The notes: generated by a model not told the origin, from the sequence alone. A DNA stretch of 64,000 nucleotides from Chloroflexota bacterium (GCA_012719135.1 JAAYAW010000047.1:22282-86281); one strand, 5' to 3'. Shown: positions 1 through 64,000, counted from the stretch's first letter. Program-made: numbers and translations.

Positions 1-791
1 CCATACATCTCCTCCACGTGGCCGTTAACGTGCCCGAGATACTCCTGTTGCGCCCGGAAGAATCGCTGGGACTTGGACACGACAAAGGCCATGGCGCCCG
101 CCGAGAGCGGGACGATCATGAGCGCGGCCAGCGTCATCTGCCAGGAGATCGTCAGCATCATGATCAGAACGCCGATCACAGTCACCAGGGACGAGATCAT
201 CTGCGAGAGGCTGTGGCTCAGCGTCTGGTTCACCGCATCCACGTCGTTCGTGAGGCGAGAGAGCACCTCGCCATGGCTGGTGCCGTCAAAGTAGCGCAGC
301 GGCATCCGGTTGACCTTTTCGGCGATGTCCCGGCGCAGCCGGTAGGCGATGTCCGTCGATACGCCGGACATGATCCATCCCTGGATGTAGGAGAGCAGCG
401 AGGACGCTAGATACAGCGCGCCCACCGTGACCAGAACGCGCCCAATGTAGGCCAAGTCCACGCCGGAACCGGTGCCCTGGACCTGAGCCAAAACGTTCTC
501 AAAGAGCCGGGTAGTCGCTCGCCCCAGGATCTTGGGGCTGATGATATGGAACACAGTCGATCCGGCAGCCACCAGCATGACAATCAGAATCGAGATCCGG
601 TAGGCACCCAGATAGGCGATGAGCTTGCGCATGGTGCCCTTAAAGTCGCGGGCCTTTTCGCCGGGCATGAAGGACATCGGGCCGCCCCGGCGGGGCGGCG
701 GTCGCTGTCCGCCGGGCCGACCGGGCCCGCCAGCCGGCATGCTGCCGTGAGCCCTCTGGTTCGACGTTTGCCGGGATGCCTGCACGCTCAT
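1..791 (-). CDS. ABC exporter (fused permease/ATPase), N-terminal transmembrane part only. The gene runs off the left edge. Probable heterodimer partner of the 760-aa ABC protein upstream.
   Basis: Own translation of the minus strand from the ATG at 789-791: MSVQASRQ...KGTMRKLIAYLGAYRISILIVMLVAAGS...SGVSTDIAYRLRRDIAEKVNRMPLRYFDGTSHGEVLSRLTNDVDAVNQ. This is a typical type-I ABC exporter TMD. The ATG overlaps the TGA of the upstream gene (ATGA at 788-791). It is absent from the ORF track because there is no stop codon in the window. Confidence 0.8.
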   Translation of the reverse strand, partial: MSVQASRQTSNQRAHGSMPAGGPGRPGGQRPPPRRGGPMSFMPGEKARDFKGTMRKLIAYLGAYRISILIVMLVAAGSTVFHIISPKILGRATTRLFENVLAQVQGTGSGVDLAYIGRVLVTVGALYLASSLLSYIQGWIMSGVSTDIAYRLRRDIAEKVNRMPLRYFDGTSHGEVLSRLTNDVDAVNQTLSHSLSQMISSLVTVIGVLIMMLTISWQMTLAALMIVPLSAGAMAFVVSKSQRFFRAQQEYLGHVNGHVEEMY

Positions 792-3070
792 GCCAACTCC
801 TCCCTGCTCAACTGCGAGAACGCAATATCCTGGTACGTTGGGCAGGTCTCCATCAATTCGCTGTGCGTGCCCCGCCCGACGACGCGCCCTTCGTCCAGGA
901 CGATGATCTGCTCGGCATGGCGTATCGTGGCCACTCGCTGGGTGACGATGATGACCGTGGAGTTACCGGTCTCCTCCTTGAGCGCCCGGCGCAGGGCCGC
1001 ATCCGTTCGATAGTCCAGGGCGGAAAACGAGTCGTCAAAGATGAAAATCGGTGGCCGCTTCACGAGTGCGCGGGCGATGGACAGGCGCTGCCGCTGACCG
1101 CCGGAGACGTTAGCGCCGCCCTGCGCGATCTCGGCATCGATCCCTTCCTCTCGCGCGGCGATGAACTCCTCGGCCTGTGCAATGCGCGTGGCCTGTTGCA
1201 GGACGTCTGGCGATGCCTCTCGATCGCCATAGAGCAGGTTGCTGGCGATGGTACCCGAAAAGAGCGTGGCCACTTGCGGGATGTAGCCGATACGATCGCG
1301 CAGATCGGCCTGGCGGACCTCCCGCACATCGACGCCGGAGATCAGAATGGCGCCTTCCGTCACATCGTAAAAGCGGGGAATCAGGTTCACCAGAGTCGAC
1401 TTGCCCGATCCCGTCGAGCCGATCAGCGCCGTGGTCTCGCCAGGGGCAGCCGTGAAGCTGATCGCGTGCAGCACGTCCTCCTGTGCGCTGGGATAGCGGA
1501 AGGAGACGTTGCGGAACTCGACCGAGCCACTAAACGGCTCTGGTAACGCGCGCGGCGAAGGCGGATCGGCGATGGCGAGTTCGGTTTCGAGCACATCCGC
1601 GACGCGATCGCCAGAGACGGCCGCCCGCGGCAGGTTGATGAACATCATGGACATCATCATAAAGGACATGAGGATCTGGCCAGCGTACTGCATAAAGGCC
1701 ATCATATCGCCCACCTGCAGCGCAGACTGGGCGATTTGATGCGCGCCCACCCAGATGATCGCGAGCGAGAGCCCCGTCATGATCAGCGTCATCACGGGCA
1801 TCAGCGTCACCATCACGCGGGCCACGTACAGCGAAATGCTGGTGAGCTCCGTATTGGCTGTGTCAAAGCGCCGGGCCTCGTCTCCTTGCTTGTTGAACGC
1901 CCGTATGACCATCATCCCGCTGAGATGCTCGCGCATCACCAGGTTCAGGCGGTCGATCTTGCTCTGGATAACCCGGAAGCGCGGCATCGCCGCGGAGAAC
2001 ACGACCGCCAACACGCCAATGAGGGCGATGACAGCGAGCGCGATGAGCCACCACATGCTGCTGGACTTGCCGAGAGCGCGGATGACGCCGCCCACGCCCA
2101 TGATCGGCGCATAGGCGACCATACGGATGCTCATGCCCACGACCATCTGCACCTGCGTGATATCATTGGTGGAGCGCGTGATCAGAGAGGCGGTGGAGAA
2201 CCGATCGAACTCGGAACTGGAAAAAGACTCCACCTTGGAGAACACCGCCCGGCGCAGATCGCGTGCGACGCCCGAAGACGTCCTTGACGAGAGAAAGCCC
2301 ACCGTGATGGTGCACACCCCGCCGAGCAGCGATACGAGCAGCATGACCAGGCCGATCCGCAGGATGTAGCGCTGCTGCAGGCCGGTCACATCCACTCCCA
2401 TGGCCAGATACTCGTTCCGTATCTGCGCCCTGGCCATCTGCATGACCATGCTCTCGCCGAGAGCGGCCGTCTGCGCACTGATTGCTTCGCTTGCCGTTTC
2501 CTTCTGGGCCTGGGGCAAAGCCTCCAGGAGAACGAAAACGTCTGCCCCTTCCGACAGCGCCGCCAGCAGCGATGGATCGATCCCCAGCGCCGTCATCCCC
2601 GCGGCCGGATCCGTCCCGGCGGGAGTCTCGGACAAGCCCCCCTCTTTGACCAGCGCAGCCATCTGCTCGATCCCGGATAGCGCCGCCAGAGCCGGTGCCA
2701 GAGCCGCGTCCAGGGCCGCTGTCGTCTCCCGTTCAATCTCCCCACGAACGTAGACCGGTTCGCTATCAAGGATCGGAAACCGCGTGATGTACGGAATGGC
2801 TTCGGCGGAGAGAGGCTGCACCAGCGTATAGTTCTGCCGTATCAGCTCCCGATCATCCTCGTCGACAAGGAGCAAGAGGCGATCCAGCTGCTGCGCGCGC
2901 ATGGCGTCCGGTACCGCGTTATCGATCCCGCTCTGCTGGATGCCCACGTTGACGATGCGCGACATATAGTCGGGCAGCGCGAGCTCGGCGTTTGCCTGCA
3001 CATAGAGCAGTGCCACGGCCATGACGATCAGGAGCCAATAGGGCTTGAGGTACGGGAGCAGTCTCTTCAC
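788..3070 (-). CDS. ABC exporter permease/ATP-binding protein (760 aa) with a degenerate nucleotide-binding site and a large insert between TM1 and TM2.
   Basis: Walker A is GSTGSGKST and the signature is VSGGQRQRLSIA. Walker B reads IFIFDDSFSALD (Asp in place of the catalytic Glu). The switch loop reads IIVTQRV (Gln in place of His). GTG start with a GAGGA Shine-Dalgarno about 9 nt upstream. Confidence 0.9.
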   Translation of the reverse strand: MKRLLPYLKPYWLLIVMAVALLYVQANAELALPDYMSRIVNVGIQQSGIDNAVPDAMRAQQLDRLLLLVDEDDRELIRQNYTLVQPLSAEAIPYITRFPILDSEPVYVRGEIERETTAALDAALAPALAALSGIEQMAALVKEGGLSETPAGTDPAAGMTALGIDPSLLAALSEGADVFVLLEALPQAQKETASEAISAQTAALGESMVMQMARAQIRNEYLAMGVDVTGLQQRYILRIGLVMLLVSLLGGVCTITVGFLSSRTSSGVARDLRRAVFSKVESFSSSEFDRFSTASLITRSTNDITQVQMVVGMSIRMVAYAPIMGVGGVIRALGKSSSMWWLIALAVIALIGVLAVVFSAAMPRFRVIQSKIDRLNLVMREHLSGMMVIRAFNKQGDEARRFDTANTELTSISLYVARVMVTLMPVMTLIMTGLSLAIIWVGAHQIAQSALQVGDMMAFMQYAGQILMSFMMMSMMFINLPRAAVSGDRVADVLETELAIADPPSPRALPEPFSGSVEFRNVSFRYPSAQEDVLHAISFTAAPGETTALIGSTGSGKSTLVNLIPRFYDVTEGAILISGVDVREVRQADLRDRIGYIPQVATLFSGTIASNLLYGDREASPDVLQQATRIAQAEEFIAAREEGIDAEIAQGGANVSGGQRQRLSIARALVKRPPIFIFDDSFSALDYRTDAALRRALKEETGNSTVIIVTQRVATIRHAEQIIVLDEGRVVGRGTHSELMETCPTYQDIAFSQLSREELA

Positions 3071-3336
3071 AGGGGATTCCTCGCGGGCAACAGAATAGGG
3101 AGATGGTTGAGCATGCTAGTTCGACATTGTACTCCATGGGCCCCACAGACCCCAAGTCCGCACCGGCAGCCTGCCTCGCGAGCGCGGCGTCTTCCGCGCC
3201 GCGTGACCTGCAGCGCAAGCCGTGGCACGCTCTATCAGGCCGTCTTGTGGAAAGCCCCAGCAAGCGTATACTCCGCCCATGGCGCTGCAGAGATCCTGCC
3301 GCGCCGGACTGCTACCATGCCTGCCCGGAGCTTGCC

Positions 3337-4593
3337 TTGAACACACTCCTCAAGCATCCACTCTTCCAGACGCTGCGCGAACTCAAGGGCAATCCCCGCG
3401 CCTGCGTGTTCACCGAACCGATGTTCGGGATCCCGTACAACCTGTTCTATCCCTTCTTTTCCGTCTATATGCTGGCTCTGGGCGTCACCGACCAGTGGAT
3501 CGGTGCGATTGCCAGCCTGGGCCTGGCCTCACAGATTCTCACGACGGTGATCAGCGGCGCGATCGTGGACAAGTACGGGAGACGGCTAACGCTCTTTATC
3601 ACGGACATCGTCTCCTTCAGCATTCCCTGCCTGATATGGGCCTTTGCCCAGGATGTTCGGTACTTTGCCGCCGCTGCCGTGATCAACAGCTTGTATCGCA
3701 TCTCGCACACGGCCTGGACCTGCCTCATGATCGAGGAAGCGGAACAACGGCACCTGGTCCACATCTGGACCTGGGTGACCATTTCAGGGATCTGCACGAG
3801 CTTCTTTACGCCCATCGGCGGCTGGTTTGTGGGGCGATACGGCGTCATCGCCGCCATGCGGGGAATCTATATCTTTGCATTCATCATGCTCACGGCCAAG
3901 GCCATCGTGCTCTACGCCTACTCCACAGAGACACCACGGGGCAGAGAGCGCATGATAGAGACCCGGCACCGGTCGCTGACGAGCTTGCTGGGGGAGTACC
4001 GTGGCGTGCTCAGGCAGATCCTGCGTTCGCCAGGGATCGTGGCCGCGCTCTCGTTGATGATCGTCACGAACATATACGCGACTGTGAACGGCAGCTTCTG
4101 GGGGGTACTCTTTACCACAAAGTTGGGCTTTCCCGAGTCGCAGATCTCCCTCTTTGTGATGCTCCGGTCGATCATCATGGCCGTGTGCTTTTTCACCGTC
4201 GGCCCCCGGCTGACGAGCATTCGCAACTTCAGGCTGCCCCTTTGGCTGGGTTTCTCAGCCTGCTTCCTGAGTCAGTTGCTGCTGGTGCTGATGCCCGCGC
4301 GCTCCATCCTGCCCCTGATAGCCAGTGTGCTGATGGAGGCAACAGGATGGGCCCTTGCCAGCCCGATGATCGAAGCACTGCTGGCCGTGGCGCTGGAATC
4401 ACACGAGCGCGCTCGCATCAGTGCCATGGTCTACATGGCGCTGATCCTGGTTACGTCCCCCTTTGGCTGGATTGCGGGGCAACTCTCGGCGGCCGACCGG
4501 GCCCTTCCCTTTGCCCTCAACATGGTCCTATTTGGCATAGGCATCGTGCTTGTGCGCATCATCGACGTACGCAGGACACTGCAGACCTCCTAG
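3337..4593 (+). CDS. MFS transporter.
   Basis: About 12 hydrophobic segments and the MFS motif-A-like sequence IVDKYGRRLTL. The first ~78 codons of the 3103 ORF are Pro/Arg/Ala-rich and look non-coding. I chose the in-frame TTG at 3337, but the start is uncertain. Confidence 0.75.
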   Translation: MNTLLKHPLFQTLRELKGNPRACVFTEPMFGIPYNLFYPFFSVYMLALGVTDQWIGAIASLGLASQILTTVISGAIVDKYGRRLTLFITDIVSFSIPCLIWAFAQDVRYFAAAAVINSLYRISHTAWTCLMIEEAEQRHLVHIWTWVTISGICTSFFTPIGGWFVGRYGVIAAMRGIYIFAFIMLTAKAIVLYAYSTETPRGRERMIETRHRSLTSLLGEYRGVLRQILRSPGIVAALSLMIVTNIYATVNGSFWGVLFTTKLGFPESQISLFVMLRSIIMAVCFFTVGPRLTSIRNFRLPLWLGFSACFLSQLLLVLMPARSILPLIASVLMEATGWALASPMIEALLAVALESHERARISAMVYMALILVTSPFGWIAGQLSAADRALPFALNMVLFGIGIVLVRIIDVRRTLQTS

Positions 4594-4648
4594 AACCAAT
4601 AGCAGCATACAAAGACCCTCATACAGACCAAAGAAAGGCGAATCCATC

Positions 4649-5467
4649 ATGCCTGTGTGCGAGATACTGGCCATCGGCAACGAACTCTTGCAGGGCGATG
4701 TACTCGATACGAACACGCACTGGCTAATCCAGCAGATCACGGCGATCGGGGGGTTCATCGGACGCACAGCGATGCTACGAGACGATGGCGCGGCGATCGT
4801 TGGCGCTCTGCAGGACGCCCGCGAGCGCAAAGTCGATTTGATCATTACGTCAGGAGGGCTCGGCCCAACCGATGACGATCTCACGCTGGAAGCGGTCTCT
4901 GTGGCGACCGGCTGCCCCCTTGAGCTCTGCCCTGAGGCCCGCGAGATGGTCGCAGAGACCTACCGTGTCCTTGCGGCGCGGGGCCTGTTCCCCGATGCCG
5001 ACATGACCCCTGCCCGCGAAAAGATGGCCCGTCTTCCGCAGGGAGCGATCCCCCTGGCCAACTCGGCGGGAGCGGCACCGGGGGTTCTGCTCAGCTGGGA
5101 GAATAGTCGCATCGTATGTCTCCCCGGCGTGCCGGGCGAACTCAAAGCGATCTACTCCGAATCTTTGAGGCCGATCCTCCGGGGCATGTTCGGCGAAAGC
5201 ACCTTCATCGAGTGGTGCCTGACGGCGGATTGCGCAGACGAGTCCTTGCTGGCGCCAGTGCTGGCCGCAGTCCAGCGCCAGCATACAGAGGTCTACATCA
5301 AGTCGAGGGCCAGGCGATTGGGCATTGACCTCACCTTTGACATCACGCTCTCCTGCTCCGGCGTTGAAGTGGACCAGCTGGAGGCCGCGCTCCGCTCCGC
5401 AGCAACCGAGCTGCAGGCGGCCCTGGTGGGAGCGGGCATCCCCGTACTCGACATCACTCAGAGATGA
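4649..5467 (+). CDS. CinA-like / COG1058 protein with a molybdopterin-binding (MoCF_biosynth) domain.
   Basis: MPVCEILAIGNELLQGDVLDTNTHWL...VDLIITSGGLGPTDDDLTLEAV is the CinA N-terminal / MoaB-MogA fold signature. ATG at 4649 is preceded by AAAGG. Confidence 0.8.
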   Translation: MPVCEILAIGNELLQGDVLDTNTHWLIQQITAIGGFIGRTAMLRDDGAAIVGALQDARERKVDLIITSGGLGPTDDDLTLEAVSVATGCPLELCPEAREMVAETYRVLAARGLFPDADMTPAREKMARLPQGAIPLANSAGAAPGVLLSWENSRIVCLPGVPGELKAIYSESLRPILRGMFGESTFIEWCLTADCADESLLAPVLAAVQRQHTEVYIKSRARRLGIDLTFDITLSCSGVEVDQLEAALRSAATELQAALVGAGIPVLDITQR

Positions 5468-5548
5468 TCGCGACACGTGAGCCGCATACGCCCCAGCACA
5501 ACGGTTTGCACGGGAACCCCGCGCAGCGCCTCTGCCAGTATACCTGCC

Positions 5549-5576
5549 TTGACGATATCCTCCCCTCCGGTAGAAT
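5549..5576 (+). promoter_or_regulatory. Candidate sigma70-type promoter for the lipoprotein-wtpAB unit.
   Basis: TTGACG (5549-5554), 16-nt spacer, TAGAAT (5571-5576). It lies about 40 nt upstream of the ATG at 5617, which has a GAGGGAAGGGG Shine-Dalgarno. Confidence 0.4.
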
Positions 5577-5616
5577 GCCCGCGGGGGGGAATCCAGCCTC
5601 GAGGGAAGGGGTTCCG

Positions 5617-7020
5617 ATGAGACGATCACTCTTGCTGCTGCTGTCCGCGTGTGTGCTGATTTTGGGGCTTGCCGGGTGTGGGGCCCAGGGCTCCGATGAA
5701 ACGGTGCTCGAACTCGTTCATGACGACACGGTCATCGAGCTGAGCCTGCGGGATCTCCAGAAGATGCCTTCCGCTGAGGGCCTGGCCGGCATCATGTCTT
5801 CCACGGGCAAGATCACAGCACCGGTCGTCCACAAGGGCGTGCTGCTGACCACCCTGCTCGATGAACTCGGCGGGCTGGACGAGAGCAGCAGCGTCCAGGT
5901 TCAGGCTTCAGATGGCTATGCCATGACCCTCTCCGCTAACCAGATCACCAGCGGGCAGTTTGCGACCTATGATGTCGCCACCGGGGATGAAGTCGAGCCT
6001 GAGGGACCGCTGCAGGTGCTGATCGCGTACGAGCGCGATGGCGAACTCATGAACAAAGAGCAGGAGGGCACCTTGCGGATGGTGGTGATCGGCAGCTCTC
6101 CGCTCCAGGTGGTCGATGGGCACTGGTCCGTCAAATGGACCAATCGCATCGAACTGAAAGAGGCGCTGGAGGATTGGACCGTTGACTTTGTCGGCGCCAT
6201 CTCCGCTCCAATGGATCGTGGCACCTTCGAATCCGGCGCAGCAGAGGGCTGCCACCAGGAGAACTGGACAGATGAAGAGGGCCGCGTATGGTCCGGCATC
6301 CCGTTGTTCTACCTGCTGGGGCGCGTCGATGACGAGATCAAGCATGGAGACGACGCCTACCGCGATGATCTTGCCCGGGCCGGCTACACGATCGAGGTCA
6401 CTGCCAAGGACGGCTACAGCGTCACTCTGGATTCTGCACTCGTGACTCGCAATGACAACATCTTCCTGGCCTATCTGGTGGATGGTCAGGCGCTGGAGGG
6501 TGACGCCTTTCCGCTCCGCCTGGTCGGCTCTGAGATCGACGCCTCGCAGATGATCGGCGGCATCACAAAGGTCGTGATTCACTTCCCCGGCGACGAGACC
6601 GACGCCGGCGACGCCGCCCAGTCGGAGGCCGGGGCCGCGTCAGCAGAGCCAGCGGTGGTCGGCCCGCAGGCAGCTGCGCTCACCATCCGCACGGCGACGG
6701 GCGATGAGGTAATACTGTCGATGTCCGATCTGAGCGACCTGGCCGTGGTCAACACGTCGGTCGAACACCCCAGCAAGGGCCCGATGGACGTCACCGGTGT
6801 GCCGGTGGCGCAGGTTCTGGCCGCGGCAGACGCACAGAGTGAGGGCCAGATCGTAGTCTTCACCGCCAGCGACGGATACAGCGTGGAGATCCCCATGCCG
6901 GACGTGCTGGCGTGTGAGGAATGCCTGGTGGGTTGGGACGAGGAGATGCTGCGCAGCTACATGCCGGGCTTTGAAGGCGGCATGTGGGTCAAGGATCTGG
7001 CATCAATCGAAGTGGAGTAG
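5617..7020 (+). CDS. Exported lipoprotein with three tandem sulfite-oxidase-fold-like (oxidoreductase molybdopterin-binding-like) repeats.
   Basis: Signal peptide plus lipobox MRRSLLLLLSACVLILGLAGC. There are three modules of roughly 130-150 aa, each containing (A/S)xDGY(A/S)(M/V)(T/E)(L/I) and two of them ending in an LRxVV...VKW...IEL-like motif. Confidence 0.65.
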   Translation: MRRSLLLLLSACVLILGLAGCGAQGSDETVLELVHDDTVIELSLRDLQKMPSAEGLAGIMSSTGKITAPVVHKGVLLTTLLDELGGLDESSSVQVQASDGYAMTLSANQITSGQFATYDVATGDEVEPEGPLQVLIAYERDGELMNKEQEGTLRMVVIGSSPLQVVDGHWSVKWTNRIELKEALEDWTVDFVGAISAPMDRGTFESGAAEGCHQENWTDEEGRVWSGIPLFYLLGRVDDEIKHGDDAYRDDLARAGYTIEVTAKDGYSVTLDSALVTRNDNIFLAYLVDGQALEGDAFPLRLVGSEIDASQMIGGITKVVIHFPGDETDAGDAAQSEAGAASAEPAVVGPQAAALTIRTATGDEVILSMSDLSDLAVVNTSVEHPSKGPMDVTGVPVAQVLAAADAQSEGQIVVFTASDGYSVEIPMPDVLACEECLVGWDEEMLRSYMPGFEGGMWVKDLASIEVE

Positions 7021-7035
7021 AGTAGGCACTATGCT

Positions 7036-7067
7036 CCCGGGTGGCCGGGCCAGCCCGGCCACCCGGG
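7036..7067 (+). terminator. GC-rich hairpin 20 nt upstream of the wtpA start. Could be a terminator or an attenuator.
   Basis: CCCGGGTGGCCGGGC-CA-GCCCGGCCACCCGGG forms perfect 15-nt arms and is followed by CTTTCG (a weak U tract). Confidence 0.4.
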
Positions 7068-7086
7068 CTTTCGACTGGGAGCCCGA

Positions 7087-8151
7087 ATGATCAGAAGATG
7101 CCTGTTGAGCCTGTTCGTCGTCTGCGCTGCCCTCCTGGGGGCTTGCACGCCCAAGCGGACACCGTTGGTCGTTTACGCCGCAGGGAGCCTCATTGTCCCG
7201 TTCAGCGAGCTTGAGCTGGCCTTCGAGGCTCAGCACCCGGAGATCGACGTGCTGTCCGAGTTTCACGGCTCGATTCAGGTGATGCGGCATGTCACAGATC
7301 TCCACGAGGAGATCGATGTGGTCGCAACCGCGGACAGAGCCCTGATCCCCATGCTGATGTACGCCAACGCACCGGACACCGGTTCGGAGCCGTACGCCAC
7401 CTGGAACATCGGGATGGCGGGCAACCGCATGGCGATCGCCTACACGCCGAACAGCAAGTACGCCAGCGAGATCAGCCAGGACAACTGGTGGCAAGTCCTC
7501 GCCCGCGAGGATGTCCGGGTGGGCCTGTCCGATCCACGCTTTGACGCCGTAGGCTATCGCGGGCTCATGGTTCTCGCTATGGCGGAGGACCATTACGAGG
7601 CGACGGGCCTTTACGGAGACATCCTCGACGGGCAGTTCCGTACCCCGATCCAGCGCATTGACCTAGACGATCGCTACATCATCCGGGTTCCAGAGGTGCT
7701 GGAGACAAAGGAAGGCTCCCACATCCGTATGCGTGGTTCGAGCGTCGCGTTGATTTCGCTGCTGCAGGCGGGGGAAATCGACTATGCCTTTGAGTATGAG
7801 AGCGTCATCCGTCAGCACGGTTTTGACTACGTGGAGCTGCCGCCGGAGCTGAACATGGGCGAACCTGACATGGAGGACGCGTATGGCCGGGCGACGGTGG
7901 TCCTGGACTTTCAGCGCTTTGCCACGGTCAAGCCCGAGTTCCACGGAGAGCAGATCGCCTACGGCATAACGATTCCGAGCAACGCGCCGCATCCTGAGGC
8001 CGCCGCTCTCTATCTAGAGTTCCTCTTTAGTGAAGAGGGGCAGGAGATCATGGCGCAGAACCACCATCCCCTCCACGTCCCCGCACGAGTGGACGCGCCT
8101 CAGAACCTGCCCGCGGAGCTGGCACTGCCGCTGGATCGCCCCTCATCATGA
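7087..8151 (+). CDS. wtpA: Tungstate/molybdate ABC transporter substrate-binding lipoprotein, WtpA type.
   Basis: Lipobox LLGAC. The sequence is co-linear with my recollection of archaeal WtpA: VVYAAGSLIVPFSELE, ATADRALIP, NRMAIAYTPNSKYA, NWWQVL, GLSDPRFDAVGYRG, AGEIDYAFEYESV, HGFDYVELPPE, YGITIPSNAP. Confidence 0.85.
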   Translation: MIRRCLLSLFVVCAALLGACTPKRTPLVVYAAGSLIVPFSELELAFEAQHPEIDVLSEFHGSIQVMRHVTDLHEEIDVVATADRALIPMLMYANAPDTGSEPYATWNIGMAGNRMAIAYTPNSKYASEISQDNWWQVLAREDVRVGLSDPRFDAVGYRGLMVLAMAEDHYEATGLYGDILDGQFRTPIQRIDLDDRYIIRVPEVLETKEGSHIRMRGSSVALISLLQAGEIDYAFEYESVIRQHGFDYVELPPELNMGEPDMEDAYGRATVVLDFQRFATVKPEFHGEQIAYGITIPSNAPHPEAAALYLEFLFSEEGQEIMAQNHHPLHVPARVDAPQNLPAELALPLDRPSS

Positions 8152-8924
8152 GTCGCGACGCCTTCCCCGCCGGGCTGATCATCGCTGCCAGCCTCCTGGT
8201 GCTCTTTGTTGTGTTGCCGCTGGCCGTGACCATGCTTTCCACGTCGCTGCCCGCCGTGCTGGAGGCCATCGTTGATCCGGAGGTGGCGCGGTCTCTGGGC
8301 GTGACGTTTCTCGCGGGTGCCATTTCCTCGACCGTCGGTCTGATCCTGGGCCTGCCGCTCGCTTATATCCTGGCACGGGGCAACTTTCCTGGCAGAGAGA
8401 CGCTGGCGGCGGTGGTCGATCTGCCGATGATCATCCCACATACGGCGGCAGGCATCGCGCTCCTGCTGGTCTTTGGCCGCCAGGGGCTGCTTGGCCGTGG
8501 GTTTTCACGGCTGGGCATCACCTTCGCGGACAGCCTCGGTGGCATCGTCGTGGGAATGCTGTTCGTGAGCCTGCCGCTGCTGGTGGGCGCGAGCCGTGAA
8601 GCCTTCGCTGCGGTGCATCCGGACTATGAGCAGGCCGCCCGGGTGGACGGCGCGGGCTTCTGGGGCACGCTGTGGCACGTGACTCTGCCGCTCGCATGGC
8701 GCGGGATTCTGAGTGGAGCGATCATGATGTGGGCGCGCGGGATCAGCGAGTTCGGTGCGGTGGTCATCCTGGCCTACTCGCCTCGCATTATGCCTGTACT
8801 GATCTACGAACGCTTTATGGGTTTCGGCCTGGCCTCGGCCCAGCCCGTCACCGTTATCCTGATCGTCGTGGTGTTGCTCTTGTTCGCGCTTCTCCGCTGG
8901 TTGGCCCGGTCCCTGGACGCGTGA
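8148..8924 (+). CDS. wtpB: Tungstate/molybdate ABC transporter permease.
   Basis: Six hydrophobic segments and an EAA-like loop (YEQAARVDGAGFWGTLWHVTLP). ATGA overlap with wtpA. Confidence 0.85.
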   Translation: MSRDAFPAGLIIAASLLVLFVVLPLAVTMLSTSLPAVLEAIVDPEVARSLGVTFLAGAISSTVGLILGLPLAYILARGNFPGRETLAAVVDLPMIIPHTAAGIALLLVFGRQGLLGRGFSRLGITFADSLGGIVVGMLFVSLPLLVGASREAFAAVHPDYEQAARVDGAGFWGTLWHVTLPLAWRGILSGAIMMWARGISEFGAVVILAYSPRIMPVLIYERFMGFGLASAQPVTVILIVVVLLLFALLRWLARSLDA

Positions 8925-8949
8925 GCCGGTTAAGGCCCAACGCTCCCGC

Positions 8950-11556
8950 TCACAGCGCTCCGCTCAAACGCCTCAGCGCCGCGCCGGTGTACGAGCCCGG
9001 AGTTGCGGCGATCACCTTGGGGGCTCCCTCCGCCACGAGTCTCCCCCCTCCGTCCCCTCCCTCAGGACCCAAATCCACAACCCAATCCGCACATCGGATC
9101 AACTCAAGGTTGTGCTCTATGGCGATCACCGTGTGGCCGCCGCTCAACAGGCGCCCCAGAAGGGCCATGAGGTTGCGCACGTCTGCGGGATGCAGGCCGG
9201 TGGTCGGCTCGTCCAGCAGATAGAGGGTGTGACCCGCCGCACTCCGAGACAGCTCACGCGCCAGCTTGATGCGCTGAGCCTCGCCGCCGGACAATGAGGA
9301 CGCCGGCTGCCCCAGGGGCAGGTAGCCCAGTCCGGTCTCGGCCAGCAAGGACAGCCGGACGCGTACCGCCGGCACGGTGTCAAAGAGGGGCAGCGCCTCT
9401 TCGACTGTCAGATCCAGCAGAGAGGCGATATCGTGTCCACGGCAAGACCCCCGCTCTCCGTAGCGGACGGATAGCACCTCCGGTCGAAAGCGGCGTCCCT
9501 GGCAGACCGGGCATCGCACCAACACCTCCGGCATAAAATGCATCTCCACCGCCAGGGTACCGGTCCCCTGGCAGCGCTCACAGCGTCCTCCGGGAACGTT
9601 GAACGAAAAGTGGCGCGCCGTGAGACCAGCCTCCCGCGCGGCGGGCTGAGCCGCGTAGGCCTGGCGTATCCCGGCATACGCCTCGGTGTAGGTGACGGCA
9701 TTGGAGCGCGAGCCCGCGCCCAGGGGGGACTGGTCCACCGTGATGACTCGATCCACATAGTGCCAGCCGGTCGTGCGCGCTGCATCCGCGCCCTCCTGGC
9801 GCAGCCGGTAGTCCGCGGCCAGGATGTCAAAGACCAGCGTGGACTTGCCGGAGCCGGAGACTCCAGTGACGGCGACGAGCAGACCGCTCCCTTCGCTGGT
9901 CCGCAGAGGCAGACGAACGGACAGATCTTTGATGTTGTGAGCGCAGGCGCCGTTGACATGAAGCGAAGGGCCATCTGCCAGGTGCCTCTCCCACGGTGCA
10001 GATAGCGCCTTGCCCGAGATGTAGCGGCCCGTGATGGAGGCAGGATCGTCAGCGAGTTGCCGGGGCGTACCCTGAGCGACGATCCGCCCTCCGGCCCGAC
10101 CGGCGCCTGGCCCGAACTCCACCACGTGATCGGCGGCCGCGATCATGTCCAGATCGTGCTCCACCACAAGAACGGTGTTCCCCCGGTCGCGCAGGCCCTT
10201 CAGCAAGCCGATCAACCGTGTTGTATCGCGTGCGTGCAGCCCTACGGTGGGCTCATCGAGGACATACAGCATGCCCGTCAGACTGGACGAAAGCAGCGCT
10301 GAGAGGCGTAGGCGGAGACCTTCTCCGGCGGAGAGGGAAGGCGTGGTGCGGCCCAACGAGAGGTATCCCAACCCAACGTCCTGAAGTCGATGGATCCGGA
10401 TGCTGAGGTCCCGAACGATCGGCTCGGCGACGGGCCAATCGCCTGGTGGCAGGCGGGAGCTCAGTTGTGCGAGCCATCGAGCGAGCGCATCCAAGGTCAT
10501 CTGAGCCACGGCCGGTCTCTCGCCATCGCGTTCTGCCGCCACCAGTGGCCAGCCTGCCACCGTGACGACGCGCATCTCAGGCCGGAGGCGGGCCCCGCCA
10601 CAATCTGGGCAGGTTTGCAGTCGCATCTGTTGCTCGATGCGCGCCAGATAGGCGAGATCGTTGGCGTGCTCTGTATGGCGACGCAGAAGCGCTGTGGCGA
10701 TCCCTTCGAAGCGGCCGGCCGCCACGGTCGCGGGTGGTTCCTTCCCGGGATAGTGCTGCCGGAACTGCGGACTACCGACGCCGTAGAGCAAGAGCGCCCG
10801 TTGCGCCGCATCCAGCAGGCGAACCGGACGATCGAGCGGCATCTCAAACCCATAGTGATGGCCGGCCGCCCGCAGTACACTGGCCTGGTACGCGATGTTT
10901 GGCTTCACCCATCCCCGTACGGCCCCGTCCAGGATACTGCGATCCTCATCCAGGAGTTGGGCGATATTCGGGGCATAGACGATGCCAAGCCCGGTGCATG
11001 TGCTGCAGGCGCCGGCCGGCTTGTTGAAGGAAAACAGCGACATGCTCAGCGCTGGCAGAGGCCGACCGCAATGCGGGCAAGGAATTCTCTCTAGGTCCGG
11101 GTCGTCCAGCCCTGCAGCCGTTCCTTCTGCGTCCTCGTACTCGAGCGCTTCATCCAGATGGCCGCCCGAACAGCCGTGTTCGGGCGGCACATCCATGCCG
11201 CAGCCAGGGCATGGGCGATGGCCGACGCGCGCAAACAGGATGCGAAGATAGGTGTACACGTCGCTAGCCGTGCCGAGAGTCGAACGCGGAGTGCGGTTGG
11301 CCAGGCCCTGCGCCAGGCAGATCGAGGGAGGCAGCCCACAGATCCAGCCCACAGGAGGCTTGCCGGCGTAGTTCACCAGGCCCAGTGCCTCCATGTACTG
11401 GCGTTGGCTCTCAACGTGCAGCGTATCGATCGCCAGGCTGGACTTGCCCGAACCCGAGACTCCCGTGAAGGCGATGAGTTTCCCGCGGGGGAGCGAGAGC
11501 GTCACGTCACAAAGATTGTGCTGCCTGGCGCGTTCGATCGTGATCCGATCTGTCAT
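8950..11556 (-). CDS. UvrA-family paralogue (excinuclease ATPase subunit-like), apparently lacking the UvrB-binding domain.
   Basis: MTDRITIERARQHNLCDVTLSLPRGKLIAFTGVSGSGKSSLAIDTL, two ABC modules (LSAGEGLRLRLS and LSGGEAQRIKLAREL), and CxxC zinc modules. The ATG at 11554-11556 has a GAGGAG Shine-Dalgarno. I trimmed the 14-codon upstream extension in the ORF track. Confidence 0.9.
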   Translation of the reverse strand: MTDRITIERARQHNLCDVTLSLPRGKLIAFTGVSGSGKSSLAIDTLHVESQRQYMEALGLVNYAGKPPVGWICGLPPSICLAQGLANRTPRSTLGTASDVYTYLRILFARVGHRPCPGCGMDVPPEHGCSGGHLDEALEYEDAEGTAAGLDDPDLERIPCPHCGRPLPALSMSLFSFNKPAGACSTCTGLGIVYAPNIAQLLDEDRSILDGAVRGWVKPNIAYQASVLRAAGHHYGFEMPLDRPVRLLDAAQRALLLYGVGSPQFRQHYPGKEPPATVAAGRFEGIATALLRRHTEHANDLAYLARIEQQMRLQTCPDCGGARLRPEMRVVTVAGWPLVAAERDGERPAVAQMTLDALARWLAQLSSRLPPGDWPVAEPIVRDLSIRIHRLQDVGLGYLSLGRTTPSLSAGEGLRLRLSALLSSSLTGMLYVLDEPTVGLHARDTTRLIGLLKGLRDRGNTVLVVEHDLDMIAAADHVVEFGPGAGRAGGRIVAQGTPRQLADDPASITGRYISGKALSAPWERHLADGPSLHVNGACAHNIKDLSVRLPLRTSEGSGLLVAVTGVSGSGKSTLVFDILAADYRLRQEGADAARTTGWHYVDRVITVDQSPLGAGSRSNAVTYTEAYAGIRQAYAAQPAAREAGLTARHFSFNVPGGRCERCQGTGTLAVEMHFMPEVLVRCPVCQGRRFRPEVLSVRYGERGSCRGHDIASLLDLTVEEALPLFDTVPAVRVRLSLLAETGLGYLPLGQPASSLSGGEAQRIKLARELSRSAAGHTLYLLDEPTTGLHPADVRNLMALLGRLLSGGHTVIAIEHNLELIRCADWVVDLGPEGGDGGGRLVAEGAPKVIAATPGSYTGAALRRLSGAL

Positions 11557-11775
11557 GCATCTCCTCAAACCCGGGGCATCCGGCCATGGAAGCCGCAATC
11601 AACCACGAGCGTACGCGCCCGGTGATGCTAGCGCTGCGCCTGCCCCAGGCTGTGATGGCCAGCGCCATCTGCAGCGATTGTACGGGGGTGGTGCGGACCG
11701 GCAAGCGCGCCGCTAACCTGCACCAGAGGCCTTCCCCGCAGAGTCCTGCCGTACCACAGGCCCTCGCTGCGAACG

Positions 11776-12951
11776 CTAACCATCCAGGGCCAATCTATGG
11801 ATCGCCACCAGGGTGATGTCATCAAAGGGGCTGGCCTCTCCGACGTGCGCCACGACGTCGCGCTCGATCTCGTCCACCAGCGACGCGGCAGCACCGTTGG
11901 ACAAAGCGCCGCGCAGCCCCGCCAGATCGAAAGGTTCGCCCGCCTCATTGAGCGCGTCGATGAGGCCATCGGTATAGGCCACAAGGGTGTCGCCGGGTTC
12001 CAGCAGTAGGTCCTCAACCGCAAACCTTACGTCCTCCAGGATGCCCACCACCGGGCCCGTCGGCTTGAGTTGCCCTCGCACGACGCCCCGCCGAAGCAGC
12101 AGAGGTGGATCGCTGCCGCAGTTGGTGTAGACCATTCTGCCCGTGTCGACGTCGAGCGTGCCAGCGAACAGCGCGCAGAAGGTGCCCTCAGCCCGATGAG
12201 TCTCGGCCACATACCGGTTGATGAGGGCGACGGCCTCAGCAAGCTGCTCGCGCGGCGACACCGGCGCAGCTTGTGCCCCCCGGAAGCAGTTGCTGGTTAG
12301 CGTGGCCCGCACCAGGCTTCGGAACAGGGTCATGAACAGCGCCGCGCCGACGCCTTTTCCGCACACGTCGCCCAGAACACAAGCCAGGCGCCCATCCGGC
12401 AGAGTAAAGACATCGTAAAAGTCACCGGCGACATCGCGCGCGGATCGGAAACAAGCGGCCACGTCCCAGCCGGGCACATCAGGGAGCCTCTCCGGGAGGA
12501 AGCTGCGCTGAATCTGCCTGGCGATATCCATCTCACGCTCGAGACCCTCCAGGTAAAGGGTCTCGAGATCGTGCAGCCGCTTGCGCTCGAGACCCGATGA
12601 GATGCGAGCGTGCAGCAAGACAGGCTCAAAGGGCTTGGGCAGGTAGTCATCGGCTCCCAGCCTGATCCCCTGCACGACACTGCCGAGATCGGTGTCCGCC
12701 GAAATGATGATGACGGGGATCGCTCGGGTGGCCGCGTCGCCCTTCAACCGCGAAAGCACCTGGAAGCCATCCATGCGCGGCATCATCACGTCCAGCAGGA
12801 CGAGATCGGGCGCCCGGTCGCGGACCCTTTCGAGAGCCTCCAGCCCGTCGCTGGCGAGGATCACCCTGTAGCCCGCGTCCTCCAACTCCTGCTGTAGATA
12901 GTCGAGGTTATACGGCTCGTCATCGACAACAAGCACGGTCGCATCGCTCAT
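11776..12951 (-). CDS. Response regulator with a PP2C/SpoIIE-type phosphatase output (RsbU-like).
   Basis: Receiver: VLVVDDEPYNL...DLVLLDVMMPRMDG...KP. PP2C part: GDFYDV...DVCGKGVGAALFM...TDGLIDA...DDITLVAI. Confidence 0.9.
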   Translation of the reverse strand: MSDATVLVVDDEPYNLDYLQQELEDAGYRVILASDGLEALERVRDRAPDLVLLDVMMPRMDGFQVLSRLKGDAATRAIPVIIISADTDLGSVVQGIRLGADDYLPKPFEPVLLHARISSGLERKRLHDLETLYLEGLEREMDIARQIQRSFLPERLPDVPGWDVAACFRSARDVAGDFYDVFTLPDGRLACVLGDVCGKGVGAALFMTLFRSLVRATLTSNCFRGAQAAPVSPREQLAEAVALINRYVAETHRAEGTFCALFAGTLDVDTGRMVYTNCGSDPPLLLRRGVVRGQLKPTGPVVGILEDVRFAVEDLLLEPGDTLVAYTDGLIDALNEAGEPFDLAGLRGALSNGAAASLVDEIERDVVAHVGEASPFDDITLVAIHRLALDG

Positions 12952-12958
12952 GTCATCC

Positions 12959-13300
12959 TCACTTCAGTAGCGCTCGGACGCGTGCGAGCAGCAGGTCCTC
13001 ATCGAGGGGCTTGGTGAGATAGTCCGAGCAGCCACGCTCCGGGGCGAAAGCGGCATCCTCCGGCATGGCATGGGACGATAGCCCAATAATAGGCACCCCG
13101 GGGGCCGCCCGGTGTATGCGCCGGGCGGCCTCAAAGCCATCCATCACAGGTAGGGCGATATCCATGAGCACCAGATCGGGGTGTTCACTCGCCGCCAGAC
13201 GGACGGCCTCCACGCCATCTCGCGCCACCAGCAACACATAGTCCTCTTCGAGAATCTGCACCAGCAGATCGAGGTTCAGTTCGTTGTCCTCCACGATCAG
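12959..13300 (-). CDS. Single-domain CheY-like response regulator. The probable start is a non-canonical CTG overlapping the kinase stop.
   Basis: [14 protein letters not shown]...DLVLMDIALPVMDG...KP. The ORF-track start (GTG at 13294) removes the beta-1 strand. See the finding on the CTGA junction. Confidence 0.85.
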   Translation of the reverse strand: MIVEDNELNLDLLVQILEEDYVLLVARDGVEAVRLAASEHPDLVLMDIALPVMDGFEAARRIHRAAPGVPIIGLSSHAMPEDAAFAPERGCSDYLTKPLDEDLLLARVRALLK

Positions 13301-16300
13301 GATGCGCTTCCTTGGGCCTCGTCTTCAGGGGTCTCGAACCGGCCTTCCAGCCTCTGCCCACTTACCGTCCGGCCCACGGATCCCCCTCCTGCGTCCGCAT
13401 CCAGCGGGCTGCGGTAGTGCTCTGGGATGCTTACGGTGAACACCGATCCACGGCCCACCTCGCTCTCCACGGTGATGTCTCCTCCCAACAAGTGAGCCAG
13501 GTTGCGCGAGATCGCCAGCCCCAGGCCCGTTCCCCCGTACTGGCGCGTCGTGCTCGTATCGGCCTGCTGGAACTCGACAAAGATGCGCTCCATCGCCTCG
13601 GGACTGATGCCGATGCCGGTATCGGCCACGGAAACCACCAGGTCGTCGCCGTTGCGGCTGGCTGAGACGCGAATCCGACCACTGTGGGTGAACTTGGCCG
13701 CATTGCTCAGCAGGTTCAAGATGATCTGCCGGATCTTGTCCTGATCGGAGAAGACCACCTGCAAGGAGGGATCGACGTCGTATTCCAGCACAACGCCCGG
13801 CTGAAGCAGGGCCGCGCAGGTACTGGCGCACTGCTCGATCAGCGGCTGTACGCGAAAGCTGGCTGGCAACACATCCATGCGCCCCGCCTCGATCTTGGCG
13901 ATATCGAGCACCGTGTTGATCAGGCCCAGCAGGTGATCGGCACTCTGCAGGACCTTGTCCAGGTTCTCGGTCTGGCGCTCCGGGAGAATCCCCTCGCCCC
14001 GGCGCCTGACGATGCGCGTAAGACCGATGATGGCGTTCAGTGGCGTTCGCAGTTCGTGGCTCATATTGGCCAGAAAGGCGCTCTTGGCTCGGTTGGCCTG
14101 CTCGGCCGCGGCGCGCGCCTGACGCGCATCGGCGTACAGCCGGGCGTTGTAGAGCGCGCCGCCCACGCTGGAGGCAATCGTACTGAGCAAGCGCGCATCG
14201 TCATCGGAGAACCGTCCGGAGCGCGAGGTACTCTGCACGGAGAGCACGCCCACCGCGCGTCCTCGGATGTGGATGGGCACGCCCAGGTAGGACAGCGAAG
14301 GGACGCCGATCGCCGGATCGCGATCCTGTTCGCCCGGCGCATGATTGACAAGCAACGGCGCGTTCTCCTGGATGACACGACTGGTGAGCCCCTCGCCATA
14401 GCGGATCGGCGACAGGTCCTCGCCATGGCTGTAGAGAAAGTCAATCCGTTCGCCGAGCTCGTCCAGTAGCGCGACATAGGCGATATCCGCGTCAAAGAGG
14501 GCGCGCGCCTGTTCGCCGACCTCACGGATCAGGGCATCCAGATCGAGCTCTCCGCTGACCGCCGCCGTCACACGGTTGATGGTTGCCAGCTCGGCCGCTC
14601 GCTGCTGCTCCGCCTGATAGAGGCGAGCGTTATGGATGGCCACGCCGATGTTGGCGCTGAGCGCGCTCAGCAGCGCGAGATGGCCCTCGCCAAAGGCATG
14701 GGGACGCTCATCGGCCAGCGCCACCAGGCCGAGCACTTCATCATGCACCGTGATGGGGATACCCACCCAGGATTGCCCACGGGGGGAGTCCGTGGTGCCA
14801 TCGTGGTCCGGCGGGAAGTAGGCGCCAGCGGCCAACTCCTCCTCCAGCGTGTTGTAGCGTAGCGGCCTCCTCTCCAGAATCACACGCGAGGAGAGCCCGG
14901 TGCCCAACGGAAACGGGTCGATGGACTCGTGGTAACCGCCCACAGCGCGATCGTACTCGTAGACGACATGGATCATCTCCTCCCGAGCATCGAGAAGCAT
15001 CACCATGACCGAATCGGCGTCGAAAATATCGCGTATGCGATCGCCGACGATGCGGCTGACTGAGCGCACATCCAGGGTGCGCGTCATCGCCTCTCCCACG
15101 CTGCTGAGAATGGCCAGCTCGCTGCTCCTCTGCCTCTCAGCCTCGTACAGCCGGGCGTTCTCAAGCGCGATACCGATATTGGCGCTGAGGGCACTTAACA
15201 GGCTGACATGGTTGTCGCCAAAGGCATGGCGCTCGGCATCGGCCAGCACCACCAGCCCGAGGACCGCGCCCTGAACGATGATCGGCACGCCCAGCCAGGA
15301 CTCTGTGCTGACGTCGCTGTCTCCCTCTCCATTAGGGGAGAGAAAGTGCGCCCCGCCGGCCATGGCATCCTGCAGCGTGCCATAGTTGAGGGGCCGGCCC
15401 GAGGCAATCACGCGCGAGGAAAGGCCCTTACCCAGGGGGAATGGCCGGGGAAGCTCGATATGGCCGCCATCTGAAACATCATAGGCATACAGCACATGGA
15501 TGAGATCGGTCTGGCGATCGAGCAGCAACACCAACACAGAATCGGTGTCAAAGATCTCCCGCAGATGATCTCCCACGATCCGCGCCACGCTGCGCACATC
15601 GAGCGTGCGCGACATCGCCTCGGCCACGCTGCTCAGCATAGCCAACTCGTTGGTACGTTGGCGCTCGACCTCCAACGCCCGGGCACGCGCCAGCGCCGTG
15701 GCGATATGCTGTGCCACATAGGCCAGAACGTTGCCATCTTCGTCGGTGTAGCGGATCCCTTCAGTATGGCTGTGCAGCACGATCGCACCGACCAGCCGCC
15801 CCTCAACGATCAGAGGCGCGCCGATGCGATCGACTACGCCGGGCTCGTCTTCCGCAGGGCAAGATGGCTCCATGCCGTCCTGCCGATGGCCGACGGGCCT
15901 GCCGCTGCGCAGCACCTGCCCCAGTGTGCCGGGAAGCGTCTCGAGGGACCCGCCAGGCGGCGACTCTTCGGTTTCGTCCACAAAATAGGGCACGCTGGTT
16001 GCGCCGGTATCTGGATCATGGAGCGCGATCAGGAAATTCCGAGCGTACATCAGCCCACTGATGGAAGGGTGGATTCGGCGGTAGAACTCGTCCAGATCGC
16101 GCACCGCGCTGGCCGCGTCCGCGATCTCATACAGAACGCTCTGCACCTGCGTGCTCCGCTCCAGTTCGGCCGTGCGCTCCCCCACGCGTTGCTCGAGCGT
16201 GAGGTTCTGCTCCTCCAGCAGGGCATGTGCACCGCGGAGCTGTTCCTGAACCTTTCTCTCGTCGCCGATCAGGCGCTCCTGGAGGCGATACAGCATCACC

Positions 16301-16815
16301 AGCAACGCCATGACGATGATGAGGAACATGAGGGTGGTGGAGTAACCGACCCAGGGGCTGCGGACCAGGGGCACGTGCGCAATGAGCCCAAGGGTCGTCA
16401 ACACAGCGGCGACGGTCGCGAGCAACCCACTGAATACGGCCGCGGCCAGCCCGGCGCGCCGCCCCGCCAGGACCAGGGTGATCACCGGGATCGCCAGCAG
16501 ATAAAGCGGCACAGAGCCGGCCAGCCCCGTCGCCAGCAGATTCGCGATGGCGGCCACAAAGCCTATCACAATGAGCGAGCCGATTCGCAGTGCAGCGGGG
16601 AGTCTGCGGCCGATCGCGAGCGCGATGAGGAGCGACTCGCACAAGGCGAGCACGGCGACCGTCCAGCGCATGGTATTCGTCGCCTGCGCGTTCACGATGG
16701 CCGCGAGCAAAGCGGGAAAAGAGGCGGCCGCCACAAAGGCCAGAAGGCGATTGAGCACCGAGTTTCGCCACTGGCGTATCACCAGTGCCGGATCTGTGAG
16801 GGTGCGTTCGTCCAT
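13297..16815 (-). CDS. Membrane sensor histidine kinase with four GAF-like modules.
   Basis: About 5-6 N-terminal TM segments, a coiled linker and four GAF-like units. HisKA motif is [14 protein letters not shown]. HATPase motifs are [16 protein letters not shown] and GGTGLGLAI. Confidence 0.9.
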
Positions 16816-17102
16816 AGGAAAGGGGCTCCTGCCGTGGAGACACCGGAGCCTGGAGGCTCCGCGTACCGGAGACCGGACATGCTCGGCCCATAGGGCCTAT
16901 CGAGTGTAGCATGCCGCGCCTACAGACTGCAAGGCCCGGCAGGCATAGGCCACAGCCTTTGCGTCCGCTCGCTCGGCCCGCCTCTGCGCAACGGGGCAGA
17001 CGAGGCTCGCTGCGCCCAGATACCGTCCGCAGACGGCTGGTGGACAGCAACCCCGTGTAGGCCATAATGAATGCAAGCACTCTGGTATAGAGAGGAGTAG
17101 TG

Positions 17103-19115
17103 ATGGGTTTTCGTGGCATGAGGCGCTCCATTGATGCGCCGGACGACCGGCCGGAGATCACCTGGGCGCTATTGCAGCGCGTCCTCCGGTACGCCTTACC
17201 TTACCGTTGGCTGATGATGGGCATGCTCGTGCTGATTCTGGCACACTCTGGACTGAATCTGCTCACTCCCCTGATCATGCGCGATCTGATCGACCGGACC
17301 ATTCCATCCGGCGACCTGCGCCGGCTCAGTCTACTGGCCGGAGCCCTGCTCCTGATCCCAGCAGCCGGCGGCGGCCTGAGCGTGATACAGCGAAGGGTCA
17401 GTGCGCGGGTAGGCGAAGGCGTGATCTATGACCTTCGCCTGGCGCTGTACGAGAGGTTGCAGCGCATGTCGCTCCGTTTCTTTACCCATACGCGCGTGGG
17501 CGAACTGATGAGCCGCCTGAACAACGATGTGCGCGGCGCCCAGGATGCGATCAGCAGCACAACGGTGTCCATCATCACCGATCTGGTCCGAGCCGCGTCG
17601 CTGGGCGCCGTGATGCTGACGCTGGAATGGCGGCTGACGTTGATCGCGGTGGTCATCATGCCCCTGTTCATCCTCGCGGCGCGAGCACTGGGGCACCGGC
17701 TACGGGATATGGCCCGCCTGCAGATGGAAGCCACCGCTCAGATGAACGCGATGATGAACGAGACGCTGAACATCGGCGGCGCGTTGCTCGTCAAGCTTTT
17801 TGGGCGGCAGCAGGTCGAAGTGGAGCGTTTTGGAGAGCGCGCGTCGGAGGTGCGCAGCCTCGGGATCAGTCGCGCCATGATCACCTCGGCCTTTATCGCC
17901 ATCATTGGCCTGATCAGCGCCGTGGGCACCGCTTTGGTGTACGGCCTGGGCGGATACTTTGCCGTGCGTGGCGCCTTTACTGTGGGCACCATTGTGGCTC
18001 TGGGATCCTATCTGGGGAGCCTCTACGGATCGCTCCAGAGCCTCGCTAACGCCCCGGTTTCGTTCGCCACGTCGATGGTCAGTTTCGAGCGTGTGTTTGA
18101 GGTCATCGATCTGCCCGTCGATATCCCAGAGTCGCCCCAGGCGATCGCTCTGCCCGAGGTAAGAGGGGAGATCGCATTCGATGACGTTACATTCCGGTAC
18201 GATGCCGGAGACGCCGCCACGCTCAGCGATGTGCGCCGATATGGGAGTATGGATAACGTCACAACGGTGCTTTCGGGCGCACCACGCACCGATCAGCGTG
18301 AACCCGTCAGCGGCGGTGCCCGGATGGAGAGCCAACCCCTGACGACCGACGTACACGAGACCTCTGCCGACCAGGAGGGCGAGGGGGAGGAGAGCCCCTC
18401 ACAGGGGCGCAGCATCGCACTCCAGAACGTCAGCTTTGTGGCTCTGCCCGGCCAACTGGTTGCCCTGGTTGGCCCCAGTGGGGCGGGGAAGACGACTCTC
18501 ACCTATCTTATCCCGAGACTCTACGATCCCACAGAAGGCTCTGTGCGCATCGACGGCCACGATCTCAGGACACTGACACTCTCCTCACTGTCCGACGCGA
18601 TCGGCATGGTCACGCAGGAGACCTACCTGTTCCACGACACGATCCGCACCAACCTGCAGTACGCGCGGCTCGGAGCCACCCAGGAGCAACTTGAGGCGGC
18701 ATGCCGTGTAGCCAACATACATGCCTTTATCGAGTCGCTTCCGGAGGGCTATGATACCGTGGTCGGGGAGCGAGGCTACCGCCTCAGCGGCGGTGAGAAG
18801 CAGCGGCTGGCTCTCGCCCGGGTGATCCTCAAGGATCCGCGTATCCTGGTACTGGACGAAGCCACCAGCAGCCTGGACAGCGAGTCCGAGGCGCTGATCC
18901 AGGATGCTCTGGCACGGATCATGGCCGGGCGAACCAGCATCGTCATTGCCCATCGGCTCAGCACGATTCTGGCGGCGGACCTGATCCTGGTGATCGATCG
19001 GGGCCGTATCGTCGAACAGGGCACTCACCAAACACTGCTCGAGCAGGGAGGGCTCTATGCCAGCCTGTATCGCACGCAGTTTCGCGGGCGTCCGGAAGGC
19101 GCGCCCGATAGCTGA
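17103..19115 (+). CDS. ABC exporter permease/ATP-binding protein (MsbA-like, canonical ATP site) with a low-complexity insert in the NBD.
   Basis: GPSGAGKTT, LSGGEKQRLALA, ILVLDEATSSLD and IVIAHRLSTI. A GAGGAG Shine-Dalgarno lies 5 nt before the ATG at 17103. The ORF track starts at the GTG at 17100. Confidence 0.9.
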   Translation: MGFRGMRRSIDAPDDRPEITWALLQRVLRYALPYRWLMMGMLVLILAHSGLNLLTPLIMRDLIDRTIPSGDLRRLSLLAGALLLIPAAGGGLSVIQRRVSARVGEGVIYDLRLALYERLQRMSLRFFTHTRVGELMSRLNNDVRGAQDAISSTTVSIITDLVRAASLGAVMLTLEWRLTLIAVVIMPLFILAARALGHRLRDMARLQMEATAQMNAMMNETLNIGGALLVKLFGRQQVEVERFGERASEVRSLGISRAMITSAFIAIIGLISAVGTALVYGLGGYFAVRGAFTVGTIVALGSYLGSLYGSLQSLANAPVSFATSMVSFERVFEVIDLPVDIPESPQAIALPEVRGEIAFDDVTFRYDAGDAATLSDVRRYGSMDNVTTVLSGAPRTDQREPVSGGARMESQPLTTDVHETSADQEGEGEESPSQGRSIALQNVSFVALPGQLVALVGPSGAGKTTLTYLIPRLYDPTEGSVRIDGHDLRTLTLSSLSDAIGMVTQETYLFHDTIRTNLQYARLGATQEQLEAACRVANIHAFIESLPEGYDTVVGERGYRLSGGEKQRLALARVILKDPRILVLDEATSSLDSESEALIQDALARIMAGRTSIVIAHRLSTILAADLILVIDRGRIVEQGTHQTLLEQGGLYASLYRTQFRGRPEGAPDS

Positions 19116-19139
19116 CGGGAGAGGAGCCCACGCTCAGGA

Positions 19140-19604
19140 TCAGGCCTTCTGGGGGATGCGTTGTTCTGCCGCCCGAAGCGCGAGAAGCGCCCTGACATCG
19201 GCGAGATCGTCTTCCGTATCGACGGAGATGAACAGCCAGCGTCCCTCCGGGTAGGGCCGGGCTCGCTCGATCGCTGCCTGAACGTTACGCCCAGGGGCGA
19301 TCGCGCTGGCCTGGTCCACGCCGGCCGGGCTCAGGTTGATCTGGACGGTGAAGCTTCCATCGCATGGGTACAGGTTCGCGAGAAGCCGCCTGCCGCTGCG
19401 GAAGCGCAACGCCCAACCATAGGATCTGCCGTAGAGGTACTTGAGCTCCTCTGCGCAGACATAGGTCTGGCGGATGTGGGCCAGCAGGGCATCCCAGTTG
19501 CAGAGCCCCGGGCCGATGGCCGCGCGGATCTCTTTTTCCGTGGGCCTCTGCCGCTTGTCGGTAAAGCGACCAACAGCCACCTGAACCTCCTCGCAGCTGC
19601 ACAC
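19140..19604 (-). CDS. DUF3788-like protein.
   Basis: RFTDKRQRPTEKEIRAAIG...YGRSYGWALRFRSGRRLLANLYPCDGSFTVQINL resembles my recollection of the DUF3788 family. The exact start is uncertain. Confidence 0.65.
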   Translation of the reverse strand: MCSCEEVQVAVGRFTDKRQRPTEKEIRAAIGPGLCNWDALLAHIRQTYVCAEELKYLYGRSYGWALRFRSGRRLLANLYPCDGSFTVQINLSPAGVDQASAIAPGRNVQAAIERARPYPEGRWLFISVDTEDDLADVRALLALRAAEQRIPQKA

Positions 19605-19674
19605 CCTACCCTCATCGCTCCGGCCGTGTGAGCACGGAGCCGCCGGCTAGGACTGGTGGTGTTCGGCCCCGGGA

Positions 19675-21147
19675 TCACTGAGAGCGCCAGAGCGCCCGTC
19701 CGATAGCGTCATCCCAGCCGGCGCGCAGCGCAGCCCTTGTGCTCTCTGCCATGGCCGGCTCGTAGCGCCGGTGCTGGCGCGGCAGCGCGGCGAGTTGATC
19801 GCGCGAAGACCAAAAGCCAACGGTCAGGCCGGCCAGATAGGCCGCCCCCAGGGCCGACACATCGCCCACCTCGCTGGCCAGAACCGGCACATCCAGGACA
19901 TCGGCCTGGAACTGCATCAACGCCCGATTGCGCGCCGGGCCACCATCGGCCATGAGGACGGAGAGCGAAGCACCCGCTTCCTCCTGCATGAGAGTAAACA
20001 CATCCATGACCTGGTATGCGATCGATTCGACCGTGGCCCTGGCCAGGTGAGCGGCCGTGGTCCCACGGGTAAGGCCGCAGATCACCCCGCGGGCATCGCC
20101 ACGCCAGTGTGGGGCTCCCAGGCCGACCAGGGCGGGGACAAAGAACACGCCGCCGCTGTCTGAAGCGGCTAGTTCCTCGATAGCGCCGGGACCGTCCACG
20201 CGCAGCAGATCGGCCAGCCACTGAACGGCTGCCCCGGTCACATAGATGTTGCCCTCCAGCGCATACATCACGTGCTCGTGACCCCAAGCGATGCTGGAGG
20301 ACAGGCCGCTCCGGGGGTGGACGCGCTCCGCGGTCGGCGTCATCAGGGATGAACCCGTGCCGTAGGTGGCTTTGATCGTGCCGGGGGCAAAGGCCGCATG
20401 GCCAAAGAGGGCGGCGTGCGAATCCCCGGCGAGGGCACCGATTGGTATACCCGCCGGAAGCCCAGCCTGAGCAACGGTCTCGCCATAGAACGAACTGGAG
20501 AGGCGCACCTGAGGCAGGGCGGCCAGCGGGATGCCAAATAGGTCGCAGAGCTCGGGATCCCAGCGGAGAGAACCCAAATCAAAGAGCTGGGTGCGGCACG
20601 CATTCGTGACATCGCAGCAGAAGGACGCCCCGCCGGTCAGATTCCAGAGTAGCCAGGCATCCACCGTCCCGATGCAAATCTCACCAGATTCGGCCCGGCG
20701 CACGCCATCGGGAATATGCTCCAGAAGCCAGCGGGCCTTGGTAGCCGAGAACATCGGATCGATCGTCAGGCCCGTCCGCTCCACCAGCAACGGCTCGCAG
20801 CCACGCGATCGCAGCTCGGCGCACGCCGGGGCTGTACGGTGGCACTGCCAGGTAATGCACGGACCGAGGGGAGCACCCGACTGACGCTCCCAAACGAGCA
20901 CGGACTCTCTCTGGTTGGCGATCCCCAGGCCGGCGAGATCCGTCGGGGGTATCGCAGTCATCACGTCGGCAATCACCTGGCGCGTGGCGCGCCAGATCTC
21001 GCCGGGATCCTGCTCCACCCAGGCAGGCTGCGGGTAGGCCACCTCCAGCGCGCAGGCTGCCTCGCGGACTATATGTCCGGCGGCATCCACCAGACAGGCC
21101 TTGGCATTGGTGGTGCCCTCGTCTACCGCCAGCATGTAGCGTGCCAT
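19675..21147 (-). CDS. FGGY-family carbohydrate kinase (glycerol/xylulose kinase-like).
   Basis: MARYMLAVDEGTTNAKACLVD...YPQPAWVEQDPGEIW...GIANQRESVLVWE. I trimmed the 44-codon extension in the ORF track. Confidence 0.85.
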   Translation of the reverse strand: MARYMLAVDEGTTNAKACLVDAAGHIVREAACALEVAYPQPAWVEQDPGEIWRATRQVIADVMTAIPPTDLAGLGIANQRESVLVWERQSGAPLGPCITWQCHRTAPACAELRSRGCEPLLVERTGLTIDPMFSATKARWLLEHIPDGVRRAESGEICIGTVDAWLLWNLTGGASFCCDVTNACRTQLFDLGSLRWDPELCDLFGIPLAALPQVRLSSSFYGETVAQAGLPAGIPIGALAGDSHAALFGHAAFAPGTIKATYGTGSSLMTPTAERVHPRSGLSSSIAWGHEHVMYALEGNIYVTGAAVQWLADLLRVDGPGAIEELAASDSGGVFFVPALVGLGAPHWRGDARGVICGLTRGTTAAHLARATVESIAYQVMDVFTLMQEEAGASLSVLMADGGPARNRALMQFQADVLDVPVLASEVGDVSALGAAYLAGLTVGFWSSRDQLAALPRQHRRYEPAMAESTRAALRAGWDDAIGRALWRSQ

Positions 21148-21164
21148 CGCGCCGCTCCCTCTGC

Positions 21165-22577
21165 CTACCCCTGGTGGCGGTATGTATCCCACCCGAGGTA
21201 AGTACCGAGTGCATCCTCGAGAACCGCCGCGCAAGACGACCGGCTCATGGCCATGTGATGCTCGAAACCGTTCAGGCAAATGTGCTGCATCAGATCCTGC
21301 AGCCGCGGAATCTCGACCACGGCGCGGCTGCCGAAGGTGTCCAGCGGCTCATCAAGAAAGCTTCCCTCTCCAAAGTAGGCCTTGAGCGTTCCAAGCCGAT
21401 CGTCACTGGAGATTCGGGCATAGCTCATCGGGCCGGCCGGCACACGGCCCGCGACCACGCCCCAAGTATTGTCGTAACCCAGTGTGGAGCCGAGGATCGG
21501 TGCGTATTCCATCTTGGGCTCCCCACCGTAGAAGGAGCGAGGCCAGTTCCCACAGTGGAAGAGCACACAGCGATCCTCGTCCTCGCCATAGTCGTTGTTC
21601 CAGTCCACCAGAGCACTCGGCGTTCCGGAGGCTAACTGCAGCGCATACATGGATACAGCACCAGTCACATCCACTTCGCAGGCACTGGGCAACAGATGCT
21701 CGCTCATCATGCTCATCAGCGTGCACACGTTGGCCCCCAGATTCGCCTGGAGAGAGTTCCAGCACTGGATGGCGGTCGCCTGAATGTCGAGGGACTGCAT
21801 CCACTCGTCCAGCACGACGCCGAACTTGCTCATGCGCACGAGCGCACCGGAGGGCACGCCCTCGGTGGACAGGTAGGACTGGATGCGCGTGATCTTGTCC
21901 ACCACAAGGGGATCCTCGTCAGCCAGGCCCGTCGCTCGCCCCAAGATCTCGGAGAGGTCCACCGTCTGCACAGAGATCCCAGCGTCTTCCAGCAGCTTCT
22001 CGCTATACCGGGTGGTGTTAAAGGCGTTTGGGCGCGCACCCACAGCGCCGACACGAAGATGTCGCAGACCATGCACGACGGCGCAGACGCGGCAAAAGCG
22101 GGCGAGCTCATCACGGAACTCGTTCGCATCCGGACGGAGCGTATGCCGACGGGTGACCGAATAGGGATAGCCGTACTGGTATAGGTTGTTGCAGACGGAG
22201 ATCTTGCCGCAGAACGCGTCGCGACGAACGTCGGGAGAGAGGGCATCCAGATGGTCGGGGAAGGCATGCACCAGGATGGGCACATGCAAGCCAGAGAGCC
22301 GAACGGCATCCACCGCAGCCTTTTCATCGCCAAAGTTCGGCAGGCTGATGATGATCCCCTGGATATCATGTCTATGAGCATCAAAGAGCGCCGCGCACCG
22401 TTTGGCGTCCTCCCACGTTTCGACGGAACCGGCCACGCTTTCGGAGGGGTCGAGCAATATGGGTTTGATTCGCAAATCGCGGAGAACCGTCAACAGCTGC
22501 TCGCGGCCGGCGGCGATCAGCCCATCGGGGAAAAAGTCCCGGTTCCCCAGAATGACGCCCAGCGTGATGTCCTCCAT
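21165..22577 (-). CDS. L-fucose/L-arabinose isomerase family protein.
   Basis: GVILGNRDFFPD...IIISLPNFGDE...CGKISVCNNL...ACEVDVTGAVSMYAL resembles COG2407-type isomerases. Confidence 0.8.
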   Translation of the reverse strand: MEDITLGVILGNRDFFPDGLIAAGREQLLTVLRDLRIKPILLDPSESVAGSVETWEDAKRCAALFDAHRHDIQGIIISLPNFGDEKAAVDAVRLSGLHVPILVHAFPDHLDALSPDVRRDAFCGKISVCNNLYQYGYPYSVTRRHTLRPDANEFRDELARFCRVCAVVHGLRHLRVGAVGARPNAFNTTRYSEKLLEDAGISVQTVDLSEILGRATGLADEDPLVVDKITRIQSYLSTEGVPSGALVRMSKFGVVLDEWMQSLDIQATAIQCWNSLQANLGANVCTLMSMMSEHLLPSACEVDVTGAVSMYALQLASGTPSALVDWNNDYGEDEDRCVLFHCGNWPRSFYGGEPKMEYAPILGSTLGYDNTWGVVAGRVPAGPMSYARISSDDRLGTLKAYFGEGSFLDEPLDTFGSRAVVEIPRLQDLMQHICLNGFEHHMAMSRSSCAAVLEDALGTYLGWDTYRHQG

Positions 22578-22630
22578 CGTGACCTCCTTGTCCGTGTGGG
22601 ATTGTTCAACCTGTTCAGCGCTCCGGTCCG

Positions 22631-23566
22631 CTATCTGCCGCCGATGAGCCTCATGGCGGTGGCCGCGAGGCTCTCAACCGAGAGGCCATAGTGCCGAAAG
22701 ACCTCGTTCTGAGAGCCACTAACCAGATGCTCGTCCGGAATGGCCACAAGGTCGAAGGGAACGTGCAGGCCATGGCGCAACAGGACCGTGGCACAGGCCT
22801 CACCAAGCCCGCCGTGAGCACTATGCTCCTCAACCGATATCACAGCGCCCGTTTCGCGAGCTGCGGAGACGAGCGCCTGTTCATCCAGGGGCTTGACGGT
22901 ATGCATGCTCAGCACACGGCAGGAGACCCCCTGTGCCGCAAGAGCCTCCGCAGCACCCAGGGCCACCGGCACTGTCTCGCCGCAGGCGACATAGGTGACA
23001 TCGTGCCCATCGCGAATCCGCGCGCAGGTCCCCAGGCGAAAGGGCTCACTCGCAGGGTAGACATCCGGCATGGGAGCCTTGCCCAGGCGGATGTACAGCG
23101 GGTACGGCGCCGCATAGGCGGCGAGAATGGCCTCGCGGGTCTCCAGGCTATCCGCCGGCACCACGATCATGATGTTGTGGATGGCCCTGAGCGCGGCGAT
23201 ATCATGAAGGGAATGATGCGTGGCCCCCAGGGCACCGTAGCTCACACCAGCGCTGATTCCCACAACGCGGACCGGGTGATCGGAGTAACACACGTCGTTC
23301 TTGATCTGCTCGAGCGCCCGCGCGGTGATAAAGCACGCCGGAGAGACCGCAAAGACTTTTTTCCCCGCCGAGGCCAGGCCCGCGGAGATGCCGATCACGT
23401 TCTGCTCCGCAATGCCCGTCTCAATGATCTGCTCCGGGAGCTCCTGCGCATAGCCGCTGAGGCGCCCGGATCCGCGACTATCGCTGGTCACGACCAAGAC
23501 ATCACGATCGGATCGTGCGAGCGACAGCAAGGTTTCCGCAAAGATGTCCAGATTCGGCTTGCCCAT
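22631..23566 (-). CDS. Transketolase, C-terminal (pyrimidine-binding) subunit.
   Basis: MGKPNLDIFAETLLSLARSD...ETGIAEQNVIGISAGLA...GATHHSLHDIAALRAI. The real ATG is at 23566; the 82-codon extension in the ORF track overlaps the upstream gene. Confidence 0.9.
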   Translation of the reverse strand: MGKPNLDIFAETLLSLARSDRDVLVVTSDSRGSGRLSGYAQELPEQIIETGIAEQNVIGISAGLASAGKKVFAVSPACFITARALEQIKNDVCYSDHPVRVVGISAGVSYGALGATHHSLHDIAALRAIHNIMIVVPADSLETREAILAAYAAPYPLYIRLGKAPMPDVYPASEPFRLGTCARIRDGHDVTYVACGETVPVALGAAEALAAQGVSCRVLSMHTVKPLDEQALVSAARETGAVISVEEHSAHGGLGEACATVLLRHGLHVPFDLVAIPDEHLVSGSQNEVFRHYGLSVESLAATAMRLIGGR

Positions 23567-23573
23567 GGCCACC

Positions 23574-24413
23574 CTAGCTGCCCTCCAGCGCGGCCCGTTG
23601 CGCCGCGAGCTCGGCCCAGGCCCGTTCCAGTTCGGCGGCACTGGGCACGCGATGATGCCATCCGGCCTGGTTCTCAGCAAAGCTGATGCCCTTGCCCTTG
23701 ACGGTGTGGGCCAGCAGGAGGCTGGGCTTGCCCCGCTCAAAAGGCGCACTCGCCAGGGCCTCAACCAGGGCCGGAATATCGTGGCCATCCACCTGGCGAA
23801 GGGCATAACCAAAGGATCGGAACTTGTCCGCCAAAGGCTCCAGGGCGTTCACCTGCTCGGTGGGCCCGGTGATCTGGAGGCCATTGCGATCCACGATGAC
23901 GATCAAGTTGTCCAGCCCATAGTGCGCGGCAGCCATAGAGGCCTCCCAGTTGGAGCCTTCGTCCAGCTCACCATCTCCCAGAAGGGTGAACACGCGGTAG
24001 CTGCGGCCGTCCAGGCGGCCGGCGAGGGCCATTCCGACGGCTACAGCCAGGCCATGGCCCAGGGCCCCCGTGTTGTGCTCGATCCCAGGGACGGCTCTCG
24101 TGGGGTGCCCGATCAGCCGCGAGCCGTAGCGGCAGACCGTATCCAACTCCGCACTGGGGAAGAACCCTCGATCGGCCAGGACCGCGTACAGCGCCTCCAC
24201 ACAGTGCCCCTTGGACTGGACAAAGCGATCGCGGTCCGGGTCAGAAGCCGTTTGCGGAGAGACGTTCAGAATCCGGTTGTACAACACATTGAGTATGTCG
24301 ATGGCGGACAGGTCGCCGCCGGTATGCCCGGCGCCGGCCTGCGAGATGATGCGAAGGATGGCCTCGCGGTAAGAGACCGATTTGAGGCGCAGCGTCCGTT
24401 CACTCGTTTCCAT
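23574..24413 (-). CDS. Transketolase, N-terminal (TPP-binding) subunit.
   Basis: GAGHTGGDLSAIDILNVLY...SKGHCVEALYAVLADRGF...GALGHGLAVAVGMA...LLGDGELDEGSNWEA. Confidence 0.9.
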   Translation of the reverse strand: METSERTLRLKSVSYREAILRIISQAGAGHTGGDLSAIDILNVLYNRILNVSPQTASDPDRDRFVQSKGHCVEALYAVLADRGFFPSAELDTVCRYGSRLIGHPTRAVPGIEHNTGALGHGLAVAVGMALAGRLDGRSYRVFTLLGDGELDEGSNWEASMAAAHYGLDNLIVIVDRNGLQITGPTEQVNALEPLADKFRSFGYALRQVDGHDIPALVEALASAPFERGKPSLLLAHTVKGKGISFAENQAGWHHRVPSAAELERAWAELAAQRAALEGS

Positions 24414-24608
24414 AGCAGTGCTCCAGCACTCGCGACCAGACGTCACATACAGACCGTACGGCCGCATTCTAGCACGATAGGTGATGAGCTGTCAGGTGAG
24501 GTGGGCGACAGATCCGGATAGCTCCGAGAAGACGCACAGGAGCCGCACCGCCCAAGCGTCGGGCTCCTGTGCTGGAGGTCCAGATGAATGTGGAACTGGG
24601 GCAGAGCC

Positions 24609-25172
24609 CTATGGTATGTCCAGCGAGCGCACCCAGCTAGAGAGGCCCTCCCAGTTGCGGTAGTCTCCCGCACTGCGCCGCATGACGCGCAACAAGATCC
24701 AGAGTATGGCCTTCTCGGCCGTGCTCAGGACCGCCATGTCGATCTTGCCACGGAAGTAGGCCAAAGACCGGGGCCCAATCGATTCGATCAAGGGCAGGGC
24801 ATTGCGAAGGGCGCCTATGAGCGCACCATCGGATCTGTTGCCACTGGCCCCCGGATCAATGTGTACCGGGCAGGGCATCCCGGCCGCATCGTCCTCCACG
24901 GCATAGCGCAGGCCCGTGACGAACAACCACGTCGGCTTGTTCTGCAGCACAGAGCGGTACCGCTCAAGGAAGCCCACCATGTCCGGGTGCCATCCGAAGC
25001 GATACAGCAACGCGCCGGCGATGACCGCATCATAGGCCACCATTTCCTTCACGTCCGAGGCGGAGATAACGTCCACCTCATGGCCCAATGTGCGCAACTC
25101 CCGGCCAATGTGCTCGGCCATCTCCCCAGTAGAGCCCGAATGACTGACGTACGCAACCAGAACGTGAGACAT
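24609..25172 (-). CDS. Flavodoxin-like protein (HemG/Flavodoxin_5-like).
   Basis: MSHVLVAYVSHSGSTGEMAEHIGREL...YDAVIAGALLY. Confidence 0.75.
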   Translation of the reverse strand: MSHVLVAYVSHSGSTGEMAEHIGRELRTLGHEVDVISASDVKEMVAYDAVIAGALLYRFGWHPDMVGFLERYRSVLQNKPTWLFVTGLRYAVEDDAAGMPCPVHIDPGASGNRSDGALIGALRNALPLIESIGPRSLAYFRGKIDMAVLSTAEKAILWILLRVMRRSAGDYRNWEGLSSWVRSLDIP

Positions 25173-25382
25173 GTGCACCTCCCCATAGAGCTGCGCAATC
25201 ACGGGGCCGCTGCGCGGCAGCCGGCGTCGGACCGGCCTGCCGGGCACTATCGGGTTCGGCGCGCAACAGGTCAGCCGGCTGGCTGTTGACGCCCCGAGAG
25301 AGCTGTCAGGCGACGATCACCCCCCCTTTCCACAGCGGACATGCCCGCGTTCACCATCTTGATACATGGCCCGGCGGTTCCA

Positions 25383-25826
25383 TCAGGCACTCGCCAGAGA
25401 ACTGCCGACATCTCTGCTCAGCATAATGCCCATCACTCCCATAACCACAAGCGCCAATACGTAGGCTCCAAGCAGCACGAGGACCATGATGAGAGGCCAG
25501 CCCTCTGCCGCCCTGGCGCCGGTAGCCATTCCCGTCGCCACAGCCAGGCCCTGGCTGCCGATCAGCGCGACCACGGCGGCGAGCAGGGCACCGCCCAGCA
25601 GAGCCCGGTGCCGATGCAGGCGCAGCGAGCCCCACACCAGCATCAGGCCACCGGCGAAGGCCAGGAAGCACAACTCGGCGGGCAGTAAGTAGTCAAGATG
25701 GAATCGTCCCCAGGCGATCAGAGATACCACGCCAAAGATCAGAGGGCACAGCAGAACGAGCCAGACGAGCGCCGCCCCAGCCAGCACCAAGACCCGGGCG
25801 AACCTCAGAGACGAACGCATGGTCAC
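25383..25826 (-). CDS. Small integral membrane protein, function unknown.
   Basis: Four hydrophobic segments. Its start has a 4-nt overlap with the upstream MscS gene. No family recognised. Confidence 0.5.
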   Translation of the reverse strand: MTMRSSLRFARVLVLAGAALVWLVLLCPLIFGVVSLIAWGRFHLDYLLPAELCFLAFAGGLMLVWGSLRLHRHRALLGGALLAAVVALIGSQGLAVATGMATGARAAEGWPLIMVLVLLGAYVLALVVMGVMGIMLSRDVGSSLASA

Positions 25827-27061
25827 ACTCCCGGCGCGCTAGACTGCGCCAACCCTCCACCCCGAAGGCTCTGAAAGTCGAGACCGGTAGGCTCCTGAAA
25901 GACTCTCAGGCCAAACACAGGCAATGCAGCGAGAAGATGGTTAAAGATGTCGCCCTGGATGGCCTCGTAGGCAACCCAATCGGTGGTCCTGGCAAACGCA
26001 TACACCTCCAGGGGCAGGCCCGTCGGTGTCGGCTCCAGAACGCGCACGAGGAAAGCCATTCCCTCGAGAAAGATGTCGTTACGGCCACGGAGGTAGGCAA
26101 CCACGTACTCACGGAAGACCTGGACGTTGGTGATTTGTGGCCCGTCCAGGGGCCAGTCATAGTCCTGCCCCTGAGTCTGGATATGCGCCTCAAGCGCCGC
26201 GATACGCTCCGTAATCCACGCGGAGATGAGGTCGATTCTCTGGAGCCGCCGCAGGTCGTCCAGCGAGCAAAAGTGGACACTGAGCTGGTCCAGCCGCAAA
26301 GCTCGCTCTATACGCCGGCCGCCGCTCTCCAGCATCCCGCGCCAGTTCCTAAAGGAGACGTCCATAATTCGGTGCGTCGGGATGATGCTGTAGGACATGT
26401 CCCAATTACGCACCTTGATGGTATGCAGGTTGATGTTCGCCACATCGCCGTTGGCATCGTAGCTCGGCACCTCCACCCAATCGCCCTCACGAAGCAGACC
26501 GTTGGCGGCGATCTGCACGCTGGCAACGAGAGCCAGGATGGTGTTCTGGAACACGAGCATCAGAATGGCCGCCGCGGCCCCCAATCCCGTAAGAAGAGCC
26601 ACCGGCGACTTGCCAGTAAGCAGGGTGACCGTCAGGATCAAGGCCACAAAGATCACCACGAGCTTGGCGATGTCCAGATACCCGGCGATGCTGACTCCGG
26701 CATAGTCTGGACGGCTCTCATAGATGCTGTTGATCGCACTGAGGAGCGAGACCAGCGAGAAAGCGGCAAGCCAGAGCAGTATCCCCAGAGCGACATGCGA
26801 GATGACCTCCTGCGCCGTGGGGAGGAGCCGGGCACACAGGTATATGGCGAGCAGAGGAGCCACCCAGGCCAGGCGATTAGGCTGAAGATAACGAACGAGC
26901 AGATCATCGACCTGTGTGGCGCTCCTATCGCTCAGGCGGATAAACCAGCGGGCCAGCACGAACCGCGCAAGGGCGTAGGAGAGGGAGGCCAGGGCCAGCA
27001 TCACCACTACGGCCAGCAGAGGGCTGGCCTGCAACTCGGTCGTGAGAGCGTCGAGATCCAT
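25823..27061 (-). CDS. Mechanosensitive ion channel (MscS family).
   Basis: TM segments followed by the MscS beta domain: IAANGLLREGDWVEVPSYDANGDVANINLHTIKVRNWDMSYSIIP. I chose the ATG at 27061 (MDLDALT...). Confidence 0.85.
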   Translation of the reverse strand: MDLDALTTELQASPLLAVVVMLALASLSYALARFVLARWFIRLSDRSATQVDDLLVRYLQPNRLAWVAPLLAIYLCARLLPTAQEVISHVALGILLWLAAFSLVSLLSAINSIYESRPDYAGVSIAGYLDIAKLVVIFVALILTVTLLTGKSPVALLTGLGAAAAILMLVFQNTILALVASVQIAANGLLREGDWVEVPSYDANGDVANINLHTIKVRNWDMSYSIIPTHRIMDVSFRNWRGMLESGGRRIERALRLDQLSVHFCSLDDLRRLQRIDLISAWITERIAALEAHIQTQGQDYDWPLDGPQITNVQVFREYVVAYLRGRNDIFLEGMAFLVRVLEPTPTGLPLEVYAFARTTDWVAYEAIQGDIFNHLLAALPVFGLRVFQEPTGLDFQSLRGGGLAQSSAPGV

Positions 27062-27102
27062 AGATACTCCTAGCGCTGTATAGAGGGTGGAAACACATGT
27101 CC

Positions 27103-27131
27103 CATTATAGCCTACCGATGCGCCCCATGCC
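27103..27131 (-). promoter_or_regulatory. Candidate promoter for the MscS unit.
   Basis: Perfect TATAAT on the minus strand (27103-27108), about 41 nt upstream of the ATG at 27061. The -35 element is poor (TGGCAT). Confidence 0.3.
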
Positions 27132-27242
27132 ACGGTTTTCCTGGATCTCCAGCGCTCATGTGATGTCACCGCACCAAGGATGCGTGTTCACAACCGGCGT
27201 GCCCGGGCGGCCGGCACCGGGGCATTGTGCGCTGGGCAGAGG

Positions 27243-28154
27243 CTATCGTGGGGCTAGCCTCCGCTGGCGCCGCCGGTGACAGCCCACACTGAGGTATGCC
27301 CCCAGTAGCAGCACGAGGCCACTGAGGTACGACCAGGTGAGGAAAGCAATGATGGACGCGACGGAGCCATACACGAGGTTAGTCCGGGACATGTAGGTGC
27401 CCACAAAGGCCACAAAACCGCGCTTGGCCAACTCCCAGAGCAAGCCCGCAACGGCCGCGCCGGGGAGGAGATCCCTCCAGTTCCCCAGGCCGTGGGGCAT
27501 GGCGGCATAGAGCACCCAGAACATGGCGATATCCAGCGCGATGGCAAGCAACGCACGAAGGCCACGCGCCAGAGAGTGCAGTTCGGCAGGCAGAAGATGG
27601 CCCAGGCTGGCGATCATGCTGCCGGCCGCCAGCCCGAGAACCATGAACGGCCCGACGATGAACAGAATCAGCGTAATGGCGATACCGTAGCGCTGCCAGA
27701 AGGGGCGCACGTATTCGGTCTGCCAGATCTCCTGCAGCACGCCGCCCAGCCCGCGAAACAGCGAGGAGGCGCTCCAGACCAAAGCCAGCAGAGCGACCAC
27801 GGAGACGGATCCGCGTGCCCGGATGACGCCGGCGATGTTCTCGCTCATCAGGTCACCAAGGGTGGGCACCAGGAACTCCAGCCGGCCGATGATAGCCGCC
27901 AGATCCGCGCTGGGCCCCAGCGAGTAGCTGGCGATGGCGATGCTGAGAAGCGTCAGCGGAAAGATGGCCAAGAGCGCGAAATACGCGATCGAGGCCGCCC
28001 AGAGCGTGGTGCGGAACTGCAGCATCTGGCCGAGGGCCCCGAAGAACACGCCAGGAGCGCCCAGGAGAAGGGCGTCAAGTCTGTGCCAGCGCGCCAGCAG
28101 GCCCGGCTTGAGTCCCCTGATGTATTCGCGCAGAGCCGATTGCTTCATCCCCAT
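27243..28154 (-). CDS. YihY/BrkB family membrane protein.
   Basis: FRTTLWAASIAYFALLAIFPLTLL and six TM segments, typical of the YihY family. Confidence 0.8.
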   Translation of the reverse strand: MGMKQSALREYIRGLKPGLLARWHRLDALLLGAPGVFFGALGQMLQFRTTLWAASIAYFALLAIFPLTLLSIAIASYSLGPSADLAAIIGRLEFLVPTLGDLMSENIAGVIRARGSVSVVALLALVWSASSLFRGLGGVLQEIWQTEYVRPFWQRYGIAITLILFIVGPFMVLGLAAGSMIASLGHLLPAELHSLARGLRALLAIALDIAMFWVLYAAMPHGLGNWRDLLPGAAVAGLLWELAKRGFVAFVGTYMSRTNLVYGSVASIIAFLTWSYLSGLVLLLGAYLSVGCHRRRQRRLAPR

Positions 28155-28313
28155 CCCATCTCGCCGCTGGCGGGCTCATCCGTGCTGGCGGAACCATACC
28201 CATCGAACCCCGGGATGTCAACGGCATCCGGACAGGCTGGCGTGATCCACGAGGGTCTCTATCCCTGGGCACGGCTGCTACCGTTTCGGGAGCACTGCAC
28301 AGGACCCACCCGG

Positions 28314-28341
28314 TTGACCGGCCATCAGGCCCTGCTATGCT
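28314..28341 (+). promoter_or_regulatory. Candidate promoter for pdxA.
   Basis: TTGACC, 16-nt spacer, TATGCT. An AAAGGAG Shine-Dalgarno lies before the ATG at 28389. Confidence 0.35.
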
Positions 28342-28388
28342 TTCCCACGTCAAGACGGCTTCTTGCATGATAGCCAAAGGAGTACGAC

Positions 28389-29408
28389 ATGTCGCGCCCG
28401 CTCATCGCGATGACCATGGGAGATCCCGCAGGCATCGGCCCCGAGATCGTTGTGGCGGCGGCTTCCAGCCCGGTCATCCGCTCCAGGTGCCAACTGCTGC
28501 TCCTGGGCGATCCCGTCGTGTATGCACGCGCGGCCGCGCTGTTGCCCAAGCCACCGGCCCTGCGCGTGATTGCTCAGGCGCAGGAAGGGCTTGAGGCAGC
28601 AAACGGCCAGGCCATCCCCATCCTGGCCACCGACGGCTCCGGCTGTTATCCGCAGCGGGCGGTTACGCTCGCGAGCGCGCGAGCGATGCTCGCCCCCCTG
28701 GACATCGCGTGCGACCTGGCGCTGGCGGGCCGCATTGACGGGATCATTTCCGGCCCTCTGAACAAAGAGGCCTTCAGCCTTCTCGGCCTCGGGCACCGCG
28801 ATGAACTGGACTATATGGCCGCCCGCACCGGGGCCGTGGATGCCTGGATCCTCGGTATCATGCGCGGCGTCTGGGTGACCTCGGTAGCCGAACACGTGCC
28901 TTTCCGGGAGATCGCAGACAGGATCACGAGAGAGAACGTATTCGGGCGGATACTCGCGCTGGCGGAGGCGATGCAACGGGACGCGGCTGGCCATAACCAG
29001 GGCAAGCCCGCTCCGATCGCCGTAGCCGCATTGAACGCCCACGGAGGAGAGGGCGGCGCGCTCGGCACCGAGGAGATCACAGAGATTGGCCCCGCCGTCG
29101 CCGAAGCGCGCGCCCGAGGCCTGCCGGTGACGGGCCCCGTCCCCGCAGACACCGTCTTTGCACGAGCGCTGGCCGGGGAGTTTACCGGAGTCGTGGCGAT
29201 GTACCATGACCAGGCGAATATCGCACGCAAGCTGCAGCCGATGCCAGAACGGTTGACCCTCTTTGAGGGGCTTCCGGTGGCTGCGGCAACCACCGCCCAT
29301 GGCGTGGCGTACGACATCGCCTGGCAGGGGCATGCCGATCCTGGCAGCCTGCTCGCGGCCCTGGATATGGTCATCAGGATGGCCAAGGGACGAGCGCGCC
29401 CGTCATAG
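28389..29408 (+). CDS. pdxA: PdxA-family 4-hydroxythreonine-4-phosphate dehydrogenase-like protein.
   Basis: IAMTMGDPAGIGPEIV...SGPLNKEA...HGGEGG...MYHDQANI...TAHGVAYDIA. Confidence 0.9.
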   Translation: MSRPLIAMTMGDPAGIGPEIVVAAASSPVIRSRCQLLLLGDPVVYARAAALLPKPPALRVIAQAQEGLEAANGQAIPILATDGSGCYPQRAVTLASARAMLAPLDIACDLALAGRIDGIISGPLNKEAFSLLGLGHRDELDYMAARTGAVDAWILGIMRGVWVTSVAEHVPFREIADRITRENVFGRILALAEAMQRDAAGHNQGKPAPIAVAALNAHGGEGGALGTEEITEIGPAVAEARARGLPVTGPVPADTVFARALAGEFTGVVAMYHDQANIARKLQPMPERLTLFEGLPVAAATTAHGVAYDIAWQGHADPGSLLAALDMVIRMAKGRARPS

Positions 29409-29569
29409 GAGCAACAGCCAAGGCGGCCGTGGGACAGGATCTAGCTCGACCGTCGCTGCAGGTGCCAGGGAGCTGGCTGCCTGAGCCCGGATTCACAAGT
29501 GGCGGGCCGTGGGAGGATAGGCGCCGGCCGGTGGGAAGCGCCTTGCACAGGGAGGATTGGTTTATCGCG

Positions 29570-29606
29570 AAAGGTGCGCCGGAGGGAGACCCTCCGGCGC
29601 ACCTTT
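29570..29606. terminator. Strong intrinsic-terminator-like hairpin in a long intergenic region.
   Basis: AAAGGTGCGCCGGAGGG-AGA-CCCTCCGGCGCACCTTT forms a 17-bp perfect stem. It is followed by one more T on the plus strand, completing a TTTT run. Confidence 0.5.
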
Positions 29607-29788
29607 TCGTACACGATCCTGATGAGCACCTCGCCATTGAGCTACCCAGAGCAGGAACGGGTATGTTCCATATGCTTCGCTCGAACGCCTGCTTCCATGC
29701 TCAGTATACAGCGTTCCAGGAGACAGGCAAACAGATGCTGCCGCAACGGCCTGGGGCCACGCACTCTGTAGCCGGCTGCACGGGCCGG

Positions 29789-29817
29789 TTGCCTCAGAGG
29801 CTGCTCGATGGTACAAT
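29789..29817 (+). promoter_or_regulatory. Candidate promoter for the aldo/keto reductase gene.
   Basis: TTGCCT, 17-nt spacer, TACAAT with an upstream TG. A GAGGAGG Shine-Dalgarno lies before the GTG at 29863. Confidence 0.4.
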
Positions 29818-29862
29818 GGACTACCATAGCAACAAGATCGTCAAGCCAGCGAGGAGGTTAGC

Positions 29863-30972
29863 GTGATATATCGTGATCTAGGCAAGACGGGCTATCGCGT
29901 ATCACAGCTCGGTTACGGCGCCATGCGGCTGCCGATGGATGGCGATGGGCCCGACGCCCGCGTGGACCGGGAGAAGGCCATCCCGCTCCTTCACGCAGCC
30001 TTTGAGGCCGGCGTGAACTATGTGGATACGGCCCATGGATACAGCAATCAAGACAACCAGCGTGTGGTTGGCGAGGCGCTCAAGGGTTGGCGGGAAAAGA
30101 TCATCGTCTCGACCAAGAACCCCGAGTTCGATAGCGAGGACACCTGGTGGAAGAACCTGGAACAGAGCCTCTCCTATCTGGACGTCGAGTATATCGACAT
30201 CTATAACCATCACGGCATCAACTGGGAGCGGTACGTCTCCAGCGTCGAGCCACGGCTGAGCAAACTGATGATCAAGGCCAAAGATCAGGGTTTGATCCGG
30301 CACATCTGCACCAGCTTCCACGACACGCCGGAGAACCTCATCAAGCTGATCAACACCGGCTACTTTGAGGTGATCACGTTGCAGTACAACATCCTCGATC
30401 GCAAGAACGAGGAAGCGATCGCCCTGGCTCATGAGAAGGGCATCGGCATCGTGGTGATGGGCCCCGTGGCGGGCGGGCGGCTCGGCGTAGAGAGCGACGT
30501 GCTCAAGGCCATGGTCCCCGGCATAGAGCGGGTCCCGGAGCTGGCCCTGCGCTTTGTGCTCTCGAATCCGGGAGTCTCCGTGGCGCTGTCGGGCATGACG
30601 ACGATGCAGCAGGTGGAGGAGAACATCGCGACCAGCTCGCGAGACCTGCGTCTCTCAGAGAGTGAGATGCAGATCATCGAGGAGCAGCTGGGCCGCCTTC
30701 AGGCGATGGCCGATCTCTACTGCACAGGCTGTGGCTATTGCCAGCCCTGCCCGCAAGAGGTGAACATCCCGCATATCTTTGGCAAGTACAACGAGGCCCG
30801 GGTTTACGGCCTTTGGGAGGCAGCTCGCGAAGCCTACCAGGCCTGGCGCTTTGTCTCGGGGAAGCAGGCCGACGCCTGCGTGGAATGCGGCGAATGCGAG
30901 GCCAAGTGCCCGCAGCACATCCCGATCATCGAGCAACTCAAGGAGGCGCACGCCGCGCTCACGGGCGTCTAG
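29863..30972 (+). CDS. Aldo/keto reductase with a C-terminal 4Fe-4S ferredoxin-type cluster domain.
   Basis: YRDLGKTGYRVSQLGYGAMRL...DTAHGYS. C-terminal CTGCGYCQPCP and CVECGECEAKCP motifs. Confidence 0.9.
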   Translation: MIYRDLGKTGYRVSQLGYGAMRLPMDGDGPDARVDREKAIPLLHAAFEAGVNYVDTAHGYSNQDNQRVVGEALKGWREKIIVSTKNPEFDSEDTWWKNLEQSLSYLDVEYIDIYNHHGINWERYVSSVEPRLSKLMIKAKDQGLIRHICTSFHDTPENLIKLINTGYFEVITLQYNILDRKNEEAIALAHEKGIGIVVMGPVAGGRLGVESDVLKAMVPGIERVPELALRFVLSNPGVSVALSGMTTMQQVEENIATSSRDLRLSESEMQIIEEQLGRLQAMADLYCTGCGYCQPCPQEVNIPHIFGKYNEARVYGLWEAAREAYQAWRFVSGKQADACVECGECEAKCPQHIPIIEQLKEAHAALTGV

Positions 30973-31023
30973 CGCTCGCCCCTCAGGCCGCCTGCGGCCG
31001 CAGCGTAAGAGGCAGAGCCAGAT

Positions 31024-31056
31024 GGGCCGCCATTCCCCCGGGGGGAGTGGCGGCCC
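31024..31056. terminator. Hairpin between convergent genes (aldo/keto reductase and ybaK).
   Basis: GGGCCGCCATTCCCCC / GGGGGAGTGGCGGCCC forms a roughly 16-bp stem with one mismatch. Confidence 0.45.
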
Positions 31057-31069
31057 AATCTCCATCCGG

Positions 31070-31588
31070 TCAGGCTTCGCCGGCGAACCCGGCAGAGGGA
31101 TCCGTGCGCGTCAGCGGAACGAGACGAGCCTGGGTCACGGCGAGCAGATCCTCCACGGCCAGGCGCAGGTTGAGCCCCCGCTGGCCAGCACTGACCACAA
31201 TCCAGGCTTCCTCACGCGCCGAGGTATCGAGATAGACCGCCCACCGCTTCTTGAGGAGAGCCAGGGCCGAGATGCCGCCCACCAGCAGGCCTGTGAGCGA
31301 TTCGGCCTCGCGCTGGGAGGCCATGCGCAGCTTTTTCTCCCCCGTAGCCTTGGCCAGAGCCTTGAGATCCAGTTCTGCATCGCCCGGCACAATCGCGAGC
31401 AGCGGCCGTTCGCGCCGGGGCGTATCCGGCAGGACGACCAGCGTCTTGAAGACTCTCTGCGGCGGCAGGCCGAGGACCTCGGCCACCCCAACGGCTGAGT
31501 GGATGTCGGGCGAGAACGCCAGCGTCTCGTAGCCCATTCCGCGGCTATCGAGCATTCTCATCGCATTCGTGGTTGCGGATTTCGCCAT
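31070..31588 (-). CDS. ybaK: YbaK/EbsC-type Cys-tRNA(Pro) deacylase.
   Basis: TNAMRMLDSRGMGYETLAF...VFKTLVV...LKALAKATGEKKLRMASQREAESLTG..VGGIS. Confidence 0.85.
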   Translation of the reverse strand: MAKSATTNAMRMLDSRGMGYETLAFSPDIHSAVGVAEVLGLPPQRVFKTLVVLPDTPRRERPLLAIVPGDAELDLKALAKATGEKKLRMASQREAESLTGLLVGGISALALLKKRWAVYLDTSAREEAWIVVSAGQRGLNLRLAVEDLLAVTQARLVPLTRTDPSAGFAGEA

Positions 31589-31668
31589 ACAGCAGCCCCT
31601 CCGGCACTCTACGCGCGAGCCGCTGCCACGGCCGGGCCAAGCCTGGCCTATAGCGGCTCCGCGAACAA

Positions 31669-34236
31669 TCAGTGATGCTCCCGATGGTCCTCCGCCGCAG
31701 AATGCTCATGATACTGGCCGGCCGCGTGCATCCGATTGTGTAGCCGGCGGTGAGCGGATTCCAGGACGAGGCGCATCCGTTTGTAGACGACGTCCTCGGC
31801 GCGGGTGCCCACAGTGTCGAGGTAGGCCAGTGCCCCCTCGATCTGCTCCAGGATCGTGACGGCATCCGCTGCGGCATAGAACGGAGAGCCCTCCACCTCG
31901 GCCATCACCGGGGTGCTGTGCGCCGCGATGATCTCGGGCTTGTCCGCATAGTGGCCGCGGATCATCAGCGCCAGCCAGGAACTGCGATCCAGGCGCACGT
32001 TCCACTGACCGGAGGCCCGCCAGGGATCAATCGCGACCGACTGGCGAATTTCACCGTTAACGATCAACTCGGCCCTGGACATGGGGACCGTCACACTGGC
32101 GGCCTCCCAAACCACGTCGATGGTTCCCCCGCCCGCCCCCATGGACAGGCGCCCGCCCATAGGTTGGCCATCGACCGAACACTCGATGAGCGGGCCGTAA
32201 GTCACAAAAGTCTCCGCGCGCCGCACGGCGTCCATCCAGGTTTCATAGGTAAAGGGAACGCCCGCTGGGAGCCGGGCGTACGTCCGCACCGTGCCCACAG
32301 CGGTCGCCGCCGACATCTTGTCCGTCCCACCGACGGCGGGGACGAGATAGCCATTGTTGAGGTACCGGTACCAGTCCGACAGTGAATACGGACTGATCCC
32401 ATCATACAGATCTCCCCAGGAAGTCATCTCTATGCCATCGATTTGGCCCTCGATGATGGCCGCGGCGTGCTCCGCACGGGGATTGGGAAAGTGCGGCAGG
32501 ATCACCAAGCCGCCCTGCTGGTGACACTGGCGCGCCCACTCGGTGAGCAACACCTCCACGGGATCACCCAGTGCGGACTCGTCCGGGCCACCTGTGGTCA
32601 TGGGAGCGATGATCCGGCCGGAGTATCCGAGAAGAGAGATGTGGCCCAGGACGTGCTGGCGGTTCTCCGTGCCCACGCGCACGAGGTGCTCGCCATCGCC
32701 TCCGGCCTCGCGAGAACCCCAGGTGCTGTGCCCGTCGAAGTCGCCCACGTTGGTCATCAACTCGCCCCACTGGCTGGCCAACAGGTTGACGACGTTCACC
32801 CCTTCCCCGGAGCCCTCCAGAAGCGCGGACATGGGAGACAAAAAGTGGACGTGGGTATCCGCGCTCACCCAACCGCGCGAGCGCCACGGGAGAACGCGTT
32901 CCAACTCCACCGTGATTTGATCCGTGCCTGATGCGATCTCCAGAGTCCGCCTCAGCGGTCGAACCTCAAATCCTCGCGAGACCTCGAAGTAGACCCTGCC
33001 CAGAGGCAGGTCGACGGTCGTCTCGCCTGGTATGTACGTGGTATAGTGCTGCCCGAGGTGGGCGAAGTCGACCGAATAGTCCTCGAACCACTCGGGGTTG
33101 GGAATCCGGTGTCGGTCCACGGGAGAGAGATACTCCCCCGAGGCGCCATGCAGGTGAAGCTTGACGGGCACGGGCGCATTGCTGCCACGTTCCAGAACCC
33201 GAAGCTTGACGCGCCGGGTAGCGGGAGCCACGGAGCTCAGCGCACCGGAAGAGCCCACGCCCCGCAGAGCGGCGACGGGCACCTGCCGTCCGTTCCAGAG
33301 GTGGAAGCAGGCTTCGGGGTGAGCGGTATACTCGATCAGCACCTCCCGCTCGGAGAGCCCCGGGACCTGGTTGTTGTAGCTTCCGTCCCAGTTCGCGTCG
33401 GGATAGAGCGGGCACCGCTGTGCCGAGATCACCTGGCCCAGATCGAGTTGCACCTGGCGCAAGAGCCCCCGCCCGTCTACGTCAGCCTCAACATCCAGGC
33501 CCTCTGGGAGGGTTAGGATCGCTTTACGACGGCGCTCCCACCGGAGCGGGTGGCTCACGACGTCACCAGCAGACACCGCCAGAAAGAGCACGGCGCCGGA
33601 TGCCGGCTCCAGCCTGAGGCGATCAATCAAGACGCTCGGGCGCGGATTCTCCCAGGCAAACAACCAGTTGGTCCACGCAGCATCATCCGGCATTGCGGCG
33701 CGCGTCTGGCGCCAGCCCCATTCCTGAGGGGGTGCGCCCTGCTCGGGGCGCACCGGGAAAGGCTTACTGTGTGCCACGGCAGCCATGCAGTTCTCGCCCC
33801 AGCGGCGGGTATAGGCGCCGACCTCATAACGCCGCCGAATGGGAATCGCCATCTCGACGCCGTCCACGTAGCGCGCCACGTAACGCGCGGCCACCTCGCC
33901 CAGCCGGCCCTCACCACGCATGGGTGAATGGAACCCGGCCGCACCAGACGCTCCCGGGGCTAGCTCGGCGGGGCGCTGATCCGAGGTGTGCAAGAACACG
34001 AGCCAATGGGCGCGGCAATCGGGCAGATCGATCTCGACAGGCTCGCTGGCCAGCACCACGGGGTTACGGATGGCGAAGGAGATGCCCCAGGCCACCGATG
34101 GATCCTCGGGCACGCCGGGGAGGGCGGCTCGCATCTCTTCTGAAAGGAGGGTCGAACTCAGGGCGCCCCACGGCGTCCCTCCGTCAAAGGGGAGTGGACG
34201 AAAGAGCCGGCTGTAGAGGCCGTCACGCATCAGCAT
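31669..34236 (-). CDS. Large protein with a C-terminal PHP/CehA-McbA-type metallohydrolase domain. The N-terminal ~340 aa are unassigned.
   Basis: SADTHVHFLSP...VVNLLASQWG...HISLLGYSG...VILPHFPNP...GGTDKMS resembles the CehA/McbA family. The start at MLMRDG (34236) is tentative. Confidence 0.7.
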   Translation of the reverse strand: MLMRDGLYSRLFRPLPFDGGTPWGALSSTLLSEEMRAALPGVPEDPSVAWGISFAIRNPVVLASEPVEIDLPDCRAHWLVFLHTSDQRPAELAPGASGAAGFHSPMRGEGRLGEVAARYVARYVDGVEMAIPIRRRYEVGAYTRRWGENCMAAVAHSKPFPVRPEQGAPPQEWGWRQTRAAMPDDAAWTNWLFAWENPRPSVLIDRLRLEPASGAVLFLAVSAGDVVSHPLRWERRRKAILTLPEGLDVEADVDGRGLLRQVQLDLGQVISAQRCPLYPDANWDGSYNNQVPGLSEREVLIEYTAHPEACFHLWNGRQVPVAALRGVGSSGALSSVAPATRRVKLRVLERGSNAPVPVKLHLHGASGEYLSPVDRHRIPNPEWFEDYSVDFAHLGQHYTTYIPGETTVDLPLGRVYFEVSRGFEVRPLRRTLEIASGTDQITVELERVLPWRSRGWVSADTHVHFLSPMSALLEGSGEGVNVVNLLASQWGELMTNVGDFDGHSTWGSREAGGDGEHLVRVGTENRQHVLGHISLLGYSGRIIAPMTTGGPDESALGDPVEVLLTEWARQCHQQGGLVILPHFPNPRAEHAAAIIEGQIDGIEMTSWGDLYDGISPYSLSDWYRYLNNGYLVPAVGGTDKMSAATAVGTVRTYARLPAGVPFTYETWMDAVRRAETFVTYGPLIECSVDGQPMGGRLSMGAGGGTIDVVWEAASVTVPMSRAELIVNGEIRQSVAIDPWRASGQWNVRLDRSSWLALMIRGHYADKPEIIAAHSTPVMAEVEGSPFYAAADAVTILEQIEGALAYLDTVGTRAEDVVYKRMRLVLESAHRRLHNRMHAAGQYHEHSAAEDHREHH

Positions 34237-34371
34237 ACTACACCTCGCTGTGGGCACAGGCCTGCGTCGCAACACAAAGCCGCGATCCGCAGTCGTGCTT
34301 GTCACAGGCATCATACCGGGGCACGCCAGGTGGCGCAACAGGCCAGAGGCCGAGAGGCCTTGCTCTGGTGC

Positions 34372-35400
34372 TCAGCCGCAGCCCCAGGCAGCCTCCAGCA
34401 TGCCACGCCGATCGACCAGAAGCGTCAGATAACGCTGCTCCAGCGCCACCATCTCCTCGTCGCCCCTTCGAAGCCAGTCCGAAAGCCAGGCCAGCCGGAT
34501 GGCGAGCACCAGGGCCCAGAGGGCGGGCTCGGATGCGGCGGGGTGGCCCAGCTCCCTCAGCATTTGGAGGAACTCCCGCACAAGGGGGCCTGTGAGCGCA
34601 TCTGGCTCCTCGATCCCCACACAGCCAATGATCAGAGCGGTATCGTAGGCGGCAGGGCGGAGGCCACAGAACTCCCAGTCGATCACGGCCCGCAGGCTCT
34701 CCCCGGCGGGCGACCAGATCACGTTCAGCGGGTGCGGATCGCCGTGGCAGAAGGACGCCTCCAGCGCGCCGTCGGCGGGAAGCCAGCCGCCTAGCAGCGG
34801 CTCTATGATGGCGGCGACGCTGCCCGCCAGGCCAGGACGATTCGCCCGAATCCGCAGCAGGAGATCAGAACAGAAAGCGGAAACCGAAAAGGGTGCCCCC
34901 GAGGGCAAGCGCAGCGACTGCGCCGCCCGGCGGAGGTCCACCAGAAAGTGGGCCAGGGACTCTCCGCGCCATCCATCCCACACCCAGGCCGGGCGCGGCA
35001 GAGGAGCGCCCTCCAGAAAGGGACTGACCTGCCAAAAATGCGCACCCAGTGGCAGCACGTGTTGGCCGCTCGAGGAGCGCAAATAGGGGTTAGTGTACGA
35101 AAGGCCCGCCCGGCTCAATGCGTCGATGGTCGCAGCGATCTCCATCTTGCGGCGGGCAACCTCAGGCGGCAGGCGCTCGATGACGATACGAGCCCCGTCG
35201 GACGTGGCCGCCACCACGCGCGCGAGGCTGCGTTCCGGGCTGCCGGCGGGAATGACGTCACCGCAGAGGCCCTGAACCGCCAGGCGCCACAGTCGGCCTA
35301 CGCGCACGGCTATGGGGAGGTCTATCGTTGTGGTCGCTTCCGATTGCATCTCTCTCCAGGGGCATGCCGACTGCAGGTGACTGAGTGGGAGGCTGCGCAC
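34372..35400 (-). CDS. Aminoglycoside phosphotransferase (APH)-fold kinase-like protein.
   Basis: CHGDPHPLNVIW...VIDWEFCG catalytic/Brenner-like motifs. The start is either 35400 or the ATG at 35349. Confidence 0.75.
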   Translation of the reverse strand: MRSLPLSHLQSACPWREMQSEATTTIDLPIAVRVGRLWRLAVQGLCGDVIPAGSPERSLARVVAATSDGARIVIERLPPEVARRKMEIAATIDALSRAGLSYTNPYLRSSSGQHVLPLGAHFWQVSPFLEGAPLPRPAWVWDGWRGESLAHFLVDLRRAAQSLRLPSGAPFSVSAFCSDLLLRIRANRPGLAGSVAAIIEPLLGGWLPADGALEASFCHGDPHPLNVIWSPAGESLRAVIDWEFCGLRPAAYDTALIIGCVGIEEPDALTGPLVREFLQMLRELGHPAASEPALWALVLAIRLAWLSDWLRRGDEEMVALEQRYLTLLVDRRGMLEAAWGCG

Positions 35401-35439
35401 AGGCGGGGTGCACCGCCTGTGCTCTCTACCCGCATTACC

Positions 35440-36303
35440 CTACCAGCACATCTCCAGGGCACGATCACAGGCGCGCCCCTGAACCCACGCTGAACCCCAA
35501 TCATAGCGGGCCCGCCACGCGAGTCGAGCGAACAGCGGAACGGTGTACATCCGGAGGCCCTTGGCCGTCACCCGGAGGTCCATTACCTCAAACGGGCTCT
35601 CGGAAAAGCTGCTCACTGTGGCCCAATGCGCCGTACCCAAGGCACCCACCGTGTTTGCGTGGCTATGGCCGGAGAGGATGAGCCTCACGGTAGGATTCCG
35701 TTCCACCAGGCCGGCCAACTGGTCCACGTAGGCCGCGGGAGGCGCGTCGCGCTCCTGTTCACCCCCCAACTGGTCTGCGGGAATGCCGCCGGGGGCCGCG
35801 TGGCAGACGAGGAGGTGCACAGCACACGGACTCTCCCGGATGCGCATTTCGGTGGCCACCAAATCGGCCTCGGCGCAGGCGGCACGGGGACTATCTCCCG
35901 CCCAGAAGAAAGGAGGGTCTCCCCAGTGGGTCGGCAATACATGCACGCAGCAATCGTCGCAGTGCACCGCGTACGCCGGTTGCCCCGCCGGCAAGAGCTG
36001 GCCGGCCGAACGGCGCCATAGGGCCAGCGCGTCGGGCCTCGTCAGGTCATGGTTGCCCAGTGCCAAGCGAACGGGAACGGGCAACGCATCCAGCTGCGCA
36101 ACGGCCTCGGCGATGAGATCCGGCTCGGCCCGCTCAACCGCATCGCCAGCGTGTAGGACGAGGTCGGCACCACCCGTCTGGCGGATCCAGCCGGTAAGGG
36201 CAGCATACAACTCGGGCAGGCGATCGATATTGCAGGGCTGTAACCGATAGCCGTCCGGGCCGCCGCCATGGTGAGTGTCCGAGATGAGGATGATCCGGGA
36301 CAT
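35440..36303 (-). CDS. Calcineurin-like metallophosphoesterase.
   Basis: IILISDTHHG...LVLHAGDAV...LGNHD...GHSH. Confidence 0.85.
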   Translation of the reverse strand: MSRIILISDTHHGGGPDGYRLQPCNIDRLPELYAALTGWIRQTGGADLVLHAGDAVERAEPDLIAEAVAQLDALPVPVRLALGNHDLTRPDALALWRRSAGQLLPAGQPAYAVHCDDCCVHVLPTHWGDPPFFWAGDSPRAACAEADLVATEMRIRESPCAVHLLVCHAAPGGIPADQLGGEQERDAPPAAYVDQLAGLVERNPTVRLILSGHSHANTVGALGTAHWATVSSFSESPFEVMDLRVTAKGLRMYTVPLFARLAWRARYDWGSAWVQGRACDRALEMCW

Positions 36304-36379
36304 GCGTCCTCCCCTGAGCGCCTGTCCGCATGCTACTCCGGGGGAGAGGCTTTGTACAATCAGGGCGGAAGCCGTGCCG

Positions 36380-36440
36380 ATTGACGGTTGCGGACATCTG
36401 CCCTATAGTATGCATACCAACCGGTCGGTTTGTTACGATC
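36380..36440 (+). promoter_or_regulatory. Candidate tetR promoter with an overlapping inverted repeat (possible operator).
   Basis: TTGACG (36380-36385), 18-nt spacer, TATAGT (36404-36409). The inverted repeat ACCAACCG-GT-CGGTTTGT lies immediately downstream (about 36416-36434). Confidence 0.35.
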
Positions 36441-36458
36441 AGAAACGGAGCCCAGCAG

Positions 36459-37061
36459 GTGGTCGCGAACCATCGCAATCCAGACACAACTCGCGCCCGG
36501 ATTCTGGAGAGCGCACAATCTGCGTTTGGCGAGATGGGCTACGACCGCGCCAGCGTGGCGGAGATCTGCGCGAGAGCCGGAGTCACCAAGGGCGGTTTCT
36601 ACCATCACTTTGAGAGCAAGCAGGCCATCTTCCAAGAGTTGCTGGAAGGGTGGCTCGAAGATATGGATGCCCGCCTCAACGCCTTCGAACGCCAAAGTCC
36701 AGATGTGCCCAGCCAGCTCGTGGCCATGACGGGCGTGTTGGGCCATGTGCTCGCCTCCGCTGGCGATCAGCTATCCATCTACCTGGAGTATGTGACGCAG
36801 GCGCTGCGCGACCCCGACCTGAGAGAGGCAACCGTTCAGCCCTATCATCGCTTTCACGCACGCATCGCCGACTCGATCCGGCGGGGCATCGCGGAAGGCA
36901 GCCTGCGCGAGGTCCACCCGGAGGCCGTTGCCAGCACCATTCTGGCGCTGGTGATGGGCCTGCTGCTGGAGGCGCTTCTTTCGCCGGGATCTCTCGATAC
37001 CTCGATGGCGGCGGCGCAGGCGATGCGCACGCTGCTCAACAGCCTATCCGTGGAGCAATAA
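36459..37061 (+). CDS. TetR/AcrR family transcriptional regulator.
   Basis: TRARILESAQSAFGEMGYDRASVAEICARAGVTKGGFYHHFESKQAIF. I chose the GTG at 36459, which has a GGAG 8 nt upstream. Confidence 0.85.
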   Translation: MVANHRNPDTTRARILESAQSAFGEMGYDRASVAEICARAGVTKGGFYHHFESKQAIFQELLEGWLEDMDARLNAFERQSPDVPSQLVAMTGVLGHVLASAGDQLSIYLEYVTQALRDPDLREATVQPYHRFHARIADSIRRGIAEGSLREVHPEAVASTILALVMGLLLEALLSPGSLDTSMAAAQAMRTLLNSLSVEQ

Positions 37062-37063
37062 AC

Positions 37064-38026
37064 ATGCGCGTGACAGTAACAGGTGCATTTGGGAATCTCG
37101 GGCAGCCCGTCCTTGAGCAGTTGATCCTGGAGGGGCACCAGGTCCGGGCCTTTGATCTGGATACGCGAGCGAACCGTAAGGCGGCGCGGCGTTACGGTCG
37201 CGATATTGAGGTGGTGTGGGGAAACCTGACCAGCGACGAAGACGTCCGCCGGGCGGTGGAGAACCAGGAAGCCGTGGTGCACCTGGCCTTTGTGCTGCCC
37301 TATCTATCGGCGACAGGCGTCAGCAGCGAAGCGGAACCGCGCTGGGCCCGCAGCATCAACGTCGGCGGCACGCGCCGCCTGCTGAACGCCATGCGCGCCA
37401 TGCCGCAGCCAGCCCGGATCCTGTTCACCTCATCGCTCCACGTCTATGGCCAAACCCGGGAAAAGTCCCCTTACCGCAGAGTGGACGATCCGCTTTCGCC
37501 CACAGATCACTACTCACACCACAAGATCATCTGTGAGACCCTGGTACGGCGATCGGGGCTGCGATGGACGATTTTCCGGTTGGCCGCATCACTGCCCACG
37601 CGCCTGATCCTGGACAAGGCGATGTTCAAGGTTCCGTTGGATACACGGATCGAGTTCGTACACCACAGCGACATCGCGCGCGCCGTGGCCAACGCGCTGG
37701 ACAATGAGGCGGCGTGGGGGCACATCTGGAACATCGGCGGAGGGCGCGAATGCCAGCTGTTACAGGGGGATCTCGTTCGCAGCGTGTTGGGCGCGATCGG
37801 TGTGGGCATGCTTCCGGAACAGGCCTTTGGCGGGGAGCCCTTTCCCACGGACTGGCTTGACACTGCCGAAAGCCAGCGGGCGCTGCGCTTTCAGTACCAC
37901 ACCCTGCAGGACTATCTGAAGGACTTGAGCGTTCGCCTGCGCCCGATCCGGCCCCTCTTGCGGATAGCGAGCCCCCTGATTCGCGCCTATCTGCTCTACG
38001 TCTCCATCGGCATGCGGCTCTCCTAG
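37064..38026 (+). CDS. NAD-dependent epimerase/dehydratase (extended SDR).
   Basis: MRVTVTGAFGNLGQPVL Rossmann motif and YSHHK. The ATG at 37064 lies 2 nt after the tetR stop. The long extension in the ORF track overlaps tetR and is rejected. Confidence 0.85.
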   Translation: MRVTVTGAFGNLGQPVLEQLILEGHQVRAFDLDTRANRKAARRYGRDIEVVWGNLTSDEDVRRAVENQEAVVHLAFVLPYLSATGVSSEAEPRWARSINVGGTRRLLNAMRAMPQPARILFTSSLHVYGQTREKSPYRRVDDPLSPTDHYSHHKIICETLVRRSGLRWTIFRLAASLPTRLILDKAMFKVPLDTRIEFVHHSDIARAVANALDNEAAWGHIWNIGGGRECQLLQGDLVRSVLGAIGVGMLPEQAFGGEPFPTDWLDTAESQRALRFQYHTLQDYLKDLSVRLRPIRPLLRIASPLIRAYLLYVSIGMRLS

Positions 38027-38715
38027 CCGCCGGCAGCTACCACGGAGCCCAGGATCGTCGCCAGCACGGGCCACGCCCGCTCTGCCTGACCCTCGGGCAT
38101 GCTGGCCACAAAGAGGAGCGCCTCTCCCCGGAGCATGACCGGGGCCACCACGGCATAGTAGATGCGCCCCGTCGCGTCGCTGGCCAGCGTGGCCTCGACC
38201 GCATCCACGGGGCCACCGGCAATCACCAGGGGAATCTCACGCACGGACAGGGCACCCGAGAGATCATAGCCGGCCAGTATCTCGGACGGCCGGCTCGCAT
38301 CGGGGACACGACGCACCAGCAGCGCCGGGCACTCCAGCTCGGCGGAGGTGAGGCAGGCCTCATCCTCGGCCAGCAGGAGTCCCCCTTCCAACTCGAGCCG
38401 GGCCCAGCCCCTGGGAATCTGCAGAGCCACCGGAAGTCCCTCAAGCTCGATCCCGGCCAGGTCAGACACAGCCTCCACAGCCGGGGTTGCCTCCAGTCCG
38501 GGCAGCCCGGTCGTAGCGGTAGAGGCGGGAGCAGCGGTGGCCTGCCCGGCGGGCGGAACCTCGTTAGCTGCCGTCACGCCGACCGACACGGTGGCTTGCT
38601 CGCGCACCGAGGCGGCCGTCGCGGTTGGGTCGCCTGCAACGGTGGCACGCCCACAACCCGGAAGCCCGGCCGCGAGCAGGGCCAGCGCCGATATGTAACA
38701 GACATAGCGCCTCAT
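38023..38715 (-). CDS. Exported lipoprotein, function unknown. Candidate immunity or accessory protein of the Rhs toxin.
   Basis: MRRYVCYISALALLAAGLPGC lipobox, an Ala/Thr/Pro-rich linker, then a globular part of about 150 aa. It starts 9 nt after the Rhs stop, and the GAGG Shine-Dalgarno overlaps the last G of the Rhs TAG stop (TAGGAGGCTGCGATG). Confidence 0.6.
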   Translation of the reverse strand: MRRYVCYISALALLAAGLPGCGRATVAGDPTATAASVREQATVSVGVTAANEVPPAGQATAAPASTATTGLPGLEATPAVEAVSDLAGIELEGLPVALQIPRGWARLELEGGLLLAEDEACLTSAELECPALLVRRVPDASRPSEILAGYDLSGALSVREIPLVIAGGPVDAVEATLASDATGRIYYAVVAPVMLRGEALLFVASMPEGQAERAWPVLATILGSVVAAGG

Positions 38716-38724
38716 CGCAGCCTC

Positions 38725-41700
38725 CTATATCCCCAGGAAGAGCTGAGCAAAGCTGCCACCCAGCCCCTCGCCCATCTTGGAGACGAAAAAGTCCATCACC
38801 AGCTGGGCAGGCTTTTCAAATACGTGCGTCATTCCCCCGGTGATGCCTCCGGCAAGCGCGCCGATCACCGCCGACCGGATGATATCTCCGCCATCCACAT
38901 CTCCCAGGGAGCGACCGTCTAGGAAGAGCTGGCTCAGAAAGCTCTCAGCCGCGCCGGTCGCCGCACCACCCACGACCCCCCCCGCGATGCCGGCCGCCGC
39001 GCTGGAGAGACCCATCGCCCCAAAGAGCGCCCCGGTGCCGAGACCCAGGGCATAGCCGCCTGCCCCAACGGCGGCGCCGATCGCGGCGCCCACGGCGATC
39101 CGGCGCGCCATCTCCCACCCGCTGAAGCATTCCCAGGTGGTCGAGAAGGCATAGCTGGCCCCGCTGTAGGAGGCGTAAAAGGCCGCTCCGATCACAGCGG
39201 CGGCGATGATCAGCGGCACCAGCTCTCCGGTGGGATCGTTATAGCGCAGGGGATTGTTCAGGCCGAACTGGTACCCGTTCAGAGAGCCGGTCACATAGGG
39301 TGCGCGCACGGGATCGGGCGAGATAAAGCGCCCGATCTCCGGATCGTACCAACGAGCGCGCACGTCGTACAGCCCCGTGTCAACCTCGTAGTCACGCCCC
39401 TGAAAGCCCGGCAGGGGAACAGTGGAGGCAGCCTCCCCCTCGTCTCTGTCCAACGGCACCCCCCAGGGATCATAGGCCGCCTGCACAACCTGAGCCCCCG
39501 ACGCATCCACCGCGCCGCTGACCGTGCCCTGGGCATCCGCCACGGGATAAAGGGAGGACAAGGCCTCGCCATCCTCTGCCGGTACAGCCAGCGCGGCCCA
39601 CTCATCCCAGCGCGCACCCGGTTGGCGAAGCTGCTGGAGCGCGCCTCGCTCGTCCAACGTGGCTATGGCGTGAGCGCCATCGAACTGCGTCACCTCCAAC
39701 GAGCCATCACCACGGGTCGTCTCTACTCGCTCCCCCGTCAACGCGTACCGGTACCGAGCGACAGGCGTGCCCTGAGCGGTATCCAGCGGGAAGGGCAGCC
39801 GCTCTGTGGACTGATCCGTGACCGAGACGAGCCGCCCCTGGTAGTCCCAGCCATAGCTGCGGGTTTGCCCGGCGCTCCTCTCACTCACCAGACGCCCGTT
39901 CCGGTCGTAGGCATAGTCCGTCTCGCCAGCGCTCAGGAGTTGGTGAGCTGCGTCGTACGCATAGAGCACAGGGGCGCTGGATCCCACCGCCAGAGACGTC
40001 CGGTTGCCGACGGCGTCATAGGCATAGGCGGTCCGCAGACCAGAGGGATCCTCATAGCCCGTCAGGCGATCAAGCGCATCATAGGCATAGGTGGAGGTAC
40101 CATCGGGTCCCGTGATAGCCACGGTGTTCCCCACCGCGTCATAGCCATACTTGACGGTGCGATCGAGCCCATCCCGAACACCCTGGAGGTACTGGCGCAC
40201 CTGTGTAACCCGGCCGAGGCGATCATAGCTCAGGGCGGTGCGAAGCGGCCCCGTTCGCACGTCCACACGCAGCGGAGCGAGTTGATTGGCGATCTCGTAC
40301 GTGTACTCGGTCTTGCCCAGGGGCCCCTCGATCCGCTTGAGCTCTCCGCAGGAGCCATACGCGTATTTCGTTCGCTCGCCGGTAGAGGTGCTCATCTCCG
40401 AGATCTGTCCGGAGGGGTCATAGCTGTATGTGACCCAGCTGGTTCTTCCGGCGCGGGCGTCCGCCACGGTAAGGACACGTCCCGCGCTATCCCGCTGGTA
40501 CGTGCGGGTGAGCCCCTGACCGCTCAAGGAGGTGACACGGCCAGCAGCATCATAGGAGAGCCGCCAGGCCTCTCCGTTCGGGTAGGTCACTGTCAGCGGC
40601 CTGCCCAAGTCATCGTTCTGCAGCGTGATGCGGTCACCGCGAGCATCGATACGGGCCAGCAGCTCTCCCTGGCTGCCCCACACAAAGCTGGTTCTCCTGC
40701 CCAGGGGGTCGATGACATCCAAGACCCGGCCGGCATGGTCATAGGCATAGCTCGTGGTACTGCCGAGCGGATCGGTAACCGCCTCGATGCGGTTGAGGGC
40801 ATCATAGGCGTACAGGGTCTCGCCACCCAACGGATCCACCTGCCGGACCACGCGCCCGGCAGCATCGTACTCCACGGAGCGTGTACGCCCGAGGGCGTCG
40901 GTCACGCTAATCAGGCGGCCAGCCTCGTCATACCCGTACCGGGTTTCGCCGCCGGCAGGATCCACCGTGGTGGCCAGGAGCCCCCGAGGGTCATAGCGGT
41001 AGGCGATGACGTTCGCATCGCCTTCGCGCTCAGGATCACCCTGCCCGTTCCAGTTCCAGATCATTGCGCTCGGCTGGCCATAGGGAGAGAGACCTTCGTC
41101 GTAGACGTAATACCAGCGCAAGCCGCCGTGCTCCACCCCGGTGCGCCGGCCCTGGCTGTCATAGCGCCAGGAGAGCGCCGATTGTCCCTGTACGCCGATC
41201 GACACCAGTGTCCAGTAGCCACCGATCTGCCGGTATCCGTAGCTGACCGCCGGAAGTGGCGATTGTGTGACGCGTTCGACCAGAGCCGTTCCGGCATGGT
41301 ACGTATAGTCCGTCGTCAGGCCATCGGCATCCGTCTCGGAGAGCAACAAGCCGCGTGACTCTCCCCAGCCCCAGGTTCGCTTCCAGACATACCAGGTGCT
41401 CCCGCCATCAGGGCTGCGCATCGTCTGAACCACACGGCCGTGGGCATCATAGGCGTAGCGATGCTCAGAGGTTTCCGTGCCATCTGCCGCTACATAGGTA
41501 ACCACGGTCGTTCCAAGAACAGGCGCCCTGGCGGCCACGTCGGCAGCCGCGTACGGCTCCAGGTTGAGGACTGTCGCGAAGGTGACGCGGTGGCCGGCGG
41601 GATCAATCACCTCGACGAGCTGACCATCCTCGGCGTAGGCGTACCGGGTGGTGTAGCCCAGTGGGTCAGACTTGGCCGTCAGGCGGTGAGCGGCATCGTA

Positions 41701-42834
41701 GGCGAGGGTGTAGGTTCCGCCGAGAGGATCGGTCAGCGAAGCAAGGTCATCGTCCTGATAGCCCAGATCCCAGGTCGCACCGGATGCGTCCGTGATGGCG
41801 ATCAGATGCCCCCGATCGTAGGAGAGGGTCGTCTCTCGGGAGGCTTCATCACGGATAGAGGCGAGATGCCCTTCGTCGTCATAGGCAAAGGCTAGAAAGC
41901 GTCCGGTGGGCTCCTCCCAGCGGGTCACACGCCCGTCGGCGCTCAGCACCGTCAGGCCACGCACAGGGGCGCCATCGGCGCCGTTCCGCAGCCAGTGCCA
42001 GGTGCCGTCCGGCTGCTGACTGAGAGTATGTCCCGGGGCACTGGCGCAGTTGTACACGCCGCGCCTGCCCACGAACAACTGGTCAAAGCCAAAGGCATGG
42101 AGCAGGACACGCTCCGAATCGAGCACCTGCAATTGCACGTCATAGTTGTGCCACCAGTTGACGCCCAGGGGCCCCGACTCTGGCCGCTGCACGATGACGG
42201 GATGGAACGTGCTCCCCAGCCCCATCTCATTCTCGTAATGGATCTCCATGTCATAGACGCCGGCAGGCAAGAGCTCGCCGGTGTCTCGATCGGTAGTATC
42301 CCAGAGGGCCAGAGGTTGAGAGCCCTCGCCCCTAAAGACCCAGCCGGCGATCCGAATCTCCCAGCGCTCGATGGGCAGCAACGTGGGCACCCAGGCACTG
42401 AGGATCATGGGAACCGGCTGTGGCCGGCTATCATACCGGAGGACCAACGAAGGGCCCACGCTGCCCAGCGTATGGCTGAGGGTGAGTTTGCGCCCGGCAT
42501 AGGAGACGCTGGATCCGGCCGCCTCACCCTCCAGGCAGGTATCCTCATCCTCGTACAGGGAGTTGGTGTCGCCCGGGTCATGACAGAGGGGCGCGGAGAG
42601 GGGATCCCCGAGGGGAGCAGCCGCGGGCGCCGCCCAAGCCTGTGGAGACAGATCCTGAAAAGCGACAGCGGCACTCTCCAGCGCCTGGCCGATGCCCGGC
42701 GGCACGATCCCGGACAGCTCCTTCCTGGAGGAAATGACGAGGTGGGCGAGAGTCACGGGGACGCCAACCACCTGAAAGACGAGCGCGGTGAGCACCACCA
42801 GAGAGATCCGTTTGAGCCAGCTATTTCTTCGCAT
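38725..42834 (-). CDS. Rhs/YD-repeat polymorphic toxin-like protein with an N-terminal signal/anchor and a glycine-zipper C-terminal tip.
   Basis: MRRNSWLKRISLVVLTALVF signal. There are dozens of YD-type repeats (for example YAYDALGR, YGYDEAGRL, YEYDAAGRV, YAYDHAGRV, YSYDPSGQ). The RHS core end is RWYDPEIGRFISPDP...GLNNPLRYNDPTGE, followed by 165 aa rich in GxxxG/AxxxG. Confidence 0.9.
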   Translation of the reverse strand: MRRNSWLKRISLVVLTALVFQVVGVPVTLAHLVISSRKELSGIVPPGIGQALESAAVAFQDLSPQAWAAPAAAPLGDPLSAPLCHDPGDTNSLYEDEDTCLEGEAAGSSVSYAGRKLTLSHTLGSVGPSLVLRYDSRPQPVPMILSAWVPTLLPIERWEIRIAGWVFRGEGSQPLALWDTTDRDTGELLPAGVYDMEIHYENEMGLGSTFHPVIVQRPESGPLGVNWWHNYDVQLQVLDSERVLLHAFGFDQLFVGRRGVYNCASAPGHTLSQQPDGTWHWLRNGADGAPVRGLTVLSADGRVTRWEEPTGRFLAFAYDDEGHLASIRDEASRETTLSYDRGHLIAITDASGATWDLGYQDDDLASLTDPLGGTYTLAYDAAHRLTAKSDPLGYTTRYAYAEDGQLVEVIDPAGHRVTFATVLNLEPYAAADVAARAPVLGTTVVTYVAADGTETSEHRYAYDAHGRVVQTMRSPDGGSTWYVWKRTWGWGESRGLLLSETDADGLTTDYTYHAGTALVERVTQSPLPAVSYGYRQIGGYWTLVSIGVQGQSALSWRYDSQGRRTGVEHGGLRWYYVYDEGLSPYGQPSAMIWNWNGQGDPEREGDANVIAYRYDPRGLLATTVDPAGGETRYGYDEAGRLISVTDALGRTRSVEYDAAGRVVRQVDPLGGETLYAYDALNRIEAVTDPLGSTTSYAYDHAGRVLDVIDPLGRRTSFVWGSQGELLARIDARGDRITLQNDDLGRPLTVTYPNGEAWRLSYDAAGRVTSLSGQGLTRTYQRDSAGRVLTVADARAGRTSWVTYSYDPSGQISEMSTSTGERTKYAYGSCGELKRIEGPLGKTEYTYEIANQLAPLRVDVRTGPLRTALSYDRLGRVTQVRQYLQGVRDGLDRTVKYGYDAVGNTVAITGPDGTSTYAYDALDRLTGYEDPSGLRTAYAYDAVGNRTSLAVGSSAPVLYAYDAAHQLLSAGETDYAYDRNGRLVSERSAGQTRSYGWDYQGRLVSVTDQSTERLPFPLDTAQGTPVARYRYALTGERVETTRGDGSLEVTQFDGAHAIATLDERGALQQLRQPGARWDEWAALAVPAEDGEALSSLYPVADAQGTVSGAVDASGAQVVQAAYDPWGVPLDRDEGEAASTVPLPGFQGRDYEVDTGLYDVRARWYDPEIGRFISPDPVRAPYVTGSLNGYQFGLNNPLRYNDPTGELVPLIIAAAVIGAAFYASYSGASYAFSTTWECFSGWEMARRIAVGAAIGAAVGAGGYALGLGTGALFGAMGLSSAAAGIAGGVVGGAATGAAESFLSQLFLDGRSLGDVDGGDIIRSAVIGALAGGITGGMTHVFEKPAQLVMDFFVSKMGEGLGGSFAQLFLGI

Positions 42835-42853
42835 CCTGCCCCCCTACCGGAGA

Positions 42854-43648
42854 TCAGTCTCCGTTGGCCACGGTTACATGCAGCCAATCGCTCCCGGCAT
42901 GGTCACGCAAGTCATTGAACGTCACGGCCAGACGGTACGTGCCGTCGGGGATATTGCGGGTATCCCAGGCCTGGCAGAACGTGTCCGCGGGAACGCGCCC
43001 ATCCCAGGCTGTACGTCCGTCCAGATACACAACAACATGATACTCGCCCGAGGGAATCCCACGCGCGACGCCGAGCGCCGCACACACGTCCACAACACCG
43101 TAGAGTGTCTCCCCCTCGCTCGGGCTCACCAGGGTGACATCGAGATCGCGGCAGCCACCCCGTTCATGTGTAAAGTGCTTCTCCGCCGGGTAGCGAAGCG
43201 CAAGAAGCGCATCCCGATCCCAAAGAACGGGCTCCCCGCTCTCCAGGGCCGGCTCTGCGTCCAGAACCACCGAGACGCCGCGCGGGGCCACGGGGTCACC
43301 CTTGTGATCCAGGCCGTCCCAACTCTCCGTCTGGCGCCCGGTACCGCGCTCCGCCCAGTCCAGCAGGGTGCGCAGAATGACGCCCGGGCACTCGCTGTCT
43401 ACGATGCGCAGCCTCACCCGTGCGGGAGCATCCACAGTGTAGCTCAGGGCAAAGGGCGGCGCACCGGCCTCACGCAGAGACGTGACATCCAGGGCGCTCA
43501 TCCGGGGGTAAACGGCGATGGGCTCGGCTGCCTGCACGCCTGCGCTTTCGCTCGCTCGAGGAGCCTCCTGGCCAACTGCGCAGCCGGCCGCCAGAAGCGC
43601 GCCAAGCGCGGCCATCATGTGGAGGAGGAGACGACAGCGGAGCCTCAC
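42854..43648 (-). CDS. Exported lipoprotein with FlgD-Ig-like motifs.
   Basis: MRLRCRLLLHMMAALGALLAAGC lipobox. Motifs ESWDGLDHKGDPVAPRG and WDTRNIPDGTYRLAVTF resemble the WDGxDxxGxxxxxGxY signature. The GTG start overlaps the TGA of the upstream permease (GTGA). Confidence 0.6.
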   Translation of the reverse strand: MRLRCRLLLHMMAALGALLAAGCAVGQEAPRASESAGVQAAEPIAVYPRMSALDVTSLREAGAPPFALSYTVDAPARVRLRIVDSECPGVILRTLLDWAERGTGRQTESWDGLDHKGDPVAPRGVSVVLDAEPALESGEPVLWDRDALLALRYPAEKHFTHERGGCRDLDVTLVSPSEGETLYGVVDVCAALGVARGIPSGEYHVVVYLDGRTAWDGRVPADTFCQAWDTRNIPDGTYRLAVTFNDLRDHAGSDWLHVTVANGD

Positions 43649-45222
43649 GTTGCGCCCCGGCCCCGGGCGAGGGCCCAGGCGCCCAACGAGCCCAGCACGG
43701 CCAGCGCTATCAGCGAGAGGGCCAGCGCGGCCACGTGCTCTGCCAGCCCGTCATGCTGCAGCGTATAGAGACGAACGGCCAGGGTATCATCGCCGGGGGC
43801 ATGCACGAGCACGGTGGCCTCGAGCTCGGTCATGGCTCGGAAACAGGCCAGGGCACAGGCGGAGCCCATCGCGCTTCGGAGGAGAGGAAGCCGGATGTGG
43901 CCACTGAGATCGCGTTCCGAGGCACCAGCCACCTGGGCGGCCTCCTCGATCTCGCGAGGAAGGCGCCGCCAGCCGGAGGAGAGAGCCAAAGCCGCCAGGG
44001 GGAGCGCCCGAAGGGCCATGCAGAAGAGGACCATCAACGGGCTGCCGTAGACCCATCCAGCCCATCCGCCCCGGTTGAACAGGCGAATCAGCCCCATACC
44101 CACGGCGACGCCCGGCACTACCAGCAGCGCCACGTTCAGGGCCTGCATCACGCCAGCCGCCGCCGGTCGAGCGCGACTCATTAGCCGGGCCACCGGCCAG
44201 GCGAGCAGGCAGCCCAATATGGCGCCCAGAGGACCGTAGAGCGCCGTATTGGCGATCTGTCGCCGGGCGCTTGACCAGGCCGCCAGGAAATCCGCCACCG
44301 CCGGGGCTCGGAAAGACAGGGCCAGCAGCGGCACGGCAGTTGCCAGCAAGGCCGGAAACAGCAGCAGAATGAAAGCTGGCCACCGGCATCCGCCGAGAGA
44401 GAAGGGGCGCCTGATCCCCGCCGTGAAATGCAGGGGGGTGGCGCCCTGGCGCCCGGTAAGCCGCAGGAAGAGCAAGAGCCCCACTGCAGACAGGATCGCG
44501 AGGGGCAGCAGAGCTCTCATCCCTCCGCCAACATCGTAAAAGGCGCCAAAGCGCAGCATCACTTGGGCAGTATAGACGGGCACTCCCAGAAAAGAGCATA
44601 CGCCATAGTCCCCGAGAACCAGCAGCACCAGGACGAGAGCCGCGGCCGCCACAGCCGGCACAAGCGCAGGGCCGATGACGCCCCTCAGCACGGCCTTAGC
44701 CCCGCCATCCAGGATGGCGTGGTCGATCAAGTCCGCGTCCAGACTGGCCAGGCCCGCCTGCGCCATGAGAGCAATCAACGGATAGCCCCATAGCCCGAGC
44801 ACCCAGATGGCACCGAAGGGAGAGAGGAAACCCATGAACGGCTCCGCGTTCAGCAAGCGCCCGAGAAACGTACCCCAACTCCCGCGCGGCCCCAGCAGAT
44901 GCAGCCAGCCGATCGTCGCGATATAGGGCGGCACCAGCAGCGGGGCGATGGCCAGCGACCGCAGCACGCCACGCGCCGGGACATCTGTGCAGGCCATCAC
45001 CAGTGCAACGGGCACCCCTATGGCCGTGGCAAGGGCTGTGGAGCCGATGGCTACGACAAGCGAGCGAGACAGAACCTGCGCCGATGCGGCACCGGAATAG
45101 CCGAACCCCGGGGATGAGGTGATAGCGGCGGGCACGAGAGCCAGCATTGGTGCCCAGCAGGCACACATGACCGCCCACGGAGCAAAGCCTTGCCAGACCC
45201 GCTGGGCCCGCGAGAGGATCAT
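43645..45222 (-). CDS. Fe(III)/thiamine-type ABC importer permease (duplicated, two-module permease).
   Basis: About 12 TM segments in two halves. I chose the ATG at 45222 (MILSRAQRVW). The longer version in the ORF track overlaps the SBP gene. Confidence 0.85.
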   Translation of the reverse strand: MILSRAQRVWQGFAPWAVMCACWAPMLALVPAAITSSPGFGYSGAASAQVLSRSLVVAIGSTALATAIGVPVALVMACTDVPARGVLRSLAIAPLLVPPYIATIGWLHLLGPRGSWGTFLGRLLNAEPFMGFLSPFGAIWVLGLWGYPLIALMAQAGLASLDADLIDHAILDGGAKAVLRGVIGPALVPAVAAAALVLVLLVLGDYGVCSFLGVPVYTAQVMLRFGAFYDVGGGMRALLPLAILSAVGLLLFLRLTGRQGATPLHFTAGIRRPFSLGGCRWPAFILLLFPALLATAVPLLALSFRAPAVADFLAAWSSARRQIANTALYGPLGAILGCLLAWPVARLMSRARPAAAGVMQALNVALLVVPGVAVGMGLIRLFNRGGWAGWVYGSPLMVLFCMALRALPLAALALSSGWRRLPREIEEAAQVAGASERDLSGHIRLPLLRSAMGSACALACFRAMTELEATVLVHAPGDDTLAVRLYTLQHDGLAEHVAALALSLIALAVLGSLGAWALARGRGAT

Positions 45223-45229
45223 TGTGACG

Positions 45230-46249
45230 TCACTGCAGGACGAGCTCTGCCAGCTCGGCACAGACGCCATCCATCGCCTGGCCGATCGCCGCGAAGTCGA
45301 CGGACATTGCCCGGATCTGATCGAGTGAACGAACACCCTCCGGTACGGGCACGCCAGGATGCAGGGGGATCTGAGCGGAGCGCGAAGCCGCCAGGACCGC
45401 CTCCGTCTCAGGGCGAAGCATATAGTCCACGAATCGCCGCCCCTCATCGGGATGGGGGCCTCCCGCGATGAGGGCAATGGTGTTGGGGATCAGCATGGCA
45501 CCGATGCCGTCCTGATCCGGGTACACAATAGCGACGGGGAGGCCATCGGCCATAGCCTCGAAAGCGTCCGATGTATCGATCACGCCCACGGCCATGGCCC
45601 CCTGGGAGACGATGTCTCGTACGGCGGTGTTGCCCACAACGATCCGGGCGTCGTTGGCAATCAGATCGCTCAGCCAGGTGAGAGCGGCATCGCGGCCCAG
45701 TGCCAGATAGAGCGCCGTGTGGTGGCTCGCCATGGTGCCGAGATAGGGCGTGCCGAGGGCCACCTGCCCGCGCCAGCGCTCGTCGGAAAGCTCAAAGATC
45801 GAACGAGGCGCCTGGTCCGCGGGAACAAGATCGGTGTTGTAGATGATCACGCGGGCACGCGCGCTAAAGCCTGTCCAGTACCCGTCCGGGTCCCGAAAGG
45901 CAACCGGGATCGATTCTGCACCCGGGGATTGGAAGGGAGCAAGGATCCCGGCCTGCTGAAGCACGACCGTTCGCCCGGTATCCGAGCTCCAGAAGACGTC
46001 CGCTCGGGGATGGTTCCGCTCCTCCAGCAGGCGGTTGGTCAGCCCGACGGTCTTGGTAGCGCCCGTGTCGTAGATCGCCTCCACGCGGATACCCGTCTCC
46101 CGTTCAAAGGCGTTCAGCACCGGCTCGGCATAAAGCTGGTCACGAGAGCAGTAGACGACGACAGAGGGTGAGGCCGGGCGACAGCCGGCAAATACAGCGA
46201 GAGAGAGAAGAACACACAGCCAGTGGCACACGGGGGCTCGACGCTGCAT
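45230..46249 (-). CDS. Fe(III)-type ABC importer substrate-binding lipoprotein.
   Basis: LSLAVFAGC lipobox. VVVYCSRDQLYAEPVLNAFERETGIRVEAIYDTGATKTVGLTNRLLEE...ADVFWSSD is typical of the FbpA/AfuA-like family. Confidence 0.85.
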   Translation of the reverse strand: MQRRAPVCHWLCVLLSLAVFAGCRPASPSVVVYCSRDQLYAEPVLNAFERETGIRVEAIYDTGATKTVGLTNRLLEERNHPRADVFWSSDTGRTVVLQQAGILAPFQSPGAESIPVAFRDPDGYWTGFSARARVIIYNTDLVPADQAPRSIFELSDERWRGQVALGTPYLGTMASHHTALYLALGRDAALTWLSDLIANDARIVVGNTAVRDIVSQGAMAVGVIDTSDAFEAMADGLPVAIVYPDQDGIGAMLIPNTIALIAGGPHPDEGRRFVDYMLRPETEAVLAASRSAQIPLHPGVPVPEGVRSLDQIRAMSVDFAAIGQAMDGVCAELAELVLQ

Positions 46250-46296
46250 GTAGTCCCACCTGGATGCGCGGCCTAGAGGGAGGTGCCAACACACCC

Positions 46297-46326
46297 ATTA
46301 TAGCGATTGCCGGCCAACCGAGTCAA
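46297..46326 (-). promoter_or_regulatory. Near-consensus sigma70-type promoter for the ABC importer / lipoprotein / Rhs unit.
   Basis: On the minus strand: TTGACT (46321-46326), 18-nt spacer, TATAAT (46297-46302). It lies about 47 nt upstream of the ATG at 46249. Confidence 0.5.
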
Positions 46327-46377
46327 CGGGCGGGCCGGGACCGCCCCACTGGAGATGCGCTCTGCGCCTGGCGAAGC

Positions 46378-47183
46378 CTACGGAAAGAGCGCCAGCGGCA
46401 GGGAACCCAAGCCCAGCCTGAGGCGTGCGTAGAGATAGCCGGCGGCGAGGATCCCAAGCGCGATCAGGCCACCGATGTCCGATGGCCGCAGGCGCAGGCG
46501 CCGTAGAAAGGTGCGGTGGGGCATTGCGCCCAGCGCCCTCGACTCGAGACCATAGGATACGCTCTGGGAGGTGCGCAGCGCCGTGATCACCATAGCCACG
46601 GTGATGGGTATGTAGGCGCGCATGCGCTTGAGGAATCCTCCGGCGTGCAGGTCCAGACCACGAGCCTGCTGAGCCTCGGAGATGGCCCGAAAGACGCCCG
46701 CCATGGTGGGAAGGTAACGCAGCGCCATGCCCGCGGTGAACCCCCAGGTGAACGGCAGACCGAGGGCCACCAGGCCCAACACGAGGCGTTCGGAATCGGT
46801 GGTATAAAGCCAAACAAAGACGGTAAAGGCCAACGCCGCGATGCGCAAACCGATGGCAGCCCCCTGCGCCAGGTTCGCCGGCCCCAGGCGAAGGGCGCCC
46901 CACTCGAACCAGGCGGGGCCAACGGGTTCGTTGAAGACGGTCCAGAGAACGCTCACTAGCAATACCGTGGGCAGCGTGACGCGCCAAACCGAGGCTACTC
47001 TTGCGGCGCCGACTCCGGAGACAAGCAGAATCAGGTGAAGCAGCAGGAGCATCCCCAGAATAAGCCAGAGGTTCACCGTCAGCAGCAGGCAAAGCGAGCT
47101 GCAGAGTACAAAGGCCAGCTTGAGCCGGGGATCGGCGTCATGCAGCCACGATCGGCCCGGCTGGTAGAGCTCGTACACTGGGC

Positions 47184-47187
<4 letters not shown>
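46378..47187 (-). CDS. ecfT: ECF transporter transmembrane (T) component.
   Basis: YQPGRSWLHDADPRLKLAFVL and the ARG-containing coupling helices (...QQARGLD...). 4-nt overlap with ecfA2. Confidence 0.85.
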
Positions 47188-48022
<835 letters not shown>

Positions 48023-48026
<4 letters not shown>

Positions 48027-48898
48027 TGCTCGTCCTCCAGCTCCCGCCTCAGAACAGCCTCACCTTCATCCACGGTAAGGAAGGACGCCACACCGTATTG
48101 TTGGCGCAACGTGCCCGAGAGCAAGGTGAGCTGAGGCGCAGCCACGCCCGCGGCCCGCATGACATCACGATCTTCGAACAACTCACGCGGGGAGCCGTCG
48201 CAGGCAATCCGACCGTCAACCATGAGAGCCAGGCGATCGGCATAGGCGGCGACATGTTCAGCGTCCTGGCTCACCATGACGATCGTCATGCGGCGATCCT
48301 GGCGCAGTTGCTCGATGACGCGAAAGACCTCGCGACGCCCGAGTGGATCCAGCGCCGCGGTGGGTTCGTCCAGGATAAGGACTTGCGGGAGCATGGCCAG
48401 CGCGGCAGCGATCGCCACACGCTGCTTCTGGCCGCCGGAAAGGTGCGCGGGGGCACGCCCCCGGTATGCCGACATGCCAACGACTGTGAGAGCCCACTCC
48501 ACGCGCTCGCGGATCTCATCGGGTGGTACGGCCAGGTTTTCCGGACCGAAAGCGACTTCAGCCTCCACGGTCGCCGAATACAGCTGGCTCTCTGGATCCT
48601 GGTAGACAATGCCCACATGCCTGGCAAGCTGGGCAACCGGTGTGCGGCGTGCATCCAGCCCCAGCACGGTGACACTCCCGCCGATAACGCCTCCCGTAGC
48701 CTGTGGCACGATCCCGTTCAGCGCCAGGCAGAGCGTCGACTTGCCAACTCCGGCGGCTCCCATCAGCGCGAGAAACTCGCCCACCTGCACGTCCAGGTCC
48801 ACGCCACGCAGAACCAACTCCGGCGCGTGCCCGGGAATGAGGGCCGGGTAGCGGTAGGTGAGGCCCCTTACGGCGATGACTGGCGCAGGCTCACTCAC
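48023..48898 (-). CDS. ecfA1: ECF transporter ATPase A1.
   Basis: GAAGVGKST, LSGGQKQRVAIA, ILDEPTAALD and VSQD. Confidence 0.9.
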
Positions 48899-49461
48899 CG
48901 CGCAGGGGGTCCTTCTTCAGTCCAGGAGACGGGCCGCCCCATCTGCTCGACAGGAGGGTAAGCGCGCCGGACAGCGTAGTAAAGCGGAAGGCCCACCAGC
49001 GCTCCGACGGCCGCCTGGAGAAGGTTGGCGGGTACCTCAGCCAATGGGACGAAAAAGTCGCGCACCAGGATGAGCGCACTGCCCAGGTAATACAGTACGA
49101 CCATGGCCAACGAGCCTACAGCCCAGCCCATGATGAGGTGCGGCAGCGTACGCCTGCGGGCGATCATTCCAATCAGCAGGCCCTCCAGCCCGTGAGCCAG
49201 CAGGCTCAGAGGCGCCCACTGAACATATCCGCCGAAAGCATCCGCCAGCGCGGTGCCGACACCGCCAGCCACCAGCCCGACCCAGGGGCCAAAGGCAAGG
49301 CCCGAGAAGACGATCGCCACATCGGAAAAGTTAAAGTAGCCTTGCGTAGCCGGTATGGGCACACGGATCAGCAGTGTAAACACCGTCGTCACCGCAATCA
49401 TGACGGCCATCAAGGCAACGCGACCGGCGCCATATCTGCCCTTATTATCGTGGTTGCTCAT
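48895..49461 (-). CDS. ECF transporter substrate-specific (S) component, substrate unknown.
   Basis: Six-TM pattern with GYFNFSDVAIVFSGLAFGPWVGLVAGGVGTALADAFGGY, which resembles RibU/ECF-S family proteins. I chose the ATG at 49461. Confidence 0.7.
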   Translation of the reverse strand: MSNHDNKGRYGAGRVALMAVMIAVTTVFTLLIRVPIPATQGYFNFSDVAIVFSGLAFGPWVGLVAGGVGTALADAFGGYVQWAPLSLLAHGLEGLLIGMIARRRTLPHLIMGWAVGSLAMVVLYYLGSALILVRDFFVPLAEVPANLLQAAVGALVGLPLYYAVRRAYPPVEQMGRPVSWTEEGPPAR

Positions 49462-49487
49462 GTCGTCTTCTCCTCGGCCAAAGGGCC

Positions 49488-50945
49488 TCAGCCCTCGGCT
49501 TCCTTGGCACGTTCCCACAGCGCATCCATTTCCTCCATGGCCATCCCCTCGAGAGGGGTGCCAAGGCGATGTGCCTCGGCTTCCATCCAGGCAAAACGGC
49601 GCCGAAAGCGCCCGTTCGCCTGACGAAGCGCGCTCTCTGGATCCAGATCATACCAGCGAGCCACATTGACGAGGCTAAAGAACACGTCTCCCAGCTCGGC
49701 CTCGCGCGCGGTCCGGTCCGGAGCCCCCGCCAGCTCAGCCAGCTCCTCGTCGACCTTGGCGAGCACCTCACCAACCTCCGGCCAGTCAAAGCCGACGCGC
49801 ACCACTCTCTGCTGAATATCCATCGCCTGCGCGAGACTGGGCAGCGCCGTGCTGATGCTGGCCAACATGGAGCGCTGCTCGCCCGGGCGCGACTTGCGTT
49901 CCTCCCGCTTGATCTGCTCCCAGCTGAGCAGCACTTCCTGCGCATCGCTGGCCCGAGCGTCGCCAAACACATGGGGATGCCGCCGGATGAGTTTCTCGAT
50001 TGCGTGCGCCATGCTATCGATGAGGCGGAAGTCGCCGTCCTCGGTGGAGATCTGCGCGTGGAACAGCACCTGCAGCAAGAGATCGCCGAGTTCTTCGCGC
50101 AGAGCGTCGGCATCACCGTCGTCCAGGGCCGCCAGAACCTCGTAGGTCTCCTCCAGAAGGGAGCTGCGCAGCGAATCATGGGTCTGCTCCCGATCCCAAG
50201 GGCATCCATCGGGGGCCCGGAGTCGTGCCACCACATCCTGGTAAGTGGACAGGGAGCCAGGATGGGGCAGTGGGAGGAGGTACAACGAACTCAGGTGGTC
50301 CAGATCATCCTGCCGATCGACCTCAAACAGCGGCATATCTCGCACAATCTGATCGTTCAGGCCGGCACGCATCACCAGACGCGTGGGGTGCTCCTCCGGA
50401 TAGAGAGCCAGCAGCGTGAGTTTGGCGTCGGCAGCCATCTGTCGGTTGTACAGCTGAACAACGAGCGCAGGCACGTCAGGATCCAACGGCGGATGCAGAC
50501 GGGCAGCCAGCAGTGTGGCATCCACGATCTGGAGTCCGTCGAAAGGATCGCAGCCGAGAGCCTGGCAGGTGGGTTCGATGAAGGAAAGCCCGGGGTACAG
50601 GCGTACGGCGACCCCCTCAGCGGCAGCCTGCTCGCGTATCATCTGCACCGTGCGCTCGCCAACAGCCGGATCGCCAGGGACAGCATACACCACCCCTTGC
50701 TCGCGCCGCCCCAACGCCAGTACGCGAGCGGCAATATCGGCATAGACGCCCTCAAAGGCGGCATGTGCCTCGTAGCAGTCATCAAAACTGTGATACGTGA
50801 CGCCCTTGGGGAGCGCCGGAACGCAGGGATGGTGTTGCGTGCGCAGGTACACTTCCGACGCGCTGGACAATCTGTCCCAGACCTGCCGGGTGAGAAGGTT
50901 GGCATCTCCGGGCCCGAGCCCGACGATATCGATCGATCCAGTCAT
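49488..50945 (-). CDS. mazG: YabN-type fusion: tetrapyrrole-methylase-like domain plus MazG nucleoside triphosphate pyrophosphohydrolase.
   Basis: IDIVGLGPGDANLLT. MazG motifs: CPWDREQTHDSLRSSLLEETYEVLAAL...EELGDLLLQV and a second EELAELAGA...ELGDVFFSLVNVAR. Confidence 0.9.
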   Translation of the reverse strand: MTGSIDIVGLGPGDANLLTRQVWDRLSSASEVYLRTQHHPCVPALPKGVTYHSFDDCYEAHAAFEGVYADIAARVLALGRREQGVVYAVPGDPAVGERTVQMIREQAAAEGVAVRLYPGLSFIEPTCQALGCDPFDGLQIVDATLLAARLHPPLDPDVPALVVQLYNRQMAADAKLTLLALYPEEHPTRLVMRAGLNDQIVRDMPLFEVDRQDDLDHLSSLYLLPLPHPGSLSTYQDVVARLRAPDGCPWDREQTHDSLRSSLLEETYEVLAALDDGDADALREELGDLLLQVLFHAQISTEDGDFRLIDSMAHAIEKLIRRHPHVFGDARASDAQEVLLSWEQIKREERKSRPGEQRSMLASISTALPSLAQAMDIQQRVVRVGFDWPEVGEVLAKVDEELAELAGAPDRTAREAELGDVFFSLVNVARWYDLDPESALRQANGRFRRRFAWMEAEAHRLGTPLEGMAMEEMDALWERAKEAEG

Positions 50946-51083
50946 GACAAGACCGCCTCTCATGGGTTACTGACGGATTATAGTACTGCAGCCGCCCCGG
51001 ACCAATCGGCCGCCACCATTCGGCATCGACCCTTTGACCAACGTCTCTACATAATCTCGAGGGTAGTCTGTAGCGACTGCCTG

Positions 51084-51092
51084 TGATATACT
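51084..51092 (+). promoter_or_regulatory. Extended -10 element placed so that rel could be a leaderless mRNA.
   Basis: TGaTATACT ends 6 nt before the ATG at 51099. There is no Shine-Dalgarno in the intervening TGCGTC. Confidence 0.3.
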
Positions 51093-51098
51093 TGCGTC

Positions 51099-53261
51099 AT
51101 GACAAGCACCGTTGAGACCAGTCTGGACACCCTGACGGCGGAGTTGCTGGATCGCGTTGAGAGGTCATTCCCTAGCGCAGTCGAGCGGGTTACTCATGCC
51201 ATCTCCTACGCCCGAGAAGCACACGGCGAACAGCTGCGCGCCTCCGGCGAGCCGTATTTCATACACCCACTCGAAGTGGCCATCATCCTGCTGGATCTGG
51301 GGATGGATGAGGACTCGGTGATTGCCGCGTTGCTGCATGACGTCATAGAGGACACGCCCGCAACGAGGAACGATCTGACCGAGACCTTTGGGGATACGGT
51401 CACCACCCTGGTGGAGGGCGTCAGCAAGCTCAAGCGCGTCAAGGCCAAGAGCCGAGTAGATCACTCTGACCTCGACGAGGAACAGGCCGAGAACCTGCGT
51501 AAAATGGTCCTCGCCATGGTCGACGACGTCCGGGTGGTGATCATCAAACTGGCGGACCGGCTGCACAACATGCGCACGCTCGGTTACCTGCCGCCGGAGC
51601 GCCAGGCGCGGGTGGCCCGCGAGACGATGGACATCTTTGCTCCACTGGCGAACCGGCTGGGTATCTGGCAGCTCAAGTGGCAGCTGGAGGATCTGGCCTT
51701 TCGGTATCTGGAGCCCGAGCAGTACTATGCCATCGCGCGGTTGGTGGCACAGCAGCGCGCCCAGCGCTCCACGTACCTGGAGCATGCGCTTGCCATTCTC
51801 CGCAGCCGGCTGGATCAAGAGGGGCTGCACTACCGGATCACCGGGCGCTCCAAGCATCTCTACAGCATCTACCACAAGATGCAGGAGAAAGATCGCGAGT
51901 TCGACCAGATATATGATCTCCATGGCATTCGGGTCATCGTGGAGCAGGAACGCGAGTGCTATCACGCTCTGGGGGCCATCCACAGCCTTTGGAGGCCGAT
52001 CGCCGGTGAGTTTGACGACTATATCGCGCTGCCCAAGGATAACGGGTACCAGTCCCTGCACACGGCCGTGATTGCGCTGGAGGGGCGCCCCCTGGAAGTC
52101 CAGATTCGTACCGAGGGCATGCACCAGGTGGCCGAGTACGGCGTGGCCGCACATTGGCGGTACAAGGAAGGGCTGAACCGCGACCTCAAGCTGGAGCAGA
52201 GGCTGAACCTGCTGCTTCAGGCACGTGAGCTGCCAGAGGAATCTGAGAATGCCCTGCAGTTCGCGACGGCGCTGAAAGGCGATCTGTTCGCGGAGCGGGT
52301 TTACGTCTTTACCCCCAAGGGCGATATCGTGGATCTGCCTGCCGGATCCACACCGGTGGACTTTGCCTACCTGATCCATAGCGAGATCGGCCATCGTTGC
52401 CGAGGAGCCAAGATCGATGGTCGCCTCGTCTCCCTGGATTACCAGTTGCACACAGGTGACCAGGTCGAGATCGTCACCGCCAAGCAGGGTGGGCCCAGCC
52501 GGGACTGGCTGAACCCCCATCTGAACTATGTGGCCACGCAACGCGCCCGGCAAAAGATCAGGCGCTGGTTCCGCGCCCAGGAGCGGGAGCAGAACATCGG
52601 TCAGGGACGCGAGTTGCTCGATCGCGAGTTGCGCCGGCTCGGGTTCGACCAGGAAGCCTACGCCGAGATCGCAGCGCTCTTTGGCTTTGACTCTGTCGAG
52701 GATTTCCTGGAGGCGCTCGGATACGGGGATATCAGCGCCTCGCAGATTGCCACCAAGATCGACCAGGCCTCGGGCAAGAGCGAGAAGCTGCGCTTCCAGG
52801 CGATCCCGGAGCGGGCTGTCACCGATATCCGCGTCAAGGGCGTCGGCGATCTTTACACAAGGATGGCGACGTGCTGTACCCCGGTGCCAGGGGATAGCAT
52901 CATTGGCTATATCACGCGCGGAAAGGGCGTTACGGTCCACCGCCTGGATTGCCCCAATGTCGTACACATGCAGGACCGGGAGCGCCTGGTCAGCGTGTCC
53001 TGGGGAGAGGCGCGTGACCGGTACCCCGTTCAGATCGAGATTCAGGGGATAGATCGACGCGGGCTCCTGCGGGATATCGCCGCCGAGATCGCCGACCTGG
53101 GCATCAACATGAGCTCCGCCCATGTGACCACCCACAGCGACAACACGGCCACGGTGGCGCTCACCGTCGGAGTTGAGGGCGTCAGCCAGCTGTCTGTTGC
53201 GATGAGCCGGTTACAGGGCATTCGCGATGTGCTGGATGTGCGCCGACAGCGCTCGGGCTAG
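51099..53261 (+). CDS. rel: Bifunctional (p)ppGpp synthetase/hydrolase (RelA/SpoT homologue).
   Basis: HD domain (HPLEVAIIL...LHDVIEDT), synthetase (RSKHLYSIYHKM...DLHGIRVIV...GYQSLHT), and TGS, ZFD (CCTPVPGD) and ACT regions. Confidence 0.95.
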   Translation: MTSTVETSLDTLTAELLDRVERSFPSAVERVTHAISYAREAHGEQLRASGEPYFIHPLEVAIILLDLGMDEDSVIAALLHDVIEDTPATRNDLTETFGDTVTTLVEGVSKLKRVKAKSRVDHSDLDEEQAENLRKMVLAMVDDVRVVIIKLADRLHNMRTLGYLPPERQARVARETMDIFAPLANRLGIWQLKWQLEDLAFRYLEPEQYYAIARLVAQQRAQRSTYLEHALAILRSRLDQEGLHYRITGRSKHLYSIYHKMQEKDREFDQIYDLHGIRVIVEQERECYHALGAIHSLWRPIAGEFDDYIALPKDNGYQSLHTAVIALEGRPLEVQIRTEGMHQVAEYGVAAHWRYKEGLNRDLKLEQRLNLLLQARELPEESENALQFATALKGDLFAERVYVFTPKGDIVDLPAGSTPVDFAYLIHSEIGHRCRGAKIDGRLVSLDYQLHTGDQVEIVTAKQGGPSRDWLNPHLNYVATQRARQKIRRWFRAQEREQNIGQGRELLDRELRRLGFDQEAYAEIAALFGFDSVEDFLEALGYGDISASQIATKIDQASGKSEKLRFQAIPERAVTDIRVKGVGDLYTRMATCCTPVPGDSIIGYITRGKGVTVHRLDCPNVVHMQDRERLVSVSWGEARDRYPVQIEIQGIDRRGLLRDIAAEIADLGINMSSAHVTTHSDNTATVALTVGVEGVSQLSVAMSRLQGIRDVLDVRRQRSG

Positions 53262-53283
53262 AAGCCTCTTCTTCAGAGACGCA

Positions 53284-53311
53284 AACAGGGCGCCCCAACG
53301 GGCGCCCTGTT
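53284..53311. terminator. Bidirectional terminator-like hairpin between the convergent rel and PPIase genes.
   Basis: AACAGGGCGCCC-CAAC-GGGCGCCCTGTT forms a 12-bp perfect stem. Confidence 0.5.
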
Positions 53312-53330
53312 ACGTTCCTCGCGCGACGAA

Positions 53331-54578
53331 TCAGCCGGCCGCGTACGGGTCGTCCGGAACATCGTTGAGGCTGAAAGCACGGACCACGTCTTCGGCGGAC
53401 GTTCGTTCCGAGTACCAAGTCTCCAGCAACGCATCCTGGAAGCGAACCAGAGCATCATCTTCCAAGGGCCGCTCTAGCTCGCGCTCAAGCACCTCTATGA
53501 TGTGATACCCATAGTCAGAAGCCACCGGCTCGCTGATCGTGCCGGGCTCGAGGCTGAACGCCGCCTCCTCGAAAGCAGCGACCATGGTTCCCCGGGCGAA
53601 CCAGCCGAGATCACCGCCCTCCGCCGCACTCACGGAATCGGTCGATAGCTCCGCCGCCAGCGCATCAAAGGCCTCGCCAGCCTCCAGGCGCGCCATGGTC
53701 TGCCGGGCTTCCTCCTCGGTGGCCACCAGTATATGGCGAGCATGCACCTGCTCCGTGGCCGTGGCCATCTCCGCCTTCAGGGCTTGCTCAACCTTGTCCT
53801 GTAGGAGCGAGGACTCGATCAGCCGCAGGAACTCAGATCTCGAAAAGCCCACTTCATCCTCGATGGTCTCGAAGAAAAGCGCCTGACGCTCCTCATACTC
53901 CTCGGCCGTCATCGGCACCTCGGTCGGATAGGGCGTGGGAGTCGCGCTCGCTTCGGTGGGCGTCAACACACCCGTGGGCGAGATGGTCTCGCTCCCGGTG
54001 ATCTCCGCCGAAGGAAGGACGGCAAGCGCCTCATCAGTGTCGGACTCTGCTGGCTCCTGGGGGGGACTGGCCGCGCCCGGGTCATAGCCAAACTGCTCCT
54101 GCAGAGCGCTCTCCACCTCATCCTCGGTGACGGAGATGTCCCGGCGGGCGGCCTCCTGGCGAATGACCAGATCCCTAATCATCTGCTCGTATACCGTGCT
54201 GGGGAGCAGGCTGTAGCTCTGCTGTACCTCAGATATCTGCGAGTCCAGATAGTCCACCAGCCACTCTTGCCCCTCCGTCGCGCTGTACATCTGGCGCTGC
54301 TGGTCCAGCGTTTGCAGGTACATCTGCGAATCATAGCGACGATAGTTGAGGAGCTTGGCATAATCCTGCGCACGGATCACGTCTTCGCCAACGGTGGCGA
54401 TGGGGCGTGACGGCTTGAGGACCAGCGTATCGACCAGGCCCCAGGCCAAAAGCAGCAGAACCAGGGCAAAGGTCGCGCCCATGCCGATATAGAGGTAACG
54501 CCTCATGCGGCGCTCCCTTTCCAGGCGCGACACGCTCTTGCGGTTAGGCTGCTGCGGCTGCGTCGTCCGTTTGGCCAT
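53331..54578 (-). CDS. Membrane-anchored parvulin-type peptidyl-prolyl isomerase (PrsA/SurA-like).
   Basis: N-terminal TM segment (YLYIGMGATFALVLLLLAW). Parvulin domain: HARHILV...GGDLGWFARGTMVAAFEEAAF...SDYGYHIIEV. Confidence 0.85.
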   Translation of the reverse strand: MAKRTTQPQQPNRKSVSRLERERRMRRYLYIGMGATFALVLLLLAWGLVDTLVLKPSRPIATVGEDVIRAQDYAKLLNYRRYDSQMYLQTLDQQRQMYSATEGQEWLVDYLDSQISEVQQSYSLLPSTVYEQMIRDLVIRQEAARRDISVTEDEVESALQEQFGYDPGAASPPQEPAESDTDEALAVLPSAEITGSETISPTGVLTPTEASATPTPYPTEVPMTAEEYEERQALFFETIEDEVGFSRSEFLRLIESSLLQDKVEQALKAEMATATEQVHARHILVATEEEARQTMARLEAGEAFDALAAELSTDSVSAAEGGDLGWFARGTMVAAFEEAAFSLEPGTISEPVASDYGYHIIEVLERELERPLEDDALVRFQDALLETWYSERTSAEDVVRAFSLNDVPDDPYAAG

Positions 54579-54677
54579 GCCTCATACCTCCGGCGACCGG
54601 GATAGAGAAACCAGGGCACAGGATACACCATCCCATGCCCTGGCAAAGCTCACTAAATCGATTAACCCGCGTGCAGC

Positions 54678-55007
54678 CTAGCGGGCGTGCGTCGGCGCAA
54701 AGGGCAGCAGCGCGAGATGGCGGGCACGTTTGATGGACCGCGAAAGCATCCGCTGGTGCTTGGCGCACGTACCGGTACGCCTCCGAGGCGAGATGGCGCC
54801 GCTGCGCGACACGAACTGCTGGAGCAGGCGGACGTCCTTGTAGTCCACGCTATCGGCCTTATCTGCGCAAAACTGGCATACGCGCCGGCGCCGACCGCGG
54901 CCACCGCCGCCACCGCGCGCACGATTGTACGAACGACCACCACCGCCGGAGCGATCGTCACGACGCTCTCGGCTATCACTTCCCTGACGTCTGTATTCGT
55001 CTGACAA
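54678..55007 (-). CDS. rpsR: 30S ribosomal protein S18 with an Arg/Gly-rich N-terminal extension.
   Basis: [63 protein letters not shown] start with an AGGGGGA Shine-Dalgarno. Confidence 0.95.
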
Positions 55008-55069
55008 AGTTCCCCCTAAAGCCCTCGAAGGGCGCGTATGTGATGATGCGAGGCCGTCTCCCGGGCCGC

Positions 55070-55507
55070 TCAGGCCTCGGGTGCGTCCTCAGCCAACTCG
55101 TCGGCAAGCTCTGCCGCCAGCTGATCCGCGTCGACGTTCTCTTCCTCTTCCACTGCTTCGGCTTCCTCGGCCCCTTCAGGGGCCTCCTCAGTAGCCTCTT
55201 CAGCCGGAGCAGGCTCCATCAACTCATCCATACGAATGGTGAGATAGCGCAGAACATCTTCTGAGAGCTTTAGGCGTCGATCGACCTCGCTCAGAGCAGC
55301 GTTCTCCATGTTGGCATGGAGCAGCACATAGTGCCCTTCGGTCGTCTTCTTGATGGGGTAGGCAAGCCGGCGACGCCCCATGTGCTCGATGTCGACGATC
55401 TGCCCGCCGGCATCAGCGATCATCGCCGTCAGCCCACTGATGAAGGCATCCAGGCCATCTTCATCAAAACCAGGCTGAACAACCAGAACCATTTCATACG
55501 TACGCAA
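55070..55507 (-). CDS. rpsF: 30S ribosomal protein S6 with a long acidic C-terminal tail.
   Basis: [12 protein letters not shown]...[12 protein letters not shown]...GHYVLL. TTG start with a GGAAGGAG Shine-Dalgarno 7 nt upstream. Confidence 0.95.
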
Positions 55508-55653
55508 GTGTAGTCTCCTTCCTACGGAGGTGCCCCGGTCATACGCCGAAGCAGAAAGGTAAGAGGCCGTCCCACGGTGGGCCGGTCAAAGCGACCTGTA
55601 GTGTAGCACTCTGAGCGTTGTCTGCCAAACCACACGCCCCTCCGTAGATCCGC

Positions 55654-55682
55654 TTGGTGGGCGCGCGAGTCACGCGTACAAT
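55654..55682 (+). promoter_or_regulatory. Candidate promoter for tldD-pmbA.
   Basis: TTGGTG, 17-nt spacer, TACAAT. It lies about 38 nt upstream of the ATG at 55721. Confidence 0.35.
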
Positions 55683-55720
55683 GAGAATCACTCTATCTGG
55701 AATCGGAAAGGCAGCGGACT

Positions 55721-57091
55721 ATGCCGATGGATCATATCGAGCGCGCGCTGGCGAGCAATCGTGCAGACTATTGCGAGATTCGGCTCGAAAGGCGCATAAC
55801 CACACGCATCATCTATCACGGCCGCCGGCTGGAGACGGTGAGCACCGTCGTGAACGAAGGCGGCATCGTGCGCGCCCTGTCCAGCGACGGTGGCTGGGGC
55901 ATGAGCACCTTCAACAGCCTGGATGACCTGACCACTCGTGTGGAGCAGGCCCATGCCAGCGCCAGGCTGGTGCCGCGCCGTGAGATCCATCTGGCTTCCC
56001 ACCCGGTCATCGTGGATGTGGCGCCGGCCTCGCCCGCGCTGGATGGTGAGGGGATCACGCTGGAACAGCAGCACGACCTGGCGAACCGCTACAATGGCAT
56101 CCTCCTCGGGTACCCGCAGATCGTGGATACGCAGGCCGCCTACATCGACCAGCACATCACCTTGACCTATGCGAATTCAGAAGGGACGCGGATCATCGAG
56201 GAACGCCCGATGGCGATGGTCTCCCTATCCGCCACAGCGCGTGACGGCACGAATGTGCAGCGAGCTGGAGACGGCACTTCCTCGGCGGATGGCTATCCGG
56301 CCATGCTGCAGCTGGATGACCTTGCGAGACGAGTGGCCACGCGCGCCACGGACCTCCTTTCGGCGCAGACGGTTGTGGGGGGTGTCTACCCCGTCATTTG
56401 CGACCCGCGCCTGGCGGGGGTGTTCGTGCACGAGGCGTTCGGGCATCTCTCCGAGGCTGACTTTGTCTACGCCAACCCGCAGGCGCGGGACATGATGGTG
56501 CTGGGCCGGCGCTTTGGCCGTGAGAACCTGAACATCATCGACGATGGCTCACTGCCGGGCCAGCGGGGCACGCTACGCTACGATGATGAGGGCACGCCGC
56601 CCCAGCGCACGCCTCTGGTAGAGCGGGGGATCCTGGTCGGCCGGCTACATTCGCGTGAGACCGCCGCAGCCATGGGAGAAGCACCCACCGGAAACGCACG
56701 CGCAACCGACTTTCGCTTCCCCCCGATCGTGCGCATGACCAATACCTACATCGAGCCTCAAGATGCCTCCTTCGAGGAGATGATCGCGGATATCGATCTG
56801 GGCGTCTATGCCTGCGACGCGATCGGGGGACAGACCATGCTCGAGACCTTTTCTTTCAGTGCGGGCCACGGCTATATGATCCGGCAGGGGCAGCTGGCCG
56901 AGATGGTGAGGGACGTGGTCCTGGCCGGGAACCTCTTCAGCACCCTGGCGAACATCGACGCTATCGGCAGTGACCTCGCCTTTTCGCGGTCGGGCAGTTG
57001 TGGCAAAGGGCAGGGCGGCGGCCTTCCGGTTGGGATCGGAGCACCGCACATCCGCATACAAGACGTCGCCATGGGAGGTCGCCAGGCATGA
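55721..57091 (+). CDS. tldD: TldD-family metalloprotease.
   Basis: HEAFGHLSEADF metal-binding motif and a C-terminal GxC...G motif (SGSCGKGQG). Confidence 0.9.
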   Translation: MPMDHIERALASNRADYCEIRLERRITTRIIYHGRRLETVSTVVNEGGIVRALSSDGGWGMSTFNSLDDLTTRVEQAHASARLVPRREIHLASHPVIVDVAPASPALDGEGITLEQQHDLANRYNGILLGYPQIVDTQAAYIDQHITLTYANSEGTRIIEERPMAMVSLSATARDGTNVQRAGDGTSSADGYPAMLQLDDLARRVATRATDLLSAQTVVGGVYPVICDPRLAGVFVHEAFGHLSEADFVYANPQARDMMVLGRRFGRENLNIIDDGSLPGQRGTLRYDDEGTPPQRTPLVERGILVGRLHSRETAAAMGEAPTGNARATDFRFPPIVRMTNTYIEPQDASFEEMIADIDLGVYACDAIGGQTMLETFSFSAGHGYMIRQGQLAEMVRDVVLAGNLFSTLANIDAIGSDLAFSRSGSCGKGQGGGLPVGIGAPHIRIQDVAMGGRQA

Positions 57092-58413
57092 GTGCGCAGA
57101 ACCAGCATCTCGAGGATCTGCTTAGCGCCCTGTCGCGCAAGGCTGAACAGGCCGAGGTCTTTGCGGTCGAGAGCGAGTCCACCTCAATCAGTTTCGAGGC
57201 GGGCGAACTCAAGTCCTCACTGGTGGAGGAGACCCGCGGTATCGCCCTGCGTGGCCTGGTGAACGGGCGCGTGGGATTCACGGCGACGAGCGGCAGCGCC
57301 GATCCTGAGCCCCTCGTGGAACGAGCCGTGGCATCGGCCCGGTTCGGTGAGCCCGTGTCCCTGGCGTTACCCGGAGCCCTGCCCGGGCGCTCGGTGAGCG
57401 CCTGGGACGCAAGCCTGGCCGAGGTACCGCTCGACCGGTTGGTGGAGGTGGGACGCGAGGTGATCGCGCGGCTGAGGGAGGCGGATCCGTCTGCCAAGAT
57501 CGATGTGGATATCGAGCGCACGAACATGCGCGCCACGCTATGCAACAGCGCCGGCGCACACGTAGACCAGCAGGCCAGCGCCTTCCACGTCGTGATGAGC
57601 GTGGAGAGACTGCGCGGAGATGACGTGCTGATGGCGCATGACTCGGCCAGCAGCACCAGCCTGACGGAGGACTATCGCGAGGCTGCCGAACGCCTGGCCT
57701 GGCGCATCGCTACGGCGGACCGTTCGGCTGAAGCCGATTCCGGCCAGATGCCGGTGCTGTTCACCCCGGCAGGATCTATGGTTCTACTGCTTCCTCTCCT
57801 GATGGCGGTGAACGGCCAGAACGTGCAGAGAGGGACCTCCCCGCTGGCCGACCGCGCCGGCGAACAGATCCTGGATACGCGATTCACACTCTGGGACGAT
57901 CCGACGGTGCCCGGCCGGCCGGCCAGCGCTGCCTACGATGATGAGGGCGTCCCCTGCTACCGCAAAGCGCTCTTCCGGCAGGGGGTCCTGGAGAGCTTTC
58001 TGCTCGACCTCAAGACGGCAGCGCTCCTGGGCACTGCGAGCACCGGTAACGGCGCACGGGGCCTCTTTTCGCTTCCGACACCCTCCGCTGCGAACCTGGT
58101 GATGGACGCGGGGGAGAGGCCGCTGGAGGACATGATCTCAGACGTGGAGCGGGGCCTCCTCGTGGATTCGGTGTTGGGCCTTGGGCAGGGGAACCCGCTG
58201 AGCGGGGCGTTCTCCAACCCGGTGGGCCTGGCCTATGTGATCGAGCATGGCGAGATCACCGGCCGGGTCAAGGGTCTCTCGCTGGCAGGGAACGTGTATG
58301 AGTTGCTCCGCACCATCGGCGGGACGAGCGTCGAGAGACAATGGGTACGCGGCCGTTACCTGTTGCCGCACATCCTGCTGCCCAAAGTCGACGTGGTACG
58401 GAGCAAGGCCTGA
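57088..58413 (+). CDS. pmbA: PmbA/TldE-family protein, partner of TldD.
   Basis: ATGA overlap with tldD. Family-typical C-terminal part: GNGARG...VDSVLGLGQGNPLSGAFS...GEITGRVKG. Confidence 0.9.
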   Translation: MSAQNQHLEDLLSALSRKAEQAEVFAVESESTSISFEAGELKSSLVEETRGIALRGLVNGRVGFTATSGSADPEPLVERAVASARFGEPVSLALPGALPGRSVSAWDASLAEVPLDRLVEVGREVIARLREADPSAKIDVDIERTNMRATLCNSAGAHVDQQASAFHVVMSVERLRGDDVLMAHDSASSTSLTEDYREAAERLAWRIATADRSAEADSGQMPVLFTPAGSMVLLLPLLMAVNGQNVQRGTSPLADRAGEQILDTRFTLWDDPTVPGRPASAAYDDEGVPCYRKALFRQGVLESFLLDLKTAALLGTASTGNGARGLFSLPTPSAANLVMDAGERPLEDMISDVERGLLVDSVLGLGQGNPLSGAFSNPVGLAYVIEHGEITGRVKGLSLAGNVYELLRTIGGTSVERQWVRGRYLLPHILLPKVDVVRSKA

Positions 58414-58428
58414 GAGGGCGTATACCCG

Positions 58429-59220
58429 CTACATCAGCCCGCGGAACTGGCCCCCGTCCATCTGGATCGTGGCGCCGGTGACATAGGCTGCCTGCTGCGA
58501 AGAGAGAAAGGCGATCAGGGCGCCGAGTTCCTCGGGCCGGCCCATCCGGCCGACGGGGATAGAGGCCACCGTTCGCCGCGCCACTTCCTCCACGGCCAGC
58601 CCTTCCGCTCGTGCCGCCGCCTCGTTGAGGGACCGCACGCGATCGGTAAGCATGTATCCCGGACACACATTGTTGACGGTGACGCCCTCGCTCGCCACTT
58701 CATCCGCCAGGGTCCTGGCCATCGCCACCACACCGGAACGTACAGCGTTAGAGAGTATCAAGTTCGGGATCGGCTGCTTGACGGCGATCGACGTGATGTT
58801 GATGATGCGGCCCCAGCCGCGCTCCCGCATACCGGGGAGCACCAGACGCGTCAGCCGGATGGTGCTCAGAAGGTTTAACTCGACGGCGGCCATCCAGTCC
58901 TCATCGGACATCTGGGAGAACACCCCCGGTTTCGGCCCCCCGGCGTTGTTCACCAGGATATCGACCCCTCCATACTCCCGCTGTACGCGAGCCACCAGGG
59001 CCTCGAGATCCTGCGGGCTACGCACGTCCGCCACAACGGGCATCACCGACGCCCCGGTGGAGGCGCCGATCTCCCGGGCCGCAGCGAGCAAGACCTCCTC
59101 CCCGCGTGCCGCGATGGCCACTCGCGCGCCCTCCGCAGCGAGCGCCTCAGCCGCCGCACGCCCAAGGCCCCTGCTGGCAGCTGCCACCAGGGCAACGCGA
59201 TCGCGTATGCCAAGATCCAT
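58429..59220 (-). CDS. SDR-family oxidoreductase.
   Basis: VALVAAASRGLGRAAA (TGxxxGxG-like), NNAG, and S...Y...K-type spacing. I chose the ATG at 59220. Confidence 0.9.
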   Translation of the reverse strand: MDLGIRDRVALVAAASRGLGRAAAEALAAEGARVAIAARGEEVLLAAAREIGASTGASVMPVVADVRSPQDLEALVARVQREYGGVDILVNNAGGPKPGVFSQMSDEDWMAAVELNLLSTIRLTRLVLPGMRERGWGRIINITSIAVKQPIPNLILSNAVRSGVVAMARTLADEVASEGVTVNNVCPGYMLTDRVRSLNEAAARAEGLAVEEVARRTVASIPVGRMGRPEELGALIAFLSSQQAAYVTGATIQMDGGQFRGLM

Positions 59221-59393
59221 GTCTGCCCCTCCTTCGATCGCCCCTCCGGACCGTTTCGCTCCGATTATGGCTCGGCCCAAAGGCGTGTCAACGACGGCCC
59301 TCGAGGCAGACTATCCGTTCACAGGGTACCGTTGACCGCTCGCCGGGGCCAGTGCTATACTGCAGCACTGACGCAGCGAAGAAGGACCGGCAC

Positions 59394-60155
59394 ATGGGCG
59401 AACAACCCGGCAGACATACATCCTTCTATGAGCTTGCAGAGGCGCAGGAGCAGGCCGGATGCCCGATCTGTCGCCTGGCCGAACGCCGGACCGAGCGGTA
59501 CCTGGATTCCCTTTTGTACGAAGCCGTGCTCGATGCGAGCGTACGCGAGCGTCTCACGGCGTCCCACGGCTTTTGCGCGGCGCACGTGGCGCTGCTACGG
59601 CAGCGGCCCGGGAGATCGCTGGGGATTGCACTGATCTACCAGAGCATACTGGCACGCATGACCGAGCTGATTGACGCGGGCGAACTGGTGCGGGGGAGCT
59701 TGCGCGATCGCCTGCGCGGCCGCCGAGCCAGCGGCGCCACGCTGGCGGAGCGCCTTTGCCCTCAGGAACAATGCCCGGCCTGCACCATCCATCGAGAGGC
59801 CGAGGAGAGCTACGCCGGGTTGCTGGCGAGCTGTCTCAATGATGAACGGCTGTATCTGGCTTACGCGGAAGGGGACGGGCTCTGTTTGCCACACCTGGCC
59901 ATGGCATTGGAGCAGGTGCCCGATCCGAAGGCTCTGGAGCGACTGGTTCAGCCCCAGCTGGCCAGATACAGAGCCATGCTATCGGACCTGTCCGAATACA
60001 TACGCAAGTGCGATCACCGTTTTCGCAGCGAGCCCTTTGGGTCAGAAGGGGACGTGTGGCTTCGCGCCATGAACGCCCTCGCCGGCGGAGCCGGAATGGG
60101 TTCCTCCGCCAAACATGGCAGCCGTCGAGCGCAGGACCTCAGCGCTCCTCACTGA
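59394..60155 (+). CDS. Cys-rich protein with two CPxC...(G)xC..H modules (DUF6062-like from memory).
   Basis: CPICRLAERRTERYLDSLLYEAVLD...SHGFCAAHVALL and CPACTIHREAEESYAGLLASCLND...GDGLCLPHLAMAL form an internal duplication. I chose the ATG at 59394. Confidence 0.65.
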   Translation: MGEQPGRHTSFYELAEAQEQAGCPICRLAERRTERYLDSLLYEAVLDASVRERLTASHGFCAAHVALLRQRPGRSLGIALIYQSILARMTELIDAGELVRGSLRDRLRGRRASGATLAERLCPQEQCPACTIHREAEESYAGLLASCLNDERLYLAYAEGDGLCLPHLAMALEQVPDPKALERLVQPQLARYRAMLSDLSEYIRKCDHRFRSEPFGSEGDVWLRAMNALAGGAGMGSSAKHGSRRAQDLSAPH

Positions 60156-60213
60156 GCAAGACCAGCACGGTGATCGTCCCGCGAGTCCTACCTTGTAGCG
60201 GAGGCGTGTCGAC

Positions 60214-60909
60214 TTGGTATCCAGACCGGTATCGTTCACGGATGTGGTGTTGTGTGCTACACAAGGCGTCGATTATGAGATCCGCGTGCGCGAGCCCGGC
60301 AGCGCGGTCGCCATCGTCGTACTCCAGGGCGGAGAGCTCTCTCCCCGGCTCGTGGAGCTGGCCGAGGATATCGCTGGAGACGAGATCAACCTGTATGCCT
60401 TTGTGGCGCGAGAGAACCGCCCGGAGCTGCGCATCTCGCCCCTCGGCGCTCGGGAAGCACGGCTGGACAGCATGCTTTCACGAAGCACAGCGGTGCTGAG
60501 CCTCGTCCGTAGCGCCGGAGGCGAGCCTGCAATCCGCGCGGGAGGGCGCAACGAGCTTTTTCTCCAGGAGCTGAGCCGAGCGCTCGAGATTCGAGGCTAC
60601 GCGGTGCTGCCCTCAAAAGTGCCGGCTATCGGCGCGTCACCTGCATTTTTCTTCAATCGGGCGAGCGACGGCGGTGTCCAGCTCGAACTGAGCGACGCGC
60701 TTTGTGAGGATCTCCATGGCGGTACAGAGTGCGGGGCCAACCGAGAGGCGTTTGTGGAGGCCGTGCGCACCGGGCTCCGGCAGTACGTGGCCGCGGCGCG
60801 CTCGGATCTGGGCCGTACCATGGATCGATTTGAGCGGGCCACGGCACGCTTCCCGGCCGAGATCCGCACCGGCCCGGGAAGGAGAGAGCGCAACGGGGAT
60901 CGCCCCTGA
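60214..60909 (+). CDS. Poly-gamma-glutamate hydrolase (PghP/YjqB, UPF0714)-like protein lacking the zinc-binding histidines.
   Basis: The sequence is co-linear with family motifs: VVLQGGE (family HGGxIE), NLYAF, ELRIS (family LHITS), AVLSLVRS (family xxSxHG), GGRN, FNRASDGGVQLELS (family N..NR...GVQLE). Confidence 0.65.
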   Translation: MVSRPVSFTDVVLCATQGVDYEIRVREPGSAVAIVVLQGGELSPRLVELAEDIAGDEINLYAFVARENRPELRISPLGAREARLDSMLSRSTAVLSLVRSAGGEPAIRAGGRNELFLQELSRALEIRGYAVLPSKVPAIGASPAFFFNRASDGGVQLELSDALCEDLHGGTECGANREAFVEAVRTGLRQYVAAARSDLGRTMDRFERATARFPAEIRTGPGRRERNGDRP

Positions 60910-60975
60910 GCGTATAGGAATCAGCGTGCCGCCACCGGGGCGGGCGCCAGCCAACACCTGAGGAGGATTAGCGCC

Positions 60976-61659
60976 ATGCAGTACCAGATCGTCGGGGGTC
61001 TGTTGCCTTCGGTGGACGTGACCATGCAGGCCGGGGAGTCCGTCTTTACCGAGAGTGGCGGTATGGCCTGGATGATGGGAGACGTCAAGATGGAAACCAG
61101 CACCCGGGGAGGCCTGCTCGCGGGCCTCGGCCGGAAACTGGCCGGGGAATCCCTGTTCATGACCACCTACGCTTGCCAGAGCGGCCAGGCGACGGTGACC
61201 TTTACGCCGGAGGCGCCAGGGACCATCCTGGCCTTTGAGCTGCAGGCGGGCCAGAGCCTGATCTGCCAGAAAGACGCCTTCATGGCGGCCCAGGAGGGCG
61301 TGACGCTGGAGATGCACTTCCGCAAGCGTCTGGGGGCGGGTCTGTTTGGAGGCGAGGGGTTTGTCCTCCAGAAGGTCAGCGGCCCGGGGCTGGTTCTGCT
61401 CGAACTGGCGGGCGACATGCGCCAGTATACGTTGCAGCCAGGGCAAGCCATGCGTGTGGATCCGGGCCATATCGGGCTGTATGACCCGACTGTGGATTAC
61501 GATATCGAATCCGTGAAGGGATTGACGAACGTCCTCTTTAGCGGAGAGGGGCTCTTCCTGGCCACGCTCAAGGGGCCGGGTCGGGTTTGGCTCCAGAGCA
61601 TGCCGCTCTCAAACCTGGCCATGAAGATCAGCCAGTACATACCCAAATCGGGAAGTTAG
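60976..61659 (+). CDS. AIM24 / TIGR00266 family protein.
   Basis: MQYQIVGGLLPSVDVTMQAGESVFTESGGMAWM...GESLFMTTY...GEGFVLQKVSGPGLVLL...GEGLFLATLKGPGRVWLQSMP. Confidence 0.85.
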   Translation: MQYQIVGGLLPSVDVTMQAGESVFTESGGMAWMMGDVKMETSTRGGLLAGLGRKLAGESLFMTTYACQSGQATVTFTPEAPGTILAFELQAGQSLICQKDAFMAAQEGVTLEMHFRKRLGAGLFGGEGFVLQKVSGPGLVLLELAGDMRQYTLQPGQAMRVDPGHIGLYDPTVDYDIESVKGLTNVLFSGEGLFLATLKGPGRVWLQSMPLSNLAMKISQYIPKSGS

Positions 61660-61675
61660 GCTAGCACCAAGAGAA

Positions 61676-61712
61676 GCGCCCGGTGCCACCTCAGTTGGGT
61701 GTCGCCGGGCGT
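61676..61712. terminator. Imperfect hairpin between convergent genes.
   Basis: GCGCCCGG...CCGGGCGT arms with partially paired inner segments, followed by TGCTCT. Confidence 0.3.
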
Positions 61713-61727
61713 TGCTCTATCCCTCGA

Positions 61728-62558
61728 TCAGAGAGCGCCGGAGAGGCCGCGCGCGTACTCGATCCCCTGCCGTTGCTCGAGAGCCTGGTCATAGGCGCGG
61801 TGGGGAGCCTGGTCGGTGAGCTCTAGTTGGAGTGGCCCGGAGTAACGGACGTCACGGAGCGCCTCCATTACCGCGGTCCAGTCGATGTTGCCCCGTCCGG
61901 GGGGCAGATGATCGTCAGCCTGGCCGTGGTTATCGTGCAGATGCAGCGTCAGGAGCCGGGAACCAGCCATACGGATGGCCCGGGGAGCGAGCAGATCACC
62001 AAGATTGGCGTGGCCGGTATCCACACACACTCCCAGCAACGGTTCGGCCATACGCTCAACCAGGCTGAGGATATAGACCCAGTGTGCCAGCGAGCCGCCG
62101 TTCTCCAGCGCCAGCCGGACGTGGCATTTGCGGGCACGGTCGAAGCCAGGCCGAAGCACGGCCAGATCCGCAGCCAGCAGGGCGCCAACATCCGGTAGCT
62201 CTCCAAGCGTCAAGCCCAGTAGCACCGGCGCGTGGACCACCACGACCTGCGCTCCCACGACCTGGCAAATCTGCACCGCGTGCACCAGACTCTGCGCCGC
62301 CTCCTGCGGCGAACGACCCAGAAGAAAGCCGCTGGCTGATTCCGCGTGCACGGACCAGGGCGCCATGCCAAGGCGCCGCGTGTACGCGCCGATCTCGGTA
62401 ACCTCGTCGAGCGTCAGATGGCACAGGTGGGAGAACTCTACGGTCTCGTAGCCCAGTGCGCTGTTGCGCTCTAGCGATCGCCGTAGCTCATCGGGCGTAA
62501 AGTCAGCGGTGGAACCGAGCTCGCCCCCGCCATACAAGGTGTTGCAGCCGATCCTCAT
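61728..62558 (-). CDS. Sugar phosphate isomerase/epimerase (xylose-isomerase-like TIM barrel).
   Basis: GYETVEFS...VVVHAP...LALEN...VDTGHANL...LHLHDN. Confidence 0.85.
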   Translation of the reverse strand: MRIGCNTLYGGGELGSTADFTPDELRRSLERNSALGYETVEFSHLCHLTLDEVTEIGAYTRRLGMAPWSVHAESASGFLLGRSPQEAAQSLVHAVQICQVVGAQVVVVHAPVLLGLTLGELPDVGALLAADLAVLRPGFDRARKCHVRLALENGGSLAHWVYILSLVERMAEPLLGVCVDTGHANLGDLLAPRAIRMAGSRLLTLHLHDNHGQADDHLPPGRGNIDWTAVMEALRDVRYSGPLQLELTDQAPHRAYDQALEQRQGIEYARGLSGAL

Positions 62559-62596
62559 GGGCGCCTACCCTTCCGCACAGGTAAACCGCGGGGCTC

Positions 62597-63331
62597 TCAG
62601 GGGGCGAGCGGGAGCCCCAGAGCCTGAAGAATAGCCACAATCACTGGAGCGACCACCAGAGCGGGCAACAGATTCGCCACGCGGATTCGCTTGATCTCCA
62701 ACAGCATGAGCCCTATGGCCAGAATCAGCACGCCGCCCGTAGCCGTCATCTCGGCGATCATGGCAGGGTTCAGCACCTGCTCGGCGACGCCCGCCAACAG
62801 GGTGATGCCCCCCTGATACAGGAGCAGGGTGAGCATGGAGAACAGCACGCCGATGCCCAGAGTGGAGGCAAAGGCCATGGCGGTAAACCCGTCCAGCACC
62901 GACTTTATCGCGAGCAGAGAGATATCCCCGCTCAGGCCATCGCGAATGGCCCCGAGGATGGTCATGGGCCCTACACAGAACACGAGGCTGGCCGTGACGA
63001 ACCCCTCGGTGAAGCGCCCCATACGCCGCTCACCCACGCGGGCGGCCACACGAGTGCGCAACCACTCGCTCGCCCTGTCCAAGCCGGCAGAGATCCGCCA
63101 CCACTCGCCCAGGATGCCCCCGATGAGCACGCTGACAAGCACGATCAGGGTATTCTGCGTCTCCATGGTGAGGTGCATCCCCACCACCAAGGTCACCAGG
63201 CCGATGCCGTGCATCACAGTCTCACGGATCGGCTGGGGCAGGCGGTCACCCAGCAGGGTGCCCAGCCCGCCCCCCAGCAACACGGATCCGATGTTCAGCA
63301 ACGTGCCGATCAAGTGCGTTGCGCCCCCCAT
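62597..63331 (-). CDS. DUF554-family membrane protein.
   Basis: IGTLLNIGSVLLGGGLGTLLGDRLPQPIRETVMHGIGLVTLVVG resembles YdfK/YqgA-type DUF554 proteins. Confidence 0.8.
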   Translation of the reverse strand: MGGATHLIGTLLNIGSVLLGGGLGTLLGDRLPQPIRETVMHGIGLVTLVVGMHLTMETQNTLIVLVSVLIGGILGEWWRISAGLDRASEWLRTRVAARVGERRMGRFTEGFVTASLVFCVGPMTILGAIRDGLSGDISLLAIKSVLDGFTAMAFASTLGIGVLFSMLTLLLYQGGITLLAGVAEQVLNPAMIAEMTATGGVLILAIGLMLLEIKRIRVANLLPALVVAPVIVAILQALGLPLAP

Positions 63332-63348
63332 CCGAGGATATGCGAAAC

Positions 63349-63870
63349 CTAGCCCTCGAAGAAGGGCCTCTCCAAGTCGTCATAGAACCAGACGCCGTTG
63401 TTTACAAGATACTCGTACGTCTCGTGCAGGTACTGATAGTGAGCATCCTCCGCCTTGGCCAGATGCTCCCACAGGCGGCGCTCTTCCGCGCCCTCCGCCT
63501 TCGTGGCGGCCTCGGCGTAGAGGTTGTATCCCCTCCGCTCGAACTCCATGGCCATTTCCAGAGCCTGCTCGTCCGTAGCACCGGCCGGGATCAGCTTGTT
63601 AGCCTCGCCGGCCTCCGGAAAGATCTCGAGAGGAACCACAGATTCTGCCATGGCAACGGCATCTTCAAGGGAAACCCACGTGCTGCTTCCGACCAGGGCA
63701 GCATATTCACCGCGCAGGATATCGAGATGCCGCCCCTCTTCCTCAACCAGGCCCTCAAACACCTTCTTGCCATCCTCGGACTCGGTCCGAGCGACGGCTT
63801 CGCGGTAGAATCGCTGGCCCCAAAGCTCGGTGCTCATGCCGGTCTTGATGACGTCAAGCGCTGCTGTCAT
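63349..63870 (-). CDS. Ferritin-like / rubrerythrin-family protein.
   Basis: EL.GQRFYREAV...EEEGRHLDIL and ME.ERRGYNLY...AKAEDAHYQYL form paired ExxH-type di-iron helices. Confidence 0.8.
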   Translation of the reverse strand: MTAALDVIKTGMSTELWGQRFYREAVARTESEDGKKVFEGLVEEEGRHLDILRGEYAALVGSSTWVSLEDAVAMAESVVPLEIFPEAGEANKLIPAGATDEQALEMAMEFERRGYNLYAEAATKAEGAEERRLWEHLAKAEDAHYQYLHETYEYLVNNGVWFYDDLERPFFEG

Positions 63871-63911
63871 ATGTCGCTCCTTACTGAATGTGATCGATTC
63901 CCCTAAAGGGC

Positions 63912-64000
63912 TCAGGCCCACGTGGCTCGCTGGTTGATTGCTTCGTAGTTGCTCATCAACAGGTTAAAGTGCGTCTGCTCCGCCTCGGCCAGCCAGCGAA
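63912..64000 (-). CDS. C-terminal fragment of a second ferritin-like protein (the gene runs off the right edge).
   Basis: Own translation: ...RWLAEAEQTHFNLLMSNYEAINQRATWA-stop. It is paralogous to HLAKAEDAHYQYLHETYEYLVNNG of the neighbouring gene. Confidence 0.5.
   Translation of the reverse strand, partial: RWLAEAEQTHFNLLMSNYEAINQRATWA

Follow-up and report, generated by a model that had tools for sequence, protein, structure and literature searches.

Characterised Rhs proteins with membrane-active, non-enzymatic tips are very few, and the model is Tse5 (PA2684) of Pseudomonas aeruginosa, a T6SS-delivered, proteobacterial protein that is a conserved core effector and not a hyper-variable one. 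WapA of Bacillus subtilis is a signal-peptide-dependent, T6SS-independent YD-repeat protein of contact-dependent competition in a monoderm-type cell, and its tips are polymorphic tRNases whose immunity proteins are cytoplasmic. The C-terminal tip of Tse5 (Tse5-CT) is hydrophobic and pore-forming and is encapsulated in the shell (PMC10684867); it inserts spontaneously into lipid and depolarises cells (PMC9637101, PMC10684867), and the corresponding immunity protein of the Tse5/Tsi5 pair is a small membrane protein (PMC9637101). Mosquito SGS1 is cleaved between Q2733 and I2734 (PMC9935623), and ∼230 aa of predicted transmembrane helices lie in its Rhs shell right after this same site; it is the sole solved structure with such helices stored in an Rhs shell (PMC9935623). 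The CDI ionophore domains are predicted five-helix bundles with the zipper in helix 4, and their immunity proteins are small membrane proteins (PMC11630599). A soluble protein, ExiB, neutralises a glycine-zipper toxin, with the zipper sequestered in a hydrophobic groove (PMC12744356), and Eag proteins are reported to keep hydrophobic transmembrane helices of Rhs effectors soluble (PMC7773334).

The window, the whole 64-kb stretch analysed here, contains an Rhs gene whose host is an uncultured Anaerolineales bacterium (Chloroflexota). The gene is the middle member of a conserved module of three genes, for an Ig-like lipoprotein (LipoA), Rhs, and a second lipoprotein (LipoB):

42854..43648, minus strand: LipoA, a 264-aa lipoprotein with Ig-like domains, directly upstream of Rhs and the first gene of the module
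38725..42834, minus strand: Rhs/YD-repeat protein, 1369 aa, from ORF translation and RHS/YD family matches
38023..38715, minus strand: LipoB, a 230-aa lipoprotein with lipobox LPGC, starting 9 nt past the Rhs stop

The Rhs protein is organized with a signal-peptide-like N-terminus, a YD shell (RHS_repeat PF05593, E = 2.2e-93 in 17 stretches in the Pfam scan; YD_repeat_2x TIGR01643, E = 1.2e-70 in the NCBIfam scan), an Rhs-associated core (Rhs_assc_core TIGR03696, E = 2.6e-18 at residues 1121-1203 in the NCBIfam scan), and a 165-aa tip:

42742..42834, minus strand: N-terminal export signal of about 31 aa, MRRNSWLKRISLVVLTALVFQVVGVPVTLAHL, read from sequence
39226..39474, minus strand: Rhs-associated core/aspartyl autoprotease plug, aa 1121-1203, ...RARWYDPEIGRFISPDPVRAP...NNPLRYNDPTG, matched by TIGR03696
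39223..39237, minus strand: DPTGE motif, aa 1200-1204, with predicted self-cleavage after E1204
38728..39222, minus strand: tip, aa 1205-1369, 165 aa after DPTGE, a glycine-zipper-rich, helical, non-enzymatic cargo

Its PDB matches are the cocoons 7q97 and 8h8a and Tse5 itself (8cp6). Both Tse5 and the window Rhs are cocoons with a DPxG...DPxG autoprotease and a hydrophobic, non-enzymatic tip of ∼150 to 165 aa in the cargo position, but the two match in the shell only, with no tip sequence similarity detected. They also differ in delivery. Tse5 is delivered by the T6SS through PAAR and VgrG4, whereas the window protein has a Sec-type signal, whose basic n-region is followed by a hydrophobic core and a TLA|H-like site (the cleavage site being judged by eye), and equivalent signal-like N-termini can be read in all of the Rhs orthologues. 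Pfam and NCBIfam find only RHS domains in the protein and no PAAR, VgrG, LXG, or other trafficking domain, and there are no T6SS or T7SS genes among the scanned ORFs of the window. Export by the Tat route was considered for the RR in the n-region of most orthologues, but orthologue L005 has R-A-S-R, and it was rejected as unsupported. Signal-peptide-dependent YD organization without a T6SS is shared with WapA, although the window tip is instead a conserved hydrophobic non-enzyme.

The core reads RARWYDP...SPDP...NDPTGE and aligns column for column with the Rhs, TccC3, YenC2, and SGS1 cores, including the Arg and two Asp given as the autoprotease catalytic residues in PMC9935623. D1200 aligns with SGS1 Asp2729, and because of this alignment to SGS1 and other Rhs/TcC cores the cut is placed after E1204, at the SGS1 Q2733/I2734 position. 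The aspartyl-autoprotease core is intact and ends in DPTG-E, with cleavage predicted from these residues. An earlier note on this DNA had begun a 165-residue tip immediately after DPTGE; the sequence at 38728-39222 is identical to that quoted, and because the expected cut follows E1204, matching the aligned SGS1/TcC cut, that boundary is probably also the biologically correct one.

The position and cleavage of the tip bear on whether it could be a C-terminal stop-transfer anchor, with several helices passing from SecYEG into the producer membrane and the Rhs shell displayed on the surface. Such an anchor would suit a protein with an N-terminal export signal, a clearly hydrophobic C-terminal helix (Kyte-Doolittle 1.98), and a tip conserved in all homologues, but with an intact autoprotease motif it would be severed from its shell. 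The segment following DPxG lies inside the shell in every solved Rhs, TcC, and SGS structure (PMC10684867, PMC9935623), and helices 2 to 4 of the tip are marginal and too rich in glycine for translocon-driven integration; we regard an anchor as very improbable.

Three segments of the tip illustrate its main features:

39127..39222, minus strand: tip residues 1-32, the most hydrophobic helix, LVPLIIAAAVIGAAFYASY (Kyte-Doolittle 1.98), followed by an aromatic/Cys loop
38947..39099, minus strand: tip residues 42-92, the main GxxxG/AxxxG zipper run by motif count, IAVGAAIGAAVGAGGYALGLGTGALFGAMGLSSAAAGIAGGVVGGAATGAA
38830..38979, minus strand: tip residues 82-131, with the motif ...ESxLSQLxLxG+SxGDxDxxDIxxSAxIGALAGGxTGG, common to the tips of the relatives P0008 and P0009

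Glycine and alanine make up 20% and 19% of the tip, compared with 10.7% and 10.3% of the shell. The description in the earlier note of a glycine-zipper run in three or four hydrophobic stretches agrees well with the counts: there are 15 GxxxG motifs, compared with 6.3±2.0 in composition-preserving shuffles (0/10,000 of which reached 15), and four hydrophobic stretches, at residues ∼1-19, 42-60, 66-84, and 114-132. The excess is confined to the i,i+4 spacing, other G-G spacings occurring 3 to 8 times, and there are also more triple small-xxx-small-xxx-small motifs (28 versus 15.6±3.7, p = 0.001) and Sm-xxx-G-xxx-Sm motifs (14 versus 6.7±2.3, p = 0.002) than in shuffled sequences. Only the first stretch passes the Kyte-Doolittle threshold of 1.6, the other three being marginal and glycine-rich, and a simple Hessa-type sum for the hydrophobic segments gives +2 to +5 kcal/mol, marginal for transmembrane helices. 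The loop that follows helix 1 is conserved (Y19, Y24, FST, and an invariant C32), and the invariant columns of residues 1-32 are A7, G12, A13, A14, Y19, Y24, and C32 in alignment A1. An AF2 model built with 7 sequences is all-helical, with five helices of which the fourth is zipper-rich, and resembles the CDI ionophores in this, although at low confidence (pLDDT 57) it is a hint of secondary structure only. The protein ends at tip residue 165.

In a genome of 64% GC, with Gly and Ala the most frequent residues even in the shell, a low-complexity Gly/Ala tail of no specific function could conceivably arise. The i,i+4 periodicity, however, is above that of all 10,000 shuffles, 19 columns of alignment A1, Tyr and Cys among them, are invariant in homologues of 40% identity, and the tip is under strong purifying selection (dN/dS of 0.075 to 0.15 against orthologues, with dS >1). 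Conservation and periodicity effectively refute a compositional artefact, which is hardly credible. The tip is supported as a non-enzymatic cargo, enriched in glycine zippers beyond its composition and predicted to be all-helical.

Searches for known relatives bear out the absence of a recognisable enzyme claimed by the earlier note, with no enzyme, Pfam, NCBIfam, or PDB match, and the profile search of the tip alone that it proposed assigns no family at threshold. Pfam and NCBIfam scans extended to E = 10 give only sub-threshold matches to Bacteriocin_IIc (the best Pfam match, E = 0.038), SidF, and PT-VENN. Other members of the tip family likewise have only sub-threshold matches, and in the family as a whole these include Bacteriocin_IIc in two members (E = 0.02 to 0.04) and Gly-zipper_OmpA in one (E = 0.021); they score 14.4 to 15.1 bits, under the Pfam gathering cut-off of 27, and glycine-zipper/bacteriocin models are the only ones that recur. 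Neither the tip alone nor profile A1 has a meaningful sequence match in the PDB, Foldseek with the AF2 model gives nothing at E ≤ 0.001 (the best being membrane helices of Tim17/Tim23 type and of complex I, none better than E = 0.09), and tblastn with the tip finds no match in 72,556 plasmids. These searches detect no homology to CdzC/D-type toxins, Tse5-CT, or other solved or curated membrane toxins. The tip does share (G/A/S)xxxGxxxG motifs in a helical, non-enzymatic C-terminal domain with the T7SS LXG proteins EsxX, TelE, and TspA, Caulobacter CdzC/CdzD, and the CDI ionophore CdiA-CTs, but these lack detectable homology to it, and are carried by LXG proteins, CdiA, or type I-secreted bacteriocins and not by Rhs. 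The window has no small two-TM immunity gene.

The tip belongs to a very small, unannotated family with 7 cluster representatives among 1.84 billion proteins. Against 5.8 billion proteins, a word-indexed search using the tip, and subsequently profile A1, finds only three near-identical fragments and misses P0004 to P0009, which are recovered by exhaustive phmmer search only; a single-sequence scan of GTDB genomes finds one MAG, and identical copies are present on eight metagenome contigs. Every family member follows the NPLRxxDPxG of an Rhs core. The window tip and 8/9 of the other aligned close-family tips are 161 to 191 residues long with no further domain, the exception being a partial sequence, L024. 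This divergent homologue keeps the conserved loops, including that of residues 1-32, but is glycine-poor and much more polar, with only 2 GxxxG motifs, so the zippers may not be the sole functional core of the family.

L024 also runs on for at least ∼30 residues beyond the usual family end, to the contig edge, and the C-termini of P0005 and P0006 are longer, as might be expected if the tip were an entry or translocation domain, with a true toxin domain that this lineage has lost or that only some members possess. The glycine zipper of Tde1, prePAAR transmembrane domains, and CdiA-CT entry domains are comparable modules, and a precedent is reported in a T6SS DNase that needs a glycine zipper for translocation (PMC10240207). 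A cargo-less translocation module would not be expected to hold dN/dS near 0.1, however, and the close-family tips other than L024 stop without a further domain; a role in entry alone is unlikely.

Two distant relatives, P0008 and P0009, match the tip at residues ∼82-131 only (E = 6.5e-5 and 4.1e-4 by exhaustive phmmer) and are tips of otherwise unrelated Rhs proteins, their sites being an array of Rhs and orphan CTs and an Rhs 3' end. An ORF for a two-TM protein follows each of them, and these 76- and 82-aa products are homologous to one another. By analogy with known ionophore toxins they would be immunity-like. Among the loci analysed, such ORFs occur only beside P0008 and P0009, with no homologue in the window or in the Anaerolineales loci.

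The Rhs loci of Anaerolineales are orthologous, syntenic, single-copy, and vertically inherited, and are flanked by an ABC importer and, at the opposite end, by epimerase/TetR genes. All orthologues carry this tip family, the only exception being a truncated tail in L006, and tip and shell identities are 76/62%, 88/66%, 49/42%, 48/45%, and 40/44%; dN between the window and L005 is 0.17 for the tip and 0.32 for the shell. Swapping of tips among close homologues with a conserved shell was not encountered across these orthologues, and the window locus has no orphan tips, immunity cassettes, or mobile-element or GC signature. The earlier note judged by eye that the tip is not AT-richer than the shell, as the values confirm (GC 0.673 and GC3 0.794 for the tip, 0.647 and 0.752 for the shell, with 0.642 GC for the whole window). 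Recent horizontal acquisition of the tip is ruled out by GC, GC3, and synteny. Conserved in every orthologue found and slower-evolving than the shell, the tip is not a recently swapped polymorphic one. The mode of evolution is atypical, the tip being the most conserved part of the Rhs protein and not the most variable.

The earlier note had suggested a pore-forming or depolarising payload and had associated conservation across all homologues with a non-toxic anchor; the conservation part of that picture stands, with the tip conserved in all orthologues found and slower to change than the shell. A non-toxic membrane-insertion role is a serious rival, though a somewhat doubtful one. The tip would be an insertion or anchoring module acting in sister cells of a filament or in a partner cell, for adhesion, filament cohesion, or signalling without killing, with LipoA and LipoB as surface partners, much as for teneurins and the proposed role of SGS1. 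A single-copy, syntenic, vertically inherited locus, a tip that is never swapped, and the lack of orphan cassettes and of a membrane immunity gene all fit such a module, but the intact autoprotease motif means that the tip would be released from the shell, which suits a payload more than an anchor, relatives with the motif of residues 82-131 reside in classic toxin/immunity arrays, and core, non-polymorphic Rhs pore toxins such as Tse5 exist.

The likeness to the SGS proteins also speaks for this non-toxic role, since SGS1 and SGS4 (PDB 8fjp and 9on3) have hydrophobic helices placed identically after DPxG-x. Their phmmer alignment, when the Rhs core is included (E = 1e-11), continues ∼90 residues into the tip as IGA..Y.GA..A...W....W....G...GA..GA, and the order-specific similarity is only marginal, at p ∼0.0006 to 0.02: scores as high are reached by 83 and 88 of 5000 shuffled decoys with composition correction and by 3 and 34 of 5000 without it. 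Against this, SGS1 is missed when the PDB is searched with a profile of the tip alone, so the likeness is weak and largely compositional. SGS1 is moreover a eukaryotic protein of 3364 aa, with additional receptor domains and, at its C-terminus, a Tox-SGS domain that is absent here. Homology of the tip to SGS1/SGS4 is not claimed, given the weak post-cleavage similarity in the tip-only profile and shuffle tests. If the tip is non-toxic, the locus would provide a bacterial Rhs cocoon that delivers a membrane-inserting module for a non-killing use, with a bearing on the origin of SGS and teneurin-like proteins.

LipoB comprises the lipobox, a disordered linker, and a domain of the PsbP/Mog1/LpqN/DUF1795 fold, an alpha-beta-alpha sandwich of PsbP type by AF2 and Foldseek. 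The AF2 model has pLDDT >90 over residues ∼86-228, and nearly all of its 46 Foldseek matches at E ≤ 0.001 are to this one fold (PsbP, Apa, LpqN, Mog1, Tsi3, DcrB, SciW, and EagT6, with E = 1e-6 for PsbP, 6e-5 for Tsi3, and 1e-4 to 1e-3 for SciW/EagT6); the Pfam matches to LpqN, PsbP, and PsbP_2 are weak and all sub-threshold. LipoB adjoins an Rhs of the window type wherever the context was readable, and is the fastest-evolving gene of the module (dN 0.43). One MAG in which the Rhs tip is gone still has an intact LipoB, a pattern expected of an immunity gene. By analogy, it is a candidate protector against the tip, as an immunity protein or a holdase. Tsi5 is a two-TM membrane protein, whereas LipoB is a PsbP-fold lipoprotein. 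Its globular domain has the same PsbP/Mog1-type fold as SciW, EagT6, and Tsi3, but the Eag chaperones work in the cytoplasm, on prePAAR transmembrane domains at the N-termini of T6SS effectors, whereas LipoB, at 10 to 18% identity and known from a predicted fold, is an exported lipoprotein, and its neighbour is a Sec-type Rhs whose hydrophobic tip is C-terminal.

By analogy with Tse5-CT and the glycine-zipper toxins, the tip most likely inserts into membranes. We give an even chance to the reading that the Sec-exported Rhs delivers a membrane-depolarising cargo like that of Tse5, with LipoB as the protector. The shell would fold round the hydrophobic tip and cut it loose after E1204, and the cut tip would stay shielded in the cocoon, as do Tse5-CT and the SGS1 helices, until contact with the cytoplasmic membrane of a neighbouring cell releases it. 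It would then enter that membrane by its first hydrophobic helix, and GxxxG faces would drive oligomerisation into an ion-conducting assembly with loss of membrane potential. LipoB, tethered on the outer face of the producer membrane, would capture the tip before self-insertion, a role proposed because its fold is common to the Eag chaperones and the immunity protein Tsi3. The cargo position in the cocoon, the intact autoprotease motif, and the motif relatives in toxin arrays with two-TM ORFs argue for a depolarising cargo. Pointing the other way are the lack of any known toxin match by sequence or fold, the non-polymorphic tip, the absence of orphan tips, immunity cassettes, and a mobile-element or GC signature, the zipper-poor L024, the marginal Hessa-type sums, and the AF2 pLDDT of 57. 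LipoB also differs from the known immunity proteins of pore formers in not being a membrane protein, it lies upstream and not downstream of Rhs in L002, and its PsbP-like fold is a generic one among extracytoplasmic binding proteins.

A membrane-active cargo at this locus would widen the idea of such Rhs proteins to the Chloroflexota, to a Sec-exported Rhs, and to a previously unannotated tip family, and LipoB, as an exported PsbP/DUF1795-fold lipoprotein, is a candidate for a new type of protection against pore-forming toxins. A more elaborate version, which we consider rather unlikely, is a Sec-exported cocoon with a glycine-zipper ionophore in a monoderm-type phylum, in which LipoB would be an extracytoplasmic, Eag-like holdase catching zipper helices prior to insertion; in a weaker strand of this version, the tip family would be the kind of Rhs cargo ancestral to the transmembrane moiety of mosquito SGS proteins.

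LipoA, the remaining member of the module, has sub-threshold matches to FlgD_ig (E = 0.0012) and Big_7 (E = 0.013). Its homologues share 40 to 56% identity and ∼60 invariant columns, always adjacent to Rhs, and it may be a conserved accessory protein that serves as a surface tether for Rhs or binds the target.

The Rhs gene of the window lies between two lipoprotein genes, LipoA upstream and LipoB downstream, and its C-terminal tip follows a DPTGE motif at residues 1200-1204.

38725-42834, minus strand: Rhs ORF, 1369 aa
38728-39222, minus strand: tip coding region, the 165 residues after DPTGE
42854-43648, minus strand: LipoA, a conserved Ig-like lipoprotein
38023-38715, minus strand: LipoB, a lipoprotein, 9 nt downstream of Rhs

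The Rhs protein matches RHS_repeat (E=2.2e-93), YD_repeat_2x (E=1.2e-70), and the Rhs-associated core TIGR03696 (E=2.6e-18, residues 1121-1203) in family profile searches, and solved Rhs cocoons, including that of Tse5, a pore-forming effector of Pseudomonas aeruginosa, match its shell in PDB comparison. The tip sequence and coordinates quoted in the earlier note agree exactly with the translation of 38728-39222, and its choice of L1205 as the first tip residue corresponds to the expected autoproteolytic boundary, because D1200 aligns with Asp2729 of the mosquito Rhs-shell protein SGS1 and the predicted cut aligns with Q2733|I2734, where SGS1 cleaves itself (PMC9935623). By sequence, the autoprotease motif is intact. 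We infer that export is Sec-type; the signal n-region (42742-42834, minus strand) has a twin arginine in most orthologues (MRRNSW, TRRW, SRRRW, ARRGLLRW), hinting at Tat export of the folded cocoon, but the pair is not invariant, since the Anaerolineales MAG locus L005 has MRASRW, with no RR.

The tip is rich in glycine (20%) and alanine (19%), at about twice the shell values, and contains 15 GxxxG motifs, compared with 6.3±2.0 in shuffled sequences, none of 10,000 shuffles reaching 15. The run of glycine-zipper motifs that had been seen by eye is thus a real excess; it is confined to i,i+4 spacing, is accompanied by 28 triple small-residue zippers (15.6±3.7 in shuffles), and is not accounted for by composition alone. 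Four hydrophobic stretches are present, where three or four had been proposed, but only the first (LVPLIIAAAVIGAAFYASY) is of classical transmembrane grade, the others being marginal and glycine-rich. This profile suits a segment that can be soluble if shielded and membrane-inserted once released; a different reading of the tip is as a stop-transfer anchor on the producer side. In profile and PDB searches, the tip matches neither a curated family nor a solved structure, in keeping with the earlier view that it holds no recognisable enzyme, and it is not AT-richer than the shell (GC, 0.673 versus 0.647; GC3, 0.794 versus 0.752), also as first judged.

The tip family is very small and unannotated. 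An exhaustive phmmer search with the tip, covering 1.84 billion representative proteins, retrieved seven: a close fragment with 86% identity (P0002), three full-length Rhs proteins (P0004, P0005, and P0007) and a fragment (P0006) with tips 38-49% identical to that of the window, and two (P0008 and P0009) that resemble it solely in a motif at residues 82-131 (G+SxGDxD...SAxIGALxGGxxGG). L005, from a MAG in GTDB, codes for a further member (76% identity), as do metagenome loci L007, L008, L023, and L024, and NPLRxxDPxG of the Rhs core precedes the tip in every member. An alignment of seven tips 39-88% identical to that of the window has 19 invariant columns, among them Y19, Y24, and the single cysteine, C32, and tip dN/dS is 0.075-0.15, at dS >1; these patterns mark a real, constrained domain rather than a low-complexity tail. 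A compositional artefact is effectively excluded, as the GxxxG periodicity beats the 10,000 shuffles and the invariant columns and dN/dS point the same way. A divergent member, at L024:6668-7190 (metagenome contig Ga0163210_1003038), lends support to another reading, in which the tip is an entry domain without a toxin: it keeps the YxxSYYFFSTPSDCWT loop (FSTPxDC) and the GQSPSEIDWGEV motif (GxSxxxID), yet has 9% glycine, two GxxxG motifs, and 17% charged residues, and extends at least ~30 residues beyond the usual end of the family, up to the contig edge. The L024 protein may carry an extra C-terminal domain.

The locus is organized as ABC permease, LipoA, Rhs, LipoB, convergent epimerase and TetR genes, and then Metallophos and APH genes, and it is orthologous and syntenic across relatives. 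Tip and shell identities to relatives are 88/66, 86/70, 76/62, 49/42, 48/45, 40/44, and 38/50%, so that by sequence the tip is as conserved as the shell, or more so, in nearly all comparisons, the reverse of the usual situation, in which the shell stays constant and tips are exchanged. Measured against L005, the tip has the lowest dN, 0.17, followed by the shell (0.32), LipoA (0.34), and LipoB (0.43). In eight independent metagenome contigs, the last 991 nt of the Rhs gene, tip included, are without nucleotide differences and the LipoB protein is identical. The contig of the window occurs in wastewater and digester samples. The earlier note had taken conservation across all homologues to speak against a toxin, and this is in part what is found, with tip identity equal to or above that of the shell in almost all of them. 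Vertical inheritance of the locus and a tip that is its slowest-evolving part support a non-toxic insertion or adhesion module, as does a weak resemblance to mosquito SGS proteins. With the Rhs core in the query, phmmer matches SGS1 (8fjp, E=1e-11) and SGS4 (9on3, E=8e-10) in an alignment reaching ~90 residues into the tip; a tip-only profile does not retrieve SGS1 in a PDB search, and comparison of the SGS segments with composition-preserving shuffles gives p=0.017-0.018 with the HMMER composition correction and 0.0006-0.007 without it. We treat the resemblance as that of a structural analogue rather than as established homology. In L005 (2207-6498; Anaerolineales MAG CAZMAI010000030.1), the Rhs gene is in two ORFs split by a run of N, which is a masked or scaffolded stretch and not a real frameshift, and the tip and LipoB are intact.

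An Rhs of this kind lies beside LipoB wherever the context is readable, and the LipoB family has 11 cluster representatives. LipoA is always directly upstream of Rhs, with the exception of L002, where LipoB is between the two rather than downstream of Rhs. The LipoB lipobox cysteine is invariant in a five-sequence alignment, and the protein is modelled as a disordered linker and a confident domain (pLDDT >90) with the PsbP/Mog1/LpqN/DUF1795 fold. This domain has 46 Foldseek matches at E<=0.001, including PsbP (1e-6), Apa, LpqN, Mog1, the T6SS immunity protein Tsi3, DcrB, and the Eag chaperones SciW and EagT6 complexed with effector transmembrane domains, and weak Pfam matches to LpqN, PsbP, and PsbP_2 agree with it. 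At L006:1-2810 (Anaerolineae MAG GCA_046496305.1, contig JAWOHD010000070.1), the orthologous Rhs ends with ...NNPLRFTRILSESHRPIIAACGLCARGG... and lacks both DPxG and the tip, having only an unrelated 65-aa tail. LipoB is intact 24 nt downstream, with downstream synteny kept; this is either the pattern expected for toxin loss with retention of the immunity gene or an assembly or frameshift artefact. LipoA was assigned to no family, and its alignment has ~60 invariant columns, including H158, H161, C166, and an NDLxDHxGSD block near the C terminus, which could form a metal- or ligand-binding site.

Both distant relatives that share only the motif lie in classic toxin contexts. P0008 is at an Rhs 3′ end (L019:754-3473), and P0009, an orphan Rhs-CT, follows a full Rhs (L017:3571-6096) in a classic array of the main Rhs, a 114-aa ORF, the orphan, and then small ORFs; both share G+SFxDxD...IGALSGGVGG with the window tip. 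Each tip is directly followed by a small, very hydrophobic ORF (76 or 82 aa) with two transmembrane segments, a maximum Kyte-Doolittle value of 2.2-2.3, and 36% mutual identity (E=7e-9), and these pairs likely form an unannotated toxin-immunity family. The small ORFs have the hallmarks of immunity proteins for ionophore or pore-forming toxins, such as CDI ionophore CdiI proteins of 72-100 aa with two helices (PMC11630599) and Tsi5, with two transmembrane segments (PMC9637101). A homologue search found no such small two-TM ORF in the window or the Anaerolineales loci.

The tip is a non-enzymatic, zipper-rich, constrained cargo, and its lipoprotein partners are conserved. The membrane payload proposed in the earlier note is partly supported, and the protein would belong among Rhs proteins whose non-enzymatic tips act on membranes; the conserved, non-swapped tip counts against it. 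In the mechanism we propose, the Rhs protein would be exported by Sec, and the tip would be encapsulated by the shell and cleaved, as in Tse5 and SGS1, and released at a target membrane, where it would oligomerize through its zippers into an ion-conducting assembly, with precedents in Tse5-CT, EsxX/TelE/TspA, and CDI ionophores. LipoB would shield the producer by capturing tip helices outside the membrane. The analogues for this role are the Eag chaperones and ExiB, a protein that sequesters the zipper of EsxX (PMC12744356). The whole chain, from export to LipoB protection, could equally well hold or fail; that the tip is a cargo active on membranes, taken alone, is fairly probable. Distinguishing features are the phylum (Chloroflexota, Anaerolineales), Sec-type export, a tip family that is very small and lacks annotation, the non-polymorphic and highly constrained tip, and a partner lipoprotein with the PsbP/DUF1795 fold.

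Other genes flank the module. An 889-aa ORF (31669-34338, minus strand) matches nothing in Pfam at E<=1e-4, and a large ORF at the homologous position in L006 (856 aa, running off the locus) is likewise without a Pfam match. An ABC importer set of a two-domain permease, a solute-binding protein, and two ATPases (43645-48898, minus strand) is directly upstream of and co-directional with LipoA, and the end of the permease gene and the start of LipoA share 4 nt; the permease is probably only a neighbour, because it adjoins the module in L004, L005, and L007 but not in L002. At 36330-38026 (plus strand), the mechanically called epimerase ORF (36650-38026, 458 aa) overlaps the TetR ORF (36330-37061), and gene calls of 320 aa and ~200 aa, respectively, in related contigs place the true starts further downstream. 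The epimerase and LipoB genes are convergent, and their 3′ ends share 4 nt.
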